Position numbers and translations under genes: made by a program | Shown: in pieces, positions 1-64,000 of the stretch | How the letters are laid out: each line of letters starts with the position of its first letter | Position numbering within the stretch: the stretch's first letter is position 1 | The notes under the pieces: model-generated | Database searches by the model: none | The model's input: only the letters and a program-made list of their open reading frames with translations | What the model was told of the DNA's origin: nothing | DNA from: Planctomycetota bacterium | GTDB lineage: Bacteria > Planctomycetota > UBA8108 > SXIK01 | Assembly (NCBI GenBank): GCA_965223265.1 | Contig: OZ244999.1 | Span: forward strand, 7,424,001-7,488,000 | Reading direction: 5' to 3' | Length of the DNA stretch: 64,000 nt

Positions 1-88
1 CGTGCTGCTCTTGTTCGCCTGGGCTTTTCGTCCTCGAGACGCAGACGCGCCGACCGACGCTTCGACGCAACCTTAGGAACTCCTTTCG

Positions 89-1204
89 ATGCCCCTGATT
101 AGAGACTACGAAGCAACGTGGGAACTCTACGAAACCTGCGCCAAGGCCAATCTTGTCATGGCGCGCATCGGATACAGCGACCAGGATCAGATCCAAGCCA
201 TCGTGCGCGGCGCGGCGCGCTTTGCCGCCGACCACGCGATCAAGAGTCTGCCGATCGGCATCTTCGCGACCGTGGGGCATTACATCATGCAGCAGCTCCC
301 TCGCTACCTCATGGCCGATCACGTGCTCCCTTCGGTCGGCGGGGACCCCGTCGAATATCGTCGCCGTCTCTTTCGCAACGTTCGCTTGTCGACGAACTTC
401 ATGGAGATCCTCACCGACCCGGCCGATAGCGACTTCGGCTCGGTCTACGTCACCCATCACTACGACCATGGCCACCACACCCTGCCTGGCGGCAAGAGGT
501 CGCAAAACGAACTTCTGCGTGACACCGAGTTCATCGCTCACTTTTCGAGCGTCATGTTCGACGACACGCACTCTCCATTCGAGGCAAACCTGGAGAACTC
601 TCTCGACTACAAGCGCTTCCTCGATGAAAACGGCAGCCGCAAGGTACTCGAGGGCTGCCTCGAGGAAGTCGGCGCTGCCGGTCTCGGTAAGAGTGGAACG
701 GCCTTCACCGACCCGACTCAAATCGAGACCTACCTCGAAAAGACAGGGTTCGAGCTCGTCGTCCCCAACATCGGCACCGAGTCAATTCACGCCAAACCCG
801 TCGGTGTGCAGTGGGACATCCTCGAAGAGCTGACACGGCGTGGCGTCGGCCACCATTTGATCGTGCACGGATTCTCTTCAATTCGCACCCTCGACGCCGC
901 ACAGCAGCAGCGACTCGGAGAGCTCGGAGTCGTCGGCATGAACGCATGGAGCTATATTCCACAAACCGTCGGCCGACGACTCTTGGAGCGCGCAGAACTC
1001 ATCCGCAAGCACCACGATGATGCGAAAGGGTTTCCCGTCGACTTTGACGCTGATGGCCAGCCCAAGTATGAGCCATCAGACGATGCAAACGTCTTTTTCG
1101 GGCCACTTCTCGACCAGGTGCGTGACTTGAAAATCAAGCTCATCGCGGCGGGGGTCTACGATATTCTCGAAAACCTCGGCTACGCGCGACTCGGAAACAT
1201 ATAG
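89..1204 (+). CDS. Divergent class II fructose/tagatose-bisphosphate aldolase family protein
   Basis: Class II aldolase motifs in the expected order: HYDHG (HxDH), SVMFDDTH..FEAN, LEGCLEEVG, FTDP...EKTG, NIGT, VHG. AGGA RBS upstream. Confidence 0.65.
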   Translation: MPLIRDYEATWELYETCAKANLVMARIGYSDQDQIQAIVRGAARFAADHAIKSLPIGIFATVGHYIMQQLPRYLMADHVLPSVGGDPVEYRRRLFRNVRLSTNFMEILTDPADSDFGSVYVTHHYDHGHHTLPGGKRSQNELLRDTEFIAHFSSVMFDDTHSPFEANLENSLDYKRFLDENGSRKVLEGCLEEVGAAGLGKSGTAFTDPTQIETYLEKTGFELVVPNIGTESIHAKPVGVQWDILEELTRRGVGHHLIVHGFSSIRTLDAAQQQRLGELGVVGMNAWSYIPQTVGRRLLERAELIRKHHDDAKGFPVDFDADGQPKYEPSDDANVFFGPLLDQVRDLKIKLIAAGVYDILENLGYARLGNI

Positions 1205-1208
1205 CTCC

Positions 1209-2201
1209 TCACTCGTCGACAAGTTCGATCGTCACATCGAGTCGCTTTGCCAACAGTCGCAGCAGCGGGTGAAACGTGTAGTCGTCGAGCGCAAAGGCAC
1301 GGGCGTAGTTCGCAATCGCACGGCACCGATCTCCGGCGCCAGTTGCCGCAAGAGCACGCAGATAGTGGAGCCACGATTCCGCGGCGACCGCGTCCCCAAG
1401 TTTTTCGAGCACCGACGTCGCCTTTCCGTCGCGTCCGCGCACCATCAGGCTAAACGCGGCCAGTAGTTCCAAACGCGGTGTGCGCCACGTCTCGTCTGCT
1501 CCTTTGAAGCCATGCAGCTGCTCGACACGAGCATGCTCGCCGGCGAAGAATGCTGCATCGACGGCCGTCTGCCACTCCGCCTTCGACGCGGGATCCGGCG
1601 ACACGGACTTGGCCGAAGACGGTGCAGAATCGCTCGCTGTCTTGGCCGCCGCTGCTGAAGCGGCCGCATCGTCGCCGCGGATCTCCGCTTCCAGATCGGG
1701 GGCGGAGAGAAAACGGAAGTGGACGTCCAAGGCGGCGCTGCGTCCACCAGCGCTATGAAGCCGCGCGTCGAACAGCGCCAGGATGCGACCGACCGCCGAC
1801 GCGTTCCAGTAGGTACCGCGCGACACCTTAAGGCTGGTCGCCGCAGCGGTGGTCTCGAACTCAATCAGCTGAGCCAACGTCTCGCCGAGCGGGTTGCGCG
1901 CGGCGACAACACCTTCCAGCGCCTCCCGGGCGTCGACGAGCCGTCCGACGTCGTAGAGGATCAGAGCACGGAACAGATCCGTGACTCGCTCGTTGCCTTT
2001 AGATCCAACCCGCTCGAGTGCTTCGAGCGCGTCGTCGGTTCGCCCGAGCTCAGCGTAGGCGCGGGCCAGAGGGTAGAGCGCTTCGACGGAGTCGGACCTG
2101 CGCTGAAGAGCTGATTCGAAAAGCTCACGAGCACGCTGAGGATGGCCGTGAAGTAATGCTGTGTGGCCGCGTTTCACTGCCTTTTCAGCTGCAAACCACA
2201 T
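1209..2201 (-). CDS. Tetratricopeptide-repeat protein
   Basis: TPR-like helical repeats (ALYPLARAYAELGRTDDALEALE; WLHYLRALAATGAGD...YARAFALD). Confidence 0.65.
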   Translation of the reverse strand: MWFAAEKAVKRGHTALLHGHPQRARELFESALQRRSDSVEALYPLARAYAELGRTDDALEALERVGSKGNERVTDLFRALILYDVGRLVDAREALEGVVAARNPLGETLAQLIEFETTAAATSLKVSRGTYWNASAVGRILALFDARLHSAGGRSAALDVHFRFLSAPDLEAEIRGDDAAASAAAAKTASDSAPSSAKSVSPDPASKAEWQTAVDAAFFAGEHARVEQLHGFKGADETWRTPRLELLAAFSLMVRGRDGKATSVLEKLGDAVAAESWLHYLRALAATGAGDRCRAIANYARAFALDDYTFHPLLRLLAKRLDVTIELVDE

Positions 2202-2351
2202 CAGGATCTTCCAACCACGTCGTTCTCTTCAACTTCAACGGCTGTCAACTCAAGCCACACTCGATGATATCGGTCGCCTTCTTCCAGGGCTGGAAGAAAT
2301 CGCGCTAAGAATCACCGCACTCTATTGCATGCTCGTATCTTGGCCACGGGA

Positions 2352-3332
2352 CTACGGTCGTATCACCGACTCGCCCGACCAGGCCTCATAGACACGGATA
2401 ACGTCCTCTCGATCGACGAATTCCCGGTAAGCCAGTCGCATCTCGAACGAGAATTCCCGGTCCTTCTGGTAGCGACGTTGAAGCAGAACAAAATCCCAGG
2501 CAGGATTGCGACCGCCACCGCCCGTCGGCGACTGCGCGAATCGAACTTCGCCGCCGCGCGCCGGCTGCTTGAACATGAAGATGACCGCCTTGCCGTGAAA
2601 TAGCCCGTAGTAGAACGGGTAGACGTAGTCGTAGTTCGAGCGGCCCGTGACGAGCGTGAGCGGCATACCCTCGTCGTGAGCGAGATCGCGTCCGCCCTGA
2701 TGGGCGTGGGAAGCAAGTTCCCCGTGCCGCGGCGAATGATGGTTGATCCAGCGCGGTTTGGCGTCCTGTTGACCGCGGCGAGTCGCGATGAAATGAATGC
2801 CGCGATTCTTCGGCGACTGAATGTAGGAGGCGAAGAAAAGTCCGATGTAGCCGTGCTTCTGCCAGGCATCCCCGCGCGGTGTGCAGCGTACCGTTAAGTC
2901 GATCGCATCGGGTGCAGCTACCGTGTAGAGGAGCGTCGTCTCTAGCGGCCAATGCTGCGTCCGTTCTTGATGCAGCTCGACGCTATACTCTCCGAACCGC
3001 CGCAACTTCATGGGGCTGCGGCGAGGCTCAAAGATGTCCCAGCCGTAGCTCGAAGCGTTGCCGCTGAAGATGTGCTCGAAATTAAGACCTGAGTAACTCG
3101 GTACGAAAACACTACGTCCCTCTGGTCCGACACTGAGCTCGGCGACGCCGCTGTAGCCACGTCGATGGGATGGCGCGTAGGCGCCGTTATCAACGATCAC
3201 AACGCGCAAGTCACCGCGACGTAGCGTCAAAAGCTTCGCTGCTTCATCCTCGGCCGCAAGCGCGATCGATGCCAGAACGCCTGCGAAGACGCACGCCGCG
3301 TCGACGCCGAAAAACTTCACTCGTCGCCGCAT
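2352..3332 (-). CDS. Secreted hypothetical protein, possibly galactose-mutarotase-like beta-sandwich
   Basis: 326-aa ORF with an N-terminal signal-like segment (ALA-A) and an aromatic, beta-rich body. Confidence 0.55.
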   Translation of the reverse strand: MRRRVKFFGVDAACVFAGVLASIALAAEDEAAKLLTLRRGDLRVVIVDNGAYAPSHRRGYSGVAELSVGPEGRSVFVPSYSGLNFEHIFSGNASSYGWDIFEPRRSPMKLRRFGEYSVELHQERTQHWPLETTLLYTVAAPDAIDLTVRCTPRGDAWQKHGYIGLFFASYIQSPKNRGIHFIATRRGQQDAKPRWINHHSPRHGELASHAHQGGRDLAHDEGMPLTLVTGRSNYDYVYPFYYGLFHGKAVIFMFKQPARGGEVRFAQSPTGGGGRNPAWDFVLLQRRYQKDREFSFEMRLAYREFVDREDVIRVYEAWSGESVIRP

Positions 3333-3727
3333 ATACGCTCCTTCTCACTCGGTTCGAGATCAACTCCACGCGCGCATCGGTGACGTGCAGAAGCACTCCT
3401 TGCGTCGCGGCAACTCGAGACAGTCGACAAGCCCCGATGCGGAATGATCGCTCGAAAAGAGTCGGCTTACGCGCGCATCCGCGTTCGATTCTTCACGTCG
3501 CAAAGCTACGCCGCACGCCACACTTGTGACGTTCGTTCGGACGAAATGCACGCTCAAAAACGGGGAGCTTTCATGGTCGCGTTGCCTCAGGCGAGGATCA
3601 ACAAAAACCCGCCGCCACGCCGCCGCGGCTCCTCGCACCCACCCCTGCGGCCATAGATGTCGCCGGGGGAGATCGAGCTGGGAGCTCGAAAACCCTAAAA
3701 AATAAGGGGAAAAAGTGGCTTCAACGC

Positions 3728-3757
3728 TTGACTCTGCGCCCCCGAACGCATTAATTA
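3728..3757 (+). promoter_or_regulatory. Putative sigma70-type promoter for the HU gene
   Basis: TTGACT at 3728, then a 16-18-nt spacer to AT-rich ATTAATTA in a GC-rich background. Confidence 0.3.
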
Positions 3758-3829
3758 TCAAACCCAATTATCGGCCCCCCAACGGAGGGGGAATGAGGAG
3801 TCACTGCCCTGAAGAGAAAAGGAGTTCTC

Positions 3830-4156
3830 ATGGCAAAGGCAAAGACCGCTGCTGCGAAACCACCCACCAAGTCCGAGATTCAGTCCCAGATCGCTGATTC
3901 GACCGGGCTGACCAAGAAGGAGGTTTCGTCGGTGTTCGACGCTCTGGCGGAAGTGATCGGTAAGAACCTGGGCCGCCGCGGCCCCAAGGTCTTTACGATC
4001 CCAGGCCTGGTAAAGTTCAAAGTGATCCACAAAAAGGCCACCAAGGCCCGCAAGGGGATCAACCCGTTCACCGGTGAGGAGACGATGTTTAAGGCCAAGC
4101 CAGCACGCAACGTCGTCAAGGCTCAGCCTCTCAAAGCTGTGAAGGATATGGTTTAA
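3830..4156 (+). CDS. HU-family histone-like DNA-binding protein
   Basis: TKSEI..IADSTGLTKKEV..VFDAL, FTIPGLVKF, KARKGINPFTGE..FKAKPA. AAGGAG RBS. Confidence 0.9.
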   Translation: MAKAKTAAAKPPTKSEIQSQIADSTGLTKKEVSSVFDALAEVIGKNLGRRGPKVFTIPGLVKFKVIHKKATKARKGINPFTGEETMFKAKPARNVVKAQPLKAVKDMV

Positions 4157-4637
4157 CGCCCCTGTTCTTCACGCAAGGTTGCCGGCGAGGAATCCGCAGT
4201 TAACAGCCCCCTTTGGTGCGGGGGTGCTGACGAACGCGGTTCCTCTGTCCCCGCCTTGGAAGAACGTAAACTCTTCCGCACTCGCGGGAGAGGAGCAACT
4301 TGCTCAGAGGTGCTATTCGGACAGGTTCACCTGTCCGTCGCGAGACGTGCTGTGGCGCTCAGGCTGCTACGGTCAAACGCCGTTGCTTATTCGATCATTC
4401 GAGCAATCGGCATTGACCTCAAGCTGCCGCCGACCGGGTGTCACAGCGCGCCTCACCCCGAGGAGGATGATCGTCTGCTAGGCGATCCGTCGCACTGGCC
4501 GCGGGATCGGTGGGGTCCCACGTGCGGCTTGACACGTGCGTGCAGGATGTCGAGTTACCGGCCGACCGGTTAGCCGAACTTGCCGCTGCAACGTACCCTT
4601 ATCTGGACTAACGACGGATTCCCATCAGGGCAGAAAC

Positions 4638-6191
4638 ATGATCCGACTCCAAGGACTCAAGGGCTGCTGCGAAGGTGACGCCTTCCAGTTCGATGTCGAC
4701 GAGATTACGCTCGGGCGTAGTTCGACATGCGACGTCGTCGTCGACGATGCGAGTTGTTCGCGTCAGCACGCGACCATCCGCCGCAGCGAATCAGAGTATC
4801 GGATCAGCGACCTTGGGAGCACGAATGGAATCAAGGTCAACGGGGCCAAGGTCGAAGAGGCGTCACTCAACTACGGCGATCGATTCTCGATCGGACGCAA
4901 TCTCTTCATCTTTCTCGCCAACATTCCTACCGACGAAGACGACGACTCCGATCTCGGGGTTGAAGACTTAATTGAAGTCGAGGCGGCGGAGAATCGCCTG
5001 ACGAAAAACCTCACCGGACTGACGCAAGTCATCTCGGTGGGGAACGCACCATCGGTGTCAGCAGCAGAGCTAGAGATGCTGCAGAAAACTCACCAACAGA
5101 TGCACTTCGTCTATCGAGTCAGCCGTGCACTCAACAGCACACTAGACCGCGACGAACTCCTGGCCCTCGTCTGCGACTACATCTTCGAAGAGTTCGCGAA
5201 CGTAGAACGGGTGTCAATCTTCCTGGCGTCGCCTACCGACCCATCAAGGTTGTCGGAGTGCAGCTGCGTCTCGAGAGGGAAACGCCCGTCACGCCCCGTC
5301 AGCCGGGCCGTTCTCGACCGGGTCAAGAGAGAGCGAGCCGGAATCCTCGCCGGCAACGCTGCAGACGACGAACGATTCGCCACCTCGGACAGCATCCATC
5401 GATTGGACCTGCGGGCGCTCATGTGCGTGCCACTGTTGATCGGAGCGAAGTTTCTCGGCGCCATCTACGCGGAGAACTGTTCGAAAATTCACTGCTTCGT
5501 CAAATCAGAGCTGGAGCTCTTCACGGTCCTCGCCAACCAGGCCGCTGCCGCGATCGGTAACGCCCTCCTCTACGAGGAAATCCAAGTTTCGTTCTTCGAG
5601 ACCGTCCGCAGTCTCGGAAACGCGCTCGAGGCCAAGGACAAGTACACTCGCGGTCACAGTGAGCGCGTCGCGCGCTTTGCTGTGGGCATCGGTCACCACC
5701 TCGGTTACGACCAAAAACGTCTACAGACTTTACAGGTCGCTGCTGAACTCCATGACATCGGCAAGATCGCGATCGACGAAAGCATCATAGGGAAGGACGG
5801 CAAACTCACCGACGCCGAGTTCGATGTTATGAAGAAGCATCCAGAACTAGGCGTTGAGATCTTGCGACCTATTCGCTTCCTCAAGGACGCTCTGCCGATC
5901 ATCTTGCACCACCACGAGCGTTTCAACGGGAAGGGATATCCCGAAGGCCTCACGGGAGACGAGATTCCTGAGGAAGCCCGCGTTCTCAACCTCGCGGACG
6001 CCTTCGATGCGATGACGACCAAACGCCCCTACAACACACCTGCGACCATGGCGGAAGCAATCGCGCGCTGCAATTCAGAAGCAGGTGACAGCTTCGACCC
6101 ACGGTGCGTCGATGCGTTCGTTCGCTTCCTCGACGGCGAAGAGGAAACGACGATTCTCCGAGGTTCGGTCAAGCTGGCGCACGAGACATAA
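4638..6191 (+). CDS. FHA-GAF-HD-GYP protein (putative c-di-GMP phosphodiesterase)
   Basis: FHA (GRS...SRQHA...DLGSTNG), a GAF region, and HD-GYP motifs (YTRGHSERV, HDIGK, HHERFNGKGYP). Start moved to ATG 4638, where the FHA domain begins. Confidence 0.9.
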   Translation: MIRLQGLKGCCEGDAFQFDVDEITLGRSSTCDVVVDDASCSRQHATIRRSESEYRISDLGSTNGIKVNGAKVEEASLNYGDRFSIGRNLFIFLANIPTDEDDDSDLGVEDLIEVEAAENRLTKNLTGLTQVISVGNAPSVSAAELEMLQKTHQQMHFVYRVSRALNSTLDRDELLALVCDYIFEEFANVERVSIFLASPTDPSRLSECSCVSRGKRPSRPVSRAVLDRVKRERAGILAGNAADDERFATSDSIHRLDLRALMCVPLLIGAKFLGAIYAENCSKIHCFVKSELELFTVLANQAAAAIGNALLYEEIQVSFFETVRSLGNALEAKDKYTRGHSERVARFAVGIGHHLGYDQKRLQTLQVAAELHDIGKIAIDESIIGKDGKLTDAEFDVMKKHPELGVEILRPIRFLKDALPIILHHHERFNGKGYPEGLTGDEIPEEARVLNLADAFDAMTTKRPYNTPATMAEAIARCNSEAGDSFDPRCVDAFVRFLDGEEETTILRGSVKLAHET

Positions 6192-6265
6192 CCTCGAAAG
6201 GGCCAACAAGACCGGCAACCTGAGGCGCCGACTCGAGTCGCGGGGGGCGCTAGCAGGCTGACATG

Positions 6266-6664
6266 TCAGTCAGTCGTCGTCGGTAGACCGCGCCGTACCC
6301 AACCTGGAAAAGTCACGTTCCCCGCCTGATCCAGCTCAGCGTCGTAACCGCCGCGCATGTCGACGACGTTCGAATAGCCCTCGTGCTGCAGCGCCTGTAC
6401 CGCCTTCATTGAGCGCCCGCCGCGCAGACAACCCACGATTAACTTTGAATCCACAGGAAACTGAGCCTTCATCGCATCAAGAAAGCCCGGGTTCGGCACG
6501 AGACCGGGTCCGTTCGGATTGCGATCAAGGAGCGGGACATTCACCGCTCCCGGCACATGACCCGCGGCGAATTCCTCTTGTGATCGGACGTCAACATAGT
6601 GATAGCCCTCGCCTGTCTCGAGGAGCCGCTGAGCTTCTTCCGGATCGATGCGTTCGACTTGCAT
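6266..6664 (-). CDS. Rhodanese-like domain protein
   Basis: DVRSQEEFAAGHVPGAVNVP, active loop CLRGGRS, DMRGG. Start probably ATG 6664. Confidence 0.9.
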   Translation of the reverse strand: MQVERIDPEEAQRLLETGEGYHYVDVRSQEEFAAGHVPGAVNVPLLDRNPNGPGLVPNPGFLDAMKAQFPVDSKLIVGCLRGGRSMKAVQALQHEGYSNVVDMRGGYDAELDQAGNVTFPGWVRRGLPTTTD

Positions 6665-6804
6665 GAGTGATTCCGTGGGAGTTGCGTTCGATTGACCGTT
6701 CAATGAACCGGGGGAAAAAGATTACCGAAAAAACAGGGGAAACGCGACGATCGCAACTGACATTCTTCGCCGTTGCTGCGTACCAATCTCGCGGCTGAGG
6801 TTCA

Positions 6805-7941
6805 CTAGCGCTGGTAAATCGGCAGATATCGATACTCGACGGCGAGAGCAAGAATCGCCAGCGACGTTGTATACGCGTATCCAGCTTCGCGTTCGTGAAC
6901 CCCTGGCGGCAACCTCCAACTACCATCTGGTAGCTGCTTTTCCAGCAGCAACGGTTGAACACGCCGCTGCCAGTCCTTCCAGAACGAGCCGCCGAGTTGA
7001 TACATCGCCTGCTGTGTATAGTACGCACTGTAATAGAAAAAGGGGGTCTTAAACTGCAGCGGATTCTTCAGTAGCCAGTCGCCTGCTCGGAGGGAGGCTT
7101 CACTGCGAAACTCGCCGCAGAGTTCGAGGGCAAGGATCCCGGTGCCGCTCATCGCTGGGTTCGGCTTCTTTCCCTGCAGTGGATCGTACACAAATCCGCC
7201 TGACGGGATCGCACAGCGCTGCACATAGGCGATAGCGTTTTGAATGCTCGACGCCGGCACCTCGACACCCGCGTCCTGTGCGGCTCTGAGCGCAAGGATT
7301 TGCCATCCGGTCACCGATAGATCAGCCTGGTCTGTCGTCGGTGTATAGCGCCAGCCGCCGGTGTAGGCAGGATCCTTCGGCAGACTCTGAGCCTTGAGAA
7401 TGACTTCGACCGCGTCGGTGTGGACACGCCTGAGCAGCTCGAAGCCTGGGCGGTCTTCGGGGATCAGACCGACCACTTCGCCAAGCACGAGTGTGGCGAT
7501 GCCGTGTTCGTACATCGGCCCGTGAGACGTGTCTTGCTCGCGGATCAACATGCCCTGATGTCGACTTTGAAGGAGGAATCGGATCGAACCGGCGATCGTC
7601 TCGCCATAGGGTCCGCGCAGCGGTTCGTGACCGGCAGCAAGAAACGCCAAGGTCGCAAGGCCGACGATCCCGGTGTTCTTTCCTTCTTCGCCGTAGTTAG
7701 AAAGCCAACTGCCGTCGGGTAGTTGAGCGCCTCTGAGATAGGCGAGGCCGCGGTCGATCGCCGCGGAAGTCGGTGACGGTTGATAGACCTCCTTCGGGTC
7801 GATCACTTCGGCGGATTCGCCCTCCGAAGCTCGCGGATCTTGGCAGTATAGGTCCGGCGCCAGTCGAGATGCCAACGTCACGCTCGTGATCAGTAGAACG
7901 GACCACCTGACGGCGGGGCGGCTCTTCGCTGGCTCGTGCAT
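6805..7941 (-). CDS. Prenyltransferase/squalene-oxidase repeat (alpha/alpha-barrel) protein, exported
   Basis: QW-like repeats (AQLPDGSW, GGWRY, QLPDGSW), DLSVTGWQILALRAA, and a C-terminal YLPIYQR typical of planctomycete homologues in moxR/VWA clusters. Confidence 0.8.
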   Translation of the reverse strand: MHEPAKSRPAVRWSVLLITSVTLASRLAPDLYCQDPRASEGESAEVIDPKEVYQPSPTSAAIDRGLAYLRGAQLPDGSWLSNYGEEGKNTGIVGLATLAFLAAGHEPLRGPYGETIAGSIRFLLQSRHQGMLIREQDTSHGPMYEHGIATLVLGEVVGLIPEDRPGFELLRRVHTDAVEVILKAQSLPKDPAYTGGWRYTPTTDQADLSVTGWQILALRAAQDAGVEVPASSIQNAIAYVQRCAIPSGGFVYDPLQGKKPNPAMSGTGILALELCGEFRSEASLRAGDWLLKNPLQFKTPFFYYSAYYTQQAMYQLGGSFWKDWQRRVQPLLLEKQLPDGSWRLPPGVHEREAGYAYTTSLAILALAVEYRYLPIYQR

Positions 7942-7980
7942 GATTCTCTTGGTCTCAACGTGGCGAGTCCATGAACGCGA

Positions 7981-10900
7981 TCATGGACGGAGTTTAGCGA
8001 CCGCCTCCAAGTAAGCTCGAACCAACTCACGGAACCGCGTCGGGTAAGCCAGATCAGCGTACACCCCGCGAGCGCGAAACCGAACGGTCTGATCGCTTGC
8101 TTCACCGCGGGTCTGAGCTGCCCAGAGACGATCGTCAACGGCGGCGTCAAATGTGGTTGGATCGAATAGCTGGACTTGAGCCTGGGCTCGGACCGCTTGT
8201 GCTGCCTCTGCAAGTGAGCGCACGGCGCGCTCCTGCGCCGCTCTCGCCTCGCTCGTACGACCCGACTGCAGCGATCTCGCCGCAGCCGCCATCGCCGCGC
8301 GGGATTCCTCCAGCGCCTGACGCCCGTTCCCTGGCCGCCCGCCCTCTTCGGCACGAGACAGTGCGGCGAGCGCGCCGCTTTCTATGGCCTCGAGCGTTTT
8401 CATCAGAGCCTCGAGAGCGGTATCGACCGCCTGAAACTGCTCATCGAGTTCGTCCACCGCCAGTCGCCCGCTGGACGCCGCAGCGGTGTGTAGGGTCGAC
8501 TCCGCGTCAACCTGGGTTTTCCGAAGCCGCCGCGTCGCGCCGTGGGCCTGCAGGTAGGGTGCCGCCACCTGCGGCAGCGCGGCAGCAAGACGAAAACCGT
8601 GGCGCGTCAGCCGTAAAGCTATCTCGTCGCCTTGCGACTTGAGGAGCCTCTGCAGCTCCGCGCCACGCCGTAGTTCGCTCAACGCAGTCGCGCTCAATTT
8701 CTCCGCCCCCCAGTCATGACTCGCGAGCTCCCGATGCAGGCCCGTCTGAGCGCCGCGAAGCTCTGCCACGTCGCTTTGGATTTCCGTCAGGCGAACGACA
8801 AGTTCAGAGAGCTCCTCAAGCGATGGCATCTGCGATTCCAGCCGCTCGAGAATTTCCTCCTGCTGCTTCCTGAGTGCGTCGAGCGACTCCGCGGAGGCGT
8901 CACCTTGCGCTTCCAGGTCGGCAAGCAGGTCGCTGATGCGACGCTCCAACTCTTGGATCTCTTGCAGGCGCGCAATGCGTGCCGCGAGCTCTTCCGCCAA
9001 CTTGTCGCGCTCGTCCACGGTGTCTTGATCTGCCGCGTCCTCGTCGCCGTCCGGCAGCGCGCTGTCATCCTGGCCTTCACCCGCGGGAGACGACGCCTCG
9101 CCAAGACTCGCAAGCGCGGCGTCAAGCTGGCGACGTCCGGCCTCAAACGCGCCCACCGCAGCTTGGCGATCGCCCGCCTCTCCAGCAGCGACCGCGTGCA
9201 AGAAGTGCCCCTTCGCGGCCTCGAGCGATTCGACGACGGCAGCGAGGAAAGTTCGCTGCACACTCCTGGCTCGAAGCTCAGGAATCGCCGAACTCAATCG
9301 TTCAGCTAAGCGTTTCGCCGCCGAGACGATCTCTTCCAAGGGCCATTCGGCGGCCGCGGCGTCGTGTCGCTCGCCAGACGCTTCCGCGTTCGCCGCGGCG
9401 ACATCAGCAACGCTCAGCGTCGCCGCAATAGCGTCCATGCGCTGACTCGCTTGCCGCGCGAACGCCGCAGCTTGTGCATAGAGGTCAGGGACGGACGCCG
9501 AAGCAGCCGCGATCGCCACCTCGAGTCGCCGCGATGCCGTGAGCAACTCGGAGTGTCGTAGACGCTCAAGCTGGGCTGAAGCCCTGGCGAGGAGTCGACG
9601 CTTTGTGGTCCCGGCGACAGTACTCGGTGAACCGATCTCGCTCTCGCCGTGGATGCGACGAGCGACAGCACCAACGTCGGCGCGGATCAGTTCGTGCTCG
9701 TAGAACAAACGCGACGCCGTTTCGCCGCCGCCCGGCGCTGCCGCGCGTGCATGAACTTCGATCTCCTCAGCATGCTTCGTCTCACGCGCAGCCAGTCTCC
9801 GGAGTCGGCTGGCTGCACTCATGCGCTGCGAGAGTAGCCATTCACGGGCTCGCAACGCGTCCGCAAGCCCGTGTCGACGCAGATGGCTCAAGCGGGCCGC
9901 GGCACGATCCATCGCCGACGCAGCGCGGCTGGCTGCAGCAACCGTACGCCTCTTTTCGGATTCGTCGCGATGCTGCGAACTCAGTGCGGCAGCAGCTTCA
10001 GTCGCCTCGTCCATCGATGTCCGCGCGACGTCGAGAGCGTCCTGGCTCTGCTGGCGAGCTGTGACAGCTACTTCGTCGTCGAGAGAAGCGATGACCCCCT
10101 TGGCCAAGAGACGTTCTGCGGCCGCCAGCGCCCGGCGCAGCTCATTCTGTGTCCGCGCCTGAAGCCGGAGCTCATGCTCCTTCCAAAGCGACGTCTCCCC
10201 AAGGCGCACCGCCAAGCGCTCCTCGTCCGCAACGATCTCATCGAGAAGACCAATGATGAGACCAAGCTGTCGCGACGGTGCGGTGTCGACGTACGCCTTG
10301 AGAAGAGTTGAGGCGCGTTCGGCCACGCGGTTCGTTTCGGCCGCATGGCGATGCGATTCCTGCTGCAGTTGCGCCAAGATCTCTGCAATCGCGGTCAACT
10401 CCGCAACCGTCTCGACGTCGCCTCGACGAAGGTCCTGTCGAAGCTCGATTTCAGCCTGCACCTCGACTAGCGCCGAGGCAATCGCCGCCGCGGTCACACC
10501 GCCCGACGTCTCACCCGGGGAACCGGCCGTTTCGGCGGAACCACCTCGACTCAGAGACGCGACCAGCGCGTCCAAGCGTCGTCGTACCCAATCCTCGGAC
10601 TCGCGTCGATCGTGAACGTCCGCAACGCGCGCTCGTGCTCGCACCTCAAGCTTGCTGAGATCGTCAAGGGCCCAACCAACCGCGCCCTCGATCTGGCGTA
10701 AGTGACTGACGTTGGCCGTGTCAGCGTCGGTCTCGGGCTCGCCGCTCGCCGGTGCCGCGTCTGGCAACACGATGTCTCGCACACGACGAAAGAGGGCCCC
10801 AGTCGATCCGGCCAGGGTTCCACCGACGGCGGAGAGGCGCTCAAGACCTTCGCCCCAGCGAGCGACCTCCTCCGCCATGTGTTGCAGACGCGCGGTCGTT

Positions 10901-13101
10901 GTGGCTGAGGCGTGGTGAGCGCCGCGCGGACGTCCCTGTCGATCGGCTTCCAGCTTCGCCACGTGGTCACGATAGAACTGGTGGAGTCGGCGTGAACGTT
11001 CCATGGCGTCTTCTATCTCTTCTGCGAGTTGCAACGCCGTCACGTCCGCCCAGTCCTGCTCGATCGCCACTCCGACGGCACGGTATTGCTCCATGACGCT
11101 AGCCGGTATCGCGACGGCGCCGGCTGAGGCGTCGGTGCGAACGTTCGTCTGCTGTTGGAGAGCCGCCAGGCGTGCGCCGAGGGAACGCGTCAGTGGTCGC
11201 ACCCGGTGCATGAGGCTATCGCTTAGAAGAGCCAAGAAACGTCGTGAAGGAGTGGCGACCGGGATCGATCGAGCAAGATCCTCCAGCTGCGCTCCGCTTC
11301 GCATGCAGCGCGCCGCGATATCGTCGACGCGAGAAATCAAACGCCCGAGGACCTCAGCGGTGACGTCGGTGCTCTGGGCACCCACCCTCGAGGCAAGACC
11401 AAGCTCTGGCAAGCGCGTCCACTCGGACACCGTGTCGCGTAGCGACAACTCGAGATCGCGAAGAGACGCTAGCCAGTCGTCACCTTCTGGCGCAGAGCCG
11501 GCAAGCGAAACCAGTAGTCGGCACGCGGAAACCGTGGCAGTTTGCCCCAGCAAGTCCTCAATCTGTAGATCAAGCACAACGATGTCGCCGGGCTCGAGCT
11601 CTTGCGCCGCCAGGTCGAGTTGATGCGGCACTTCGATCAGGCGCGCCGGAGGGCGTGCCTCTTCGTTGCGCGCCGCGGCGTTCGCCGCGCTGTCGGAATA
11701 GACTTCGACAACGCGCGCCGCGCGAGACCTGTTGGCGAGACGAATGTGAGCTCGAACCGACGCGATTCCGACGTCGTCTTGGGCTCGGACCTCCAGCTGT
11801 AGTCGGCTCGTCGGCTCGACTTCGAGCTCTGCCTGCCGCGGCCAAAGGAGAGCGACCGTTGGTGGGTCATCAGTCAATGTCTCCACCGGATAGCGCTGCC
11901 CCCAAGAATTGGTGACGCCATCTGCCCCTTCGAGTAGCAAATCGTACGAGTCGAGGTCACGGTCGAGGGTGAACGCATCGAAGCGCACCGTCCCGGCGTG
12001 GATTCGCCCTGAGAGTGTAGCGGCGGCCGCGTCAGCTTCATCGCCCGCTCGATGCAGGCGCAAGACCGCTACGCGCAGCAATGCGTCCGATTCGACTTCG
12101 AGTGTAACCCGCGTCGCCGCCAAAGCACGTAGTCCACCGTCAGCACTCTCCTTCACCACCGGCTCCGCACGTCCTGTGTACGCTGGTAGTTGATAGATAA
12201 AACGGAACTGACTCGGTGCGGGCGGAGGGCGTGCCGCGAGGGTGTACCACTGACTGACGAAATCCCCGGCCCGCACTCGGTAGTGAACGTCCCCACTCAA
12301 GGCGGGAAGCTCCCAACGCGCCCACGTCCCTCCATCCGCCCGAACAAGATCCGCAGTCATCTCTGCCACTTCAGTGCGGTCGCCGTACCTCAAGGTGAGC
12401 AGTGCTTGCTGGGCCCGACCGCGATTCAGCCCAGCCCGAATCACCGGCGTCGAACCGATCGCAAAGCTTCGGCTACCAGGAAACACGACGAGGTGGACAC
12501 TGGAAGGTCGAGGTAGATCGCTCGTCGGTTGGAGAAAACGTGCCGCTAACGCGCCGAACGTTGAGGGTGCGAGGCCGGCCCAGGCAACCACCACGACAGC
12601 GACGGCGGCAGCCACCGCGACCGAGCGATACGATCGTTTCCATGGGAGTCGCGACGCTGGGTCGAGGCGCTCAACTCTCTCGACGACGAACCGCTCCAAA
12701 TTCGAAAGGAGCACAGACGAGTAACGCTGTCTTTCCTCTGCCGACGACGCCCCAAGGCCGAACGTTGTACGGACGGCCTCGGTGAGCTCAGGCGTCAACT
12801 CGTCCAGACGCTGCGCGACGTGACGCCAGCGGAGACGATGGAGCGTGAAGCCGACAGCGAAAGCTAAAGAGACGACGAACACGGCCACGGTTGACAAAGT
12901 CAAGGCCATGCGCGCGACCACCGGGAGAAGCAGGTAACGATCAAGGAGCAGGGCGCCGACAAAGAAGAGCAGCGAGACGCTCAGGCACAAACCGAACGCG
13001 AACGAGGCACGCTGCCAAATCAATCGCCACCGAAATTGCTTCAAGAGCTGCTCGGCCTCGTGGTCGAGCTTCCAAACAGCTTCGCTACGGCTCTCAGGCA
13101 T
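7981..13101 (-). CDS. Large membrane-anchored coiled-coil protein (DUF4175-like)
   Basis: About 1700 aa with N-terminal TM helices, DDPPTV..P and RAQDDVGI Ig-like motifs, a long Ala/Glu/Arg coiled coil and a C-terminal YP.RFRELVRAY motif. Start uncertain (13101 or 13158). Confidence 0.7.
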   Translation of the reverse strand: MPESRSEAVWKLDHEAEQLLKQFRWRLIWQRASFAFGLCLSVSLLFFVGALLLDRYLLLPVVARMALTLSTVAVFVVSLAFAVGFTLHRLRWRHVAQRLDELTPELTEAVRTTFGLGASSAEERQRYSSVLLSNLERFVVERVERLDPASRLPWKRSYRSVAVAAAVAVVVVAWAGLAPSTFGALAARFLQPTSDLPRPSSVHLVVFPGSRSFAIGSTPVIRAGLNRGRAQQALLTLRYGDRTEVAEMTADLVRADGGTWARWELPALSGDVHYRVRAGDFVSQWYTLAARPPPAPSQFRFIYQLPAYTGRAEPVVKESADGGLRALAATRVTLEVESDALLRVAVLRLHRAGDEADAAAATLSGRIHAGTVRFDAFTLDRDLDSYDLLLEGADGVTNSWGQRYPVETLTDDPPTVALLWPRQAELEVEPTSRLQLEVRAQDDVGIASVRAHIRLANRSRAARVVEVYSDSAANAAARNEEARPPARLIEVPHQLDLAAQELEPGDIVVLDLQIEDLLGQTATVSACRLLVSLAGSAPEGDDWLASLRDLELSLRDTVSEWTRLPELGLASRVGAQSTDVTAEVLGRLISRVDDIAARCMRSGAQLEDLARSIPVATPSRRFLALLSDSLMHRVRPLTRSLGARLAALQQQTNVRTDASAGAVAIPASVMEQYRAVGVAIEQDWADVTALQLAEEIEDAMERSRRLHQFYRDHVAKLEADRQGRPRGAHHASATTTARLQHMAEEVARWGEGLERLSAVGGTLAGSTGALFRRVRDIVLPDAAPASGEPETDADTANVSHLRQIEGAVGWALDDLSKLEVRARARVADVHDRRESEDWVRRRLDALVASLSRGGSAETAGSPGETSGGVTAAAIASALVEVQAEIELRQDLRRGDVETVAELTAIAEILAQLQQESHRHAAETNRVAERASTLLKAYVDTAPSRQLGLIIGLLDEIVADEERLAVRLGETSLWKEHELRLQARTQNELRRALAAAERLLAKGVIASLDDEVAVTARQQSQDALDVARTSMDEATEAAAALSSQHRDESEKRRTVAAASRAASAMDRAAARLSHLRRHGLADALRAREWLLSQRMSAASRLRRLAARETKHAEEIEVHARAAAPGGGETASRLFYEHELIRADVGAVARRIHGESEIGSPSTVAGTTKRRLLARASAQLERLRHSELLTASRRLEVAIAAASASVPDLYAQAAAFARQASQRMDAIAATLSVADVAAANAEASGERHDAAAAEWPLEEIVSAAKRLAERLSSAIPELRARSVQRTFLAAVVESLEAAKGHFLHAVAAGEAGDRQAAVGAFEAGRRQLDAALASLGEASSPAGEGQDDSALPDGDEDAADQDTVDERDKLAEELAARIARLQEIQELERRISDLLADLEAQGDASAESLDALRKQQEEILERLESQMPSLEELSELVVRLTEIQSDVAELRGAQTGLHRELASHDWGAEKLSATALSELRRGAELQRLLKSQGDEIALRLTRHGFRLAAALPQVAAPYLQAHGATRRLRKTQVDAESTLHTAAASSGRLAVDELDEQFQAVDTALEALMKTLEAIESGALAALSRAEEGGRPGNGRQALEESRAAMAAAARSLQSGRTSEARAAQERAVRSLAEAAQAVRAQAQVQLFDPTTFDAAVDDRLWAAQTRGEASDQTVRFRARGVYADLAYPTRFRELVRAYLEAVAKLRP

Positions 13102-13447
13102 CACAGTCCTCGACACGTCCCGCTGCGGGATCCCGTCGCGCCTTCGCCGGCGCCTCACCTCGCGTAACCGCGTTCACTCCGCGGCCAAAGTGAGCCCTTG
13201 TCATTCGCGTCGAACTGCGAGCGAAGCGCGAGACAGAGAACATCGAGGCTTGCGGCATGGGGGCAGATACGTTTTGTGTGTTCCGCAACGGTCGGCGACG
13301 GGTGCCGCCGCGCTCGGCGCATCCCACATTATCGCCGCCTCGCGCTCAAAGATCGCAGCGAAAACGCCCGGAACGCGACTCCGGACAGCGAATCTCGGAC
13401 CACACCAACTGCTCGTCCCGGACAGGCACACGGACCGATCGGTCCAC

Positions 13448-14866
13448 TCACTCGGCTCGACTCCACTGCACAAGGTAGAACGCGTCGGTTTGCGTTCGCA
13501 GCGGATCCAGACACAGGGCAGAGTCGCGAAAACAAGCGGCTGGGAGGCGCTTCGTAGCCCAAGTCGAGGTGTACGGCATGAGATCCGGGTGCGCCGATGC
13601 AAACGCCTGCGACACAGCCTCGTTTTCGTCATGAAGAAACGAACACGTCGCGTACGCTAGACGCCCCCCCGGTTTGACCAGGGGAAGGAAGCGCTCCAGA
13701 ATGGAGCGCTGTAGGAGCGCGAAACGGGCAACATCTTTCGCCTGGTATCGAAGCTTTAGGTCGGGGTTGCGGCGAAGGGTCCCGAACCCACTGCACGGGG
13801 CGTCGACCAAGACCAGGTCCGCCGCGGGCACGTCCTCCGGCAGCGGTCCCTGCGGATCGATGCAGCGCATCTCGATCATGTCGCGGACTCCAGCTTCCGA
13901 AGCTCGCCGTTCGAGCTCTTCGAGCTTCCGCGACAAGACGTCACACGCAATGAGCCGCGTCCGGCTCCAAACGCCGAGCGGATCGTCGGAGCTCCTGTCA
14001 CCAAACAACGTGTCCGCGAGTGCGAGCGTCTTGCCACCCGCACCAGCGCACGCCTCGACGATGGTCATACCCAGCTCTGCATCCAGCGCGCAAGCGACGA
14101 TTTGACTGCCTTCGTCTGCGACCTCTACCCAAGCCTCACGGCTGGCTCGTGTACCCGTGAGGTTTCGCCGCGTCGCCAAGCGCAGGCCCGCAGGGCTCCA
14201 AGGAGTCAACTGCACTTCAATGCCCAGCTCTGACTCAAGATGCTCTCGTACCGTCTCCCGCTTGACGACGCGGCGGTTGACCCGCAAGTCGACCGTTGCC
14301 GACTGTGCCAGACGCGCCGCAAGCTCCCGTGCCTGCCCCGCACCGATCCATCGAATCAGCCGTTCAGCCAGCCAAGGCGGCAGAGACATCTCTGCTGCCT
14401 GCCGCTCGGCGGACTCGCTCGGCCAGTCATGATCGGTGAACGGACATTCACTCCACCGCGGCGCAGCGATCAGAGCCCGAGCCGCACGCTCGTCTGCGGC
14501 GCACGGCCAGACGACGCCACGCGCCGCTGACAGGGTGTCGCTCCATTCCCACGGGAAGAGGCCGTCAGCCGCGAGAGCAAGTACCTCGCACAGGGCTTTG
14601 ACTCGCGGTGACGGGCTTGCACTCTGCGGGCCAGTGTCGAGCTCCAATTCACCGCGCTGGCTCACTGCCGCGACGCGGGCGGACGCACGGGGAAAATGCC
14701 GCAGCCACGCGTAAGCCGCGTCGCCGAGAAAGCGCCGCTCGCGACTACCGAGAAAGCGCCGCGCCCGGTAGAAACGCCCGAGTCGCGCGTCCGCAGGATA
14801 GTTGCCCGGCGCCATCAATGTCTCGATGAGCTCCAACGCGATACCGAGGAGCGATTCCTGCTTCAT
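13448..14866 (-). CDS. RsmB/NOP2-family RNA m5C methyltransferase
   Basis: ACAGAGGKT SAM motif, VLVDAPCSG and YATCS (both catalytic Cys present). Confidence 0.9.
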   Translation of the reverse strand: MKQESLLGIALELIETLMAPGNYPADARLGRFYRARRFLGSRERRFLGDAAYAWLRHFPRASARVAAVSQRGELELDTGPQSASPSPRVKALCEVLALAADGLFPWEWSDTLSAARGVVWPCAADERAARALIAAPRWSECPFTDHDWPSESAERQAAEMSLPPWLAERLIRWIGAGQARELAARLAQSATVDLRVNRRVVKRETVREHLESELGIEVQLTPWSPAGLRLATRRNLTGTRASREAWVEVADEGSQIVACALDAELGMTIVEACAGAGGKTLALADTLFGDRSSDDPLGVWSRTRLIACDVLSRKLEELERRASEAGVRDMIEMRCIDPQGPLPEDVPAADLVLVDAPCSGFGTLRRNPDLKLRYQAKDVARFALLQRSILERFLPLVKPGGRLAYATCSFLHDENEAVSQAFASAHPDLMPYTSTWATKRLPAACFRDSALCLDPLRTQTDAFYLVQWSRAE

Positions 14867-15179
14867 TCGGGTGATTCCTGCGATCAAAGAAACTGCCGCC
14901 CCGTGTACCACCGCTGGGTCAAGGGTCCCGGATTATCTGCACTCTCCTGCTTTTGGGCAAGTTGTTGTCAAACCCAAAGACAAAGTTGCGCGGCTCTTCC
15001 AGATCTGGGCACTCTTTTGGCACGAAATCGGCAGGAGGGGTCGCCCGCGGCACGGGATGTTACACTTTTCGGGCCAAGAAAACGCCCCGAGGTCCCAGGT
15101 GGGTCAACTCAGACGCCCACGCGTGCCTCCTCGAGCGAGGCGGTACGGATTGCTAGGAAATCCGGTCGGGAAAGAGAGA

Positions 15180-16073
15180 GTGGACGAGTTTACAGGGTCG
15201 AAAACGGCAGTCTTCAAAAAGGGACTTGTCGACAACTTCACGCTCGACAAGAAAATCCCCACGCTCCTCGTCTTGAGAGGCGCGGAGACGGGACTGCGTA
15301 TCGCCGTCAAACAGTCGCGCGTCACCCTCGGGCGCACGATCGATGCAGATATCGTCCTGAACGACCGCTTGATCTCGCGGCAGCACGCTGAGCTCACGAT
15401 CGACGCTGAGTCCGGGGTCTACCGCCTCGTCGATCTCGGCAGCACGAACGGAACATTCGTCAATGATCGTGTCATCGACTGTTGTGACCTTACCGACGGC
15501 GACAAGATCTTTGTCGGATCAACCATTCTGAAGTTCGTACTCGAAGACGAAGTCGATAGCGCGTCCGGCGAACTGTTCGACAAACTGATGTTCGAAGACG
15601 ACCTCACTGGTCTCGTAGTTCGCCGGCGCTTCGACAACGATCTACGCGTGCATCTGCAGTCGGCTCGTGCTCTTGGCAAGAGCATATCTCTTCTGATGAT
15701 GGATATGGACGGACTCAAGGCGATCAACGACACGCACGGACACCAAGTCGGAGCATTCGTCATCGCTGAGACTGGGAAGAAGATCGGTTCCATCTGCAAC
15801 GAGCTGGGGCAGGCTTGTCGCTATGGTGGCGACGAATTCATCGCCTACCTTCTCGAAGTCACCAAGGACGAAGCGGCTGGCGTCGCGGAACGTGTTTGTG
15901 AGGCCGTGCGCGCTCACTCGCTCCAATTCAACGATCTTGAACTCTACGTTTCCATCTCGATTGGCGTGGCAACGTTTCCCGAAGATGCTACAACGGTAGA
16001 AACGTTGACCAAGGCGGCAGACGCGGCCCTCTACCGCGCTAAAGGTGCTGGCCGCGACAGGGTCTCCACTTGA
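15180..16073 (+). CDS. FHA-domain diguanylate cyclase
   Basis: FHA (GR...SRQHA...DLGSTNGTFVN) plus GGDEF domain (DDLTGL, DMDGLKAINDTHGH, RYGGDEF, ADAALYRAK). GTG start at 15180 after a purine-rich RBS. Confidence 0.9.
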   Translation: MDEFTGSKTAVFKKGLVDNFTLDKKIPTLLVLRGAETGLRIAVKQSRVTLGRTIDADIVLNDRLISRQHAELTIDAESGVYRLVDLGSTNGTFVNDRVIDCCDLTDGDKIFVGSTILKFVLEDEVDSASGELFDKLMFEDDLTGLVVRRRFDNDLRVHLQSARALGKSISLLMMDMDGLKAINDTHGHQVGAFVIAETGKKIGSICNELGQACRYGGDEFIAYLLEVTKDEAAGVAERVCEAVRAHSLQFNDLELYVSISIGVATFPEDATTVETLTKAADAALYRAKGAGRDRVST

Positions 16074-16138
16074 TGATCCGTGCTCCATTGAACGCTTCAC
16101 ATGGTAGCGCCAGCCTAGCATGAAAATTGTGACATCGG

Positions 16139-17167
16139 ATGGCCAAGTTCGAGCGATGTGAACGCTTCGTCAGTTGCGACTGGGGTACGTCTCATCTGCG
16201 GACAAGGCTTGTCGAACGCGAGCCTCTGCGCATCGCCGCTGAGGTGAGCTCCACCGACGGCGCCGCTGCTTTGCAGGAGCGCGCGCTCGCCGACGTCGAG
16301 GCTGAAGGCGGCGAGCTACATCAGCAGCGCGCGAGAATCTACGCCAAGACGTTAGCTCAACAAGTCAGGAATCTCGCCGAGGATTATGGTAACGAAATCA
16401 CTCGGCTGCCAGTGGTCGTCTCAGGCATGGCAACGTCGACCATCGGCTGGCACGACGTGCCCTACGCCACCACCCCGTTTCGCCTTGACGGGTGCGGCCT
16501 CGAAACCCTCGAGCTGACAGCGAGCAGCGAAGTCTCGAACCCGGTGCTACTGGTTTCTGGAGTGGCGTCCAGCCGTGACGTGCTGCGCGGAGAGGAGACA
16601 GAGGCTCTCGGCATCCTGGCAGATGAGGTTTACCAGGATCTGCAACAAGACGCGACTCTGATTCTGCCGGGAACGCACGCCAAACATCTGCGCCTTGTTG
16701 ATAGAGCCTGCATCGGTTTTCGCACTTACATGACTGGAGAGTTGTTCAGCCTCCTCGCGGAGCACTCGGTGCTCAGGCACACGATCAATGCTGCAGCCCT
16801 GGTGAGTGCATGGCAGCAATCGTCGCAGCTGGTGGAGGCGTTTCAGCTCGGCGTGCAGCGAGGCGCGGCCGAGCCACTAACGCATATCCTCTTCTCGGTG
16901 CGTGCCGAGTGTGTCCTCGGCGAGCGTGATCTCGACGGCAGCGCCGCGTATCTCAGCGGACTGATCATCGGTCATGAAGTCGCGGACCTCGCAAGACGTG
17001 GGGTCGAGCCTCTTGTTTTCGCACCGCCGCCTCGTTTACGAGACTCCTATGCACTCGCCTGCGCGGCGCTGGCGCTCGAAAACCGGGCCCGATTCGTCAG
17101 CGAGGAGGTCATGCGACTCGCGGCGGCACGCGGTCAGCTTCTCATTCTCGATGCGGCCACCGCGTAG
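16139..17167 (+). CDS. dgoK: 2-dehydro-3-deoxygalactonokinase
   Basis: CDWGTSHLR, SGM, DVLRGEET, LPGTHAKH, TYMTGELF and YLSGLIIG motifs. Confidence 0.85.
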   Translation: MAKFERCERFVSCDWGTSHLRTRLVEREPLRIAAEVSSTDGAAALQERALADVEAEGGELHQQRARIYAKTLAQQVRNLAEDYGNEITRLPVVVSGMATSTIGWHDVPYATTPFRLDGCGLETLELTASSEVSNPVLLVSGVASSRDVLRGEETEALGILADEVYQDLQQDATLILPGTHAKHLRLVDRACIGFRTYMTGELFSLLAEHSVLRHTINAAALVSAWQQSSQLVEAFQLGVQRGAAEPLTHILFSVRAECVLGERDLDGSAAYLSGLIIGHEVADLARRGVEPLVFAPPPRLRDSYALACAALALENRARFVSEEVMRLAAARGQLLILDAATA

Positions 17168-17194
17168 AGCCGTCTGCCAACCCAGCGAAAATGG

Positions 17195-17905
17195 TCATCG
17201 CGTCGCCTCAGACATCGAGCGCACCACCAGGCATCGACGCTCGAGATCGAAGGCATAGATCGCAGTCGCGGCGTTCGGAGCAGTGTCAGTGTCGGTGACT
17301 CGCAAGACGGGCAATCCGTCACGCAGCTCAACGTGGAGAACGTTGTCCGCAAGCTCAATGACAAACGGAGTGGTGGCGTGGAGTGCGGAGCTCGGGTCAT
17401 CCGCGATCAGGCGCAATCGAAATTCGCCGCGCATAGAAACCGCTTCGACGACGAGCGCAGCTGCAGCGTGACGAGCAGCGTCGTCGTCGACTCGCCCGGT
17501 CGGCGTGACAGGCCCAGACACGTTGAAGACCGCGGCGTTCGGCACCATTTCGACAAAACGGCCGTCCGCAGCGAAGACGAAAAGGTGCGGCAGCGGCGTG
17601 ACGCGATGAATCTCTTTGGCTCGGACGACATGGTACTCAGCGCCATCGGGACCCGCCACGACACCGTAGGGTAAACCGAACGCCTCGACTCGATCGTCGT
17701 AGGTGAAGTCTCTGGCGAAGTGGCGACGCAGATTGACGCACAGAAGAGCATAGAGAGCTTCAGCTCGCTTCCCGTCTGGACCGGCCAGCTCTTCGACGTG
17801 TCGCGTGCGGGTCCGCTGTCGATACATCTGGGCACCAGCGGCCGCAGCAAAAGCTCCACCGATGATCAAAACAACGATCAATGGTCCGACGAGGCGACGA
17901 GTCAC
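17195..17905 (-). CDS. Hypothetical protein with N-terminal signal/TM segment
   Basis: 236-aa ORF with a hydrophobic N-terminus. It fills the gap convergent to dgoK. Confidence 0.5.
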   Translation of the reverse strand: MTRRLVGPLIVVLIIGGAFAAAAGAQMYRQRTRTRHVEELAGPDGKRAEALYALLCVNLRRHFARDFTYDDRVEAFGLPYGVVAGPDGAEYHVVRAKEIHRVTPLPHLFVFAADGRFVEMVPNAAVFNVSGPVTPTGRVDDDAARHAAAALVVEAVSMRGEFRLRLIADDPSSALHATTPFVIELADNVLHVELRDGLPVLRVTDTDTAPNAATAIYAFDLERRCLVVRSMSEATR

Positions 17906-18149
17906 AGTGCGAAAGCGTGGTCAGTTCAACGCGGCCGAATCAGAACCTGATCCTGCTCCGCTCCGGCCGCAGAAATCAGTTGGACGAGCAACAAGGAAGC
18001 TCCAAAGGTAACAGGTCGTGTGGTCCAGCCGAACGACTTTCTCTTGTCTCGGTCGCCTCGCCACTCATTCCAGGATCCGAAGCCCGTGCGCGTGATCCCA
18101 ACGCGTGCAAAAAATGGCCTGCGAGGGCGGCGAATTGTGCCGCGTTTGC

Positions 18150-18218
18150 GTGGGAGTGTGGGTGGGAGTGTGGGTGGGAGTGTGGGTGGGAGTGTGGGTG
18201 GGAGTGTGGGTGGGAGTG
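18150..18218 (+). repeat. (GTGGGAGTGTGG) x5.7 tandem repeat, G-quadruplex-prone
   Basis: Five perfect 12-mers from 18150 plus a partial copy, with repeated GGG tracts. Confidence 0.95.
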
Positions 18219-18221
18219 GAC

Positions 18222-18331
18222 GTGTCCGGTACGCTTCTGACTCGGTATCGGTATCTGCCTCTGACTCTGACTCCGTATCCGTATCCGCCTCTGCCTCTGG
18301 CTCTGACTCCGTATCTGTTTCCGTATCTGTC
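18222..18331 (+). repeat. Left direct repeat of cassette A (hexamer-periodic TCTGAC/TCCGTA/TCTGCC array)
   Basis: 18222-18257 is identical over 36 nt to 18961-18996. Both continue as degenerate TCNGNN hexamers. Confidence 0.9.
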
Positions 18332-18337
18332 TCGTCG

Positions 18338-18370
18338 TCAAAACCCGCCGCGCGAAGTGCTGCACGGCGG
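18338..18370 (-). terminator. Hairpin plus T-tract downstream of four-helix-bundle gene A
   Basis: On the minus strand CCGCCGTGC...GCGCGGCGG is followed by GTTTTGA. The same structure is conserved downstream of copy C. Confidence 0.6.
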
Positions 18371-18385
18371 ACCAAGGTTTCCGCG

Positions 18386-18709
18386 TCAGCGCGTCAGTTT
18401 CCAGAGCATTGCCTGCAGCCGATCGATGTCCGCAAGCACCGCAGTTGTCTCCACTGCATCGACGTAGCCCCACGCCTCAGCAACGCGCAGAGCCGTCCGC
18501 ACCTCCTCGGCGCTGCCCGAAGCAATGCGCCAAAGATGGCCGCGGTCACGACCCTGACGCCGATTGCCCTCGCCGAGGTTGAGTGCCACTGAAGAACCCG
18601 CGTCGCGCAGCTGAGCGGCCAGCTTTGAGTCGTGACGACGGATGCTCGAGACAAGGGGACGCAGCTGACGAACGATGCCAAAAGTGTGATCCAGAGCAAG
18701 AAAGCTCAT
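18386..18709 (-). CDS. Four-helix-bundle protein (23S rRNA IVP / bAvd-like), copy A
   Basis: 107 aa with the family signature L..QLRDAGSSVALNLGEG...R...IASGSAEEV.T.L..A..WGY. GGAG RBS. Differs from copy C at 11 of 107 positions. Confidence 0.85.
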   Translation of the reverse strand: MSFLALDHTFGIVRQLRPLVSSIRRHDSKLAAQLRDAGSSVALNLGEGNRRQGRDRGHLWRIASGSAEEVRTALRVAEAWGYVDAVETTAVLADIDRLQAMLWKLTR

Positions 18710-18754
18710 GTGTGACTCCGGTAACGGCTGAGCGACCTGTCGCCGACGCCCGAC

Positions 18755-18878
18755 GCGGCGGCGTTTCACTGCCGCCAACCGAACGAGAGACGGGGTCAAG
18801 GGCGCGAAGCGCCGAGCGCAGCGAGGGCACCCTTGAGGCCGGCTCTCGTTCGGTTACGATCGACACAATCGCCGCCGC
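18755..18878 (-). ncRNA. Conserved structured leader element (RNA or ssDNA), copy A
   Basis: Nested stems GCGGCGGCG/CGCCGCCGC, AACCGAACGAGAG/CTCTCGTTCGGTT and TCAAGGG/CCCTTGA. The 42-nt core at 18795-18836 is identical in all three copies. Confidence 0.7.
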
Positions 18879-18960
18879 ACGCACGCCATAGCAACCCGCC
18901 GCTTCTCTGCCTGCCTCCGACTCGATCTCCGATTCCGCCTCGGAATGCGTGGGCGTGGGA

Positions 18961-19111
18961 GTGTCCGGTACGCTTCTGACTCGGTATCGGTATCTGGCTC
19001 TGACCCGTGTCTCCGTATCTGCCTCTGACTCTGACTCCGTATCCGTATCCGTATCTGCCTCTGACTCTGACTCCGTATCTGTTTCCGCCTCTGCCTCTGA
19101 ACAGAGGCGGA
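18961..19111 (+). repeat. Right direct repeat of cassette A (hexamer array ending in a hairpin)
   Basis: Matches 18222 onward. Ends with the inverted repeat TCCGCCTCTG...CAGAGGCGGA at 19084-19111. Confidence 0.9.
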
Positions 19112-19151
19112 TACGGACGCCGGGGACGCAGTCGGGACCGGCTCGTTTCGT

Positions 19152-21677
19152 TCACGGCAGATGGGCGCGGCTGCGGATCAACCACTCCACTAGCAGGATT
19201 CCAAGCACGAGTGACAGCAGCAGTAAAGGGGAATCCCACGCCGTCATGGTTTCGGTGTGGGCGGCGACGCGTGAGTCGCGGTGCCACAATTCGCCACACT
19301 CGTCGGCACGGCTGAGGGGCAGAAAGACGCCGTCGGTCAAGGTGGCGAGCTCCTTGAGAAGTGTGGCATTGCAGCTGAGATCTGAGGACTCGGGGTCATC
19401 TTCCGGGACGACCACAAAGGACACGGTCGCACGCTCCTTCGCTGCGTCGTAGCCAGGCACCGTGGCAGGATCGATGGCCGCATGGAATTCGCGCGCTGCG
19501 AGGGTGTTTTTCTCATCCCCATTCACCCTCGCAGGCTCGCCGTTGCCTACGGACTCGAGTAGCCGCTGCGCGGAAACACGGCCTCGATACCGATGCCCGC
19601 CGCGTTCGACGGGTGCCAGCGTGACGCGCAGCCGCGGAGCTCCGGCGGCACTGGTCGTCGCCGCGTCGACCGTGCTGGCCGTGAGCAGGGCGGTGATGCG
19701 GTCGACGTTCGCCGCGGTGACGTCGTCCTTCAAGACGGTCTCGATCGTGATGTCTTCGTTCGACTCGTAGATCGTCTCGCTAGCGCCAAGGCGCAGCGCA
19801 TCGTCTTCTTCACTCAGCTCGGAGAGCACCGCAAATCGCACAAGTTGCTCCCAGAACCGGGTGTGCAGTCGGTCTCCAATGCGATAACGCCATCGCCAGG
19901 TTGAATCGATTCCGAGATAGATCACGCGACCCGCACCGATGTCGCGGGTCACGAGAACCGCGCCTCGCGAATGCACGAATTCGCGAGCTCGCGCGGCGCG
20001 ATTTCGAACGCCCGCCGCAAACGAGTCGAATCCTCTCAACTTCTTCACATCCCGCACGGCTACGCTCGCCAGGACCTCGGCTCCCTCGACAACACCGTCA
20101 ACCGGTGAAAGCCATAGATGGGCTGGGAGAAGCTCCCACAACTCGACGTTGCGTTCGCGATCGGTCAGAAGGCGTGTGATGGGAGATCTTTCGCCAGCAG
20201 GTGTCAACTCGAGGCTCAACCCCTCGCGCGCGGTCACGAAGCCAAGCTGCGTCGACGGCAGCGGATCGACGGGTCGGATCGGTAGTAGATCAGCCAGCGG
20301 CGTTGCGAGCCACGCGTATGGCATGTGCTGCGGTCCCGCCAACAACATCAGGGTGCCGCCGCGCTCAGTGACGAAGTCGTTGAGTAGTCTTTTCAGCTCT
20401 CGCGACATCACGTCGGGTGACACGTCACCGAGGATCAAGAGCGTGTGCTCGAACAGCCCCTCTCGCGTGGTGGGAAATTCCGGCGGCAACACGTCGTTCG
20501 GTGCCGCTGCGAGCAAAAGCGTCTCGGCGTCAAAGCGTTCATCGCGCTGCCAGCGAGCCCGAAGATAGCGCCAGTCCCATCGCGGTCGACCCTCCAGATA
20601 GAGGACTCGCGCTGGGCCTTCCACCACGTCGACCCACAGTTCACGCGTGTTGTTGTCGGCGGTGATCTCCCCGGGCTCCGCCGGCACACTGACGACAAAC
20701 TTCTTACGACCTGCCGCGCCAGGATCGAATGCAACCGATACGCCCATTGTTCCACCCCCGTCGGGCACGGTCAGTCTCTGTTCGAAGATCGTTTCGTCCT
20801 CACGTCGCACGATCACATCCAGAGGAGTGCCTGCGTCAAACCCATTAACTCTGAGAGTCACATGCGCCTTGACGCTCTCACCGACCAAGAGACGGCGATC
20901 AGCGTCGATCCGGAGTAGGTCGACGTCCCGAGGCGGATCGATCGGCCCCACGCCAATGGCAGCAACCGGCGCGTTGAGCGCCGCAATGCGTTCGAAGGCT
21001 GCAGCAAGATCGTCAGGCGAGTGATGCCTGCCGTCGGTGACAAGCAACACGCCGGCAAGTCGCCGCCGATCTGCGAGCCGCATCAGCTCCGCGGCCAAAG
21101 GGGAGCCGAGATGCGTCCCCCCCGCCGCCCGCAGTGAATCCATCGCAGCCTGCTGCTCGGCCGCGTTGTCGCCGGGAAGCGGTGTGACATGGTCGGCGAG
21201 GGCGTAGAACTCTACATCGAAATCCCTCACCAGATCCTGCCACCAGCGCGTCGTAAAGAGTCGACGTGCGCGCTCGAGGCGCGTTGATCGACGCACGCGC
21301 TCGAGGACGACACGACTGGATTCGTCGATGTCGTGCTCGGACGCCGCGAGCTTTTCGGTCGGCAGATACTCCAGCACGGCCGCCTCACCGCGCACGGCGG
21401 CAGACGATTGCTGCGGATCGGTGAGGCCGAAGCTGGCGGAGGCGTCGAGCATCACCGCCAGAGTTGAGTGTTCGACTCGCCGCCGCTCACGCTGCCAACT
21501 CGGATTGGCGAGCAACGTGACGACGACAGCAATGAGCACGAGACGCGTCCCCGTGATGGCGATCGCGACTCCAGCGCCGCTAGCCCGCCGCTCACGCCCA
21601 CCCAGCGAGTATGCCAAACCCGCGGCACAGGCGAGCAGGACAACTACCCACTGAAGGCTCAGACCGGGGTCACTCAT
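19152..21677 (-). CDS. VWA-like plus glutamine-amidotransferase-like membrane protein (moxR/BatA cluster)
   Basis: N- and C-terminal TM segments, DASASF MIDAS-like motif, LVTDG, YLEGRPRWDWRYL, DSTWRWR and C-terminal EWLIR. Confidence 0.8.
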   Translation of the reverse strand: MSDPGLSLQWVVVLLACAAGLAYSLGGRERRASGAGVAIAITGTRLVLIAVVVTLLANPSWQRERRRVEHSTLAVMLDASASFGLTDPQQSSAAVRGEAAVLEYLPTEKLAASEHDIDESSRVVLERVRRSTRLERARRLFTTRWWQDLVRDFDVEFYALADHVTPLPGDNAAEQQAAMDSLRAAGGTHLGSPLAAELMRLADRRRLAGVLLVTDGRHHSPDDLAAAFERIAALNAPVAAIGVGPIDPPRDVDLLRIDADRRLLVGESVKAHVTLRVNGFDAGTPLDVIVRREDETIFEQRLTVPDGGGTMGVSVAFDPGAAGRKKFVVSVPAEPGEITADNNTRELWVDVVEGPARVLYLEGRPRWDWRYLRARWQRDERFDAETLLLAAAPNDVLPPEFPTTREGLFEHTLLILGDVSPDVMSRELKRLLNDFVTERGGTLMLLAGPQHMPYAWLATPLADLLPIRPVDPLPSTQLGFVTAREGLSLELTPAGERSPITRLLTDRERNVELWELLPAHLWLSPVDGVVEGAEVLASVAVRDVKKLRGFDSFAAGVRNRAARAREFVHSRGAVLVTRDIGAGRVIYLGIDSTWRWRYRIGDRLHTRFWEQLVRFAVLSELSEEDDALRLGASETIYESNEDITIETVLKDDVTAANVDRITALLTASTVDAATTSAAGAPRLRVTLAPVERGGHRYRGRVSAQRLLESVGNGEPARVNGDEKNTLAAREFHAAIDPATVPGYDAAKERATVSFVVVPEDDPESSDLSCNATLLKELATLTDGVFLPLSRADECGELWHRDSRVAAHTETMTAWDSPLLLLSLVLGILLVEWLIRSRAHLP

Positions 21678-21981
21678 TGAACTGATATAGGGTCTTCCGT
21701 ATCAAGAGGTCGCCGCGACAGCTCCTGGCCCGCCGCTCCCATCGCGGCGATGAATATCCTCTGGAAAAGAATGGAGACATTATCGTCACTTGCGTCTATG
21801 CAAGGCTATCATCTCTCCGACAAACGGCCGATCACATCATGAGACGGCTATTCGTGGCGACGATATACCTGCGCGGTGGAGACTCGATGCCGGCGAGTTC
21901 TCGGCCGACTGACAGCGCTGCGGGCAGCGAATTCACGGACGAAACACCGGTGAACCGAACGCGAGGAGGAGCCCCTATCAG

Positions 21982-24900
21982 GTGACTGCGTCCAAACCGA
22001 ATACTCTTGCGGCTCTCCTGACGACGCAGTTTCTCGGCGCGTTCAACGACAACGCCTGGAAGATGGTGGCGATTCTTCTCGGCACCCGCGTCGCAAGCGA
22101 CGCGGACCGTCTCGCCGAGAGCAGTCGGCAGTGGACGCTTGCATTCGTCGCCTTCAGCGTGCCATACCTGATTCTATCGCTTCCCGCGGGATCGTTGGCA
22201 GACCGCGTCAGCAAGCGTACTGTGCTGATTGTGGCCAAAGCGGTCGAGATGGCACTCATGATCGCGGGGCTGGCTGTCCTCGTCTTGGCGCCGAATGAGC
22301 CGTGGCTTCTCCTTGGCATCCTCGCCTGCATGGGGGCGCAGTCGGCACTTCTTGGACCCGCAAAGTACGGCATCGTGCCAGAACTCGTGCCGCACTCGCG
22401 GCTCTCGTCGGCGAACGGACAAATCGAGCTCTGGACCTTTGCGGCGATCGTTCTCGGCACTGCGGGAGGTGGCGTCCTTCTCGATCTCAGCGAGACTGCC
22501 ACCGACGGAGTGTGGCTCGTCGGCATCGCCCTTGTGGTTCTAGCCGCCGTCGGACTCGCCGCCTCGCGTCGCGTACCGCACGTTCCAGCGGTCGGCAGCC
22601 GTGAACCACTCGTCGCGACCGTCCACGGTGCATGGAATTCCATTCGTTCCGAACGCATTCTCTGGCTGACCGTTCTAGGGCTCACATTCTATTGGGGAAT
22701 CATTTCGCTTGTCGGTCAAGTGATCGGCATCTACGTGCAGAACGATCTCAAAGCGACGGACGCGCAGGCCGGACTACCGCTGGCGATCTTCGGTGTCGGT
22801 GTCGGTGTCGGCAGCCTGTTCGCCGGGCACTTTTCGCGCGGCAAGGTCGAGTCGGGACTGATCCCATTTGGTGCCCTTGGCCTGGCAACGACACTCGTGC
22901 TCATGGGAAATCTGCCGCCCGAGTCCGTCAGCACGATGCTGCCGTGGGCCTTCGCGATGGGGTTTGCGAGCGGACTCATGATTGTGCCGCTCAACGCACT
23001 CCTGCAGTGGCGCTCACCGGAGAATCGTCGCGGCGCGATTATCGCGCTGTCGAACGTCTTCGTATCGGTCGGCATCATCGCGGGCTCCTTGAGCTCCAAC
23101 CTCCTATCAGCCTGGGGCAACACGGCGAGCTCGAGCATTCTGAGCGCCGGCGTCCTCACCGTCATCGGGTCTCTTTGGTCGCTCTGGATCCTACCAAGCG
23201 CGTTTCTTCGCCTGCTCCTGCTCCTCCTGACGAACACGCTCTACCGACTCAAGATTCTCGGACGGGCTAATGTGCCCGAAACCGGTGGCGCACTTCTCGT
23301 CCCGAACCACGTCTCGTTCGCCGACGGTTTGTTTCTCATCGCCAGTGTCGATCGGCCGATTCGATTCATCGTCGACGCGAACTACTTCCATCATCCAGTG
23401 CTTAAGCCGTTCATGAAGTCGCTTGGAGCCATCCCAATCACGGCAGCAGGCGGCCCACGGGTGGTCTTGCGTGCGCTCCGTGACGCAGGGGAATACTTGG
23501 AGCAAGGGCACCTGGTGTGCATCTTCGCCGAGGGACAAATTACGCGCACCGGCATGCTGCTCCCGTTTCGCCGCGGACTCGAGCGCATCGTCAAAGGCCG
23601 GAATGTGCCCATCATTCCGGTCCACCTTGATGGCGCCTGGGGCAGCGTCTTTAGCCGCTCGGGCGGGCGCTTCTTGCTGAAGATTCCGCAACGAGTCCCG
23701 TATCCGATCACGGTGACGTTCGGGGAAACCCTCGACCCAGGCACGAGGGTCGCAGATATCAGACGGTCCGTGCACGAGCTCAGCGAAGTCGCGTGGCGCA
23801 GTCGCACCTCAGAGCGGCGTCCACTGCACCATTCCTACATCAAGCGCGCGCGGCGCCGCCCGCTGCGACTAATCTTCGCGGATGCAACGAAGCCGAAAGT
23901 GACTGGGTTCGCTTCCCTGGTCGGAGCCATCGCCTTGGCTCGAGCACTACGCCGACACTGGCCCGGAAGCGAACGCGTTGGTATTCTTCTGCCCTCGTCG
24001 GTCGCTGGAGCGTTGACCAACATCGCTGCGACCATGGCTGGAAAAACCAGCGTCAACCTAAACTTCACCACCGGACAGTCAAGCTTCGAGTCAGCGATTC
24101 GCCAGTCGGGACTGAAAAGCGTAGTGACGAGTCGACAGATGCTGGAGAAGGTCCAGCTGACAATTCCAGAAGGCGTCACCACAGTGTGGTTAGAAGATGT
24201 TCACAAGAACATCGGCGTCGGGGCCAAATTGTTTGCCTTCATGATTGCTGCGTTGGCACCGACGCGTGTCGTCGAGCGCGCATGCGGATCTGAGAAGAAG
24301 ATCACCGGCGGCGACACGGTAACGATCATCTTTAGCAGCGGCAGTACCGGAGAACCAAAGGGCGTTATGCTCACCCACGCGAACATCGATGCGAACGTCG
24401 AAGGCGTCGCCCAAGTGACCCGTGTCAACGCCGACGATTGTTTGATCGGACTCCTTCCTCTATTCCACTCATTCGGATACATGGCGCTCTGGTTCGCGGC
24501 GAATCGCCGTCTAGCGACCGTGTTTCATCCCAACCCGTTGGACGCCGGCATGGTGGGCGAGCTCGTCCACCGCTACAGCGTCTCGCTCCTGATCGCCACC
24601 CCAACCTTCCTGCAGCTCTACCTACGGCGCTGCACGCCGGCCCAGTTCGGCTCACTGAGGCTTGTACTGGTCGGCGCAGAAAAGCTATCTGACCGTTTGG
24701 CGCTGGCTTTCGAAGAACAGTTCGGCATCCGTCCCGTAGAGGGCTACGGAGCGACGGAGTGCTCGCCGGCGATCACGGTGAGCGCAGGAGACTATCGCGC
24801 CCCAGGTTTCTTCCAGCCTGGCTCGCGCCGTGGATCTGTGGGCCAACCGCTACCCGGCGTGGCTGTCCGTATCGTAAACCCTGACAGCCGAGAAGAACTG

Positions 24901-25413
24901 CCTTTCGGCGAAGCAGGGTTGATCCTCGTCAAGGGTCCCAACGTCATGCAGGGCTATCTGGGACGCGACGACCTGACCGAAGAGGCGATGAAGGATGGCT
25001 GGTACGTCACAGGTGACATCGGGGTGATGGACGAAGACGGCTTTCTTCGCATCACGGATCGCCTCTCTCGGTTTTCGAAGATTGGTGGAGAGATGGTCCC
25101 GCACGGACGCGTCGAGGCCGCCCTCCAAGAAGCTGCCGGAGAGGACATGCAGGTCTTCGCTGTGACGTCCATCGTCGACGATCGAAAGGGTGAAAAACTC
25201 ATCGTACTCCACACCCTCGACGAAGACCGGATTCCGAAGATCGTTGAACAGCTCGCTCAAGCGGGGCTCCCGAATCTGTTTGTGCCACGGCCGGACCAGT
25301 TCCTCAAGGTTGAAACCCTCCCCGTGTTGGGCACGGGCAAGCTCGATCTACGTGCGATCAAGACCATCGCCGAGGAGGCGTTCGCGCCGTCGACAGCCGC
25401 GGGCGATCGTTAG
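21982..25413 (+). CDS. aas: MFS (LplT)-acyltransferase-acyl-ACP synthetase fusion (Aas-like)
   Basis: MFS N-terminus (TQFLGAFNDN, GPAKYG), PlsC motif NHVSFAD, and AMP-binding motifs FSSGSTGEPKG, EGYGATE, WYVTGD. GAGGAGGAG RBS. Confidence 0.9.
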   Translation: MTASKPNTLAALLTTQFLGAFNDNAWKMVAILLGTRVASDADRLAESSRQWTLAFVAFSVPYLILSLPAGSLADRVSKRTVLIVAKAVEMALMIAGLAVLVLAPNEPWLLLGILACMGAQSALLGPAKYGIVPELVPHSRLSSANGQIELWTFAAIVLGTAGGGVLLDLSETATDGVWLVGIALVVLAAVGLAASRRVPHVPAVGSREPLVATVHGAWNSIRSERILWLTVLGLTFYWGIISLVGQVIGIYVQNDLKATDAQAGLPLAIFGVGVGVGSLFAGHFSRGKVESGLIPFGALGLATTLVLMGNLPPESVSTMLPWAFAMGFASGLMIVPLNALLQWRSPENRRGAIIALSNVFVSVGIIAGSLSSNLLSAWGNTASSSILSAGVLTVIGSLWSLWILPSAFLRLLLLLLTNTLYRLKILGRANVPETGGALLVPNHVSFADGLFLIASVDRPIRFIVDANYFHHPVLKPFMKSLGAIPITAAGGPRVVLRALRDAGEYLEQGHLVCIFAEGQITRTGMLLPFRRGLERIVKGRNVPIIPVHLDGAWGSVFSRSGGRFLLKIPQRVPYPITVTFGETLDPGTRVADIRRSVHELSEVAWRSRTSERRPLHHSYIKRARRRPLRLIFADATKPKVTGFASLVGAIALARALRRHWPGSERVGILLPSSVAGALTNIAATMAGKTSVNLNFTTGQSSFESAIRQSGLKSVVTSRQMLEKVQLTIPEGVTTVWLEDVHKNIGVGAKLFAFMIAALAPTRVVERACGSEKKITGGDTVTIIFSSGSTGEPKGVMLTHANIDANVEGVAQVTRVNADDCLIGLLPLFHSFGYMALWFAANRRLATVFHPNPLDAGMVGELVHRYSVSLLIATPTFLQLYLRRCTPAQFGSLRLVLVGAEKLSDRLALAFEEQFGIRPVEGYGATECSPAITVSAGDYRAPGFFQPGSRRGSVGQPLPGVAVRIVNPDSREELPFGEAGLILVKGPNVMQGYLGRDDLTEEAMKDGWYVTGDIGVMDEDGFLRITDRLSRFSKIGGEMVPHGRVEAALQEAAGEDMQVFAVTSIVDDRKGEKLIVLHTLDEDRIPKIVEQLAQAGLPNLFVPRPDQFLKVETLPVLGTGKLDLRAIKTIAEEAFAPSTAAGDR

Positions 25414-25470
25414 CGCCAGCTGGAATTTGGCCATTCGGCGCGCCAAGGCGGTAAGCGCTGCGCGTGCGCG

Positions 25471-25530
25471 TGGGCGTGGGAGTGAGAGCGGTGTGAGAGC
25501 GGTGTGAGAGCGGTGTGAGAGTCGGCGTGG
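25471..25530 (+). repeat. GTG-hexamer simple repeats including (GTGTGAGAGCGG) x~3
   Basis: Read directly from the sequence, just downstream of the aas stop codon. Confidence 0.8.
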
Positions 25531-25710
25531 GCGATCGCGTGGCGCGTGGGGTTTCCTAAACTAGCGGGTGCACGCCGAGGCTGTGAATCTTTTGGGACGT
25601 GCCCTCGAAACTTACGGTCACGGTCCGGACGACACACGTCACCGTGTGCCGTCCGCTCTTGCGAGAGCGAGAGGGGGAGTCCGTGTGGGAGTGGGAGGGG
25701 GAGTGGGAGG

Positions 25711-26285
25711 GGGAGTCCGTGTGGGAGTCCGTGTGGGAGGGGGTGCGCGCCTCTTCAACGTGGCAGGCACACGCCGTGTGCCGTCCGGCCTTGTCGGCGT
25801 GCGCGTCGGCCGTTCCCGTGGGTGTGGGAGTCCGTGTGGGAGTCCGTGTGGGAGGGGGTGCGCGCCTCTTCAACGTGGCAGGCACACGCCGTGTGCCGTC
25901 CGGCCTTGTCGGCGTGCGCGTCGGCCGTTCCCGTGGGTGTGGGAGTCCGTGTGGGAGTCCGTGTGGGAGGGGGTGCGCGCCTCTTCAACGTGGCAGGCAC
26001 ACGCCGTGTGCCGTCCGGCCTTGTCGGCGTGCGCGTCGGCCGTTCCCGTGGGTGTGGGAGTCCGTGTGGGAGTCCGTGTGGGAGGGGGTGCGCGCCTCTT
26101 CAACGTGGCAGGCACACGCCGTGTGCCGTCCGGCCTTGTCGGCGTGCGCGTCGGCCGTTCCCGTGGGTGTGGGAGTCCGTGTGGGAGTCCGTGTGGGAGG
26201 GGGTGCGCGCCTCTTCAACGTGGCAGGCACACGCCGTGTGCCGTCCGGCCTTGTCGGCGTGCGCGTCGGCCGTTCCCGTGGGTGT
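25711..26285 (+). repeat. Five perfect tandem copies of a 115-bp unit, each with a REP-like palindrome
   Basis: CTCTTCAACG recurs at 25751, 25866, 25981, 26096 and 26211. Each unit contains GTGG-CA-GGCACAC-GCC-GTGTGCC-GTCC. Confidence 0.95.
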
Positions 26286-26345
26286 GGGAGTCCGTGTGGG
26301 AGTCCGTGTGGGAGTCCGTGTGGGAGTCCGTGTGGGAGTCCGTGT
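26286..26345 (+). repeat. (GGGAGTCCGTGT) x5 tandem repeat
   Basis: Five perfect 12-mers immediately before leader B. Confidence 0.95.
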
Positions 26346-26363
26346 GGGTTGGGGTCACCGTAC

Positions 26364-26484
26364 GGCGGCGGTCTTGTCGAGCTTACGCGGTGCTCAGAAC
26401 TGTCAAGGGTGCCCTCGCTGCGCTCGGCGCTTCGCGCCCTTGACAGTTCCTCCGCTCCGCGTTGGGGGGTGGAGTACCGCCGCC
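26364..26484 (+). ncRNA. Conserved structured leader element, copy B
   Basis: Stems GGCGGCGGT/ACCGCCGCC, ACGCGG/CCGCGT and GAACTGTCAAGGG/CCCTTGACAGTTC. The core at 26403-26444 is identical to copies A and C. Confidence 0.7.
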
Positions 26485-26526
26485 CGGATGCGGCGGGCTC
26501 TTGACTCACCGTTTCGGAGGTCTCTC

Positions 26527-26850
26527 ATGCGCTTCATCGCTCTCGATGTCAGTCTCGGTTTGATTCGCGATTTGCGGGCTCCACTGCTGCGGCTTCGGAG
26601 GCTTGATCCCGATCTCCATCGGCAGATTCGGCGGGCTGCTTCTTCGGTCGCGCTCAATCTCTCCGAGGGTGCCGAGCGCGCTGGGAAAGACCGGCTGCAC
26701 CTCTACCGCGTTGCGCGCGGCAGTGCCCGGGAGGTCGAGACTGCCCTGCAGCTCTCTGTGGCCTGGGGCGATCTCAAGTGCGAAGACGTCTCAGCGCCTC
26801 TCCAGACCCTCGATCGACTCCTAGCTCTTCTCAGCGGCCTCACGCGCTGA
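26527..26850 (+). CDS. Four-helix-bundle protein (23S rRNA IVP / bAvd-like), copy B
   Basis: 107 aa after a GGAGG RBS (26516-26520), with QIRRAASSVALNLSEG...RVARGSAREV.TAL...AWG. 55 of 107 residues identical to copy C, ungapped. Confidence 0.85.
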   Translation: MRFIALDVSLGLIRDLRAPLLRLRRLDPDLHRQIRRAASSVALNLSEGAERAGKDRLHLYRVARGSAREVETALQLSVAWGDLKCEDVSAPLQTLDRLLALLSGLTR

Positions 26851-26862
26851 GCGAGACTACTG

Positions 26863-26890
26863 AGCGCCCGCTACTTTCGTAGCGGGCGCT
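26863..26890 (+). terminator. Perfect 12-bp hairpin downstream of copy B
   Basis: AGCGCCCGCTAC-TTTC-GTAGCGGGCGCT. Confidence 0.6.
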
Positions 26891-26903
26891 GCTCACGGCG
26901 ACT

Positions 26904-27288
26904 TCTGGATCTGATTCTGACTCTGTCATCTGGTTCTGTATTTCTATCCGTCTCTGATTCTGTCCCGACAGTTGCATAAGTTTTCGCAGGAAGGGCTCAG
27001 AAACCCTTTCCCTGAGGTTCGATCGGCAGTCGAAGGACGTCGCGGCGGACCTCACGTTTGGTGAGGTTGACGGTGTGCCGTGTTCCCTCTCGCCCACGCA
27101 CACCCACACGCAAACGCACACGCAAACTCTCACTCAACCGCAATCGCGCACGGTCTTAAGGCGCGTCTCTTTTGCAACGTTGGGGTCTGACTCTGTAATC
27201 TGGTTCTGTATCTCTATCCGCCATCCGTCTCTGATTCTGTCTCTGACTCCGGTTCCGTCCCCGTCTCTCCCTCTGCCTCTCCCCCACC
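26904..27288 (+). repeat. Spacer between cassettes B and C with duplicated TCTG-hexamer block and CAC-hexamer tract
   Basis: 26916-26964 nearly matches 27186-27241. A CACGCA/CACACG tract lies at about 27095-27135. Confidence 0.8.
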
Positions 27289-27321
27289 TCAAAACCCGCC
27301 GCGCCAAAAAAAGCACGGCGG
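27289..27321 (-). terminator. Hairpin plus T-tract downstream of copy C
   Basis: Homologous to 18338-18370, with a conserved stem and a different loop. Confidence 0.6.
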
Positions 27322-27337
27322 CCCCAAGACCCAAAGC

Positions 27338-27661
27338 TCAGCGCGTCAGCTTCCAAAGCATCGCCTGCAGCTCGTCGATGTCCGCAAGCACCGAAGCTGT
27401 CTCCTGCGCATCGACGTAGCCCCAAGCCTCAGCAACACGGAGCGCCGTACGCACCTCTTCGGCACTGCCTGAAGCGACACGCCAAAGGTGCCCGCGGTCA
27501 CGACCAGAGCGCCGATTGCCCTCGCCCAAATTCAGCGCCACGGAGGACCCCGCGTCGCGCAGCTGAGCGGCAAGCTTCGAGTCGTGACGACGCACACGCG
27601 AGACAAGCGGACGCAACTGACGAACGATACCAACAGAGTGATCCAAAGCGAGAAAGCCCAT
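27338..27661 (-). CDS. Four-helix-bundle protein (23S rRNA IVP / bAvd-like), copy C
   Basis: 107 aa, about 90% identical to copy A. GGAG RBS. Confidence 0.85.
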   Translation of the reverse strand: MGFLALDHSVGIVRQLRPLVSRVRRHDSKLAAQLRDAGSSVALNLGEGNRRSGRDRGHLWRVASGSAEEVRTALRVAEAWGYVDAQETASVLADIDELQAMLWKLTR

Positions 27662-27710
27662 GAGCGACTCCAGTCAACCGGTTGAGTGAAACTCTCGCCG
27701 CACGCCCGAC

Positions 27711-27834
27711 GCGGCGGCGTTTCACCCCCGCCAACGGAAGCAGAGTCGGGGTCAAGGGCGCGAAGCGCCGAGCGCAGCGAGGGCACCCTTGAGGCCGGCT
27801 CTGCTTCGGTTACGCTCGACAATACCGCCGCCGC
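27711..27834 (-). ncRNA. Conserved structured leader element, copy C
   Basis: Same 124-nt architecture as copy A, with the core at 27751-27792. The middle stem GAAGCAGAG/CTCTGCTTC is compensatory relative to A. Confidence 0.7.
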
Positions 27835-27859
27835 AAACGCCCCTTGGCGGCACACCTCT

Positions 27860-27991
27860 TCTCTGCTTCTGTCTCTGCTTCTGTCTCTGCTTCTGTCTCT
27901 GCTTCTGTCTCTGCTTCTGTCTCTGCTTCTGTCTCTGCTTCTGTCTCTGCTTCTGTCTCTGCTTCTGTCTCTGCTTCTGTCTCTGCTTCTG
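27860..27991 (+). repeat. (TCTCTGCTTCTG) x11 perfect tandem repeat
   Basis: Eleven 12-mers counted directly. Confidence 0.95.
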
Positions 27992-28104
27992 TCTCTGTCT
28001 CCGACTCACTAGGCGTCGACGTCTGCTTGACCTCTGAATCGCGGTGAACTCCGCAGGTCAGACGGGCGCGAATGGCTGCCAGACTCGCTAGACCCAAGGA
28101 CAGG

Positions 28105-30387
28105 TCACGATGACGGATTCGGCGGCACCAACAGCCGACTACACGCGAGCTCGCACACCAACAGGATCAGCACCGCGCCGATCAAGAACGGCCAGTACTC
28201 TTGCCGGGCCGCCGCATCGACACTCACCTCGAGCGGCGTGTTCACGTTCGTCTCAACCTCGAAACCCGCAGCCTCTCGAATCGTTCTTAGCGCGTCGTCG
28301 GCGACTCGCTCGAGTCTCGACTCCGCGACTGGAAAATTCACGGCGTACCACTCGACCGCGTCTACATCGCCGAGCTCACCACCGAGGTGCGCAGCATAAA
28401 AACCCGGCGTCGCGGTGGCATTCACTCGCCCGATGAGGCGCCCTGACTCGAACTCTATTTCGAGCGCAAGCTTGGTGCCGTTCGGGTCAACGACATAGGA
28501 GGCTTCCGCACGTCGATGGGCGCTCAAGTCGAATCGCAGTGGCTCTCCGCAGGTCACATGTCGCCCAGCAAACGACCGGTGAGCAGCATGACGAACGACT
28601 TGGTGCAGTAGCGGCAGGAAGAGCGGGGTGCGCGGCAGCGGCGTCTCTAGCGGCTCAGGTGCCGACGCGAACAGAATCACCCGGCCGTCACCGTACTCCT
28701 TCTCGATCAGCCACGGACTCACTTCACCGCCGTGCGAGTTGCTGATGAGCCGTTTGGCATCAGATCTAACCTCTTCGAAGACCGTCCAGCGCAGCACCGA
28801 GACACGGTCCAGATCGCCCTGGTCCGGAGGCGTGAAGGGTGCGAGGGCAGGGTGCTCATCTGCTTCGAGTCGAAGATACCCGCTGCCACCTCCGTCCGCC
28901 TCGACACGACGCGCCAAACGCGCCGGCAGGAAACTACTCTGACGCCGAAATGCGAGCCGGTTCCACGTCTGGCGCGGCAGCTGGCCACCGCAAAACAAGA
29001 TCAAGCCACCGCCGCGACGAACAAACTCCTGCAAACGCAACATCGACGTCCGATCGAGCGTCGGCAAGTCGCAGACGACAACGACGTCGTGTCGGTCTAT
29101 GTCATCCGTCTCTAACGTCGCCGCGAATTCATGACGCAAAGCCGTCGCCGCATGTTCGGCAGCAGAGCCGTTCTCTCCAGGGCGCAGAGCCAGTTCGACG
29201 TACCGGGCAGTACCGATCTCCCGCGGCGTCGTTCCAACCACCAGAACAGAAATCGCGTCGCGGACTAGGAACAATTCGTGACGCCGATTGTCAGCAGCCA
29301 AAGCATCACCGGGAAGCTCAGCGACCAACCGAGTGACACCGCCGGCGTCGAACACGCTTTCGACGGTAGCGACACCGCGGCCTGCTGTGTCGACTGCGAC
29401 GGCCAAGTTCGACAGTTCTTTGATGTTCGTCGCGAGTCGGACACGGAGCGTGTCGCCCGCAGCCGCCCCACCAATCTGCGGTGTCGATTGAGGAAGTGCA
29501 GCCGCAGAACCTGAGCCAGCCGATGGCACCCTAGTCGACGATCGCGCCACACCGACCGTCAACTCGGTCGGTGTGGCTGCCGTCGCAGCCAGGAGTGGGG
29601 TGGACAGGTTCCACAAGAAGTGATTCGTCGCCGTCGAGGCGCCGCAGTCGATGACTCGAAGCGTAGCGAGCGGCAGCCCCTTGCTCTCGAGCTGCGCCTT
29701 CAGAAGCCTCCACTCCGAGACACGCGTCTCGTCGATCACGTTCTCCGCCAGGTCCGAGAAGACCCAGATCTCACGCTTGTCGGACGTTAGAGCACTGAGA
29801 TGAATGGACGCCTCTTCAACCGCGTCGAGCAGCGAGAAGGTAGGCCCATCAGCCGTCAAACGAGCGATGTGATCCCGCGCCTGCTCGCTGCTGACGACCG
29901 CCGTCGGAGGCCGCTGGCCGACTCCCTCCTCCGCGATCCGACCCGCACCGCTGGCCGCGAGCACGACGACCTGATCGAAGGGAGTCAACGATGCGAGGAC
30001 GTCGACGGCTCCACTCCGGGCGCGTTCGAAGCTTGTCGTACCGCTGTCGCTGTCGACGCATGTCATGCTCAGGGACGTGTCGATCACAACAAGCACGCCT
30101 CGAGTGTTTCGAGTCGAGGCAGTTGAGTTTTTGGCGAACGGCCGCATGACGGCGAGAACGACGAATAGGATGATGAGAGTTCGGATCCCGAGTAGGAGAG
30201 CTTCGAGAAGCCGCAATCTCTTGGCGTGACGGCGATGCGCTTGTAGTAAGAACCGAAAGGTCGGCCACGAGACGACGGGAGCGTGATAGCGTCGAAGGAT
30301 GAAAAAGAGCGCCGGAACGAGAACGAAAAGCAGGCACGGAAGGAGGTAGGAATTCTCGAATCGCATCGCCATCAGTTCAAACGTCAC
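28105..30387 (-). CDS. BatA N-terminal plus VWA domain membrane protein
   Basis: BatA-like N-terminus (F.N..L...P....R...V.WPTFRFL...R.L...A..RP), DTSLSM MIDAS, VFSD and a C-terminal TM segment. Confidence 0.85.
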   Translation of the reverse strand: MTFELMAMRFENSYLLPCLLFVLVPALFFILRRYHAPVVSWPTFRFLLQAHRRHAKRLRLLEALLLGIRTLIILFVVLAVMRPFAKNSTASTRNTRGVLVVIDTSLSMTCVDSDSGTTSFERARSGAVDVLASLTPFDQVVVLAASGAGRIAEEGVGQRPPTAVVSSEQARDHIARLTADGPTFSLLDAVEEASIHLSALTSDKREIWVFSDLAENVIDETRVSEWRLLKAQLESKGLPLATLRVIDCGASTATNHFLWNLSTPLLAATAATPTELTVGVARSSTRVPSAGSGSAAALPQSTPQIGGAAAGDTLRVRLATNIKELSNLAVAVDTAGRGVATVESVFDAGGVTRLVAELPGDALAADNRRHELFLVRDAISVLVVGTTPREIGTARYVELALRPGENGSAAEHAATALRHEFAATLETDDIDRHDVVVVCDLPTLDRTSMLRLQEFVRRGGGLILFCGGQLPRQTWNRLAFRRQSSFLPARLARRVEADGGGSGYLRLEADEHPALAPFTPPDQGDLDRVSVLRWTVFEEVRSDAKRLISNSHGGEVSPWLIEKEYGDGRVILFASAPEPLETPLPRTPLFLPLLHQVVRHAAHRSFAGRHVTCGEPLRFDLSAHRRAEASYVVDPNGTKLALEIEFESGRLIGRVNATATPGFYAAHLGGELGDVDAVEWYAVNFPVAESRLERVADDALRTIREAAGFEVETNVNTPLEVSVDAAARQEYWPFLIGAVLILLVCELACSRLLVPPNPSS

Positions 30388-30434
30388 GCATAGAGATGAG
30401 TCGGCGGCAACGGGACCGTCAAGAGCACACCAAG

Positions 30435-31352
30435 TCAGCGCAAAGCCTGACGAGTTCGGCCTCCGCCGCGTTTTCGCAGCGCAAGGTAGCTGGACAGGGC
30501 GGCTTCAAACGGTTCGCTAGTCCAAACGGGAACGTAGTCGGCAGTTGCCGCCAAACAACCTCGTCGCAGCGCGTCCCGGTGTGCCTCAAGCTGCTCGCGA
30601 TACCAATGCGAAACCTGACGCGCGTCGAGTCGCAGCTGGATCCCCGGGGCCTCGGGGTCACAGAATCGTGCCGTGCCTTGAACGGGCAAAGTCTGCTCGC
30701 TAGGAGACATCACGTGAAAGACGATCGCCTCCCAACCGCGGTGACGCAAATCGGTCAGCGCTCGAATCAGTGGTCCCGCTTCCTCGATGAGGTCGGAAAG
30801 GACAATCGCTAGGCTCCGGCGGCGCAAACGTGATGCAACTTCTTGGAGTGCATCCGCGACTCTCGTCTCACCGTCCGGCGTCGCGTTCTCGAGTGTTTGA
30901 AAAATGGTGTTCAAATGCTGCGCCGTCGATTTTGGCGGCAAGAAGGAACGAACTCCTGTGTCGACCAGAGCGGCCCCCACCGCATCTCCTTGGCGCCGCA
31001 GCAAGAACCCGAGGGCAGCGGCTAAACACGAGGCATAGCGAAAGCGTGACAGTTCACCGGTTGGGAACCCCATAGAAGCGGAGGCATCGACGACCAGTAC
31101 GGCGCGTACATTGGTCTCGGCTTCGTATTCTTTGAGATAGTATCGATCGGTGCGTGCGAAAGTGCGCCAATCGATTTTCCGAATCTCGTCCCCAGGAACA
31201 TAGGGTCGATGGGCAGCGAACTCAGTGGACGAACCCCGTGCAGGGCTGAAGTGCACGCCGTTGAGAAACCCTTCGACAAGCGTCCGTGCAACAAGATCGA
31301 GCCGACCGAGCCGGCTAACAACAAGCGGATCTAAGAATTCGTGTGTCGCCAC
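30435..31352 (-). CDS. DUF58 family protein
   Basis: G.H.S..RGSSTEF..HRPY.PGDEIRKIDW...ARTDRYYLKEYE.ET and DASASM. Confidence 0.92.
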   Translation of the reverse strand: MATHEFLDPLVVSRLGRLDLVARTLVEGFLNGVHFSPARGSSTEFAAHRPYVPGDEIRKIDWRTFARTDRYYLKEYEAETNVRAVLVVDASASMGFPTGELSRFRYASCLAAALGFLLRRQGDAVGAALVDTGVRSFLPPKSTAQHLNTIFQTLENATPDGETRVADALQEVASRLRRRSLAIVLSDLIEEAGPLIRALTDLRHRGWEAIVFHVMSPSEQTLPVQGTARFCDPEAPGIQLRLDARQVSHWYREQLEAHRDALRRGCLAATADYVPVWTSEPFEAALSSYLALRKRGGGRTRQALR

Positions 31353-31503
31353 GGTAACCGGTTGGCCTCAGGCAGACGTCCCTGCGCCGATCGCTGTTGT
31401 CTCAGGCCACTGCACAAGGAACAGTCGTGAATCTTTCGATGCAATCGTCTCTCTCGCCGTAAACTCGTCCGACCGGGCGGGCGCGAAATGGCCAAACGCG
31501 AGA

Positions 31504-32556
31504 CTAAATATTCGACTCCCGGCTCAAATCGTCGAGCAAACGCCTCAGAATCGCACCCGCACCCATATCTTCAGCCTCTGCATTGAAATTGGTCACAAGT
31601 CGGTGCTCGAGAACTGGCAATGCGAGCGCTTCGATGTCTTCCGTCGCGACGTGAACACGACCATGGAGCAACGCGCGCACCTTGGCGCAGTGAATAAGAC
31701 TCTTCGCGGCACGCGGACCGACTCCCCATGAAACGTATTCACGCACGTAGTCCGGAGCACCGACCTGTTCTGGTCGCGTGCCACGAACAAGCCGCAGCGC
31801 GAAGTCATAAACGTGATCACCAACAGGAACGAGTGGAGCCAATGATTGGATCGAAAGAATCTGCTCGGCATCGAGCACTTGGCTCACCTCAATCGTGTCG
31901 GGATCTTTGGTTTGCTTCATGATCTCGAGCTCTTCGTCTTCGCTCGGATATCCCAAACGCAGCCCGAGCAGGAAACGATCGAGCTGCGCTTCGGGCAAGT
32001 TGTAGGTGCCCTCTTGCTCAATGGGATTCTGCGTGGCGATGACGAAGAACGGTGACGGCAGCGCGATGGTCCTCTCGCCTACCGTGACGTGCCGTTCCTG
32101 CATCGCTTCGAGCAGAGCCGCCTGCGTCTTCGGGGGAGTTCGGTTGATCTCGTCGGCGAGAAGCATGTTGGTGAACACTGGGCCGTTGATGAATCGGAAG
32201 GATCGACCGCCCGTATCCGGGTCCTCTTGCAGGACCTCTGTGCCGGTGATGTCCGACGGCATTAAATCGGGGGTGAACTGCACGCGGCGAAATTTCAGAG
32301 AAAGAAGCCGCGACAGTGTGCTGACGAGCAATGTCTTTGCCATTCCCGGGACGCCCACAAGGATGCAGTGCCCCCCCGCGAAAAGAGCCAGCACGACTTG
32401 CTCGACGATCTCGTCCTGGCCGACGATGACCTTGTGCATCTCGGAGCGCACCCGCTCGAACCCCTCACGCAGCACCTTGACGTGATCCGCCACGGCGGCC
32501 TCATCGGCAAGAGTGCGTTCGGCGTCAGTGAAGTCTGCCGGATCGGAAAGAACCAT
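31504..32556 (-). CDS. moxR: MoxR-family AAA+ ATPase
   Basis: GVPGMAKT Walker A, RVQFTPDLMPSDITG, LADEINRTPPKTQAALLEAMQE and ATQNPIEQEGTY. Confidence 0.95.
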   Translation of the reverse strand: MVLSDPADFTDAERTLADEAAVADHVKVLREGFERVRSEMHKVIVGQDEIVEQVVLALFAGGHCILVGVPGMAKTLLVSTLSRLLSLKFRRVQFTPDLMPSDITGTEVLQEDPDTGGRSFRFINGPVFTNMLLADEINRTPPKTQAALLEAMQERHVTVGERTIALPSPFFVIATQNPIEQEGTYNLPEAQLDRFLLGLRLGYPSEDEELEIMKQTKDPDTIEVSQVLDAEQILSIQSLAPLVPVGDHVYDFALRLVRGTRPEQVGAPDYVREYVSWGVGPRAAKSLIHCAKVRALLHGRVHVATEDIEALALPVLEHRLVTNFNAEAEDMGAGAILRRLLDDLSRESNI

Positions 32557-32618
32557 ATGTTGTCGTCCGTCACGTAAAAAAAGAAAGTGCTCCAAGTCCT
32601 GGAACGCCGTTGCGTCAG

Positions 32619-35024
32619 CTAACGCGCGGACTCCGCACGCCGCGCCTCTTCTACCGCGACGCGCAGCTGCGGATCACCGACCAACGTGACGAACGGGCCA
32701 CCTTCTGCTGCCTCGTCGGCGCGGAGACGAGAGACCGTGCGCAGCGCGGAGACGACATCCGCCCGGCTTAAGCTAGTGGCCATTCGCGCGTAGAGCTGAT
32801 CAAACTCTCTGATCTGCTCCGGGCCCCACGCCATCTCGTCAACAGAGTAGTCATCAAGTTGGTGCTTGTGGGTGTGAAAAAAAGCGTTCATCTGCGAGGA
32901 ATACATGACACGGTTGAATTCTTGCAACTGCGTGTTGTTCAATCGACTCAATGGGCTCCCGACTTCGATGTCGGGCGTGACACCGTCTTGCAAGCGCTCA
33001 CCGAGTGGGCGCAGGATCGACGTCGTGGAGAGAATGAGCTGGCTTCGACCTCCGAGAATCTTCTGCGTCGCCGGACTCAGCGGGAAAATCTTCTGCTCGA
33101 GCCCCTTGCCGTAGGTCTGCTCGCCGACGACGACTGCACGTTGAAAATCTTTCAGAGTCGCCGCCAGCAACTCGGCTGCGCTCGCGGTGCGACGATTCAC
33201 AACGACGACGATTGGTCCAGAAAAGAGCGGCGGCCGATCAGGATGCACCGTCTCCTCGGTTCCGTCGACACTGAGGCGCCGTATAAGCGGCAGGCCGAGT
33301 TGTGCTGTCACGAGGACGTCGGCCGTGGCGACCGCCTCCCCCGTGAGGCCGCCAGGGTTGTCGCGCAGATCGATGACGAGACTGTTGAGCGGACGCCGCG
33401 CATCCTCGCCTTCGCCCGTGAGCGCGCGCAGTGCAGCAACAAATTCCCTTTGGGTGTCTTCGCCAAACAAGACGATCTTGATATAGCCGATACCCGGCTC
33501 CACGATTTGGTGCGTCACGTAGGGCAGCGTCAGTTCACCTCGCCGACAATGGAACGGCTTCGGACGTTCCCAGCCAAACCGTTCGACGACGAGACTAATC
33601 TCCTCCATACCGCTGCGCAGGAGCCTATCGAACTGCTTCAAATCATGCGCGCGCGTCGATAGCCCGTTGAGTCTGACGATGCGATCGCCGCTGCGCAGGC
33701 CAGCCTGGAACGCCGGCCCATCCTTGTGCACTTTGGCAACGACCAACGCCTCGCCTCGCTCGGGCAGGAGAAGTCTCAGCCCAAAGCCGCGATACAGCCC
33801 GAAGAGCTGCTCCTCCCGGCGGACGACCTCCTCCGGGCCGAGAAAACGCGAATAGGGATCGAGACCTTTGACGAACGCCTTGAGCGCGGCGACGAGCAAA
33901 TCACGCTCGCTCGAAGCCTGCTCGCTGACAGAGTGGCGCAAGATCTTCTCGATCACGTCGCGGAACGCGCCGTAGAACCGATCGGTTGTACCGTTGTGAG
34001 AGGAATGGGGACTCCCAGGCGGCGGAACACGGGACAGCTCTTGCTTGAGCTGATCGATCTCGCGACGCAGCTCGCGCTCAGCGTCGTTTCCGGGTTGGGG
34101 CGTGCTCCGTACCACGACCCATCGAGCGGCCTCCCGACCACGTTCTGTTGGTTCCCCGCGTAGGATGCGCAAAACACGGTCGACGTCCGGCGAGGGATGG
34201 CCAGCCGACGCCAACAACAACGCCGCTTCGTTCTTGAGGTTGTCGTCCGAGCCCTTGAGCAGGCCGAAGATCGGCGCCAGTCGATGGTTCTGATTCGTCA
34301 GCGCGTAGAGAGCCAGGCAGGCTTCCATCATCCGCGCCGGCTGTGAAGTCTCGCGGACGATTTCCTCGAGTCCAGCAATCACGTGTGCTGAATAGCTCCG
34401 CTTCGCGAGCAACCGGATCGCGGCGAGCCCGACGCTCTCTTCCGCCTCTTCTTCGATCGCGGTGGTGAGCAGAGACAAAAGGGCACGGTCGTGAAACGCT
34501 CGTTCCTTACGGGCAGCAAGTAACTCCGCGGCGATCAATCGCTGCATGCCCTGCGTTTGCGGCAGAATCGCATAGAGTGCGTCAGCAACAGTGAGCGGTG
34601 CCGACCGGAACTCTGAGCGGAGTTTCTCCACGCCGCTCCACGAACTTGCGATGTCGCGCTGAGCGAGGCTTTCGATGCGACTCAGGAGAGCATCGATACC
34701 CGCCGCCGAGTCGCCACCGTCGCTGCCATCAACCGTGGCGTCGGTTTCGACTCCGTTGCCGATGCCCGCGCTCGGAGTCGGCGCAGGCTTGAGACCAGTG
34801 GTCCCCGATTTTTCGGTCAATACCGTTTTCGGTGCGGGCGATGAAGATGGGATCGGCGATCGCGGCGGCGGAGCCGGTGGTGCGGAGGCTTCCGGAACGA
34901 CCTCGGGCGGGGTGGCTTCGAGCACAAACGACTCATACGCACAAGCCCAGAGAACGAGCGTCACGACCAGGAGCATCGCGCCGACGGCGAGATATCGCCC
35001 AAACGAGTCTACGCGTCGTGTCAT
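32619..35024 (-). CDS. S41-family C-terminal processing protease with N-terminal HEAT-like repeats and PDZ domain
   Basis: LDPYS, PDZ (GPAFQAGLRSGD), DLRDNPGG, TASAAE (catalytic Ser), GEQTYGKG (catalytic Lys), GVTPDI. Confidence 0.85.
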   Translation of the reverse strand: MTRRVDSFGRYLAVGAMLLVVTLVLWACAYESFVLEATPPEVVPEASAPPAPPPRSPIPSSSPAPKTVLTEKSGTTGLKPAPTPSAGIGNGVETDATVDGSDGGDSAAGIDALLSRIESLAQRDIASSWSGVEKLRSEFRSAPLTVADALYAILPQTQGMQRLIAAELLAARKERAFHDRALLSLLTTAIEEEAEESVGLAAIRLLAKRSYSAHVIAGLEEIVRETSQPARMMEACLALYALTNQNHRLAPIFGLLKGSDDNLKNEAALLLASAGHPSPDVDRVLRILRGEPTERGREAARWVVVRSTPQPGNDAERELRREIDQLKQELSRVPPPGSPHSSHNGTTDRFYGAFRDVIEKILRHSVSEQASSERDLLVAALKAFVKGLDPYSRFLGPEEVVRREEQLFGLYRGFGLRLLLPERGEALVVAKVHKDGPAFQAGLRSGDRIVRLNGLSTRAHDLKQFDRLLRSGMEEISLVVERFGWERPKPFHCRRGELTLPYVTHQIVEPGIGYIKIVLFGEDTQREFVAALRALTGEGEDARRPLNSLVIDLRDNPGGLTGEAVATADVLVTAQLGLPLIRRLSVDGTEETVHPDRPPLFSGPIVVVVNRRTASAAELLAATLKDFQRAVVVGEQTYGKGLEQKIFPLSPATQKILGGRSQLILSTTSILRPLGERLQDGVTPDIEVGSPLSRLNNTQLQEFNRVMYSSQMNAFFHTHKHQLDDYSVDEMAWGPEQIREFDQLYARMATSLSRADVVSALRTVSRLRADEAAEGGPFVTLVGDPQLRVAVEEARRAESAR

Positions 35025-35253
35025 ACAGTCAAACGCTACCGCCTGCTATTGCCGTGTATCCATCAACACCGCTTCGATGGTACCACGACCAACCGCCCCA
35101 TTCCCAGGACGCGCTGCCGACCGCTAACAGCGCTAAGGTCGAGTCAGCCGCTGAAACACCGAATTCGAGTCGAGAGCGCGAACAGGGTCGTGTCGGTGAA
35201 TGCCCGAATCATGTCGGGTTTGTGATCTGTGACCGGCAAACGCCGTTCGTCTA

Positions 35254-36477
35254 TTAGCCGTCGATGCTACTGGGCGTGCGGGTCCCACCCACCTTCTCGA
35301 GCGCCGCTTGAAATCGCAGCAGCTCTTCCTGCGGTGGTGCTAGCCACTTGCCGCGCGTCGTTCGTTGACGAACGGTCTCCCCTTGATACACGACGCTTGT
35401 GATGTGGAGGCCGTCGTCGTTGAACACGTGAACTCGATTCTTCGGACCTAGAACCACCCACGTCTTCTCTTCAACGTCGCGATAGATCGACGTCCCATCG
35501 GCGGCGAGCGCATCCTGCAGCGCCGTAGCGGCAGGACGCCGACGATCGAGGTGGCGATCCTGCGAATGGCGGGTACGGCGTTTCTGTTGGCGAAAAATTC
35601 GCTCAAGGTTGCGTGCTAGCTGCTCAAAGATCCTATGCGATCGGCGACGATAGAGCCCCCAGCGTTGACGCCTCGGCGACTTCAGTAGCGAAAGATCCTG
35701 TAGTCGAGAGCGTGCAATCGAAATAGCGTCAATCAGCCGCGGGTCCGCGTCGGCTTCGAGTGCGTCGAAGGCGCTACCACCATCAGGCAGCACGCCGATG
35801 ACGTTCAGAAGCGCACCGCGGCGAAGGTCTCCGGTATGCACCGCCTGGACCGTTAGAGCCACGTTTGCACGCGGCACCCCCGGCCGACCACCGAGCCGCA
35901 GGTACCCGACGATGAGCTGGCCCAGGAGTCGGAAGTGAGACGCCCACTTGCCGTAAACCTGTAGCTGCTGCTCCGTCAATTCGGCTGCACTTTGGACGAG
36001 CGCGATCGGATACGCCCCATCGTCATAAAGTCGATGGACCCGCGGGTCACGTCGATCGATCAAAACCGAACCGAACTCGCGCCAGCGCGGCTCGCCCGTC
36101 TGCGAAAAGCCGACAAATACACTGCGCGGTTCCACGGGAGCGGAATGATCGCAGTCGAAGCTCTTACACCAGTGGCAGTAGACTCTTCCGCGAGGAATCG
36201 GAGTCTCCTGTTGGACGAGCCGATCGACATGCCGGCGGAGCTGCTCAAAGAGCTCCGACGACGTCGATTCGCCCTCTCGAGCGGTCAGTCGGAAACTCAA
36301 TGGCTCCTGCCGCGGCTCCCGGGCAAGAGACCCGCTGGCCTGCTTGTGGGCGATGAGATCCGCGTAAAGTCGCCGCAGCTTCGCCTCGATTTCGCGAGCT
36401 CGCCCAGCGAACGCATCGAACGACACCCCCTCTTGCGCAGTGGCGTCCCGCTTTCCATCGCCTTGCTGCGAGTCCAT
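35254..36477 (-). CDS. Hypothetical protein
   Basis: 407-aa ORF with an AGGAG RBS and a CxxC(x3)CxH cluster. Confidence 0.6.
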   Translation of the reverse strand: MDSQQGDGKRDATAQEGVSFDAFAGRAREIEAKLRRLYADLIAHKQASGSLAREPRQEPLSFRLTAREGESTSSELFEQLRRHVDRLVQQETPIPRGRVYCHWCKSFDCDHSAPVEPRSVFVGFSQTGEPRWREFGSVLIDRRDPRVHRLYDDGAYPIALVQSAAELTEQQLQVYGKWASHFRLLGQLIVGYLRLGGRPGVPRANVALTVQAVHTGDLRRGALLNVIGVLPDGGSAFDALEADADPRLIDAISIARSRLQDLSLLKSPRRQRWGLYRRRSHRIFEQLARNLERIFRQQKRRTRHSQDRHLDRRRPAATALQDALAADGTSIYRDVEEKTWVVLGPKNRVHVFNDDGLHITSVVYQGETVRQRTTRGKWLAPPQEELLRFQAALEKVGGTRTPSSIDG

Positions 36478-36756
36478 AGCCCACTCCTTTCGTTCTTGCC
36501 CGCTTCGGTGCCTCCCAGCTCAGTGAGCGAGCGGTGCGGGAGGCTGGCGGAATGCGACTCGATTCTACCGCGCCGCAGCAAGGAGATTCTACGATGGCCC
36601 CCGGGCTCCCGCCGGTTCGGATGTCGTCGCGAGGAGCGCGGCTCCGAACGCCCTGTAGAAAACCGTTTCGACAACAAACATCGCCGATATGTACACCTGC
36701 GCTAACCCGAAACCAGCTGTGCGCGAGGTTGCAGAGCCTCTGTCCTGTCCGCAGCG

Positions 36757-37593
36757 TCACCGTGGCCTACGCGCTAGCGCGAAGAGTTGCGATGCAAAGA
36801 GTTCCTTCAGCCAACGGCTACGGCGAAACCCTTTCAACAGGGGGTCTTTGATGCGCGACGATCCAAAGACTCGGTGCAATGGGTAGGTGCCTTCAAGCCA
36901 GAGAGCGTCGATTTCGAAGCCGCTGCTGCGGAGCGATCGCTTCAGATCGCCCCGCGTCTGCTCGTTGACGTGGTAGAGTGGTCCTGACCCAGGCGTCATC
37001 TCGGTGCGCAGGTCAGTGGGCAGCCGGACGCCCCAAAGCCGCGAGAGCCGCGCCAACACAGGAATCGTGAAATTGAGCAGGCGGCGGTTCGGCTGCGTGT
37101 GAATGACAGCTCGGCCACCCGGTCGAAGAACTCGACGCACTTCTCGCAGGAGTCGATAGTTCGCCTGCGCCGGGAGATGCTCGACGACGTCGCTAAGAAC
37201 GACCGCGTCGACCTCCCCAGAGGGAAGGGGAAGATGTTCGGCTCGTGCGCGGAGAATCGCGACGCTCAGATCCGCCTCCGGCGGTGCTTCCCGACGCCAG
37301 ACGGCAAGTGCTTCGCTTGTCAACCGGACCGCACTCGGGGACGGATCGAGCGCGACGGCGCGAGCACCGCGACGAGCGACCTGCAAGGCCACTTCACCGC
37401 GGCCGCATCCGACGTCGACAATGCGTTCGCCCGGTTTCGCCGCAAGCAGATTCACGACCTTGCGCAGGCGCCGGCTCAGCCTGCGCCCACTCGTGGAACG
37501 AAACAGCTGATGCCCCTCGCAATCGTCTAGGTAGTAACGGCGAGGGTAGAGTTTTTCCAGCGTCGACGCGTCAACGAGCTCTTGGTTCGACAC
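36757..37593 (-). CDS. Class I SAM-dependent methyltransferase
   Basis: VDVGCGRG, DVVEHL and RVLRPGG motifs. Confidence 0.85.
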   Translation of the reverse strand: MSNQELVDASTLEKLYPRRYYLDDCEGHQLFRSTSGRRLSRRLRKVVNLLAAKPGERIVDVGCGRGEVALQVARRGARAVALDPSPSAVRLTSEALAVWRREAPPEADLSVAILRARAEHLPLPSGEVDAVVLSDVVEHLPAQANYRLLREVRRVLRPGGRAVIHTQPNRRLLNFTIPVLARLSRLWGVRLPTDLRTEMTPGSGPLYHVNEQTRGDLKRSLRSSGFEIDALWLEGTYPLHRVFGSSRIKDPLLKGFRRSRWLKELFASQLFALARRPR

Positions 37594-38113
37594 CGATCAG
37601 TTCCACATCGAGCGTCAGATCTGCACCAGGCGGAACGACGGTCGGATGGCCGGCGCTGCCGTACGCTAAGCTGCTCGGCACGAAAAGCTCACGCCGTTCA
37701 CCCGGCGCCATGTCGAGAAGTGCATACAAGAGCCCGTCGATCAGCTCCATGCTGCTGAGCACCTGCGTCTGAGGCTTCTTCCCCGCACGGGTGTCGCCGA
37801 TCTGTTGCCCACTCGTGAGGCGCCCAGTCCAATGAAACGACACCGTGTCACCAAGTTTCGGAGACTCGCCGCTTCCCTTCTGAAGGACGACGTACTCGAA
37901 CCCTTTCGGATGCCGCTGCCGAGCACCGGCGCTCGTGTCGCTGCCGGCCTGCAGGGCCCCGGTCGCGGCAGCGCCAGAATCGACAGCCTCCTTGTCCTGC
38001 GAATCACAGCCAGACGCGAAAAGCGCCAAAGAAAGAGCGCTCGCAAGAGCCACAAGTCCGAGGCGGTTTCGGCAGTTTTGGTGCTGGGTCATGGGATCTT
38101 GATCGTTCGTCAA
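37571..38113 (-). CDS. FKBP-type peptidyl-prolyl isomerase (lipoprotein)
   Basis: ASGC lipobox, G.G..PK.GDTV.FHWTG.L, GERRELFVPSSLAYG and VPPGADL..DVEL. Confidence 0.88.
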   Translation of the reverse strand: MTNDQDPMTQHQNCRNRLGLVALASALSLALFASGCDSQDKEAVDSGAAATGALQAGSDTSAGARQRHPKGFEYVVLQKGSGESPKLGDTVSFHWTGRLTSGQQIGDTRAGKKPQTQVLSSMELIDGLLYALLDMAPGERRELFVPSSLAYGSAGHPTVVPPGADLTLDVELIGVEPRAR

Positions 38114-38496
38114 AAGGATAGTTGTTGACTCGCGTCCGCACGCATGGCGGGCGACAGGGGCGATCCAAACGCGAGCAGTTGTCTATCCCTTGGACGCTCA
38201 CCCGTCCGATCGCTGACGTCGCGATGCGTGACCGTTATTCACCCCCTACGATACCGGTTTTTCTGAGGTAGGAAAGGGGGAAACACCGCGTCTCCTCTGT
38301 CCGAGTGGTGACGAGGCACGCCGCTTGCCGCAACGGACCTCCAGTGGCCCCTGGAAACCGTGATGCAATCGTGAGTGAAGCGAACATGGAGACTCGACGA
38401 CGAAACCTTCAGCCCCCCTCTTTGCCGAAAGACGCTGGCATGGTAAAGGGGTACTCTTCAAATTCGATGAATTCGCGTAGTGACGGTTCCGTCGAG

Positions 38497-39180
38497 ATGA
38501 TTCGCGCTAAGACGACTTGTCGTAACATTGTATTCTTCGGCCCTCCAGGTGTCGGCAAGGGCGTCCAAGCGAGGATCGTCAGCGAGCGCGACCACCTCGC
38601 CTACTTGTCGACCGGCGACGCGATTCGGGACCATGTCCGCCGCAACACCGACTTGGGACGACGTGTCAAGGACGCGATCGCGCGCGGTCTTTTCGCTGAC
38701 GACGAAACCGTCGTCAGCATCGTGGCGGAGAACCTAGATCGCGAGGCGTTCCAGGGTGGCTTCATTCTCGACGGCTTCCCGCGCAACGTCCGGCAAGCGA
38801 AGCAGCTCGATCAGCTTCTCGCCAAACGTGGTCGCAGGATTGACTGCGTCGTTTTCCTCCGCGCACCAGAACAGACGATTCTTGAACGCGTTTCCGGACG
38901 CCTCGTGTGCCAGGAATGTGGTTGCTCGTATCATGCCGCGTTTCGTCGACCAAGGGTCGACGGCGAGTGCGACGCGTGCGGCGGCGGCATCTGTCGACGC
39001 CCCGACGACGAGCCACAGGCTTGCCGCCAACGCTTGCGGATTTACACCGAACAGACAGCACCGTTGGAACAGTACTATGCGCAGCACAATCTGCTCGCCT
39101 ACGTCGACAGCGCACGGGCGCCGGAAGAAGTCGCACTCAGCATCGCACACGCGCTCGGACACGGCGCCAGCAGCACCTGA
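38497..39180 (+). CDS. adk: Adenylate kinase (zinc-lid type)
   Basis: GPPGVGKG, STGD, GFILDGFPR, CxxC...CxxC lid, R.DD and QTAPL. Start uncertain. Confidence 0.9.
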   Translation: MIRAKTTCRNIVFFGPPGVGKGVQARIVSERDHLAYLSTGDAIRDHVRRNTDLGRRVKDAIARGLFADDETVVSIVAENLDREAFQGGFILDGFPRNVRQAKQLDQLLAKRGRRIDCVVFLRAPEQTILERVSGRLVCQECGCSYHAAFRRPRVDGECDACGGGICRRPDDEPQACRQRLRIYTEQTAPLEQYYAQHNLLAYVDSARAPEEVALSIAHALGHGASST

Positions 39181-39266
39181 CCCAACCGATCTTCGAATGG
39201 ATCGTTGGAGCCATCCTCGTCTGCCCCCCAACCAGAGCGAGACCTCGAACTCGAAGCGATGGGCGC

Positions 39267-39304
39267 AAAAAAAGGGCGCTTCCGAATAAATCCAGAAGCG
39301 CCCT
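39267..39304. terminator. Intrinsic-terminator-like hairpin with its T-tract on the minus strand
   Basis: A7 followed by GGGCGCTTC-N12-GAAGCGCCC. Confidence 0.6.
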
Positions 39305-39445
39305 GGGGCAGTTGTGGGGATGAAAAGTTATGCTCATCTTCCAGCAGACATCAAGACGAATCCTTCGCAATCTTCGACGTTCGCCGGATATAAGGGTGTC
39401 GACCGCACTTGTTGAATCAGCGCCGAAGGACGCCGAGCGACTGGA

Positions 39446-40819
39446 ATGAAGCGGCTACTCGTCATCGATGTCGTCGGGCTTACCAAGGGACTTGTTGGTG
39501 AAAACACGCCGCACCTATGTCGGCTAGCAAGCTCGGGATTTCAGGCCGTTTTGCGACCGGCACTCCCCGCGGTGACCTGTACGGCGCAGAGCACGATACT
39601 GACGGGAACTCTACCGCGTCAGCACGGTGTTGTGGCGAACGGCTGGCTGTTCCGGGACCTGGCCCAGGTCTGGCTGTGGCGGCAGTCAAACCACCTCGTC
39701 CATGGTGAGAAGGTTTGGCATCGGGCGCGCGCACGCGACGCGTCTTTTACCTGCGCGCAAGTTTTTTGGTGGTACAACATGTACGCCGACGTTGACTGGT
39801 CGGTGACACCACGCCCCGCATACTTTGCAGATGGCCGCAAGCTTCCAGACATCTATTGCCAACCGGCGGCACTTCGAGCGAAGCTCTCAAGCCAAGTCGG
39901 GGAGTTCCCGCTGTTTCAGTTTTGGGGACCCGCTGCGGGACTGAAGTCGTCGCAGTGGATTGCCGACGCCGCAGCGTTCGTCATGCGGCAGAAGCGCCCG
40001 ACCTTGACGCTCGTCTATCTGCCGCATCTCGACTACGACCTACAGCGCTTCGGCCCCGGCGACCCGCGCATCGCCGCGGAGGTCAGAGCTGTGGACGAAA
40101 TCGTGGGCCAACTCGCAGCCACAGCCTCTGAAATTGACGCGGAAGTCATCGCGCTTTCCGAATACGGAATCACAACCGTCGACGGGAGCGTCTCCATCAA
40201 TCGCGTGCTACGAAAAGCGGGGTTGCTCGAGGTTTACGCGGCGCGCAATGGAGAAATCCTCGACGTCGGATCGTCCCGCGCATTCGCGCTCAGCGATCAC
40301 CAAGTAGCCCATGTCTACATTCGCAATCGAAGCGACATTGCCGCCGTCGAGAAGCTGCTCGCGGCGACGGAAGGGATCGAGACGGTCCTCGACGAAAACG
40401 GCAAAGCACAAGTCGGTTTAGACCATCCTCGCAGCGGCGAACTGATCGCTGTCTCTGCGCCCGGCCGATGGTTCGATTACTACTACTGGCTCGACGACGA
40501 CCAAGCCCCAGACTTCGCACGCACGGTCGATATCCACCAAAAACCCGGGTATGACCCAGTCGAGCTCTTTCTCGACGAGCAGAAACCACTCGTCAAGTTG
40601 CAGATCGGCGCGAAACTGCTCGCACGCCGCGTTGGGTTCCGTTCACTCTTGAATGTGATTCCGCTGACTCCACACCTGGTCCGCGGCTCCCATGGGCGTC
40701 TCCCCGAGCACGACGACGACGCGCCGGTCCTGATTTCCACGAGTGCTGCGGCACAGCTTTCACGTCTTCACATGACGGAAGTTGCCGACTTAATGTTGTC
40801 GACCATCTTCGACGCATAG
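39446..40819 (+). CDS. Alkaline phosphatase / nucleotide pyrophosphatase family protein (EboF-like)
   Basis: IDVVGL, PAVTCTAQ, HGVVANGW, YLPHLDY.LQ, SEYG, DIHQKPGYDP and RGSHG. Confidence 0.85.
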   Translation: MKRLLVIDVVGLTKGLVGENTPHLCRLASSGFQAVLRPALPAVTCTAQSTILTGTLPRQHGVVANGWLFRDLAQVWLWRQSNHLVHGEKVWHRARARDASFTCAQVFWWYNMYADVDWSVTPRPAYFADGRKLPDIYCQPAALRAKLSSQVGEFPLFQFWGPAAGLKSSQWIADAAAFVMRQKRPTLTLVYLPHLDYDLQRFGPGDPRIAAEVRAVDEIVGQLAATASEIDAEVIALSEYGITTVDGSVSINRVLRKAGLLEVYAARNGEILDVGSSRAFALSDHQVAHVYIRNRSDIAAVEKLLAATEGIETVLDENGKAQVGLDHPRSGELIAVSAPGRWFDYYYWLDDDQAPDFARTVDIHQKPGYDPVELFLDEQKPLVKLQIGAKLLARRVGFRSLLNVIPLTPHLVRGSHGRLPEHDDDAPVLISTSAAAQLSRLHMTEVADLMLSTIFDA

Positions 40820-40893
40820 AAAAAGTGCGACGCAGCGGAGCCTCTTGCCGACCGAGGTTCACACCCGGCCGACGCCGGCGCTCGACTCGACCA

Positions 40894-42819
40894 CTACGAG
40901 CCCCGACTTCGACGCAAAAACTCTTCGGCTTCGCTCACGACATCTGTGGGGTACCCTTGCGCCGACAGGACACGAATGGCGTTGCGTCGTGGACTCACCC
41001 CCTCGCGCAAACGATAGTCAAAGTGCATCTGACCGTCCCGCATTTCGTCGAGCAGGTGGTGATTGAGCATGCCGCGCTCGCGGTCCCGATCGACGAGCTC
41101 CGTGAGTTGTACGTCATGGGTCGCGACAATCATGAGCGCGCCGGAATCTCTGAAGTACTTGAGAACCGCACGTGAAATCGCCAACCTCTCGGCGGAGTTG
41201 GTACCGCGAAAGAGTTCATCGAAAAGAGCGAGAACGTGTCGCTCTTGACTCACCATCTCCAAGGTTCGCAGCACCCGCTCCACTTCGACTTGGAAATAGC
41301 TCTTACCGTCGTCGAGCGAATCTCTCACGTTGACGTCAGTCTGAAGAATGAGCGGCGTACAACGAAACTCCCGGCCACACACCGGGCCTCCGATCGTCGC
41401 CAGCAGTACATTCGTGCCGACAGCCTTGAGATACGTCGACTTGCCGGCCATGTTCGATCCCGTCAGGATCCAAAGATTGGCTTTGTCGTCGAGGCAAACT
41501 TTGTTCTGAACGCAGCGAGAAGGCGGCAACAAGGGATGGCCCATGGCCGCCGCGCGAACACTCGGTAGTTCGGCGTCCAACACTTCTGGAAGCGAGAAAC
41601 TCTTCTGCTCGGCGAGCGGCGTCGCAAGGCTAATGACGGCCTCCATCTCGCCGATCGCACCAGCCGCCGACGCGAGCTCGCCGCGGTGACGTTCGACAGC
41701 GGAGAGAGCGCTCGGTAAGAATCTCAACTCCCAAAGCGTCAAGGCGTTGAGTATTTCGAACACGATCCCGAAATCGTGGAGCGAAAGGAGATCGACGTAG
41801 CGGGAAAGCCGCTTCGTCAGCGTTTCGAGCCCGCCGATCGCCGCGTCGATCTGGCGCCACTCCCTGACCTCGAGCTGAGCGCGCGCCAAGGCCGAGCGAA
41901 CATCCTGCCAGGCGCCGAGTAGCGGGCGGAGAAGAAGAATCCGGTCGCGTGCTGGGTTCGAGTGGCGCACCAGCGTCGCGATCACGATGAGATTCACGAC
42001 GACGCATGGTACTAGCAGGCCGAGGAGCTCAAAACGTCGCAGCGCGATGGCGGTGGCGACGATGACAAGTGGGACGTTGCCGACGGTCAGCACCAGACGA
42101 CGAGCCTGCTTCAGCCACGACAGGTCCGACTTTCGACCCAGGAACTGGGCAAGTGGGGCTAAATCGTGGCGACGGAGCGGCAACACGGCAAGCAGCAAGT
42201 CACGGCGTGCCTCTGAGCGCGCGGCGATCTCCGCGACCGCCTTTTGCCGCTCGTGGATGTCGTCGGCGCGCCGCAGCGGTCGCGAAATGGATCGGACCAG
42301 CCGCTGCCGACCGAAGAACGTGCTTGTCCAATCGAGAAACCCGAGAAGGCTCCTGCGCCCCCTCAGCAGCCCGAGGTCGTCGGCGCTGCTTGGGTCGATC
42401 GCGTACGACGCCGCCTCCGGTTCGTAGACGCGCTCGCCACGCTCCAGGGGTGACGCCCCGGAAAGCTCACATGGCGCCTCATAGTCTCGCTCTTCGTAGG
42501 CAACCCTCAGTCGCTCCTCGTCGGTCAAAGTGATCTCGTCTTCAACCCGGCGCAGACGATCGACAATGCGTCCGTGGTGGCCGATCACTATGACGAAAAA
42601 CGCCGCACCCGGTACCGCGACGGCGTAGAAGAAGAAAGAAGACTCCGTCGCGGCTGCCAAGCCAAGAATGCAGAGCCCGAAGAAGAGAAGTCGCAGCCAC
42701 GAGTCTCGGCGGCTGATGCTGTCGAGACGGGCTTTTTCGCGCTCCAGCTCACGGACGCACTGATCGCCATCCCGTTGCTCGAGGTCGGCACCTTCTTTGA
42801 TCTCTTGCGTCCGCAACAA
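40894..42819 (-). CDS. Membrane-anchored MutS-related ATPase (domains III/V)
   Basis: TGSNMAGKST Walker A, SYF..E, FDELFRGTN and ATHD, plus hydrophobic TM segments. Confidence 0.85.
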   Translation of the reverse strand: MLRTQEIKEGADLEQRDGDQCVRELEREKARLDSISRRDSWLRLLFFGLCILGLAAATESSFFFYAVAVPGAAFFVIVIGHHGRIVDRLRRVEDEITLTDEERLRVAYEERDYEAPCELSGASPLERGERVYEPEAASYAIDPSSADDLGLLRGRRSLLGFLDWTSTFFGRQRLVRSISRPLRRADDIHERQKAVAEIAARSEARRDLLLAVLPLRRHDLAPLAQFLGRKSDLSWLKQARRLVLTVGNVPLVIVATAIALRRFELLGLLVPCVVVNLIVIATLVRHSNPARDRILLLRPLLGAWQDVRSALARAQLEVREWRQIDAAIGGLETLTKRLSRYVDLLSLHDFGIVFEILNALTLWELRFLPSALSAVERHRGELASAAGAIGEMEAVISLATPLAEQKSFSLPEVLDAELPSVRAAAMGHPLLPPSRCVQNKVCLDDKANLWILTGSNMAGKSTYLKAVGTNVLLATIGGPVCGREFRCTPLILQTDVNVRDSLDDGKSYFQVEVERVLRTLEMVSQERHVLALFDELFRGTNSAERLAISRAVLKYFRDSGALMIVATHDVQLTELVDRDRERGMLNHHLLDEMRDGQMHFDYRLREGVSPRRNAIRVLSAQGYPTDVVSEAEEFLRRSRGS

Positions 42820-42988
42820 ACCTCGCTCCTAGCCTCGAGTTAGCAGCCCGTGAAGCCATTGGGCCGAAAAACCGGTCTGCTCATGCCCACTCGGCCATAT
42901 CTCTACCCGTCGTGCGCCGATCGCATGGATCCAACCACGTATCGATCGAAATACCGGGATCCATGAAGTCCATGTCACGTCGCTGACC

Positions 42989-44863
42989 TCAACGCACCTG
43001 CTGGCGGTACCATTGCCGCCACTGCGACGTCACCTGCTTCCAGAGTCGCGGCGTCTCCTTCGCTGGTGGCGACAGCTTGTGACCGGTCCACCGGACAAGC
43101 GTCCCGTGAACGAGGCGCCGATAATCATCGTCGGCGACGGAGAGCTCGTCCACAAGAGTTTCACCAAGGGTGCGCAGCTTGTGCCGCCGCGCCACCCACA
43201 CCAACCAACTCTTGTGACGCGTGCTGGTCATCTCTCCCAACTTGCGCTCAACAAGCGCCGCCTCCACGCTCTCTGCATCGTAGAGCGCGCGAATCGATCT
43301 GAACGACGCGTACCATGCCTCATAGCGCTGCGGTTCCGTCCATCGCTCGCCCGTGATCTTCACCAGGGAGCGGCGTACGAAGCGTTTGAAAGGCGGATTC
43401 AACTCCCACAATCGCAGGAGGAACGGAATCAGTTCCTCACGTCGCCGCACTGGATAGTTCTCGACGATCTCCTGCCCGAGCCGCACCAACTTGGTATTGC
43501 GAGCAGAAGCGAGGTAAGCGAAAGCGCGCGCTGCTGACACGTAGCCCTCAAGCGCCGGGATGTACACCCGGTCTGAAGGCGCAGCGCCACTCCGTGCGCC
43601 GGTGACGACGATCGGCGTGGCGACACCGATCGAGCTTGACGCGCGCGTGAGAAAGAGAATAGCCAAAGACGTATTGATGTAGCTTCCCCAGCCGCCTCGA
43701 GTCTGCTCCAACTGAAGGAGTCGTGTCGCCCCTTCCACGTACCAGTCCCGATCCCCGAAGCGTTCGACTTCGCCGAGATCCGCGGCTTTTTCAAGGCTAT
43801 AGAGGTTGTAGTAGATATCACGCCGATCGTTGAGGAATTCGTCGAAGTGACGCGTGATCCAGGCGTAGCTCTGATAGAGCGCCCGCTCAGCGCGGACCTC
43901 AAGGCGCCGGGGAAGACACCGAGCACCGCCGCGCCGATGTGCTCGCAAGACAATCGCAAGGCTGGAAGCGCCTGCCGCTGTCATCGCGGCATAAGGCTGC
44001 GCCGGAGTTGTCGACCGTCGCAGCGGCTTAGCGCGGTACGCCCAGCCCCCAGGAAGCGCCGTCACTTGTCGCTGACGCGGGCGTGACGCCAACCCGAATG
44101 CCGCCTCAATGCCAACGCGCGGCGTGAGCACGACGCGGACCACGTCCGGCTCTTCGTACAGCGAGCGGGAGAACGTCTCAGCGATCAAGGAGAGTGCCTC
44201 GCCGAGTTTGGGAACGCGCCCGGGCTCGAGGCGCTGCAGCCCGACCTCAAGCCCCAAGGCCGCAAATTGGGTGTTCGAGAAATCGTGAGACTTCCCCGTT
44301 TGCCGGTAGGTCCAGCCGCGTTGGCGTCTCGCCTCAACGAGCCACTTCGTGAGCTCACCAATCTTTCGGACAGCTTCTCCAGACGTCGGTACGGGGTCTT
44401 CGCGTTCCCGCTCTGTTGCAGGCGTCTCGGAAGCGGTGAACTCGTGCAAAGACTGCTTCGCGACGAAAGCGTCGAGAGCGAAGAGAGCGCAGCTTGCGTC
44501 GTAGGTCGTGTCGGGACGCGCAGCGACGACGTAACTCAAGGCGCGACGCACCCTCGGCTCCGCAAGTGACACGTCGGCGTTCAAGAGCGCCGTCACTACG
44601 AGCGCGACGCGCCCCACCGGATAGTCCCGTCGCGGTTTCTCGACAAGCGAATCGAGGGTCTCCAACAGGCGACCGGCGCCTCGATCGACAGCCGTTTCGA
44701 CGGCACTAGCGAGATCGACGGGCGACTCCGCACGCAGGTCGCCAAAACTCAAAACGACACTCAATGCCGCCAGTACCCTCGGCAGCGCATGGAAACTGCT
44801 GGCGAGACCGCACTGCACGAAGGCACGCCGCACACGAATGCCCCACTTGAAAATGCTCCGCAT
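42989..44863 (-). CDS. Prenyltransferase-repeat-like alpha/alpha-barrel protein with helical C-terminus
   Basis: GWTY...DFSNTQFAALGL, GGWAY, MTAAG, YY.LYSLE and DWY..GA..L motifs. Start uncertain. Confidence 0.65.
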   Translation of the reverse strand: MRSIFKWGIRVRRAFVQCGLASSFHALPRVLAALSVVLSFGDLRAESPVDLASAVETAVDRGAGRLLETLDSLVEKPRRDYPVGRVALVVTALLNADVSLAEPRVRRALSYVVAARPDTTYDASCALFALDAFVAKQSLHEFTASETPATEREREDPVPTSGEAVRKIGELTKWLVEARRQRGWTYRQTGKSHDFSNTQFAALGLEVGLQRLEPGRVPKLGEALSLIAETFSRSLYEEPDVVRVVLTPRVGIEAAFGLASRPRQRQVTALPGGWAYRAKPLRRSTTPAQPYAAMTAAGASSLAIVLRAHRRGGARCLPRRLEVRAERALYQSYAWITRHFDEFLNDRRDIYYNLYSLEKAADLGEVERFGDRDWYVEGATRLLQLEQTRGGWGSYINTSLAILFLTRASSSIGVATPIVVTGARSGAAPSDRVYIPALEGYVSAARAFAYLASARNTKLVRLGQEIVENYPVRRREELIPFLLRLWELNPPFKRFVRRSLVKITGERWTEPQRYEAWYASFRSIRALYDAESVEAALVERKLGEMTSTRHKSWLVWVARRHKLRTLGETLVDELSVADDDYRRLVHGTLVRWTGHKLSPPAKETPRLWKQVTSQWRQWYRQQVR

Positions 44864-45035
44864 GAGAACGAAGTCCTCGTCTGTCGGCGGCGGTCGCGAT
44901 CAATGCGAGGCGGACGCTGGTAGCATAGCGCGCGAAAGAGAGCCCGCAACTCACGATCGCAAGACCGGATCATACGTCGCGCTGGGCTTCACTGCGCTGG
45001 CCGTGACCATTCCGGGCTGACCGTGCTGGTGCGGT

Positions 45036-45223
45036 TAGCAAGCCTGCCTGAAAAAGTGCTTCGAGCCGAAAACTGGTCTCGTTGCGTCCAGATCGGCCGC
45101 GGCAAACGCAGGCAATCTTCGGGCCCTCTTCTTTCGATTCTGATGGCGAGTATTGACGCGGCCCGTCTGGGCGTGAAGAGGCCAGTTTCTTCGGCCGAAT
45201 GACTTTTTCAGGCGGGCTGTTAG
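45036..45223. mobile_element. MITE type 1, copy a
   Basis: Terminal inverted repeats GCCTGCCTGAAAAAGT...ACTTTTTCAGGCGGGC bounded by TAG. Homologous to 45481-45646. Confidence 0.75.
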
Positions 45224-45483
45224 CTCGAGTTTGGCCATTTCGCGTCGAGCCTGCCAGCGCCAGGAGCGTCGAGGCCAAGGAGCGACTCGGGCGCGGTCCC
45301 GCTCGGGTCGTGGCGGAGGACGGGCGCAGGCATCGGCGCTCCTGGCGTTCCCCGAAGGGCCGGACAGGAGTTGTTTTTGAACATGCACAAGGGTTCTCAG
45401 GGTACTAAAAAGTCGAAAGGGCCTTTGAATTCCCGCGAAACTCGTCCGGCCAGGCCGGCGCGAAATGGCCAAACTCGAGCTAG
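45221..45483. mobile_element. MITE type 2
   Basis: Perfect terminal inverted repeats TAGCTCGAGTTTGGCCATTTCGCG...CGCGAAATGGCCAAACTCGAGCTA. A related end occurs at about 31481-31506. Confidence 0.75.
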
Positions 45484-45646
45484 CAGCCTGTTGAAAAAGT
45501 GCTTCGAGTCGAAAACTGGTCGCTTCGCGTCCAGATCGACCGCGGCGAACGTAGGTAATCTCCGAGATTTTCGAGGCTCGCCGCGGTCGATCTGGGCGTG
45601 AAGAGGCCAGTTTCTCGGCCGAATGACTTTTTCAACGGGCTGCTAG
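45481..45646. mobile_element. MITE type 1, copy b
   Basis: TAGCAGCCTGTTGAAAAAGT...ACTTTTTCAACGGGCTGCTAG, with an internal palindrome CCAGATCGACCGCGGCGA...TCGCCGCGGTCGATCTGG. Confidence 0.8.
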
Positions 45647-45647
45647 G

Positions 45648-46304
45648 TTAGCCCTCGAGGCGCGAAGACTCGTCTGCCGGCCCCTTCCCATCGACATCGA
45701 ACGACGTTGCGAGTGAACCGAGCACGACCCCGAGCCAGATGCAAAGAGCAATCATGAGCGCGAGCACAACGACGAAAAGTGCCGTCGCTTTCGGGGTCGC
45801 GGCGTGCTTTGACGGCACTGCGCGGCGGGTGTCGACCGCGGCCATCGGAGCGGGCTCGGTGGTGCCGCCAGATTCTCGAGAGCCCGGCGACACGGTCACA
45901 GATTCCACCCGGATCACGTCGGCGTCAGTGGCCGGCGAGGCCGGCGAGGCGTTCGACTCGACGCCGCGAGTGTTCTTGGTAACACTGTCGGCGGTCGGCC
46001 GAAACTCTCCGTTCAGGCGCATGACAATACGAAAAGCGCCGACGCGAACTACGTCGCCGTGCCGGAGTACCCCCTGCTTGTGATGTGCGTCGTTGACGAG
46101 AGTACCATTTGTACTGCAGAGGTCGACGAACCGATATTCGTCTCCGGCCCGTTCGATGAGCAGGTGTTGACGAGAGATGCTCGAATGCCGCAGACAAATC
46201 TCGGCTTTCGGCGACCGTCCGACGAAGAATCGGTCTCGATCCACGTCGACGTCCCAGCTGCTCTGACTCTCGAGGTTATGAACTTCGAACCTGGGCATCG
46301 GCAC
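45648..46304 (-). CDS. FHA-domain protein with C-terminal TM helix
   Basis: VGRS...SISRQH...DLCSTNGTLVN, a low-complexity linker and a TM segment. Confidence 0.85.
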   Translation of the reverse strand: MPMPRFEVHNLESQSSWDVDVDRDRFFVGRSPKAEICLRHSSISRQHLLIERAGDEYRFVDLCSTNGTLVNDAHHKQGVLRHGDVVRVGAFRIVMRLNGEFRPTADSVTKNTRGVESNASPASPATDADVIRVESVTVSPGSRESGGTTEPAPMAAVDTRRAVPSKHAATPKATALFVVVLALMIALCIWLGVVLGSLATSFDVDGKGPADESSRLEG

Positions 46305-46357
46305 GCAAATCTCATCCAGTTTCGATCAGAACGGCTTCACCCACCGACAAGCCGTCG

Positions 46358-47389
46358 CTAAAGCGACGCGGGACCAGGGTCGCGCTCGTGCTCGACAGTT
46401 CGCCCGCGACGATAAACATAGTCTTGCGCGTTTCGTTCGACTTCCGCCCGCAGCGCGGAATTCAACGGCTTTTCCAAGTCATGATACAGCCCCGGCTCCC
46501 CTTTCGGGCGGGACTTCCAACGGCGGTGCAACCAAAAGTACTGATCTGGCGCCGCACGCACGACCCTCTCCAAGGCCGTAAGATAGTCTGCCACCAGACG
46601 TTCGGGTTCGCCTTCAGCGGCGATGGGTTCGTCGCCCGTGCGCAGCACCGTGGCCTCCACCTCGAAGCGCCAATCACGTCCAACCCAGCAACAAACAGCA
46701 AACACGATCGGGCAGCGGGCATTCAGCAAAACACGAGCGAAGCCCGAATTCGTCGAAGCGGGAATGCCAAAGAAATCGTAGAAGTGACGCCGGCGGCGGT
46801 CGTTCTGGTCGACAAGAAGGCCGATGCTTTGGCCTTCCTGCAACAACGAGTGCACTCGCACGAGGGCACCAGCGCGGTCAACCGCCGGTCGACCGCGGTG
46901 CGACCGAGCTCGATTCAAGGCGCGGTCGATATACGGGTTTGAGACTTTCTGGGTAACCGCCGCGACGGGAAAGCCAAGCATATTCAGGCAGGCGTGTCCC
47001 ATCTCCCAGTTGCCGACGTGCGCCGTCAACACCGCGATCGGCCGCCCTTGAAGAGGCTCCAGCACACGCTTGGCCGCTTCGAGACCGCGAAACTCGATCG
47101 GGGGCTTGCCGTGCCACTCAAGGCTCAACCCCGCCAGGATCTTGACCGCGTTGATGAACGTGCGACGCGTGATGGTCTCCCGGGCCTCTGGCGTGAGCGC
47201 TTCGCCGAAGGCGATATCGAGATTGCGCCTAACGACTCTGCGCCGACCAGGGCTCAACAGCCAGACGGCAAGACCGACCATCTCGGCGATGCGTAGGGCC
47301 GCAGCGGGTGGCAGCACGCCGACAGCCCACAGTGGTGGCAGGGCGCAGGCAGCTGCCAGCCTGTGCAGCAAATCCCGCCCGATACGCAT
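46358..47389 (-). CDS. Lipid A late acyltransferase (LpxL/HtrB family)
   Basis: AHVGNWE, LLVDQ, FFG and PDQYFWLHRRWK. Confidence 0.85.
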   Translation of the reverse strand: MRIGRDLLHRLAAACALPPLWAVGVLPPAAALRIAEMVGLAVWLLSPGRRRVVRRNLDIAFGEALTPEARETITRRTFINAVKILAGLSLEWHGKPPIEFRGLEAAKRVLEPLQGRPIAVLTAHVGNWEMGHACLNMLGFPVAAVTQKVSNPYIDRALNRARSHRGRPAVDRAGALVRVHSLLQEGQSIGLLVDQNDRRRRHFYDFFGIPASTNSGFARVLLNARCPIVFAVCCWVGRDWRFEVEATVLRTGDEPIAAEGEPERLVADYLTALERVVRAAPDQYFWLHRRWKSRPKGEPGLYHDLEKPLNSALRAEVERNAQDYVYRRGRTVEHERDPGPASL

Positions 47390-47418
47390 GAGTTTCTGCA
47401 GCAGCGTACTCCCACCCC

Positions 47419-48423
47419 TCACCTGCCGAGGAAACGATCCCGGCCTGCGACGAGTGCCTCCAGCTTTCGATCCGCGACGCTGCGCTGCAACATCCAAAAA
47501 CCACAGTCGGGATGGACATAGTGGATGCGGTCGACACCACCGACCAGTCGCGCCGCGGTCTCAATTGCACCGGCGACTTCGTCCGCGCTCTCGACTCTAT
47601 TGTCCTTAATGTCGATCACACCGACCCCAAGACCGACCTTCGTCTCCACTGCCGACAGCGACTCGAGCTCACTGCGCTCACGCCGCGCACACTCGAGGAC
47701 GACATGATCTACATCGAGTTGATTGATGAGCTGGATCAGCGCCGACCAATGCCCCTTCTGAATCGTCTGACCACCGTAGTTGCCGAAGCAAAGATGGACC
47801 CCTTTCTCGCGGTCACGCACGCCAGAGAGCACGTGGTTCAGAGCGGGCACTGCCCACGTCGCCTCCTCCGGATGGCCTGTGATGTTCGCCTCGTCGAGCT
47901 GCACCACGGCGGCGTCGATGCACTCAAGCTGCTGCCGCAGGATTTCCGCCAAGCGCATGCAAAGGCGCGGCACGTCGCCATAGTGCCGGTCCATCACAAC
48001 CTTCGCGAGCATGTGGGGGCCGGTGCAGGTAAACTTTAGCGGCGCGCGCGTGAGTTCACGGACGAACTCCCAGTCCTGAAGTAGGTTCAGGGATCCCTCG
48101 TCGAGTGGAGCACGGACAACAGCCGCGGGCTCACGCCGGTAGCCGGCCACCTCGCTGCACCGAAACTCTTCGATCTCGCTGCGACTCGGCTGGACGCTAA
48201 CGCCTTCGAGTGGCCGGAGAAAGTAGTCAATCATGCCGTTGGTGTCTGGATGGTTGACATCGAAGCGAGCCAGCTCGCCGTCCGAAATCACGTCGATTCC
48301 CGCGTTTTCCTGAGTTTTGAGGACGGCGAGAATGGCGTCGCGAAGTCCTTCACGGCTGCGCGCCGCCGACAGCCAGGACGGGATGGGGTAGCTACCGACG
48401 ACGGTCGTCTTGAGTTGCGGCAT
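47419..48423 (-). CDS. Cobalamin-independent methionine synthase II family protein (MetE C-terminal domain)
   Basis: TTVVGSYP, GIDVISDGE, QLDE, HLCFGN (Zn ligands), GVIDIK and HPDCG. Confidence 0.88.
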   Translation of the reverse strand: MPQLKTTVVGSYPIPSWLSAARSREGLRDAILAVLKTQENAGIDVISDGELARFDVNHPDTNGMIDYFLRPLEGVSVQPSRSEIEEFRCSEVAGYRREPAAVVRAPLDEGSLNLLQDWEFVRELTRAPLKFTCTGPHMLAKVVMDRHYGDVPRLCMRLAEILRQQLECIDAAVVQLDEANITGHPEEATWAVPALNHVLSGVRDREKGVHLCFGNYGGQTIQKGHWSALIQLINQLDVDHVVLECARRERSELESLSAVETKVGLGVGVIDIKDNRVESADEVAGAIETAARLVGGVDRIHYVHPDCGFWMLQRSVADRKLEALVAGRDRFLGR

Positions 48424-48823
48424 GGTCTCTCCAAGTCCCAAAGCAAATGCCCGCGCATTGTATGAGCCGCGCTGTCGGGCGATCAACAGGATTCGAACCG
48501 CCGCCTCGGTCGCAGCCGTGCAACCGAACTCGTCTAGAAGATCATGTCCAACGGTTAGACAGGACGGACGTGTGCGGCGTCGGCAAGACCGAGAACCGGC
48601 GTGTTCATGTCAACGTCGCGATTCCTGCAGCGTTCAAAGTCGAAATACAGGCGCTCTTTCTCGACAATCCGCTGCCCCTCGATCTCAGATGGCTCGGAAG
48701 TTGCCGCTTCGACCTCGTAAAGCTATCGACAGGTGGTCGCGAATTCTGCCACCACGAGCAGTCATCGTCGCCACCTCGTCTTCACACCGTCGAAAAGAAT
48801 CACCCGACCCTCAGGAGGTGTCT

Positions 48824-50419
48824 ATGCATTCCCCCAGGCGCACCGCCATTTATGCTGTCGCGGTCGCATCGCTGAGCTTAGCCTTCCTCGGCTGCCAATC
48901 TCGGACCCCAGTAGACGCTCAACCGCTGTCTGAGCCCTTGACGACTTCGGCGCCGGAAAAGGCTCAGCCGCCAGCGGATGCCGCCCCAAAGCCTGCCACC
49001 ACGAGCACCACTGTCGCCGGTAGCACCTCGGCTCAGCACAAGCTCGCGTACCCGACGGGTTCTGAGGCGACTAGCGTCCTCCTCGTCGAAAAGATCACTC
49101 CCGAGGAAGTCGCCGTCGGCAAACCGTTCGACTACACGATCGTTGTCACCAACCTGACAGAGATGGAACTGGTCGACGTGCGCGTCACTGATCAGCTGTC
49201 GTCTGAATTTCGCGTTCTCGAGAGTCAACCAGCGCTTGAGAGCTTCGACAATCTCCTCGCGACGTGGAATCTCGGCAAGCTGTCGTCGCACGAGAAACGC
49301 AGCATCCAAATGCGCGGCCAAGTCGACAATACCGGTATCTTGGGTGGCTGCACGAAAGTGAGTTACAACACGCAAATCTGTTCGGCGATTGCCGTCGTCG
49401 AACCAGTTCTGCAGTTGACGGTCGAGACGCCTGCTGACGCGCTCTTGTGTGAAGACATCCCAGTCAAGTACAAGCTAACGAATCTGGGCACCGGCCACGC
49501 AAAGAACGTCGTGCTGACTCACATGATGCCGGACAACATGCGGCACGCAGAAGGCGACGCTCCACTCGTGTTCAACGTTGAACACATGGCTCCCGGCCAG
49601 ACCGAAACGTTCGCCACAAATCTCAAGGCGCTGATCAGCGGCAATTTCACACACAAGGTGGAAGCGAAAGGCGAAGGCGGCTATGAGTCGCACGCAATCG
49701 CCGAGACGAACGTAACGCACCCGGTTCTCAAAGTCACCTGCGAAGGCCGCACCGAGCAGTTCCTCGGCCGCCCAATCCGCTACAAAATCCATGTTGAAAA
49801 CACCGGCAGCGGCGTCGCGCGCAACTGCACGATCGAGCACACCCTTCCGGACGGCACGGATTTCCTCGCTGCGAGTGACAACGGTCGTCTGACCGCGGAT
49901 CGCGTCGTGTGGAAACTCGGCGAGCTTGCTCCTGGTGCGTCGAAAGATCTGACAGTGGGATTGCGACTCCAGAAGATCGGTGAGCTCCAGAACATGATTC
50001 AGGCCCGCGCCGACTGTGCGAGCACGCAAGTCACGTTCGCGAAGACCTCAGTCAGGGGCATCTCAGCCATCCTGCTCGAGGTCGTCGACGTTTCCGACCC
50101 GACCGAAGTCGGCGGCCAGGAAACCTACGTGATCTCGGTGTCCAACCAGGGCACCGCCAACGGCACAGGAATCCAAATCAAGTGCTCGCTGGAGGACTCC
50201 ATGGAGTACGTGGAATCCACCGGTCCGACGCAAGCGACTGTCGAAGGTCGAACGGTTACCTTCGCGAGTCTCGCCGAGCTCGGACCCAAGAAAGAAGCAA
50301 CGTGGACCGTCGTCGTACGAGCCGCGAAAGAGGGTGACGTCCGGTTCAAGGTGCAAATGGACACCGACCAAACGCGGCGTCCTGTCCTCGAGACCGAGGC
50401 GACGACCTTTTACGACTGA
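48824..50419 (+). CDS. DUF11-repeat lipoprotein resembling chlamydial OmcB
   Basis: AGGAGG RBS, FLGC lipobox, and repeated Y.I.V.N.G...A..V.....P Ig-like units with several Cys. Confidence 0.8.
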   Translation: MHSPRRTAIYAVAVASLSLAFLGCQSRTPVDAQPLSEPLTTSAPEKAQPPADAAPKPATTSTTVAGSTSAQHKLAYPTGSEATSVLLVEKITPEEVAVGKPFDYTIVVTNLTEMELVDVRVTDQLSSEFRVLESQPALESFDNLLATWNLGKLSSHEKRSIQMRGQVDNTGILGGCTKVSYNTQICSAIAVVEPVLQLTVETPADALLCEDIPVKYKLTNLGTGHAKNVVLTHMMPDNMRHAEGDAPLVFNVEHMAPGQTETFATNLKALISGNFTHKVEAKGEGGYESHAIAETNVTHPVLKVTCEGRTEQFLGRPIRYKIHVENTGSGVARNCTIEHTLPDGTDFLAASDNGRLTADRVVWKLGELAPGASKDLTVGLRLQKIGELQNMIQARADCASTQVTFAKTSVRGISAILLEVVDVSDPTEVGGQETYVISVSNQGTANGTGIQIKCSLEDSMEYVESTGPTQATVEGRTVTFASLAELGPKKEATWTVVVRAAKEGDVRFKVQMDTDQTRRPVLETEATTFYD

Positions 50420-50452
50420 GACGATCTACAGCGTCGTCACCGAAACTTGCAC

Positions 50453-50493
50453 ACAACGGACCCCAGCGGCGAATCGCCACTGGGGTCCGTTGT
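50453..50493 (+). terminator. Long hairpin downstream of the OmcB-like gene
   Basis: ACAACGGACCCCAG...CTGGGGTCCGTTGT. Confidence 0.7.
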
Positions 50494-50652
50494 TGCATCA
50501 AGACGGGCAAGCCGCCGGGAGCTTTCCACTACGCTTGACCACCCGTTCTAATTCATTCCCGTATCGATTCAGGCGACAGGCTCGCAACGCGCAACGCGCA
50601 CCGACCTCGCAGACCGGCGTCCCTGAAGCCGGCGGTTCACCCCCACGCTGAG

Positions 50653-50751
50653 CTCCGGACGGCACACAGGAGTGTGCCTGCTACTTTGAAGATCGAGTTG
50701 GCAGCAATACTTGTCTATAGTAGCAGGCACACGCCGTGTGCCGGTCCGGAG
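50653..50751. repeat. Inverted pair of REP-like elements (GTAG-CA-GGCACAC-loop-GTGTGCC)
   Basis: Copies at 50653-50684 (minus) and 50720-50751 (plus). Same family as those in the 115-bp array and at 58186. Confidence 0.8.
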
Positions 50752-50836
50752 ATGTCCGTGAGGCGCGACGGCACGTTTGCGCCACGACACACGTTAGGCC
50801 GCAGCAGACATTAGAGACAATAGGAGGAGTCGTTTC

Positions 50837-51571
50837 ATGGCGAAGCTTCTCGATGGCAAGGTCGCCATCGTGACGGGCGGCGGCGGCGGATTGGGTTCGG
50901 CGATCTGTCAAGCTCTGGCGATCGACGGTGCGAAGATCGTCGTCGTCGGCCGCGACGAAAAGAAGTGCGAGGCGGCGCTCGAGCGCGTCCGCAGCGTCGA
51001 TAGCGAGGCGGTGTCGTGTTGTGTTGATCTCACGCAGCCGGAATCCCCCGACAAGGTGGTGGCGGCGGCAACGGCGGCGTTCGGCGGTATCGATATCCTC
51101 GTCAACTGCGCCGGCGTTTTCGTCTGGAAGAAAATGTTGGACCAAACGCGCGAGGATTGGGACAGGACGCTGGGGACGAACCTGTCGGCCCCGTTTTTCG
51201 TCACACAGAGCGTCGCCCGCACGATGGTCGAGCAAGAGAGGGGCGGAGCGATCCTCAACATCACGTCGATCCACGGCGCACTGGGCGATGCAAGCGTCGT
51301 CGGACATTGTGCATCCAAGTTCGGCCTCGTCGGCTTGACGAAGGCTGCGGCCGAGGCGCTCCGCGAACACGGAATTCGCGTCAACGCGATCGCGCCCGGT
51401 CAGATCGCACCGGATAGCGGAGACCGTCGCGGAGCCTCGCCGCAAGAACCTGTTACGCAGTGCGACATCGCAACACTCGCGGTGTTCCTGGTGTCGGACC
51501 TGTCGCGAACGCTCACCGGCAGCGTCATCGACGCCTGGGGAAACACGCGCGGTGTGATCAAGTCGTCTTGA
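50837..51571 (+). CDS. SDR-family oxidoreductase
   Basis: TGGGGGLG, NCAG and RVNAIAPG. The catalytic position reads HCASK. AGGAGGAG RBS. Confidence 0.9.
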   Translation: MAKLLDGKVAIVTGGGGGLGSAICQALAIDGAKIVVVGRDEKKCEAALERVRSVDSEAVSCCVDLTQPESPDKVVAAATAAFGGIDILVNCAGVFVWKKMLDQTREDWDRTLGTNLSAPFFVTQSVARTMVEQERGGAILNITSIHGALGDASVVGHCASKFGLVGLTKAAAEALREHGIRVNAIAPGQIAPDSGDRRGASPQEPVTQCDIATLAVFLVSDLSRTLTGSVIDAWGNTRGVIKSS

Positions 51572-51879
51572 ATCGTCTGCCCGGACGCTCCCGGCAGAGA
51601 GGATCGAGAATGGAATCTGGGATGCTCGATGGACCCGAAGCGACAACCATCTGGCGCGCTCATGCGCCTGGCCCTCAGCGCGTAGGTTCGTTCCGGGCTC
51701 GCGTCCGACGTTTTCGGTAGGCAGACCCGGTCTCGGACCATCCGGATAAGTCACCCCTCGTTCCTGCGGAAGGTGCGATCCCCGCGTCGGTGGTATTCTT
51801 CTCTGCGGACCATCGAAGTCCGCATCGCGCCGTCACCGACGTGAGCGTCACCGCCTCCATCCGCCCCCGCAGCGCAGTC

Positions 51880-53142
51880 ATGGCCGAGACAATTGACGTA
51901 GTGGAACAACTCAAGCGCGGAGCCGCCCTGGAGGGCGAAGATCTCGCAGAGATCCTCCTCGAAAAGACCGACATCGCGGGTGCTAAGTTGCGCTCATGCA
52001 ACCTCGAGCGCGCCCGTCTGATGGGCGCCAAGCTCACGTCGGCAGAGGTACGCCAATCGTGCCTCGACTGGGCGGATCTACGCTTTGCAGACCTCAGCGG
52101 CTCTGTCCTGAGCGAGTCGACGTTTCGAGCGTCCAAGGCGCTGAACGTCGACTTCAGCGGCGCAGCACTCGACTACGTTGACCTCTCGGAGGCGGAAGTC
52201 CACAAGGCCCGCATCGACAAGGCAGTCTTCACTGGTTCACGGTGGGTCGAAGCGATTGTTCAAGACGTAGACTTCGGCTCGGTTCGCGACATCTCCGGTG
52301 CTGACTTCGCCGAAGCGGATCTCGAGTCGATCCTGATGAACGGGCTCGCTCTCGAGGCGCTGTCGTTTCGCGACACACACCTGCGTCTCGTTTCCTTTCA
52401 TGGCAGCCGGCTCAGTAACGTCGATTTCACCGGTGCCCGACTCACTCGCACGACTTTCGAAAATGCCTCCTCCGAGGGTATCCTCTTCCGCGAAGCGCAT
52501 CTTGTGACGTGTAACTTCGTCCGATCGAAGCTCCGAGGCGCTGATTTTTCAGGCGGCCGGTTGGAATCGACGAGCTTCGCCGATGCGAACCTCGAAGGGA
52601 CGAACTTTCAGCGACTTCGCTGCGGCGATGGCTGCGACTTCGAGTCCGCTACGCTCGCCGACGCAAGATTCGACGAGGCGGCTCTCCAACGCGTCAACTT
52701 CAGCTCGGCGCGTCTGGTGCGGGCTCACTTCGCCGATGCGAACCTCTGCCAAGCGCAGCTGGAAGGCTGTGATCTGCAGAGAGCGACTTTCTGCGGATGC
52801 AACCTCGATCGCGCCTCGCTGCGAACAAGCGATCTCAAACTCTCGAATCTGCAAAAGGCGTCATGCCGCGAGACCGACTTCAGCGGTGCGACGCTGCGCG
52901 GCGCGCGACTGTGCGGCGTCGATCTTTCGACAGCTCGTGTCGACGGGACGGACCTTCGCGATAGCGAGCTCGAAGGTGCAACGTTCGCGATCGCGGGTCT
53001 CCGTCAGGCGAGGCTGCCCGACACAGCACGGCTCGCAGGTGCACTCGTGGTCGGCCGTGACGCCGAGCTCGGCGTCGACACCGACCAACCTCGCCGCGTC
53101 GACGTCGAGTTGGCTCGCCGGCTGATCTCACTTCAAGCCTGA
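51880..53142 (+). CDS. Pentapeptide-repeat protein
   Basis: Continuous A(D/N)(L/F)xx repeats over about 380 aa. Confidence 0.92.
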   Translation: MAETIDVVEQLKRGAALEGEDLAEILLEKTDIAGAKLRSCNLERARLMGAKLTSAEVRQSCLDWADLRFADLSGSVLSESTFRASKALNVDFSGAALDYVDLSEAEVHKARIDKAVFTGSRWVEAIVQDVDFGSVRDISGADFAEADLESILMNGLALEALSFRDTHLRLVSFHGSRLSNVDFTGARLTRTTFENASSEGILFREAHLVTCNFVRSKLRGADFSGGRLESTSFADANLEGTNFQRLRCGDGCDFESATLADARFDEAALQRVNFSSARLVRAHFADANLCQAQLEGCDLQRATFCGCNLDRASLRTSDLKLSNLQKASCRETDFSGATLRGARLCGVDLSTARVDGTDLRDSELEGATFAIAGLRQARLPDTARLAGALVVGRDAELGVDTDQPRRVDVELARRLISLQA

Positions 53143-53205
53143 TCGCCTGCCGTCAGCGACTGCTCGCACGCGAGCCATGGGAAGTTTCCCCGCCGATCGC
53201 CAAGT

Positions 53206-54108
53206 TCAAGGCTGTAGAACAATCTTGGACGACGACTTGATCGACTGACTCACGGGCATGTCGCTGTTGGGCACCTTCATCTCCATCTGTAGACTCTGCG
53301 TCGCCTCCGACCTGACCAATCGTCCGGCGGCGGCGTCGAAGAGCACGTATCCTTCAGCGTCCTGGGAGATGATTTTGATTTCGACCGGCGCGTCGCCGGA
53401 CTTTTGAAAGCTGGTGACGAATTCAAGGTCGATCCGTTCGAATTTTCGGTCACTATCCTTCGGCGAAAAAGGCCCCTTGTAGGTCATGGTCATGTGGAGA
53501 TGAAGCGCGCCGCCTGGCACCGCAAGCTTGCGCGTCTCCGTCCAGGTGTCCCCTCGCTTCACAGGCTTCTCCGGTAGCCGCGGAGCGCTCATCATCTGCT
53601 TGAGCGCCTCCTCCGAGAAACCGGCTGCTGCGCCAGGCGCCGCCAGGGTCTCCTTCACTTCCTCAGGGACCACAAAGTCCGTCCGCTCGCCGCGAGCACT
53701 CATGGTGAACTCAAACGGCTGTGCCACCATCAACTTGAAAACCCTCATCAAGTTGCCAAGCGGGTTCTGAGGCAACTCCTCATCCTTCTGCGAGTCGTAA
53801 CTCACCGGCCCGAACGGTAGCTCGAAGTTGAGCCGCGAGCGCGTCACGGTCTGCGTCATCTTGGCAGATCCCTCCGTCACGTCTTTGACTTCGACGGTCG
53901 TGTCGAGAGTCATCTGCTGGGACGTCTTAATCGAGCCGACTGCGTCGCCGCTGACGGAGATCTCGTTTGTCTGCTCGAGACGATAGTCTGTCTTCTGCCC
54001 TTTCTCGAACTTGAATCTGAGCTCAGTCGTCTCGGCGGCCTGGAGTCCGGCGGCGACAACGACACCAAAGAGAAGAGTGATCGCGAAGCGGCGAAGCCGG
54101 CTGCTCAT
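53206..54108 (-). CDS. Secreted hypothetical protein (DUF6263-like)
   Basis: Signal peptide, LRFKFEKGQ, YDS, LPEKPVKRGDTW and G...FD...GRL. AGGAG RBS. Confidence 0.65.
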   Translation of the reverse strand: MSSRLRRFAITLLFGVVVAAGLQAAETTELRFKFEKGQKTDYRLEQTNEISVSGDAVGSIKTSQQMTLDTTVEVKDVTEGSAKMTQTVTRSRLNFELPFGPVSYDSQKDEELPQNPLGNLMRVFKLMVAQPFEFTMSARGERTDFVVPEEVKETLAAPGAAAGFSEEALKQMMSAPRLPEKPVKRGDTWTETRKLAVPGGALHLHMTMTYKGPFSPKDSDRKFERIDLEFVTSFQKSGDAPVEIKIISQDAEGYVLFDAAAGRLVRSEATQSLQMEMKVPNSDMPVSQSIKSSSKIVLQP

Positions 54109-54616
54109 GATGTTCTCCTGAGTCAAAGAGACGAGGTGCGCCGCGGGACAGCCCCCACAAAAGGCGCACGACCATAGAGTGAGACGCGCGAGCGGGCGAT
54201 TTGTTCGCGCTCTTCGAGTTTTTCTCGGACGATCGGCCGCTGCAGAAGGCTGATTCGGACGGCGCGAGGAGGCTCCCTAACGCGGTCCAGGACGGCTCAC
54301 GGAAGCTGGCCTGATCCGAATCCTTCCCGGTGCCTCCTGATCTTCCCGCCGATTCACACCGCCGTCAACCACCCGCCGACGCACGTTGAGGGAAACGCCG
54401 GGAAGTTCGTGCGGCCGGCACGAGATGGCTCAGTTCGAGTTAGCTCAGACGAGGGCTCAACGGAAGACGAATGATCGAGGCGCGTCCGCATCGCAAGAGT
54501 GCCTTTGGCTGCCTGTCAAGCTCGTTCTCGCACCGAACGACAAGCGATCTCAGGGCGCGGCAGCGTTCGCATCACGATTCTGGAAATACCGCGGCGAACC
54601 GTGTAAACCGGCCCTC

Positions 54617-57600
54617 ATGAAGGTGGTTTACAGCGTCGACGTCGCTCGTCTGGAATCGATGGTTGTCGATGCGGTCGCATCGCGGCCTCATGGCGGACTC
54701 GTCGACTCAATTCTCGTGCTGGCGCCGACGACAGCGCTCGTCGATGCACTGAAGGTGCGGATACTTGAAGCGACGCGCGCCGTCGTCGGCGCCCACATTA
54801 TGACGTTCCATAGGCTTTGCGAGCGCGCCATGGAGGTCGCCTTGGAGCCACCGCCGACTGTTCTCCCCGCCGCTGCCGAGCGCGCACTCCTGCGCCGACT
54901 GCTGCCTCAGAGTCCGTTATCCGGTGCTTCCGGTCAATCACCTTCGGCCGCGTCGTCTTCGGCGCCGTTGAGAAAGCCTTTCCTCGAGGCCTTGAGGACG
55001 ACGCTCCGAGACCTACGTGAAGCAAAGATCAGCGCCGCAGAGCTCACCGGCGTACAAGGGAAGACGGGCTTGGTCGGGACGTACCGTGCATTCGAGGCGA
55101 CGCTCCAGCGACTTGAATCCCTGGGCGTCTCCGACTACGCCGGACTTGTCCGCAAAGCGGCGCCACACGTCGGGAACTTTCTGACGCAAAAGCGCATCGT
55201 TCGTGTCATTCAATACGGTGCCTACGACCTGACGGAGATCAACGTCGAGCTGCTTCGATCCATCGACGCCTGTGTCGAAGTAGAGTTTTATTTGCCAACT
55301 GAGATCGATGGACCCGCCTACGCGCTGGCGCAAGACTTCACTCGTCGCCTCGAGACGCTCGGCGCGAGCATCTCGTCGGCATCGTTCGGTCGCGGCAGCC
55401 GTGTGCAGAGTTGGCGCCGAAGTCTCGGCTCGCTCTTCGACGATGGAGACGACAGGGACGCCACCCAGCGACAGAAGCGCACGCGACGCGAAGCTTCAGG
55501 CGAAGCGGGGAATGCGGCGCCGGTGACGCTCGATGACCTGCTCACCCGTGGTGGGCCGGCGCTGGAGCTGCGGCACAGCCAGGGCAACTTGCTCGAGCTC
55601 GAGGCAGCCGTGCTACGGGCGCTGTCGCTTCACGTCAAGGAAGACGTGGCGTGGCACGAGATCGCCATCGTCGCTCGCAGCTTGGAACCCTACGCGCCGT
55701 TTCTCAATCAACTCTGCACCCAGCACGGGGTACCGTACACAACGAGTGCCCGTGAGACCCTGAAACGCCGCGGCGCGGTGGCTGCGTTTCTCACCCTTCT
55801 ACGCCTGCTTTCGGGCGACTTCGAGCGTGCCGTCGTCATCGAAGTCCTGCGCTCCCCCTTCGTGGATTCCGGCGCCAGCGGCGGCGCTCTGCAAGTCACC
55901 GAGGCAGACATCGATCGGGTCGACCGTCTCAGCCGCGCGACGCGCCTCGTGCGCGGCGCGGCAGCGTGGTCTGAACTCCCTGCGCTCGTGGCGACGAACG
56001 CCGCGAAAGAGTCCACCGCCCGCCAAGATGACGTCGCGGCAGCGCAAAGTGTCGCAGCGCTCGTCGAAGACCTTGCGGCCGACGCCACCGAGTGGGCGGC
56101 CGCGGCCACGCTGGATGCGCAATGCGCCGCGATAAAAGACATCGCGGCGCGGTGGATTTCACCGCAGTGGCAAGGCGACCTCGTCGATGTTTTCGCGCAG
56201 CTCGATGCTGTGCGTCTCACGGTCATTAGTGGAGAGGGACGAAACCACGGGCCAGAACTGCAGTCTGCAGAAAGACACGATCATCACGACATCGGTGAAA
56301 GCGAGGGAGCAAGCGAGTCCCCATGCAGCCCTGTGGAGATGCTCTCGCTTCTCAGCGAAATCGCTGATGAGAAACTCGACCGCCAAGGCGCGCGAGCCGA
56401 AGCGGGTGTGCACATCCTTGATCTCATGCAACTGCGTGGCATGACTCATGAGGTCGTGATCTGGCTCGGATTCCATACTGGCTCGTTTCCGCGACTCGCC
56501 CGGCAAGACGCTTTTCTGCCTGACAGCGCGCGCCAGAACATCCGAACCAAGACTCATCGCCGTCTGCGGCTGGCGCGAGAAAGCGACGACGAAGAACGCC
56601 TGCTGCTGGCGACGACGTTGAGCGGTGCACGCCGGCGCCTAGTGGTGTCCTATCAGCGCGCCGATGACGCCGGTCGCAAACGGACGCGCTCGAGTGCGAT
56701 GCGTGAGATCGCACGCCTCTTTATTGGCAAGCCGGACAGTGTGCGCCTGCTCGAGGATGCGCCGTCAAACCCTTACCGGCCCGAACGCGTGCCGGTGCAC
56801 GTGGGAGAACGAGTTGGACGTTTCGCGCGCTCGTCAAACTTCGCGCTGTTGAACCCCGCGGCTGCCCTGGCGGGCGCCGCGGCCGTTGTGGATAGCCCTT
56901 GCGATGAGGTCGACGAACTGGCGGCGGACCTCACGCCGTGGCTCGATCTCGACTCCACACGATTGAGGACTGCGATCGAGTGGGTGCGGCGCGTGGAGCG
57001 TTTTCAGCCCCACCAAGAGAGCGCGGCGCTGGACGCATTGACGGAGCAGGGTGTCGGCGAAGAAGCCGAGATGTCGCCAACGGCACTCGAGCGTCTCGGC
57101 CGCTGTCCGCAGGCTTTCTTTCTCGAGCATGTGCTCGGCATCCACCGTCTTGACGATGAGCCAAAGGCGTATCGCATTGACCATCGCCTCCTCGGTTCTG
57201 CGGTTCACGACACTCTCGAGGCGCTCTACGATGATCTGCAGCGCCGTGGTTGGCCTCGCGAACGCGCGGTACCTGTGAGCGACGTCGTGGCTCAGGCCAC
57301 CAACGCATTGCCGGCGCTGTGGGAACAGAATCTGAGACGCTACAGCGGCCCGTCGCTTTGGCGTCTGCGTGGCCTGCGCGCGATCCTGCAGAAGGCGTGG
57401 CTGCAAGCGCTTCAATCCTTCGTCGAGGTCGATCTGGCAGCACTTTGTCGCGACAACATCGACGCGCTTGAGCTCGAAGCTGTGTGCCGCGGTACCATTG
57501 AGCTCAACACTACGACGCGGCTTCGCGTGCGAGGTCGACTCGATCGCCTGGCGCGGACAACGGCAGGATTCTCGATTACCGACTACAAGACGAGCGGTGA

Positions 57601-58054
57601 CCTTGGAGCCCGAGCCGCAAGTGCCAAGATTCTGCGCGGAGTCCATCTGCAGCTGCCGCTCTACCGCGAGTTGATCGCTTCCCTACGGCAGACGGACGTC
57701 GAAGGCGTCAGCGCGCAGCTCCTAGGAGTGGGCCCGGACTTCGATCGTGGCAAATCGCGCCGGGCTCACCTCAAGTGGGACGCATCGCTGCGGCGCGGAT
57801 TTCTCGACACGGTGAGCGCTCTGGTCGACCTGGCGCGTCGAGGCTATTTTCCACTGCAGCCTGATACAGACAGCTGCCGCTACTGCTCGTTTCGTCGCAC
57901 CTGCCGCAAAGACCACGCGCCAACGCGCGAGCGACTACGGAGCCATCCCGACCTGCAAAATTTCTTCGCGCTGCAGCTCAAATCCCCTGCCAAGCCGACA
58001 CTCGAAGACGTCCGTCGTGCCGAGCGCCGTGTGGAAGCGCAGCCGACGGCGTGA
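54617..58054 (+). CDS. AddB/RexB-like protein (inactive helicase-like N-terminus plus PD-(D/E)XK nuclease)
   Basis: SPTALERLGRCP..FF, G...H, RGRLDR, DYKT, QLPLY and CRYC.....C (Fe-S staple Cys). Confidence 0.8.
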   Translation: MKVVYSVDVARLESMVVDAVASRPHGGLVDSILVLAPTTALVDALKVRILEATRAVVGAHIMTFHRLCERAMEVALEPPPTVLPAAAERALLRRLLPQSPLSGASGQSPSAASSSAPLRKPFLEALRTTLRDLREAKISAAELTGVQGKTGLVGTYRAFEATLQRLESLGVSDYAGLVRKAAPHVGNFLTQKRIVRVIQYGAYDLTEINVELLRSIDACVEVEFYLPTEIDGPAYALAQDFTRRLETLGASISSASFGRGSRVQSWRRSLGSLFDDGDDRDATQRQKRTRREASGEAGNAAPVTLDDLLTRGGPALELRHSQGNLLELEAAVLRALSLHVKEDVAWHEIAIVARSLEPYAPFLNQLCTQHGVPYTTSARETLKRRGAVAAFLTLLRLLSGDFERAVVIEVLRSPFVDSGASGGALQVTEADIDRVDRLSRATRLVRGAAAWSELPALVATNAAKESTARQDDVAAAQSVAALVEDLAADATEWAAAATLDAQCAAIKDIAARWISPQWQGDLVDVFAQLDAVRLTVISGEGRNHGPELQSAERHDHHDIGESEGASESPCSPVEMLSLLSEIADEKLDRQGARAEAGVHILDLMQLRGMTHEVVIWLGFHTGSFPRLARQDAFLPDSARQNIRTKTHRRLRLARESDDEERLLLATTLSGARRRLVVSYQRADDAGRKRTRSSAMREIARLFIGKPDSVRLLEDAPSNPYRPERVPVHVGERVGRFARSSNFALLNPAAALAGAAAVVDSPCDEVDELAADLTPWLDLDSTRLRTAIEWVRRVERFQPHQESAALDALTEQGVGEEAEMSPTALERLGRCPQAFFLEHVLGIHRLDDEPKAYRIDHRLLGSAVHDTLEALYDDLQRRGWPRERAVPVSDVVAQATNALPALWEQNLRRYSGPSLWRLRGLRAILQKAWLQALQSFVEVDLAALCRDNIDALELEAVCRGTIELNTTTRLRVRGRLDRLARTTAGFSITDYKTSGDLGARAASAKILRGVHLQLPLYRELIASLRQTDVEGVSAQLLGVGPDFDRGKSRRAHLKWDASLRRGFLDTVSALVDLARRGYFPLQPDTDSCRYCSFRRTCRKDHAPTRERLRSHPDLQNFFALQLKSPAKPTLEDVRRAERRVEAQPTA

Positions 58055-58086
58055 ACGAAGCGTGCTGCTTCACTTGCTGTCTCATT

Positions 58087-58265
58087 CAGAGGCGGAGGCA
58101 GAGGCAGAGACAGAGACAGAGGCGCGCGCCCACGGTCACGCTCGCGCTCGCGCACACGCTCACGCTCACGCACAGGCCAACAAGACCGGACGGCACACGG
58201 CGTGTGCCTGCTACTTTGGGAGAGGCCCACGCTCACGCTCACGCTCACGCAATCGCAATCGCGCA
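58087..58265 (-). repeat. Composite hexamer-repeat / REP element without a gene
   Basis: AGAGGC/AGAGAC and CACGCT hexamer tracts surround a REP at 58186-58214. The flanks match the 115-bp unit. Confidence 0.8.
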
Positions 58266-58288
58266 TGGCCTAGAACGAGTCCTGCGCC

Positions 58289-59299
58289 TCACTCGACGAC
58301 GTAAGGACATGCCACCGTCCGCCCGGCTTCAACAGGGACGAGCGCTGGACGTTCCTCGCGGCAATTCGGCTGGGCGATGGGACAGCGCGAATGGAAGCCA
58401 CACCCTGAGGGCTTCATGAGCGGCGTCGGGAGGTCGCCCTCGAGACGAATACGGTCGGCGCGTTCGCGGCGCGGATTGGGCTGTGGCACGGCCGACAGGA
58501 GTGCCTTGGCATAGGGATGCCGCGGCGACGTGTAGATCTGATCGGAGCCGCCGACCTCCGCGAACTCGCCGAGATACATGACGGCGATGCGGTCGCTGAC
58601 GTGGTGGACGACGCTGAGGTCGTGCGCGATAAAAAGATACGTCAGCTCAAACTCCTCCTGCAGCTCTGCCATCAGGTTGATCACCTGCGCTTGCACGGAG
58701 ACGTCCAGCGCGCTGACGGGTTCGTCCGCAATGATGAGCCGGGGACGCGTCGCCAGCGCCCGCGCGATGCCGATGCGTTGGCGCTGGCCACCTGAAAACT
58801 CGTGCGGGAAACGCGCCATGACGTCACCGCCGAGCCCGACGCGGTCGAGCACCATCGCGATCCTCGCCTGTCGCTCGCGCCGATTGAGCTGCGTGTGCAG
58901 CTTGAGCGGTCGATCGATGAGTCCACGCACCGTCATACGAGGGTTGAGGGACGAATATGGATCCTGAAAGATGAGCTGGATCTCGGCGCGATACGGCTTC
59001 ATGCGCCGGCGCCGCAGGCCGTTCAGGTCGACGACACCCGCACGGCTATGAAAGAGAATCTCACCTTCAAGATGCACATCGGGTGTCAACGCGCGAAGTA
59101 GGTTGGCGATGGCGCGACCAACTGTCGTCTTACCCGATCCCGATTCACCGACCAGACCGAGTGTCTCACCCTCGGCGAGATCGAACGACACGCCATCGAC
59201 CGCGCGCACCTCGGCAATCTTGTGGCGTAGCACACCGCCGTAGACCGGGAAGCCGACGCGCAGATTCTTCACTTCGAGGAGTGGCTGCTTCGCCGTCAT
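58289..59299 (-). CDS. Oligopeptide ABC transporter ATP-binding protein (OppF-like)
   Basis: [25 protein letters not shown] and C-terminal HPY/C.F..RC. ATGA overlap with the upstream ATPase gene. Confidence 0.92.
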
Positions 59300-60294
59300 G
59301 CGTCGCCTCCACTTTCGACGAGGTGACATCGCACCGCTCGACCGGGTGTGATTTCGCGCAGCTCCGGCTCCTCGCTGCGACAACGGTCGATGACATCCGG
59401 GCAGCGCGTACAGAACTTGCAGCCGCGCGGCAGCTCGAAGATCGACGGTACGTTGCCCTCGATCGTCGGCAGCGGTCTCCCGCGCTCGGCCTTGCTCGGA
59501 ATGCTGCGCAGCAGCCCCTGCGTGTACGGATGCAGCGGCGCATCGAAGAGCTCCGTGACCGATGCCATCTCCTGCACCTTGCCGCCGTACATGACGAGAA
59601 CGCGGTGGCACGTCTCGGCAACGACGGCGAGATCATGCGTGATCAGGATGATCGATGCCTCCTGACGTTCGATCTGCAGATCCCGCATGAGGTCGAGAAT
59701 CTGTGCCTGAATTGTGACGTCGAGGGCCGTGGTCGGTTCGTCCGCAATCAAGATAGCCGGCTGTGAGATCAGCGCCATGGCGATCATAACGCGTTGGCGC
59801 ATGCCGCCCGAGAACTGGTGCGGGTAGTCGCGCATACGTTTTTTGGCGTCGGGGATGCCGACGCGCTCGAGCATGTCGATGGCGCGCGCTTCAGCCTGCA
59901 CCTTGTCGACGTCCTCGTGATGGAGAAGCGCTTCGGTTACCTGATAGCCGATCGTGAAGACTGGATTGAGCGACGTCATCGGTTCCTGAAAGATCATCGA
60001 GATCTCTTTGCCGCGCACTTCCCGCATAGCGTCGTAGTCGAGCTCGAGCAGGTTACGGCCGCGGAGCAGGATCTCACCCGCGGCGATCTTCCCCGGTGGA
60101 TCGGGGATCAGCCGCAAGACGGAAAGCGCCGTCACGGACTTGCCAGATCCGGACTCGCCAACAATGCCGAGGACCTCGTCGGGAAAGACGCTGAAGCTGA
60201 CGCCGTCGACCGCCCACGCCTTGCGTCCGTCGACGTCGAACGACGTCCGCAGGTCGCGCACTTCAAGGATCGGTTCGGGAGGATTCTTGCTCAT
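59296..60294 (-). CDS. Oligopeptide ABC transporter ATP-binding protein (OppD-like)
   Basis: [16 protein letters not shown] and DEPTTALD. Confidence 0.93.
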
Positions 60295-60342
60295 AGGTCG
60301 AGTCAGGGCGTAACGGTAACGATCGGCTCGAGCTGAACCGCG

Positions 60343-61464
60343 TCAGCGCAAACGCGAATACTCCTTGGGATCAAAGCTCTCGCGGATCGCTTCGCCGATC
60401 AGTACGACGAGGAGAAGCGTGGTGAACATGGCACCGAGCGGAAAGACAACCAAGTGCCACTTGAAGATGTGCGCCAAGCCTTGCCCCACGAGCTCACCCC
60501 AGCTCGGCGTCGGCGGACGCAATCCGAAACCGAGGAAGTCGAGCGCCACCAGCGAGCTGATCGAACCGACGAGCGCAAAGGGCGCGAAGCTGATGATCGG
60601 CGTCAGCGCGTTCGGAAAGATATGCCGCAGCATCACTGAGAGATTCGACTCGCCTTGCGCAATCGCTGCGGCGGTGTAGTCCTTCGCCTTTTCGCGATAG
60701 AACTCACCGCGCATGTAGAAGCTGATGCCGACCCAGCTGAACAGTGCAAGAATCGCGACAAGAAGCCACAGCGTCGGTTTGACGATCGCGCTGACGATCA
60801 TCACCGTATAGAGAAACGGGAGCCCAGCCCAAATCTCGACGAGCCGTTGACCATAGATGTCGATGCGGCCACCAAAAAACCCCAGGCAAGCGCCGACGCA
60901 GCTGCCGAGAAGATACGTCAGGCAAACCACGGCGATCCCGAACGTCATCGAGAGCCGAAAGCCGTACGCCAGACGGGCGAAAACGTCGCGGCCGCGGTCG
61001 TCCGTCCCCATCCAGTGTCCGAGGCTCGGCGGGTGCGGCGGATTCCCGGGCAGCTCGCGCAGGAGTGACTCGTTCGGATGAAACGGGTAGGGCGCAAGGA
61101 GCACCCAATTGTCTCCACCGGCGTCGCGAAACTCCTCCTGCAGCTGACGGTAGTTCGCCTCACCGATGCGCCGCTGCCCGAAGGAGCGAGCCTCGTAATG
61201 AGTTCCGAGCGCCGGGAAGAAATAGTCGCCCTCATACTTGACGATGAGCGCACGGCTGTTGATCAGCAGCGGCAGAAAAAAACTGACGACATAGAGGCCG
61301 GCGAGAAACAAAAACGCATACCAGCCGCGCTTGAGCGTGCGAAACTTGCGCCAGCGTCGACGGAGGACCGAGATCGACTTCTCGGGCGCCCGCTGCGGCG
61401 GCACTTGTTCGGTTGATTCAGCGCTGGGCTGTGTGGCTTCGTTCACGGTCGCTGTCAGTTGCAA
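60343..61464 (-). CDS. Peptide ABC transporter permease (OppC/YejE-like)
   Basis: HWMGTDDRGRD, EAA-loop-like region, HIFPN and PPTPSWG. Confidence 0.92.
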   Translation of the reverse strand: MQLTATVNEATQPSAESTEQVPPQRAPEKSISVLRRRWRKFRTLKRGWYAFLFLAGLYVVSFFLPLLINSRALIVKYEGDYFFPALGTHYEARSFGQRRIGEANYRQLQEEFRDAGGDNWVLLAPYPFHPNESLLRELPGNPPHPPSLGHWMGTDDRGRDVFARLAYGFRLSMTFGIAVVCLTYLLGSCVGACLGFFGGRIDIYGQRLVEIWAGLPFLYTVMIVSAIVKPTLWLLVAILALFSWVGISFYMRGEFYREKAKDYTAAAIAQGESNLSVMLRHIFPNALTPIISFAPFALVGSISSLVALDFLGFGLRPPTPSWGELVGQGLAHIFKWHLVVFPLGAMFTTLLLVVLIGEAIRESFDPKEYSRLR

Positions 61465-61467
61465 AGA

Positions 61468-62502
61468 CTAGTGGAATCGGATGCGGGGGTCGACCAAAAC
61501 GTAAAGGACATCGCTGAGAATGTTCCCCACGAGAACGAGGAGCGTGTTGATGACGAGAACGCCCATGACGACGGCGTAGTCTCGCTCAATGATCGACGTG
61601 TAGCCGAGGTAGCCGATGCCATCGATGTTGAAGACGCGCTCGATCAGATAGCTGCCGGCCATGATGATGCTGATCGCGTGCCCGAGCCCCGTGCAGATCG
61701 GGATGAGCGAATTGCGGAGGCCGTGGACAAAAATCACGCGCCGTTCGGAGAGTCCCTTGGCGAATGCCGTGCGGATGTAGTCCTGGCCAAAGTTCTCCAT
61801 GAGCGAGTTTTTCGTCAACACGGTGAGCGATGCGAAGCTGCCGACGGCGTAGCAAAGGACCGGCAAGATCGTGTGGTGCAGCTGATCGAGGATCTTGTCG
61901 ACGAGTCCAAGCTCGGCCCAGTTCTCGCTACGAAAACCGCCGAGCGGCACGAGGTCGAAGAAGCTGCCGCCGCCGAAGAGAACGAGCAGGACCGCGCCGA
62001 GTGCCCAGCCCGGGATCGAATAGCCGACGAAGATGAGCACGCTCGAAGCGAAATCGAAGACCCCTCCGTGGCGGATCGCCTTGAAGACTCCGAGCGGGAT
62101 GCAGACGAGATAGGCGAGTGAAAACCCGATGAGACCGAAGTACATACTGATCGGAAAGCGCGCCACGATGACGTCGATAACGGGCACGTTGTACTTGTAC
62201 GACTTGCCGAGGTCGAGGCGGACGACGTCCCAAAGCCAGAGCACGTAGGCGTGATACCACGCCTTGTCGAAATGGTAGTGGCGCTCGAGATCCTCGAGGA
62301 GCTCTTCCGGAATGCCGCCGACGAGCGTCTCGGTTGCACCTCCACCGCTGGCGCCCGCTTCCACTGCCCCCATCTGCATGCGCGCGATCATCTGCTCGAT
62401 CGGTCCACCGGGCACGAACCGCGTGATGGCAAAGACGAGCACGGTAATCCCAAGGAAGGTCGGGATCATGAGGAGGAGACGGCGAAGGAAATATGCAGCC
62501 AT
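61468..62502 (-). CDS. Peptide ABC transporter permease (OppB/YejB-like)
   Basis: RRLLLMIPTFLGI, PGGP, DLGKS, DYIRTAFAKGL and DPRI. Confidence 0.92.
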   Translation of the reverse strand: MAAYFLRRLLLMIPTFLGITVLVFAITRFVPGGPIEQMIARMQMGAVEAGASGGGATETLVGGIPEELLEDLERHYHFDKAWYHAYVLWLWDVVRLDLGKSYKYNVPVIDVIVARFPISMYFGLIGFSLAYLVCIPLGVFKAIRHGGVFDFASSVLIFVGYSIPGWALGAVLLVLFGGGSFFDLVPLGGFRSENWAELGLVDKILDQLHHTILPVLCYAVGSFASLTVLTKNSLMENFGQDYIRTAFAKGLSERRVIFVHGLRNSLIPICTGLGHAISIIMAGSYLIERVFNIDGIGYLGYTSIIERDYAVVMGVLVINTLLVLVGNILSDVLYVLVDPRIRFH

Positions 62503-62524
62503 GGAAGCTCGTAGCTAGCCGTTT

Positions 62525-64000
62525 CTAATTCCCAAGCTCAGAGCTTGTCTTCGACTTCTGCTGCTCAGCCGCGTTCCACGCCTGCCAGAAACGATCCTCC
62601 ACTTCGCCCGTCGGCAGTCGCTTCGAGGCGTCGGCGCGCGCGGCCGCCAGCTGCTGCTCCTTTTCGGGATCGACCCACCACGTAAAGACCAGCGAGTCGT
62701 AGTCGGCCGTGCGGCCGCCACCCCACTTGGGCATGCCGTACTTGTTCCAAAAGATGACTCGCTGCGACGGCAGGTACCAGCCGAGGACGTAGGGGTGTTC
62801 CTTGTAGATGAGGCCATCGATCTCGCGGATGATCTCGATGCGCTTGGCGATATCGTACTCGCGGTCATACGCAGCGCACAGTTCGTCAACACGAGCACTC
62901 TTGAAGCCGGTGGCGTTGTTGTTGTGCTTCTCGTCCGCGAGCCTGCTGTGGAAGCTCGTCTCCGGGTTTGGGAACACCAGCCCACCCCATGCCGCGTTCA
63001 TGAGCTCGTACTCCTTCTCGGTGAAGCTCTTCCAACCCGCCGCCGGAGTGACGAGCTCGAGCTCAAGGCGGATGCCAGCGCGCTTGCACGACTCTTGAAA
63101 GATCGTCAGGCTCGACTGCTGGAGCGACGTGCGGTAGGTGAGCGTCAGCGTGAATTCTTTGCCGTCCTTGACGCGGTAACCTTCGGCATTGAGCTCGCGC
63201 CAGCCAGCCTCTTCGAGCAGCTCCACGGCGCGGAATTCGTCGTACTCGACCTTGACGTTGCTCGAGTTTTGGTAGATGCCGCCCTGGTAGTAACTTGTGA
63301 GCGGCTCGTACTCGTTGTAGAAGAGCTTCTCGATCATGAGATCGCGGTCGTAGAGATGGGCTAGGGCCTTGCGAATGCGGATGTCGTCGAGCGGCGGCTT
63401 CTGCATGTTGATCGCAATACCGCTCGTACCGTTGGGGGCGTCGGTGTAGAACTTGCGCTTGAGGAGAAGGCCGCGCTGGACGCTCTCGAGCTTGTCGAGC
63501 TCTTCGACCCACCACTGTGCTCGCGGTACGACGAAGTAGTCGAGCTCTCCCTTCTTGATCATCTCAAAGGCGACGTTCGAGTCCCGCACGACCACGTACT
63601 TGAACTCATCGATATTAGCCAAACCAGCCCACGCAGGGTTCTCCTCATCCCACCAATTCTGTCTGCGTTTGATCGCAACTGATTGGTTCATGACGATGGA
63701 CGCATCGTCGACGCGGTAGGGGCCTGAGCTCGCCGGATACCGAAATTGGAACTTATCGAGATACTCGCCGCCCGGGATGGAGATGTCATGCGCAGGCAAA
63801 ATACGCGCCGTCGAGAAGTAGAGAAAATTGCGCCAATTCTCTTCTTTAACTCTCACTTCGACGATGTATTTCGACTTCGCTATCGGTTCCTCGAACTTGC
63901 CGAACGTGAGCTGCTGGCTGGGAAAGAGTATGTCTCGGTCCATCCGGAGCTTGTAGGTGGCAACAACGTCGGCGGCGGTGACCTCCTTGCCGTCGTTCCA
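62525..64000 (-). CDS. Family 5 extracellular solute-binding protein (YejA/OppA-like), 5' end outside the window
   Basis: The frame is open to the window edge (W.DGK.VTAADVV), with SGPY, DIRIRKAL and LLEEAGW. Confidence 0.88.
   Translation of the reverse strand, partial: WNDGKEVTAADVVATYKLRMDRDILFPSQQLTFGKFEEPIAKSKYIVEVRVKEENWRNFLYFSTARILPAHDISIPGGEYLDKFQFRYPASSGPYRVDDASIVMNQSVAIKRRQNWWDEENPAWAGLANIDEFKYVVVRDSNVAFEMIKKGELDYFVVPRAQWWVEELDKLESVQRGLLLKRKFYTDAPNGTSGIAINMQKPPLDDIRIRKALAHLYDRDLMIEKLFYNEYEPLTSYYQGGIYQNSSNVKVEYDEFRAVELLEEAGWRELNAEGYRVKDGKEFTLTLTYRTSLQQSSLTIFQESCKRAGIRLELELVTPAAGWKSFTEKEYELMNAAWGGLVFPNPETSFHSRLADEKHNNNATGFKSARVDELCAAYDREYDIAKRIEIIREIDGLIYKEHPYVLGWYLPSQRVIFWNKYGMPKWGGGRTADYDSLVFTWWVDPEKEQQLAAARADASKRLPTGEVEDRFWQAWNAAEQQKSKTSSELGN

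Follow-up and report, generated by a model that had tools for sequence, protein, structure and literature searches.

A repeat-flanked PF05635 gene cassette with a hairpin leader, dispersed in about 36 copies in a Planctomycetota genome

PF05635 is a very large protein family of unknown function that includes the open reading frames (ORFs) of rRNA intervening sequences (IVS). Leptospira is one of the groups in which 23S rRNA harbors ORF-bearing IVS. Another is Coxiella burnetii, and a report on this bacterium (PMC4990558) describes its 23S IVS as a selfish, horizontally acquired element that is excised by RNase III. The same report describes the IVS ORF as decaying and not made in vivo. A second source (PMC10053308) states that PF05635 resembles Avd, the accessory protein of diversity-generating retroelements (DGR).

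In this study, we analysed a 64,000-nt stretch of a Planctomycetota genome (the window) in which an initial annotation had noticed three 107-aa genes, here A, B and C, of one shared layout. The annotation placed them in this family and saw in them minimal dispersed elements outside any rRNA context. The rRNA context is indeed absent, as the genome has a single 23S gene of 2993 nt without an ORF-bearing insert. This gene was compared with a 2925-position LSU model; it contains no PF05635 match, the closest one being at 2.04 Mb. The features of the three cassettes are listed in Table 1.

Table 1. Coordinates of the features of cassettes A, B and C in the window.
Feature	Position	Strand	Properties
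Repeat flank 3' of cassette A	18150-18333		(GTGGGAGTGTGG)x5.8, then hexamer-period tracts (TRF)
Terminator-like hairpin 3' of gene A, then TTTTG	18340-18385	-	-21.9 kcal/mol, z -1.1
Gene A, 107 aa	18386-18709	-	PF05635/TIGR02436 four-helix-bundle protein (predicted), pI 10.6
Spacer of A	18710-18756	-	small second hairpin and GGAG ribosome-binding site
Leader hairpin A, 120 nt	18757-18876	-	core 18795-18836; covariance model R1 138.9 bits
Repeat flank 5' of cassette A	18940-19100		composite tract as in 18150-18333, direct; TRF array 18975-19100
Repeat landscape 5' of cassette B	25482-26348		(GTGAGAGCGGT)x3.6; 115-nt unit x5.3 (25703-26314) carrying a REP-like hairpin; (GTGTGGGAGTCC)x5.6 (TRF and sequence)
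Leader hairpin B, 120 nt	26364-26483	+	core 26403-26444; R1 161.8 bits
Spacer of B	26484-26526	+	second hairpin and GGAGG ribosome-binding site
Gene B, 107 aa	26527-26850	+	PF05635 protein, second subfamily
12-bp hairpin 3' of gene B	26863-26890	+	-29.7 kcal/mol, z -4.0
Pyrimidine-rich, hexamer-like tract 3' of B	26900-26965		read by eye; below TRF score
220-nt dispersed repeat between B and C, outside cassette	26964-27185		39 BLAST matches in genome, 22 of at least 150 nt
Hexamer-like tract 3' of cassette C	27186-27285		read by eye; below TRF score; homology of close copies of C begins at 27186-27290
Terminator-like hairpin 3' of gene C, then TTTTG	27287-27329	-	-24.6 kcal/mol, z -2.7
Gene C, 107 aa	27338-27661	-	PF05635 protein, 11 differences from A
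Spacer of C	27662-27712	-	second hairpin and ribosome-binding site
Leader hairpin C, 120 nt	27713-27832	-	core 27751-27792; R1 143.1 bits
Repeat flank 5' of cassette C	27860-27997		(TCTCTGCTTCTG)x11.5 (TRF); duplicated together with C in closest paralogous modules

The cassette, its copies and its leader

The ORF listing contains all three 107-aa genes at the positions and on the strands first assigned to them, and their described divergence was reproduced (11/107 differences between A and C; 55/107 identical residues between B and C). The family assignment was confirmed by profile search, in which the three proteins exceeded the cut-offs of both PF05635 (50-55.3 bits; cut-off 33.8) and TIGR02436 (52-57.7 bits; cut-off 24). 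The proteins are small and basic (pI 10.2-10.6). Their best PDB sequence match in a profile search is 2GSC (E 3.7e-15). The AF2 model of protein B has four helices (pLDDT 96), and this predicted structure superposes on 2GSC and 2RLD with TM scores of 0.80-0.83 at 19-32% identity. The ORF list and the profile searches gave no other genuine gene in the unit.

The common layout was likewise borne out: a repeat tract, a hairpin leader of about 120 nt, about 45 nt with a ribosome-binding site, the gene, a hairpin and again a repeat tract. The leaders of A, B and C are hairpins of 120 nt each, measured as the distance between the outer GC-rich arms, and end 43-51 nt before the ATG. A 42-nt leader core is identical in the three. 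The 3' hairpins are stable (-22 to -30 kcal/mol), and a strict T-run terminator rule recognized none of the three. Leader, second hairpin with ribosome-binding site, basic four-helix-bundle gene and terminator-like hairpin together make up a self-contained unit of about 0.55 kb.

A, B and C are three of about 36 copies in the 9.18-Mb genome, which is a single contig. Genome-wide, 38 PF05635 matches were found, of which 36 are above the cut-off. The leader core lies on the same strand, 158-244 nt upstream, in 35 of the 38, and in the remaining three the leader is divergent (R1 85.5 bits) or internally deleted. In diverged copies (80-84% identity) the alignment is confined to 26351-26889 or 27290-27842. 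The homology thus covers about 550 bp from leader to hairpin and no more, and the units are discrete and dispersed, as the initial annotation had supposed. The cassettes fall into two subfamilies, between which the proteins are about 50% identical. In addition, the whole 1.7-2-kb B/C module, tracts included, has been copied six times.

The ORF is exactly 107 aa long in 34 of 35 copies, which encode 31 distinct protein sequences. Median dN/dS values of 0.14 and 0.135, at dS of about 0.55-0.62, indicate that the 107-aa proteins are under purifying selection. Some copies have decayed, which would be expected if this multicopy element is dispensable: one copy is frameshifted, and others are orphan or deleted.

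The predicted fold of the leader is maintained by compensatory changes. These were found in 12 of 38 pairs among 27 leaders of the source genome. When 20 leaders from three genomes were compared, 96.6% of cells were paired and 16 of 31 pairs had changed on both sides; none of 500 shuffles reached the observed level, and slid controls paired at 46% or less. The leader is tightly coupled to its gene (35/38), in keeping with the layout first described, and its fold covaries (16/31). G-U pairs are few in the cross-genome structure, too few to set an RNA apart, so that a DNA hairpin is also compatible with the leader data. Rfam 15 at gathering score gave no match in the window, and a permissive Rfam search of 25400-28100 gave only a chance-level snoRNA match (E 1.7).

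Judging from its position and strand, the hairpin may act in the transcript, for example as a stem for processing or for the control of translation, by analogy with the RNase III stems of intervening sequences. It could also be a putative binding site for a shared factor, possibly the 107-aa protein itself. The proteins of the two subfamilies share only about 50% of their residues, yet the core is identical in both, so that a shared factor is favoured over private pairing of each protein with its leader.

Flanking tracts and occupied junctions

The hexamer tracts that flank the cassettes are direct repeats, not inverted ones. The 18150-18333 flank of A is a direct copy of its other flank, with a direct up/down score of 72.5 versus an inverted score of 16. 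For the 18 solitary cassettes, the median direct score was 31 within a locus versus 10.5 between loci (permutation p ~1e-4). Direct scores rose to 112, and inverted scores (7-25) were at background level. A tandem-repeat tract was present at most 300 nt upstream in 30 of 39 core sites versus 3.2% of random 300-nt windows. The joint occurrence of leader and repeats that had been noticed in three copies therefore extends over the genome (35/38 genes with core; 30/39 core sites near a tract), and these two co-occurrences place the layout far beyond chance.

Such tracts are widespread. Only 58 of the 753 TRF tracts in the genome lie within 1 kb of a cassette, 51 of the 182 R1/R2 islands are no more than 1.2 kb away from one, and 20 of 27 composite tracts stand alone. 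Tract orientation tracks the replichore. Because the tracts are widespread, mostly away from cassettes and oriented by replichore, they may be independent of the cassette.

Cassette and tracts occupy junctions that are empty and compact in three related genera, a finding in line with the mobility that had been proposed for the loci. The A site measures 1246 nt in the source genome versus gaps no longer than about 120 nt in all three same-family genomes, and the B/C site measures 2691 nt, whereas in the single relative with conserved synteny the convergent genes overlap; these genomes belong to other genera that lack PF05635 entirely, and the comparison shows gain or loss, not recent movement. 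Overall, 5 of the 30 relatives have PF05635, and none of these is among the three same-family genomes; the distribution among relatives is patchy, from 0 to 37 copies.

Homologues elsewhere retain hairpin and repeats, as would be expected if the initial annotation had recognized a real design. The leader model matched in two other genomes, G007 (11 matches) and G021 (2 matches), each match being preceded by repeat arrays and closely followed by a PF05635 gene. Among 16 PF05635 loci of nine MAGs that have at least 299 nt of upstream sequence, 15 have a short-period array (period up to 24 nt, in most cases 6 or 7) at most 500 nt upstream, and the 16th has its array downstream. At the loci that were read, long hairpins abut the ATG and their 3' arm holds the Shine-Dalgarno sequence. 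A convergent pair inside one direct tract was found in another MAG as well. These loci, from Planctomycetota and Myxococcota MAGs with a hairpin before the start codon and 6-7-nt arrays, show that the design of repeat array, hairpin and gene is kept in other phylum-level lineages, often as convergent pairs.

Mode of spread and rival explanations

Our best explanation is that of a selfish cassette, similar to rRNA intervening sequences and provided with an RNA leader, that has spread by recombination through its repeats; confidence and doubt are about evenly balanced here. The cassette would be a selfish element, gained and lost, of the same kind as the ORF-bearing IVS of 23S rRNA but residing outside rRNA, and it would encode no mobility enzyme of its own. 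In the unit, no transposase, terminal inverted repeats or short target duplication were found by which it could be classed as a transposon, IS or MITE. New copies would arise at the DNA level via recombination through the flanking tracts. A circle with the cassette and one tract may loop out and then re-enter, or the cassette may enter other tracts by gene conversion. Three movers had been suggested in the initial annotation. Flanks that are directly oriented copies of one composite tract speak most for repeat-mediated recombination, and a reverse transcriptase (RT) or HUH mover is unsupported. If the cassette rode on host transcripts, co-orientation with the upstream host gene would be expected; it was seen in 22 of 36 cases, which is not significant on rough gene calls.

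It is unlikely, although credible, that the cassettes are simply a useful paralogous family with a conserved regulatory hairpin in the 5'-UTR (e.g. for autoregulation), multiplied by segmental duplication among tracts that are general and mechanistically unlinked. The six copies of the B/C module with its tracts are what segmental duplication would give, but the homology of older copies breaks off precisely where the leader begins and where the hairpin ends, and the gene junctions that hold copies are unrelated to one another and compact in relatives. A useful gene would account for the low dN/dS (about 0.14), the 34 of 35 intact ORFs and the lack of a mobility gene in the unit, but less well for the decayed copies and for a distribution as patchy as 0 to 37 copies. 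General tracts are consistent with the location of most tracts far from cassettes and with their replichore orientation; however, other phyla show the design again, with repeat units that are unrelated (15/16 loci).

A bolder version of a link between cassette and repeats, which we consider improbable, is that the protein-hairpin particle itself writes or expands the adjacent short repeats, and that PF05635, hairpins and 6-7-nt arrays form one widespread undescribed system. Repeats would then be made by template-reiterating or slippage-driven synthesis, with a logic comparable to telomere addition, and would afterwards serve as homology for the entry of the cassette into new sites. If true, this would explain the unrelated repeat units beside the family in Planctomycetota and Myxococcota. 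It would also explain how tight junctions of relatives came to be replaced by tract, cassette and tract.

A retro-type system, in which an Avd-like protein and the leader RNA work with an RT in trans and the repeats come from slipped or reiterated cDNA synthesis, is very unlikely. The genome does hold four RT genes, but these are identical group II intron ORFs (RVT_1 and GIIM) at 1.9, 3.4, 3.5 and 5.9 Mb, none of them near a cassette, and no DGR-type RT is among these four RVT_1 matches genome-wide. The search for an RT or RAYT partner, which the initial annotation had suggested looking for by a shared leader, thus gave only these remote genes and one weak Y1_Tnp match. The label Avd-like holds for the fold only: superposition of the model on Avd (4DWL) and on Avd chains from the DGR ribonucleoprotein gave TM scores of 0.80-0.82 (TM 0.82, rmsd 1.8 A at best), but the identity is 7% with a Foldseek E of 0.16, and the PDB profile search finds only 2GSC and no Avd. 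Although 6-7-nt arrays stand beside the family in every lineage examined, tracts are common without cassettes, and no template/variable repeat pair was noticed in the TRF and homology analyses of the window.

There is very little to recommend a single-stranded-DNA hairpin element moved by an HUH enzyme of the IS200/RAYT type that recognizes the leader. The leader does form a long hairpin, imperfectly paired and invariant in its apical part, but it stands at one end only, and the long direct-repeat flanks are unlike the short fixed target of IS200/IS605. The one Y1_Tnp-like ORF in the genome is a weak (26-27 bits) and remote match that nothing ties to the leader, and the 260 REP-like hairpins of the genome are its more natural partners.

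The initial annotation saw no recombinase in the window. In the genome, a serine-recombinase element targets the leader. This 2668-bp element is present in six copies, all in or beside B-type cassettes; five are inside the leader, where they share one junction, a GT dinucleotide at the 5' border of the core, and the sixth is beside a truncated gene. The element is a parasite of the leader. The location of all six copies in or beside B-type cassettes and the shared junction of five of them would also fit leaders that are primarily DNA attachment sites of this large serine recombinase element, which would shuffle the cassettes as well, but we hold this to be highly improbable. The insertions affect the B subfamily alone and leave about 30 cassettes uninterrupted, and the crossover dinucleotide is missing from this position in leaders of the A/C type. 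Moreover, the leader fold shows covariation, for which an attachment site has no need, and the leader is also present in G007 and G021.

That the repeats were misplaced or multiplied by the assembly can practically be dismissed, since the region is rich in repeats but the genome is a single 9.18-Mb contig, the copies are distinct (31 proteins, 80-98% DNA identity, unique flanks each), and four runs from two samples, possibly with the source sample among them, contain 87-91% of the words sampled from the stretch.

Comparison with known systems

MITEs, mobile insertion cassettes and REP/BIME elements are, like the cassette, short, dispersed, non-autonomous and intergenic, with hairpins and often between convergent genes. 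Unlike these, the cassette has no terminal inverted repeats or short target duplication, carries a selected gene, and is flanked by long, direct, composite tandem repeats. With Avd (4DWL, 8UB7) the protein shares the predicted four-helix bundle and its small, basic character, whereas the genome lacks the RT of a DGR. The closest matches in both sequence and fold are the crystal structures of two stand-alone family members, XCC0516 (2GSC) and BT_0352 (2RLD), chains A-E in both entries; in contrast to the cassette, the titles of these entries report no leader or repeat context.

The genome provides an unusually clean natural series: about 36 copies, two subfamilies, a covarying leader, leader deletion variants, a site-specific recombinase that targets the leader, and empty sites in relatives. 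This series makes it possible to test the role of the hairpin, the binding of protein to leader, the association with repeats across phyla and spread without an enzyme. Should the repeats turn out to be homology arms, or to be made by the element, they would represent an undescribed mode of gene mobility. If they are neither, the leader still provides a new structured RNA motif that accompanies a large family of unknown function.

The helix-45 IVS of Coxiella burnetii, with its S23p ORF, resembles the cassette in its PF05635 protein, in the combination of a long RNA stem with an ORF and in having no mobility gene. The cassette differs in that it lies outside rRNA and that its hairpin is wholly 5' of the gene, whereas the termini of an IVS pair into a stem that encloses the ORF. 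It further differs in its approximately 36 copies, each with its own ribosome-binding site and terminator-like hairpin, and in its flanks of direct tandem-repeat tracts. In contrast to the ORF of Coxiella, its protein is under purifying selection. On this comparison, the unit has the look of a relative of the gene-bearing rRNA inserts that was gained and is spreading.

Gene family and cassette layout

The window is part of one 9.18-Mb contig of approximately 61% G+C. A search of sequencing runs for it gave four DNA-type runs from a single study and no RNA run. The three genes described in the initial annotation (A, B and C) are real open reading frames of 107 residues each, and the reported similarities held: there are 11 differences between A and C, and 55 of 107 residues are common to B and C. 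All three proteins exceeded the curated cut-offs of PF05635 and TIGR02436, in agreement with the proposed family. Searched against the PDB, a profile built from the three proteins and relatives matched 2GSC alone (E 3.7e-15). The AlphaFold model of B consists of four helices (pLDDT 96) and superposed on 2GSC and 2RLD with TM 0.80-0.83. The earlier description of the proteins as Avd-like is appropriate for the fold (TM 0.82 to Avd, 4DWL) but not beyond it, since the identity is only 7%. The proteins are basic, with pI values of 10.2-10.6. None of the three matched the PADLOC defence-system models, and no relative was found in viral contigs. The neighbours of the cassettes are ordinary: a fused MFS/acyltransferase/AMP-binding protein, a BatA/VWA protein and two open reading frames without a Pfam family.

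All three copies have, as first noted, a common layout, which in gene orientation runs from a repeat tract through a leader hairpin, a spacer with the ribosome-binding site, the gene and a stable downstream hairpin to another repeat tract. The leader of each copy is a 120-nt hairpin, measured between its GC-rich outer arms, and its 42-nt apical core is identical in A, B and C. Within the 43-51 nt of the spacer lie a second, small hairpin and the ribosome-binding site, GGAG(G). At 80-84% identity, alignments between copies are limited to the stretch bounded by the leader start and the far end of the downstream hairpin, and the A-type copies have an extra ~60 nt in common upstream of the leader. 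The downstream hairpin is followed by TTTTG in A and C. A strict terminator rule called none of the three downstream hairpins, and its single site in the scan is unrelated to the cassette. A sigma-70 scan gave no promoter-like site in either of the two regions scanned, and no Rfam family was matched at the gathering score or in a permissive search. An anti-Shine-Dalgarno switch was also considered: a CUCC in the 3' half of the leader can pair with the ribosome-binding site, but the z-scores were only -0.6 to -1.6 and we make no claim for it.

Coordinates of the cassettes and of features discussed with them
Feature	Sequence	Position	Strand
Gene A	window	18386-18709	-
Gene B	window	26527-26850	+
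Gene C	window	27338-27661	-
Aligned unit, B	window	26351-26889
Aligned unit, C	window	27290-27842
220-nt dispersed repeat, between cassettes B and C	window	26964-27185
115-nt unit x5.3 containing REP-like hairpin, upstream of cassette B	window	25703-26314
REP-like hairpin	window	25703-26314; 58180-58215
Composite hexamer tract	window	58087-58260
Strict terminator-like site	window	19130-19143	+
Cassettes with internally deleted leader	genome	5176223-5176603; 385600-386450
Partial leader hairpin without gene	genome	3.15 Mb
Serine-recombinase element, one of the copies	genome	7186471-7189138
Reverse transcriptase open reading frames	genome	1.90, 3.42, 3.52 and 5.91 Mb
Convergent PF05635 pair of a Planctomycetota MAG	JACKHP010000029.1	1498-2503

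The structured leader

The leader is a real structure, backed by compensatory changes. Within the genome, 27 intact leaders were aligned after exclusion of 11 of the 38 sites at six or fewer mismatches (an element interrupts five, three are truncated and three have an insertion next to the core), and RNAalifold predicted 38 pairs, of which 12 show compensatory changes. The covariance model built from this alignment found 40 sites in this genome, 11 in G007, from a different family of the same order, and 2 in G021, a member of the same class. It had no match in the other 28 relatives, and G021 alone was matched in a 150-genome sample of the phylum. Each foreign match that was read (five from G007 and both from G021) lies directly upstream of a PF05635 gene. 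In a cross-genome alignment of 20 leaders (12 from this genome, chosen across the subfamilies, 5 from G007 and 3 from G021), standard pairing accounted for 96.6% of the cells, and both sides had changed in 16 of 31 pairs. These values were reached in none of 500 shuffles, and slid partners paired at no more than 46%.

The G-U pairs of this cross-genome structure are too few to tell RNA from single-stranded DNA. The leader probably acts as RNA, because on the coding strand its position ahead of the ribosome-binding site is fixed. The core is identical between two subfamilies, A/C-type and B-type, whose proteins are only ~50% identical, and it differs in G007, whose proteins resemble the A type more (~70% identical, by eye). 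This distribution points to a factor that the leaders of one genome would have in common, rather than to a private pairing of each protein with its leader.

Copies across the genome and empty sites in relatives

The genome has 38 PF05635 matches, 36 of them over the cut-off, and 39 core sites at eight or fewer mismatches, 14 of them exact. In 35 of the 38 matches a core lies upstream on the same strand, 158-244 nt from the HMM match. One of the three exceptions has a divergent leader that scored 85.5 bits with the covariance model. In the remaining two the leader is internally deleted, with the 5' arm fused to the ribosome-binding region. These two copies lack the middle of the hairpin, and one of them has an intact gene; they are natural leader-less alleles. 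Four cores have no gene match and represent decayed copies or isolated fragments: the first retains the leader and the gene start, with a ~63-nt gap in the gene alignment; the second lacks the segment from mid-leader to the 3' end of the gene; the third retains nothing 3' of the core; and the fourth is only a core-like match within other sequence. A partial leader hairpin without a gene was also found (Table).

An open reading frame follows the core at 35 of the 39 sites; 34 are exactly 107 aa long and one is frameshifted. They represent 31 distinct protein sequences, and the A/C-type and B-type subfamilies contain 15 and 19 genes, respectively. The median dN/dS was 0.14 in both subfamilies, at a dS of ~0.55-0.62. 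Convergent pairs occur at seven loci, each joining one gene of each subfamily. The module formed by B and C is present as a whole, outer tracts included, at five additional loci, and in four of these five a 220-nt unrelated repeat lies between the genes. This dispersed repeat, which is also solitary at many sites, gave 39 BLAST hits, 22 of them 150 nt or longer, and no Rfam match.

The initial annotation had regarded a lack of empty sites in relatives as an argument against mobility. Empty sites were present in related genera at both the A site and the B/C site. The genes flanking the A site have orthologues in all three same-family genomes, each from another genus, and are separated by 1246 nt here as compared with ~35, ~49 and <~120 nt in the relatives. 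The genes flanking the B/C site are 2691 nt apart here, whereas in G001, one of these relatives, they are convergent with a 23-nt overlap; in G002, another of them, synteny is lost on the B/C-site side. No PF05635 match was found in the three same-family relatives. The compact junctions and the absence of PF05635 therefore indicate that the cassettes and tracts are gains in this lineage, or else losses in all three others. This comparison is made at genus distance and is silent on recent movement.

Repeat tracts, possible mobility and known systems

Beyond the limits of the unit lie strand-asymmetric tracts of hexamer period, of which there are two kinds, one purine-rich (e.g. CAGAGG) and the other C/A-rich (e.g. 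CCCACG, CAAACG). Their order in composite tracts is fixed, purine-rich then C/A-rich: all 27 adjacencies conform to it. Composite tracts fill intergenic spaces in the window and in ~180 islands genome-wide. A REP-like hairpin with a 7-bp GC-rich stem has 260 pattern matches genome-wide and lies inside C/A-rich hexamer tracts where it was read.

The flanks of 18 solitary cassettes are alike upstream and downstream in direct orientation, with a median local score of 31 within loci versus 10.5 between loci; the permutation p of ~1e-4 is overstated, because paralogous loci are non-independent. This test excluded 21 sites, namely five interrupted copies, four orphans and twelve pair members. An arrangement of inverted arrays around the gene was rejected for this genome, where the flanks are direct and inverted flank scores were only 7-25; the downstream array is inverted at one G007 locus. 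Tandem Repeats Finder (TRF) tracts lie within 300 nt of the core upstream at 30 of 39 sites and downstream at 21 of 39, compared with 3.2% of random windows and a roughly estimated intergenic baseline of up to ~30%. However, a cassette lies within 1 kb for only 58 of 753 TRF tracts and within 1.2 kb for 51 of 182 pattern-defined islands, and 20 of 27 strict composite tracts have none. Tract orientation switches by replichore (GC-skew minimum at 7.9 Mb, maximum at 3.5 Mb). Since most tracts are far from cassettes and their orientation is bound to the replichore, these data argue against a private link between tract and cassette. Raw TRF density is equal here and in G001 (35 merged tracts per 400 kb), and so does not separate the two genomes; a difference is confined to arrays of at least four copies, at 32.5 per Mb here versus 5 in 0.4 Mb of G001, a small sample counted by hand. 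The reversed-genome control for the counts of the two island search patterns was poor, because reversed repeats still match.

ORF and profile analysis of the unit revealed no mobility enzyme. Given the long direct flanks of the same composite tract, the many solo tracts and this lack of an enzyme, recombination through the tracts is the most economical explanation of how the cassette moves. New copies might arise by looping out of a circle and its re-entry, or by gene conversion. The genome also carries a 2668-bp element whose product, a large serine recombinase of 702 aa, combines Resolvase, Recombinase and zinc-ribbon domains. This element is present in six copies of 99.85-100% identity, none of them in the window. 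Five of the six are inserted in B-type leaders at a single point on the 5' edge of the core, with GT at both junctions, and the sixth adjoins a truncated B-type gene. The five integrations at the same GT form a clean attachment-site series, and the element is most plausibly a parasite of the leader and not its mover. The retro-type or HUH mover suggested initially was not supported, because the reverse transcriptases of the genome are four identical group II intron-type ORFs (RVT_1 with a GIIM maturase domain), all distant from the cassettes, and Y1_Tnp (HUH) is represented by a single weak ORF. The identity of the four suggests a recently active intron. Riding of the cassette on host transcripts was rejected: in 22 of 36 cases the gene upstream has the same orientation as the cassette, which is not significant and is based on crude GC2/GC3 gene calls.

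A pattern search of species-representative genomes identified 26 loci, many of them ended by contig edges, in MAGs of Planctomycetota and Myxococcota (Anaeromyxobacteraceae, Kofleriaceae) and in unclassified MAGs. Matches to the leader model among these were confined to two MAGs (at E <1e-4 with filters off, 8 of the 26 loci). Upstream sequence of at least 299 nt was available at 16 loci, drawn from 9 MAGs; an array (at least 3.5 copies, period up to 24, mostly 6 or 7) lies within 500 nt upstream in 15 of them, and the 16th has a 50-copy array downstream. The upstream fold z was -2.5 or lower in 10 of the 16 (30 simple shuffles). A long hairpin ends a few bases 5' of the start codon in 7 of 9 loci read, and in 4 of those 7, as read by eye, the Shine-Dalgarno sequence is within its 3' arm. 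The convergent pair of JACKHP010000029.1 consists of two different PF05635 genes, each with a near-perfect hairpin abutting its start codon. It lies wholly within one direct (CCCGAA/CCCGAT)n tract and mirrors the B/C module. A figure legend in PMC10910872 includes '23S rRNA IVP' in a list of proteins associated with CRISPR-like arrays, in agreement with a general proximity to repeat arrays.

The initial interpretation thus stands in part: the data support a cassette that is discrete, gained, present in many copies and headed by a structured leader, but not its retro-type or HUH mover. Nothing was found in print on dispersed PF05635 cassettes with leaders or repeats within the literature searched, which covered few subscription journals and no supplements. 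The nearest known systems are the ORF-bearing intervening sequences of 23S rRNA (PMC4990558). The 23S rRNA gene of this genome has no ORF-bearing insert, in accordance with the absence of rRNA context remarked on earlier. Because the cassette has neither of two features that define intervening sequences, the location in rRNA and a stem enclosing the ORF, we file it as a variant of the intervening-sequence kind rather than as a member.

Follow-up and report, generated by a model that had tools for sequence, protein, structure and literature searches.

Which strand, and in which chemistry, gives its function to a short conserved sequence upstream of a small planctomycete gene? The question is raised by 42 bases in the window, as the whole stretch of 64,000 nucleotides analysed here is called, for which a preliminary description had proposed single-stranded DNA with twin G-N-A mini-hairpins on the strand antisense to the gene. 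Sequence comparison shows these 42 bases to be the tip of a conserved hairpin in the leader that precedes a PF05635 (Avd-like) gene, the two together forming a cassette present in many copies. As to the working form, the reading preferred here, at a probability of roughly 40%, is that of a sense leader RNA, in which the stem would serve processing or stability and the invariant tip would be a handle for a factor acting in trans.

Results

The cassettes of the window

The features of the three cassettes found in the window are collected in Table 1. Copy 1 has a hairpin of approx. 80 nt, with about 85 nt between its tip and the ATG (18709) of the PF05635/TIGR02436 gene downstream, and a GGAG at 18716-18719 precedes this start codon. 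PF05635 bears the name 23S rRNA-intervening sequence protein, TIGR02436 that of four helix bundle protein. The terminator-like stem at 18340-18370 was not listed by the consensus scan. The arrays around copy 1 share a single inverted match, of 16 nt (18278-18293 with 19102-19117). Arrays of period 6 or 12 stand at 18150-18333, 18975-19100, 25671-26348 and 27860-27997, the unit being different between the loci. Reading by eye showed period-6 arrays upstream of the leader also in two MAGs, G004 (a second one from the Planctomycetota) and one from the Sandaracinaceae, and at many metagenome PF05635 loci (flanking arrays were viewed at L065-L074, L071-L075 and L143-L200). Just upstream of the type B leader, 5.3 repeats of a 115-nt unit (99% identity) occupy 25703-26314, and each unit contains a GGCACAC/GTGTGCC hairpin.

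Table 1. Features of the three cassettes in the window (positions in the window; for the parts of the tip the plus-strand letters are given)
Feature	Position	Strand	Basis or remark
Tandem arrays, period 12 and period-6-based, downstream of the gene	18150-18333	.	Tandem Repeats Finder
Terminator-like GC stem, then GTTTT, past the stop codon	18340-18370	-	Read from the sequence
Copy 1 gene, 107-aa four-helix bundle, type A	18386-18709	-	PF05635 E 3.5e-14; TIGR02436 E 1.1e-14
GC-rich flanking complements	18755-18878	-	GCGGCGGCGA 18869-18878, CGCCGCCGC 18755-18763 (sense)
Whole long hairpin, copy 1	18777-18855	-	Arms AACCGAACGAGAG 18777-18789, CTCTCGTTCGGTT 18843-18855
Copy 1 tip, three-way junction	18796-18836	-	Sequence and pair table of 19 unique tips
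Outer stem, TCAAGGG paired with CCCTTGA	18796-18802 and 18830-18836		Plus-strand letters
Hairpin 1, CGC-GAA-GCG	18803-18811		Plus-strand letters
Hairpin 2, CCGAGC-GCA-GCGAGG	18812-18826		Plus-strand letters
Junction, GCA	18827-18829		Plus-strand letters
Related tandem arrays upstream of the leader	18975-19100	.	Direct orientation relative to 18150-18333
Copy 2 tip, type B leader	26403-26443	+	Inside hairpin 26385-26462
Copy 2 gene, type B four-helix bundle	26527-26850	+	PF05635 E 3.7e-13; 50% identical to copy 1 (alignment)
Copy 3 gene, type A four-helix bundle	27338-27661	-	PF05635 E 8.5e-15; convergent with copy 2
Copy 3 tip, type A leader	27752-27792	-	Inside hairpin 27733-27811

Fold of the tip

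The plus strand at 18795-18836 reads GTCAAGGGCGCGAAGCGCCGAGCGCAGCGAGGGCACCCTTGA, which is the core as it was originally written. Direct reading confirmed that both GCGAAGC (18804-18810) and GCGCAGC (18816-18822) stand on this strand, antisense to the gene at 18386-18709 (minus strand), and for the source genome the GC-GNA-GC heptamer with its C-G closing pair was found on one strand.

A structural pair table of 19 unique tips, taken from two genomes and two metagenome contigs, shows the tip to be a three-way junction of a 7-bp outer stem, a hairpin of six pairs with a 2x2 mismatch (hairpin 2) and a triloop hairpin of 3-4 bp (hairpin 1). In the sense direction it reads as the stem UCAAGGG/CCCUUGA, the junction UGC, hairpin 2 CCUCGC-UGC-GCUCGG and hairpin 1 CGC-UUC-GCG. 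Hairpin 1 has one of two stems, CGC/GCG (12 tips) or CGAC/GUCG (7 tips), the latter with a compensated inserted A-U pair. The UC/UC (sense) mismatch of hairpin 2 is replaced by G-C plus C-G in the metagenome contig L136 and by G-C plus G.U in L211. Pair 6 of the outer stem is G-C in 13/19 and A-U in 4/19 tips (both genomes represented), and pair 7 is A-U in one of the 19. Since compensated changes occur in homologues from the second MAG and from the metagenome contigs, both mini-hairpins are real. The two mini-hairpins of the preliminary drawing therefore stand, while its details had to be corrected: two G's placed in hairpin 1 belong to the outer stem, hairpin 1 has 3-4 pairs and not five, and hairpin 2 has six positions and not two.

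The twin hairpins are absent from the nearest-neighbour fold of copy 1 on both strands; in L136 the three-way junction is the minimum free energy (MFE) structure on both strands. The MFE fold of the sense RNA (a UGC/GCG extension plus CGCUG/CGGCG) was rejected, since the junction base which it requires varies (G to A twice, to C and to U) and the changes in L136 and L211 suit the three-way junction instead.

Beneath the tip, the long hairpin of copy 1 is interrupted by small internal loops and includes a short CGG/CCG helix, and the inverted repeat has 29-nt arms which are 86% complementary. The arms of the long hairpin vary between paralogues yet remain complementary. Outside them, GCGGCGGCGA could pair with CGCCGCCGC, for which GGCGGC at 18771-18776 would be an alternative partner; such GC-rich flanking complements were also found in leader types A and B and in G004, L136 and L137. 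Rfam 15 gave no match at the gathering score in the 64-kb window and eight related loci, and at E<=1 the region 18690-18960 matched two plant miRNA models only, far under threshold.

Loop sequences

On the antisense strand the loop of hairpin 1 is GAA in 10, GCA in 6, AAA in 2 and ACA in 1 of the 19 unique tips, and that of hairpin 2 is GCA in 11 and GAA in 5, with GGA, AAA and GCAA (the latter in L136) once each; a further G004 copy has a GTA loop. The consensus is R-N-A, with the last A in 19/19, a free middle base and a purine in first place. Of the G-N-A pattern, the loss of which in homologues had been named as a refutation, the final A is thus invariant, while the first G is A in 4/19 tips; in each of these tips one loop is A-N-A, and all four stand before intact genes. 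In G004, hairpin 1 is AC-GNA-GT and not GC-GNA-GC.

As to the claim that such triloops are stable in DNA and not in RNA, a mini-hairpin review gives a Tm of 76.5 °C for the DNA GCGAAGC against 39 °C for r(GCGAAAGC), and according to it no melting was seen for GCAAAAGC (PMC13037366). Since A-N-A tips precede intact genes and GCAAAAGC showed no melting, extreme stability of the mini-hairpins is not strictly required.

Copies in the genome

For the 29-nt core, 3 matches were counted in the window and none in 100 shuffles. In the source genome (9.18 Mb, single contig, 62% G+C) there are 39 matches with up to 5 mismatches against none for the reversed control, and one gapped copy brings the number to 40. 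The twin motif alone is not rare, as GCGNAGC occurs 13,915 times on both strands, with 356 same-strand pairs 7-35 nt apart; the repetition of the core, unlike that of the twin heptamers alone, exceeds chance. A core stands upstream on the same strand in 36 of the 38 PF05635 matches of this genome. Conversely, 36 of the 40 cores precede a PF05635 gene, and 3 of the 4 without a gene match are visibly truncated. Contigs of four sequencing runs (of unknown kind) show an approx. 25-fold pile-up at the tip (depth 346 versus 13.7 in X1) and fork at 18795 and 18835/6, the edges of the tip; thus the copies of the tip are not an assembly artefact. When complementarity to the tip was sought elsewhere in the genome, the 23S gene included, the sole strong match beyond the cassette loci already listed was one more cassette copy.

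The tip is shared by three leader types which differ below it, with 17 copies of type A, 17 of type B and 5 of type C. It is nearly invariant across gene subtypes with proteins 50% identical, and the stem beneath it varies with compensation. At 8304528 and 8372041 (L030, L038) the 5' arm comes from type B and the 3' arm from type C, with the shared tip between them, and the arms mismatch; judged from their sequences, these two chimeric hairpins look like the result of exchange between cassette types within the tip. In the type A copies at 906382, 7190500 and 8370691 the 3' outer arm CCCTTGACC is replaced by CCTTCTGAGAGTGACCGCRCC directly after hairpin 1, a replacement common to the three despite their different long stems. 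The five type C cassettes (near 2583926, 6781806, 7189145, 8597819 and 8979554; L028, L051-L054, L058) all lie approx. 390 nt from a divergent large serine recombinase of about 700 aa (Resolvase E 6e-20, Recombinase E 4e-12), each within a 3.2-3.6-kb repeat which is 97-98% identical among the five.

Homologous and more distant leaders

The other three genomes of the family contain no PF05635 matches and, as judged by the 29-nt core scan, no cores. In G004, 13 PF05635 matches and 21 pattern hits were found, the proteins being 63-72% identical to that of copy 1. Further homologous leaders were obtained from the metagenome contigs L136, L137 and L211, and a degenerate one from L138. The same or a compensated tip is present in G004, L136, L137 and L211, with proteins 50-68% identical; in L137 the tip is identical and the protein 62% identical. 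Among 20 genomes of the order around G004, a true leader was found in G004 alone.

A scan of the phylum with a 21-nt pattern (<=2 mismatches) matched 118 of 401 genomes and was discarded as background, as reversed controls matched too; none of the 30 loci fetched from it had a PF05635 gene or the hairpin. The 40 matches in G409 (5 Mb, same order as G004) are not leaders. They represent an unrelated repeat of approx. 250 nt, present 40 times and often at contig ends, which has the 16-mer CCCTCGCTCCGCTCGG of the tip (L220, L227, L230, L233, L236, L239, L242, L244).

In PF05635 leaders more distant than these, namely those of Sandaracinaceae, of a Deltaproteobacteria MAG and of a sister class represented by 25 metagenome loci, the hairpins are also long but end in other tips. 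The sister class is widespread (L140, L143-L148, L151-L157, L159, L161, L164, L167, L168, L174, L176, L182, L185, L187, L189, L190). The 3' arm of its outer helix carries an AAAGGAG ribosome-binding site, its GGCGCA...UGCGCC helix covaries, its internal motif GCGCC/GUCAC is invariant, and the three members scanned matched no Rfam family.

Strand preference

In 32 unique but related hairpins, 581 of the 689 unpaired positions (84%) are pyrimidines on the sense strand, which means purines on the antisense strand; A is found at 37 of the 689. Such a share of pyrimidines at unpaired sense positions is unusual for structured RNAs. The non-Watson-Crick features of the antisense strand are all of purine type, namely the G-N-A loops, tandem G.A, GG/GG and A.G mismatches. 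The purine-rich unpaired bases favour the antisense strand, i.e. the strand to which the preliminary description had assigned the fold.

The energy of the junction was -10.2 kcal/mol in sense RNA versus an MFE of -22.4 kcal/mol (12.2 above), and -13.0 versus -17.8 kcal/mol (4.8 above) in antisense RNA. As RNA, the 89-nt hairpin has a z-score of -6.5 in sense versus -4.4 in antisense. The z-scores of the 167-nt leader (-3.05 sense, -2.51 antisense) are neutral, and so are those obtained for the two strands with DNA parameters (-5.45 and -5.62), which do not model the mini-hairpin effect. A pattern of G-U wobbles had been named as possible evidence for the sense RNA; the count, 3 G.U versus 1 A.C events in sense for the tip and about 8 versus 5 for the whole hairpin (read by eye), is neutral on the strand. 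In the sister class 62% of the unpaired sense positions are pyrimidines, the antisense strand folds lower in 21/25, and an invariant mismatch pair becomes U.G and A.G on the antisense strand. These results do not distinguish single-stranded DNA from RNA as the functional form.

Discussion

A possible sense leader RNA

According to the preferred reading, the element would act in the sense transcript, and the cassette would be transcribed by read-through from a co-oriented upstream gene. The long near-perfect stem may be a site of double-stranded-RNA processing or stability, by analogy with the RNase III stems of the intervening sequences (IVS) of 23S rRNA, and the invariant tip may be what a trans-acting factor recognises by sequence. 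The prime candidate for this factor would be the basic four-helix-bundle protein of the cassette itself, which would result in autoregulation.

The hairpin stands at a fixed position and in a fixed orientation before the gene and has covarying pairs, as found in leaders. It is internal to the conserved unit, as approx. 130 nt on its upstream side are conserved as well, and does not lie at a boundary. Copy 1 with its arrays (17906-19151) occupies 1,246 nt between same-strand genes of 841 and 236 aa, the orthologues of which are separated by at most about 45 nt in 3/3 family relatives (tblastn coordinate estimate; L247, L248, L249); by this comparison copy 1 was inserted between the two genes of a conserved pair. 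The nearest upstream ORF, chosen by a heuristic based on GC by codon position, is co-oriented in 25 of the 40 cassettes, or in 25 of 36 if the identical type C cassettes are counted once. Since the cassette lies inside a co-oriented gene pair and replication-strand bias is absent, an mRNA leader is favoured. The ribosome-binding site in the outer helix of the sister class also speaks for the sense leader, as does the lower z-score of the 89-nt hairpin in sense RNA. Against it, the junction is poorly favoured in the sense RNA of the source genome, co-orientation is partial, the promoter scan of 18100-19200 revealed no sigma-70 promoter-like site, the sister class folds lower in antisense, and the excess of pyrimidines in sense puts the purine motifs on the opposite strand.

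The antisense strand as possible single-stranded DNA

The antisense strand could instead fold as single-stranded DNA, in the form of a leader cDNA or another exposed strand, with the twin G-N-A mini-hairpins as recognition or priming signal; we consider this unlikely. It would account for the two heptamers closed by C-G on that strand, GC-GAA-GC and GC-GCA-GC; there the mismatch of hairpin 2 becomes tandem G.A (others become G.G and A.G), L136 has a GCAA loop and the junction is closer to the MFE. The polarity of the element follows the gene and not replication, which would suit a cDNA. The melting data given in PMC13037366 cut both ways: the DNA mini-hairpins (approx. 76 °C) far exceed their RNA analogue (39 °C), but A-N-A loops occur in 4/19 tips before intact genes, and no melting is given there for GCAAAAGC. 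Hairpin 1 of G004, with AC-GNA-GT, the more distant PF05635 leaders, which are without the tip, and the missing replication-strand bias are further difficulties. The sole RVT_1 matches are four near-identical copies far from any cassette, and a Y1 transposase is represented by one weak match (PF01797, 27.3 bits).

As a priming (ssi-like) signal the element would be expected to follow the fork, and it does not: of 39 copies 22 are oriented as leading and 17 as lagging, with convergent pairs at 7 loci. This lack of replication-strand bias argues against a replication-linked priming signal. The 14-mer of the core which had been said to occur also in the ColE1/pBR322 primosome-assembly (ssiA) region, CCGAGCGCAGCGAG, is present in pMB1/pBR322-type vector backbones; in the printed sequence of a plasmid with pMB1-type origin it stands approx. 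175 nt, by our own count, from the origin (10.1101/2024.09.09.611992). In PMC3167613, ssiA is placed within 419 nt downstream of the RNA/DNA switch. A match of 14 nt in G+C-rich DNA is weak evidence for a relation with ssiA.

That this antisense single strand is DNA (e.g. cDNA) and is bound by the Avd-like protein through the G-N-A mini-hairpins and the tandem G.A is quite unlikely. If it were true, free-standing PF05635 cassettes would amount to a widespread element that handles nucleic acids while encoding no reverse transcriptase itself, and the surrounding period-6 arrays could be products of such chemistry.

Other explanations

The tip might also act at the DNA level, as duplex or in extruded form, by serving as a site where recombination takes place or a protein binds, which would aid the spread of the cassettes or the exchange of their parts. 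The 38 PF05635 matches in the genome versus none in three family relatives, the two hairpins joined at the tip from a type B 5' arm and a type C 3' arm, a change or break directly after hairpin 1 in 5 of the first 39 copies, and the recombinase adjoining the five type C cassettes within their repeat would all fit. We nevertheless hold such a site to be rather improbable, as the hairpin is internal to the conserved unit, the compensated changes of stem length are easier to reconcile with a strand that folds than with a protein site in duplex DNA, and 35 cassettes have no adjoining recombinase.

An antisense RNA spanning the hairpin, e.g. a cis-antisense regulator of the cassette gene, would explain the unpaired purines of the antisense strand, the GCAA loop of L136, which is of GNRA type, and the better antisense fold of the sister class (21/25). 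Neither an antisense promoter nor a terminator was found in the scan of 18100-19200, the z-scores of the leader do not favour antisense, and to our knowledge GNA triloops have no special stability in RNA; an antisense RNA is therefore decidedly doubtful. It is very improbable that the tip has no function of its own and is uniform through recent spread and gene conversion of selfish copies, since, in spite of its near identity within the genome and the exchange among copies which the chimeric hairpins suggest, G004, L136, L137 and L211 all retain the tip, whether unchanged or with compensation.

Significance and comparison with known systems

PF05635 proteins are abundant and, as far as we know, familiar only as Avd of diversity-generating retroelements (DGRs) and as passengers of rRNA IVS, the free-standing ones having no assigned function. 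A conserved hairpin with covarying pairs accompanies the free-standing PF05635 genes of two planctomycete genomes and three metagenome contigs. The near-invariant three-way tip of this hairpin is a defined, short candidate ligand for binding, cleavage and probing, and it poses an either/or between sense RNA and a purine-looped opposite strand. The arrays, the family count of 38 versus 0 and the insertion into a gene pair point, at the level of sequence, to a mobile cassette design outside Rfam; a literature search, mostly at title level, brought up no description of such a cassette.

REP/RAYT and IS200/IS605 elements offer little likeness, as a single weak PF01797 match (27.3 bits) was found in the genome and 36/40 cores precede PF05635 genes. 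The attC sites of integrons are imperfect hairpins tied to small gene cassettes and are used as the folded bottom strand. The present element resembles them in being a cassette hairpin; here, however, the centre is conserved and the arms are variable, which is the opposite of attC, and the cassettes are scattered singly or as convergent pairs and are not arrayed.

The target regions of DGRs are flanked by hairpins with GRA/GAAA loops, and an Avd-like gene near a purine-loop hairpin is likewise found here. No reverse transcriptase was found beside the cassettes in the genome search, the 4 RVT_1 matches being located at 1.90, 3.42, 3.52 and 5.91 Mb. These ORFs (1895554, 3424405, 3516453 and 5913461; 449-455 aa) are near-identical and presumably belong to a mobile group II intron. 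The resemblance of Avd to PF05635 is stated in PMC10053308.

With the d(GCGNAGC)/d(GCGNNAGC) mini-hairpins of the phage G4 origin, RSF1010 ssiA and the N4 early promoters the element shares the same heptamers on one strand. Such motifs occur, according to the mini-hairpin review, at origins of replication and transcription (PMC13037366). The element differs from these signals in the change of the loop G to A in 4/19 tips, in the loss of the flanking GC pair in G004, and in having neither an origin context nor a replication-strand bias.

RNase III cuts the stems that release ORF-bearing IVS from 23S rRNA. As in the IVS with an S23p ORF (helix 45 of Coxiella burnetii, Leptospira), a PF05635 ORF is tied to a long stem here. 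The IVS is described as a selfish element of 428 nt (PMC4990558). In the rRNA IVS the ORF is enclosed by the stem, whereas in the present cassettes the hairpin lies wholly upstream of the ORF and the arrays flanking copy 1 are direct; the single 23S gene (2,007,925-2,010,917) contains no cassette. From autoregulated mRNA leaders of the ribosomal-protein type the element differs by its unusually pyrimidine-rich unpaired sense bases and by the absence of an Rfam 15 match, and it is similar to them in its fixed upstream position, its covarying helices and a conserved patch that is a candidate protein site.

Follow-up and report, generated by a model that had tools for sequence, protein, structure and literature searches.

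The stems of 23S rRNA IVSs are processed by RNase III, and integron attC sites have the base consensus RYYYAAC/GTTRRRY. PF05635 proteins are very common; to our knowledge, no function or partner is known for them outside DGRs, and we know of no explanation for the spread of IVS-type four-helix-bundle cassettes. The IVS of Coxiella burnetii has been described as a 428-nt selfish element at helix 45 that carries an S23p ORF (PMC4990558). PF05635 is reported to resemble Avd, a pentameric four-helix bundle (PMC10053308), and cDNA synthesis in DGRs is reported to require RNA segments flanking the template (bioRxiv 10.1101/2023.10.23.563531). Genes of the 23S_rRNA_IVP type, with the motif GxxRxxxSxxxNxxE, have been noted in cas loci (PMC3936711). 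No link between PF05635 and HEPN domains is claimed here, since the HEPN superfamily survey (PMC3710099) does not mention the family. Among orphan motifs and intergenic repeats, the Gut-1 motif (RF01706) is regarded as a likely non-coding RNA (PMC2864571; Weinberg et al. 2010), and REPs are reported to serve as IS targets (PMC1525189). Here, we describe a new, widespread, covarying element with a near-invariant apical module, which in the genome studied is fused to an Avd/IVS-protein-like gene.

We analyzed a 64,000-nt stretch of DNA (the window) from a Planctomycetota bacterium whose genome, G000, is a single contig of 9.18 Mb with 60.8% GC. The original prediction placed an invariant 42-nt core at three sites, and the core is indeed present without mismatches at 26403–26444 on the plus strand (copy B) and at 18795–18836 (copy A) and 27751–27792 (copy C) on the minus strand. 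The number of sites expected by chance is 0, and no further 42-mer match was found in the window at up to three mismatches (0 in 100 shuffles). The middle stems read as had been quoted, GAACGAGAG/CTCTCGTTC in copy A, GAAGCAGAG/CTCTGCTTC in copy C, and GAACTG/CAGTTC plus ACGCGG/CCGCGT in copy B, and so do the outer stem GGCGGCG/CGCCGCC and the motifs TGTCGA.C.TA and GTTGG.GG. The divergence of ~49% ascribed to the adjacent proteins agrees with the 51% identity between P0001 and P0002. When single sequences were folded, the rod was recovered, with z-scores against shuffles of −4.0, −4.95, and −1.94 (−4.95 for copy A). The antisense strand of copy B folds about as well (z = −4.3), so energy alone cannot pick the strand.

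The statement that the motif belongs to no named family holds for Rfam 15, which has zero matches to the element: at the gathering score, 0 matches were found in the whole window, and at E values up to 10 the region 26200–26900 yielded three chance-level matches (E 1.2 to 6.2), all off the element. The same search over 17 loci from other phyla returned tRNAs only. A description of the motif was not found in CC-licensed PMC and bioRxiv texts, a scope that leaves aside supplements as possible places for motif lists; a term search of the accessible text of bioRxiv 10.64898/2026.09.22.753630 gave no mention of it.

Each copy heads a small cassette. The rod of copy B (class II, see below) is covered by the covariance model at 26356–26500 on the plus strand with 149.5 bits, its P1 strands, according to the fold, being 26364–26372 and 26476–26484. 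It is followed by a GGAGG Shine-Dalgarno sequence at 26516–26520 and by P0002, a 107–amino acid four-helix-bundle gene at 26527–26850 (PF05635, E 3.7e-13; TIGR02436, E 7.1e-14), whose ATG is 27 nt past the 3′ end of the model match. Past the stop codon, a GC-rich hairpin without a T run can be read at 26864–26889, where the terminator scan is silent. The other two cassettes are of class I and lie on the minus strand. In cassette A, the rod (18739–18884, 137.7 bits) precedes P0003 (18386–18709), and the cassette ends with what reads as a terminator-like hairpin, CCGCCGTGC...GCGCGGCGG followed by TTTT, at 18340–18370, below the scan threshold of five T. In cassette C, the rod (27694–27840, 143.1 bits) precedes P0001 (27338–27661), and a hairpin followed by TTTT is read past the stop codon at 27291–27322. 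P0003 and P0001 are also 107–amino acid members of PF05635/TIGR02436, the Avd/23S-IVS-protein family of four-helix bundles. The window proteins score 50 to 55 bits against PF05635 (cut-off 33.8) and 52 to 58 bits against TIGR02436 (cut-off 24), and their nearest solved relative is XCC0516 (PDB 2gsc, E 3.9e-7).

Short-word arrays detected by TRF lie on the 5′ side of all three copies. At 25482–26348, upstream of copy B, they consist of GTGAGAGCGGT (3.6 copies), a 115-bp unit (5.3 copies), and GTGTGGGAGTCC (5.6 copies); upstream of copy C, TCTCTGCTTCTG is repeated 11.5 times at 27860–27997; and upstream of copy A, TCTGAC and CCGTATC words occupy 18975–19100 and reappear 3′ of the cassette at 18236–18333 in direct orientation. 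Cassettes B and C are convergent and, together with their arrays, form a 2.7-kb intergenic insert (25414–28104) between an Aas-like and a BatA-like gene.

To describe the family genome-wide, we combined pattern, covariance model, and protein searches of G000. When up to 8 mismatches are allowed, the core is found at 39 sites, of which 14 are exact and 12 differ at one position, and the covariance model R1 gives 40 matches. With tblastn, 41 gene loci were located, and 36 family matches are above cut-off. The gene lies downstream of 37 of the 40 model matches, its start being 27 to 34 nt away in 35 cases, and conversely a model match precedes 37 of the 41 gene loci. In G000, the rod is the fixed 5′ head of an accessory cassette that consists, in order, of the rod, a Shine-Dalgarno sequence, the 107–amino acid gene, and a terminal hairpin. 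Exceptions are a leader internally deleted between two short CGT(A/T)ACCG repeats (genome position 5176239), a deletion from the core 3′ end through the last 30 nt of the gene (8664830), a truncated copy (5573705), and a gene-less remnant that has lost the CCCU bulge (3154730).

Two classes of cassettes can be told apart. Class I proteins begin with MG/SFLALDH, and their rods have a continuous P2 helix; class II proteins begin with MRFIALDV, and P2 is split by a UGCUC/UCCGCU internal loop. At seven loci, a class I and a class II cassette form a convergent pair. These paired loci are a composite repeat of 1.7 to 1.9 kb that is 90 to 97% identical between copies (~80% for one pair), with a central spacer of ~220 bp that is inverted in some copies. 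Overall, the copies are scattered in both orientations and form no same-orientation arrays.

The element folds as a rod of about 125 to 150 nt, P1-P2a-P2b-P3, topped by a small apical hairpin. The original prediction rested on compensatory changes among three copies, and covariation persists in a larger alignment, A2, of 28 distinct sequences from three genomes (22 from G000, 4 from G007, and 2 from G021; five G000 copies whose 5′ half is replaced or that carry a deletion were omitted). With A2, RNAalifold returned a rod of 33 pairs, 15 of them compensatory. For a 30-pair structure, 96.5% of alignment cells pair, compared to 83.6% after shuffling and 40 to 51% when partners are slid; two-sided changes are found in 15 of the 30 pairs. 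The covariation score was 0.348, compared to 0.115 for shuffled alignments, and none of 500 shuffles reached the observed value. Among 37 distinct sequences from other phyla, pairing is kept in 94.4% of cells, and double changes are seen in 23 of the 30 pairs; this alignment is fitted to the model, and its P3 columns are set by the search pattern.

The apical module comprises the helix GUCAAGG/CCUUGAC (P3), a 5′ bulge, U-N-CCCU...UCGG, and the small GC hairpin. Even P3 gains new pair types, from G-C to A-U inside G000 and to U-A in G042. The hairpin is invariant among the ~40 copies of G000 and differs compensatorily between genomes, being GGCGC/GCGCC in G000, CGAC/GUCG in G007, and CGCC/GGCG in G021. 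A variable slot between CCCU and CGG has no bases in G021, CGCUKCGCU in G000 and G007, and a GUGC-loop-GCAC mini-hairpin in G182. At its base, the rod pairs GGCGGCG with CGCCGCC, or GACGCUCCGA with UCGGAGCGUC in Acidobacteriota. Conserved nucleotides are found in the internal loops, between covarying helices. Two features bear on the strand. The bulge is on the 5′ side in all cases, and one P2b position has 15 G-U and 13 A-U cells in A2 and 11 G-U cells in the other-phyla alignment. Overall, 28 G·U cells are observed versus 13 A·C mismatches; read on the opposite strand, the latter would be G·U.

To compare conservation along the cassette, pairwise identity per column was calculated for 29 intact G000 units (of 39). 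It is 0.96 to 0.99 in the core, 0.85 to 0.89 in P1, and 0.55 to 0.8 in the rest, including the coding sequence; on both sides of the core, identity falls to 0.6 to 0.7 within a few bases. For 34 intact coding sequences, using only pairs with dS above 0.05, the median dN/dS is 0.14 in class I (median dS 0.57, 94 pairs) and 0.13 in class II (median dS 0.65, 163 pairs); between the classes, dS is 1.7. Taken together, dS of ~0.6, dN/dS of 0.13 to 0.14, and the identity of the core show that the copies diverged long ago, that purifying selection acts on the protein, and that the core is constrained far more strongly than neutral sites. The proposal that both structure and sequence are under selection is thus borne out by covariation that exceeds 500 of 500 shuffles and by the core identity of 0.96 to 0.99 versus 0.55 to 0.8 in the coding sequence. 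The rod is a genuine, selected structured element outside the catalogued families.

The cassettes are insertions relative to G001, a genome of the same family but another genus, in which the orthologous convergent flanking genes are within a few tens of bases of each other; in G000, the same genes are 2.7 kb apart. The neighbors of the cassettes are unrelated housekeeping genes (an MFS-acyltransferase-AMP-binding fusion, BatA/VWA, DUF58, and DGOK). An array is located within 900 bp of 34 of 38 cassettes, compared to 4.7 expected (at most 11 in any of 200 trials). Of the 758 arrays of the genome, however, only 72 are near cassettes, so arrays are a general trait of intergenic DNA here.

In five class II copies, the 5′ half of the rod is foreign and proved to be the end of a 2.72-kb element. 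The element has six copies that are at least 99.6% identical and encodes a 702–amino acid large serine recombinase with Resolvase, Recombinase, and Zn_ribbon_recom domains, whose best NCBIfam match, XisF, is under the model cut-off. The insertion point is the same in six of six copies, between the P2b 5′ strand and the core, and the displaced 5′ half of the rod is intact at the opposite end of the element. The identical insertion point and the split halves indicate that the rod is the attachment site of the serine-recombinase element.

The element is patchily distributed among relatives. A pattern search for the core gave 0 hits in 40 relatives. With R1, matches were found in 2 of 21 genomes of the order (40 in G000 and 14 in G007), in 4 of 59 genomes of the class (the same two plus G021, 3 matches, and G042, 1 match), and in 4 of 151 genomes of a phylum sample (G000, G021, G182 with 11, and G149 with 1); for an incomplete genome, the lack of a match is not to be equated with absence. 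Where downstream DNA is present, a PF05635-type gene follows the rod directly in G007, in G021, and at three G182 copies. The proteins of carriers in other genomes are 30 to 52% identical to P0002; those of G182 are 30 to 35% identical, and there the P1 3′ strand ends 2 nt before the AUG. A Shine-Dalgarno sequence is close behind the rod in G021 and at two further planctomycetotal loci, L169 and L178. Motif-gene pairing is present in G000, G007, G021, G182, L169, and L178.

A degenerate pattern of the apical module matched at least 115 stretches in a species-representative genome collection. In the 80 loci examined of these, R1 found 77 places, 37 of them distinct. The apical core occurs in Terriglobia and other Acidobacteriota, Vicinamibacteria, Thermoanaerobaculia, Gemmatimonadaceae, Planctomycetota, Kofleriaceae, Dormibacteraeota, Actinomycetota, and a Rhodospirillaceae MAG, and it is nearly identical across several soil phyla. 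Among the 80 loci listed, a four-helix-bundle homolog is beside the motif only at L169 and L178; at L141, the start of such a gene can be read just 3′ of the rod, and tblastn gives no match there. No recurring downstream family was found outside Planctomycetota, since an all-against-all BLASTP connected only L169 with L178 and two trivial pairs. A Shine-Dalgarno sequence, a start, and an ORF of at least 60 amino acids within 160 nt 3′ of the element were found in 1 of 25 cases outside the phylum, the same as in the antisense control (1 of 25). No PF05635 gene was detected in three of five motif-bearing genomes of other phyla (MAGs that may be incomplete), and the motif is absent from the PF05635 genes of the other two, both acidobacterial (0 of 5 genes at six loci). 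The link to four-helix-bundle genes that the original prediction put forward is thus confined to this phylum; in other phyla, the core is found apart from the gene, which by the terms of that prediction counts in part against it.

Pfam analysis of 77 of 128 neighboring ORFs identified AbiEii/AbiEi, HicA, HipA_C, SLATT, Fic, DUF6883, DUF4288, HerA, and ResIII/PLD, so that many neighbors are of toxin-antitoxin or defense type, as in variable regions. At one locus at least, L124, the motif runs antisense to the genes on either side. One Terriglobia genome has it inside a MITE-like unit, ~330 bp long and bounded by 17-bp inverted ends, of which there are at least 150 practically identical copies.

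Tentatively, and accepting that another explanation may well prove correct, we favor the view that the rod is a portable cis-acting RNA module recognized by a factor not dedicated to the four-helix-bundle protein. The rod would be transcribed with the gene, fold as RNA, and act in cis. Its near-invariant apical module would be recognized by a widespread RNA-binding or RNA-cutting protein, or would have an activity of its own, and this recognition may set the 5′ end, the stability, or the translation of the cassette transcript. On this view, the rod would be carried by mobile DNA in several phyla, with the four-helix-bundle gene as its cargo in Planctomycetota-type genomes. Action as RNA in cis is suggested by the sense-strand signs (recurrent G-U and a constant 5′ bulge), by gene coupling in 37 of 40 cases at near-fixed spacing, by compensatory pairing (15 of 33 RNAalifold pairs and 23 of 30 pairs in other phyla), by a core that outlasts the divergence of the coding sequence, and by the loss of the CCCU bulge in the gene-less remnant. 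Because motif and PF05635 gene separate in other phyla, the recognizing factor is unlikely to be specific to the four-helix bundle, and portability is argued for by the 150 or more copies inside the Terriglobia repeat.

Several observations do not fit easily with a cis-acting RNA. The promoter scan found 0 sigma-70-like promoters on the cassettes, and no conserved sequence was detected beyond ~20 nt 5′ of P1, so neither marks a transcription start. In the window, the nearest 5′ ORF is co-oriented with the cassette in three of three cases; genome-wide, by crude ORF calling, the fraction is only 21 of 38, and read-through from a co-oriented host gene is therefore unsupported. The antisense strand folds about as well as the sense strand, and the A·C mismatches, 13 versus 28 G·U, are not negligible. 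Outside the phylum, the element leads nothing recognizable (1 of 25, equal to control), with L124 even antisense to both neighbors, and the invariance of the apical hairpin within a genome would also fit concerted evolution.

It is possible, although somewhat unlikely, that the rod is instead the specific RNA partner of the four-helix-bundle protein, by analogy with Avd. The protein pentamer would then bind to the apical module of its leader and either give feedback on its own production or form a working ribonucleoprotein. The pairing is tight and old (37 of 40 and 37 of 41 in G000) and is also seen in G007, G021, G182, L169, and L178, where it persists although the proteins are just 30 to 52% identical to P0002. 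The spacing of 27 to 34 nt and the position of the core as the best-conserved part of the cassette agree with such a partnership, as do the reported resemblance of PF05635 to Avd (PMC10053308) and the reported need of DGR cDNA synthesis for template-flanking RNA (bioRxiv 10.1101/2023.10.23.563531). Against it are the three of five core-bearing genomes without a detectable PF05635 gene (MAGs, perhaps incomplete), the acidobacterial PF05635 genes without the motif (5 genes, six loci), and the fact that the two classes share an identical 42-nt core although their proteins have just 51% identity. The gene-independent occurrences in other phyla are among the main limits on both a protein partnership and the cis-acting RNA.

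We consider it unlikely that the rod works as a DNA or single-stranded DNA recognition or recombination site that spreads the cassette or the bare rod, by analogy with REPINs, integron attC sites, or the ends of hairpin-dependent insertion sequences. Such a site would agree with the patchy, multicopy distribution (1 of 41 genomes by pattern, then 2 of 21, 4 of 59, and 4 of 151, with 40, 14, 11, and 3 copies), the near-identical core in several soil phyla, the insertion of cassettes relative to G001, and the toxin-antitoxin and defense neighbors elsewhere (77 of 128 ORFs scanned), which are typical of variable regions. As in mobile DNA, the cis part is more conserved than the gene; the serine-recombinase element inserts in the rod (6 of 6), and deletion derivatives break inside it. 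However, the cassettes travel without a transposase or integrase. The nearest PF00589 match is ~13.7 kb from any cassette, and the sole Y1-transposase match in G000 is a weak, partial Y1_Tnp match of 27.3 bits at 4.207 Mb, far from the copies. There is also no leading/lagging bias of the copies (21 versus 17 on the two replication strands), unlike what is seen in elements that depend on single-stranded DNA, and the conserved apex with a variable base is the opposite of attC. The copies are old (dS of ~0.6 within and 1.7 between classes), and pairing is kept by compensations of their own. In the Terriglobia repeat, the apparent transposition signal is the pair of 17-bp inverted ends and not the rod. 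Overall, the lack of an associated enzyme, the lack of strand bias, and the age of the copies limit the case for a DNA site.

Decidedly unlikely, in our estimate, is a combination in which the rod and the Avd-like protein would make up a minimal, hitherto unrecognized ribonucleoprotein cassette that is mobile. In it, the protein would attach to the apical module of the transcript that encodes it, and borrowed host or intron enzymes would copy or insert the complex, leaving the short-word arrays at the junctions; bare rods in other phyla would be non-autonomous derivatives. If true, such a cassette would account for the spread of IVS-type four-helix-bundle cassettes.

We hold it very doubtful that the rod is a free-standing small RNA, trans-acting or ribozyme-like, that merely travels beside the gene. 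Outside the phylum, the rod lies by itself between genes, and no particular gene regularly follows it; its conserved loop nucleotides are flanked by covarying helices; and it is located in selfish gene neighborhoods of a type that often harbors orphan bacterial ribozymes. All of this would suit a small RNA. However, no promoter or terminator bounds the rod (none was called on the cassettes by the intrinsic-terminator scan), the sequence of P3 is conserved, an uncommon trait in catalytic cores, and known ribozyme models give no matches at E values up to 10. The spacing of 27 to 34 nt to the start codon in G000 also resembles that of a leader. Last, a functionless core, whose identity stems from gene conversion or recent copying and whose pairing is a palindrome by-product, is disfavored and extremely improbable: it would explain an apical hairpin that is constant in ~40 G000 copies and different between genomes, and composite class I/II units that are 90 to 97% identical over 1.7 to 1.9 kb, but not a core that sits in diverged flanks (0.6 to 0.7) and is kept between genomes and phyla, beyond the reach of conversion, nor independent compensatory changes inside P3, nor the decay of the gene-less remnant.

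Whether it acts as the cis-acting RNA module that we favor or otherwise, a large covarying element, more strongly conserved in its core than the protein is, offers a concrete, mutable candidate for a partner or control element of PF05635 proteins. The apical module is a new structured motif in mobile or variable DNA of at least five phylum-level groups, and its being so widely shared implies an undescribed common recognizer or an intrinsic activity.

Compared to known systems, the rod is like Gut-1 in being an orphan structured motif, and unlike it in being one long rod, not an array of mini-hairpins, and in occurring in soil-type GC-rich phyla, not in gut Clostridia; a search with RF01706 gave no match at E values up to 10 over 26200–26900, and this identity was rejected. 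In type III toxin-antitoxin systems, an endoribonuclease toxin is preceded by a terminator and by tandem RNA repeats of one constant sequence; the cassettes have arrays on their 5′ side, with units that vary between copies. With REPs, REPINs, and MITEs, the rod shares a multicopy, intergenic hairpin form, compensatory changes, and the role of mobile-element target; unlike REPs, which are 20 to 40 nt long and present in hundreds of copies, it is longer, more complex, and present in 40 copies, its apex rather than its arms is conserved, and it is coupled to a protein gene on which purifying selection acts. Like attC, it is structured, falls near the size range of 60 to 140 nt, is located at cassette boundaries, keeps shape over sequence, and is found in toxin-antitoxin neighborhoods; in contrast to attC, its base consists of GC runs instead of RYYYAAC/GTTRRRY, and its apex is conserved while the base varies. 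Identity with attC was ruled out by these base motifs and this conservation pattern, together with the scattered copies and the lack of an adjacent integrase.

The two closest systems share the protein. The DGR of Bordetella phage BPP-1 combines Avd, a homolog of the cassette protein, with a structured RNA beside the gene; unlike a DGR, however, the cassettes have no reverse transcriptase and no template/variable repeat pair nearby. G000 has four RVT_1 matches, at 1.90, 3.42, 3.52, and 5.91 Mb, with equal scores; they are apparently copies of one element, presumably of the group II intron type, and since none of them adjoins a cassette, a DGR was ruled out. The 23S rRNA IVSs of Leptospira and Coxiella burnetii resemble the cassettes in being small selfish insertions made of a PF05635 ORF and an extended stem-loop. 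The cassettes, unlike IVSs, which are inserted in helix 25 or 45 of 23S rRNA genes, are outside rRNA: the lone 23S gene, at genome positions 2007925–2010917, carries no copy, and the longest exact match between the rod and the rRNA operon is 11 nt, which rules out identity with an rRNA IVS. Their stem closes 5′ of the ORF, 27 to 34 nt before the ATG, and not around it. Finally, in contrast to IVSs, the cassettes are headed by a rod with a sequence-conserved apical module, which also exists without the ORF in other phyla.

A 2.72-kb mobile element encoding a 702-aa large serine recombinase is present in the genome under study (G000) in six copies that share at least 99.6% identity. One copy occupies positions 7186419-7189138 of the single contig C1 (locus L235), and five more copies are located at 2581200, 6779080, 8597854, 8835401, and 8979589. 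Since all six are inserted at the identical position within the class II rod, the hairpin-shaped structured element at the head of class II cassettes, this rod is the attachment site of the element.

In four rods of the same genome (at positions 906376, 7190534, 8370685, and 7739250), the 3′ strand of the core helix P3 carries a shared insertion of ~12 nt (..UCUGAGAGUGACCGC..). In three of them, the P3 helix is retained with one C bulged; in the fourth, the 5′ strand of P3 is altered as well (GUCAC/GUGAC).

Composite units, in which a class I and a class II cassette are convergent, contain a spacer of ~220 bp between the two genes, and the orientation of this spacer is flipped among copies, as can be seen when window positions 26850-27340 are compared to genome positions 8303631-8304115. 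The flipped spacers suggest that inversion occurs between the terminal hairpins of the cassettes.

On the chromosome, whose origin was placed near 7.95 Mb by GC skew and whose terminus lies at ~3.52 Mb, cassettes are clustered in the origin-proximal half (~4.6 to 9.18 Mb and 0 to 2.6 Mb) and are absent from the region around the terminus between 2.6 and 4.6 Mb. They adjoin short-period tandem arrays at a frequency much above chance. Such arrays, of which 758 were detected in the whole genome by TRF (score of at least 50, after merging), consist mostly of strand-asymmetric words of 6 or 12 nt and are a general trait of the intergenic DNA of G000. A longer tandem repeat, a 115-bp unit present 5.3 times with 99% identity, spans window positions 25703-26314. 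Every unit includes the palindrome GGCACACG..CGTGTGCC, which was also found at window positions 58190-58215 and ~25630-25660 and next to genome position 5573705; it represents a second small palindromic repeat family of G000.

In another genome, G202, titled a Terriglobia MAG, the motif (the rod including its apical core) is located inside a MITE-like unit of ~330 bp with 17-bp inverted ends, of which there are at least 150 near-identical copies, one of them at locus L119. The PF05635 homologue at locus L054 (contig C56 of genome G005) has no rod upstream. A CGGACT array lies there instead, and behind it comes a perfect hairpin. The arms of the hairpin are ~31 nt long, and the 3′ one includes the Shine-Dalgarno sequence directly before the ATG. 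Here the gene family has a structured head of another kind.
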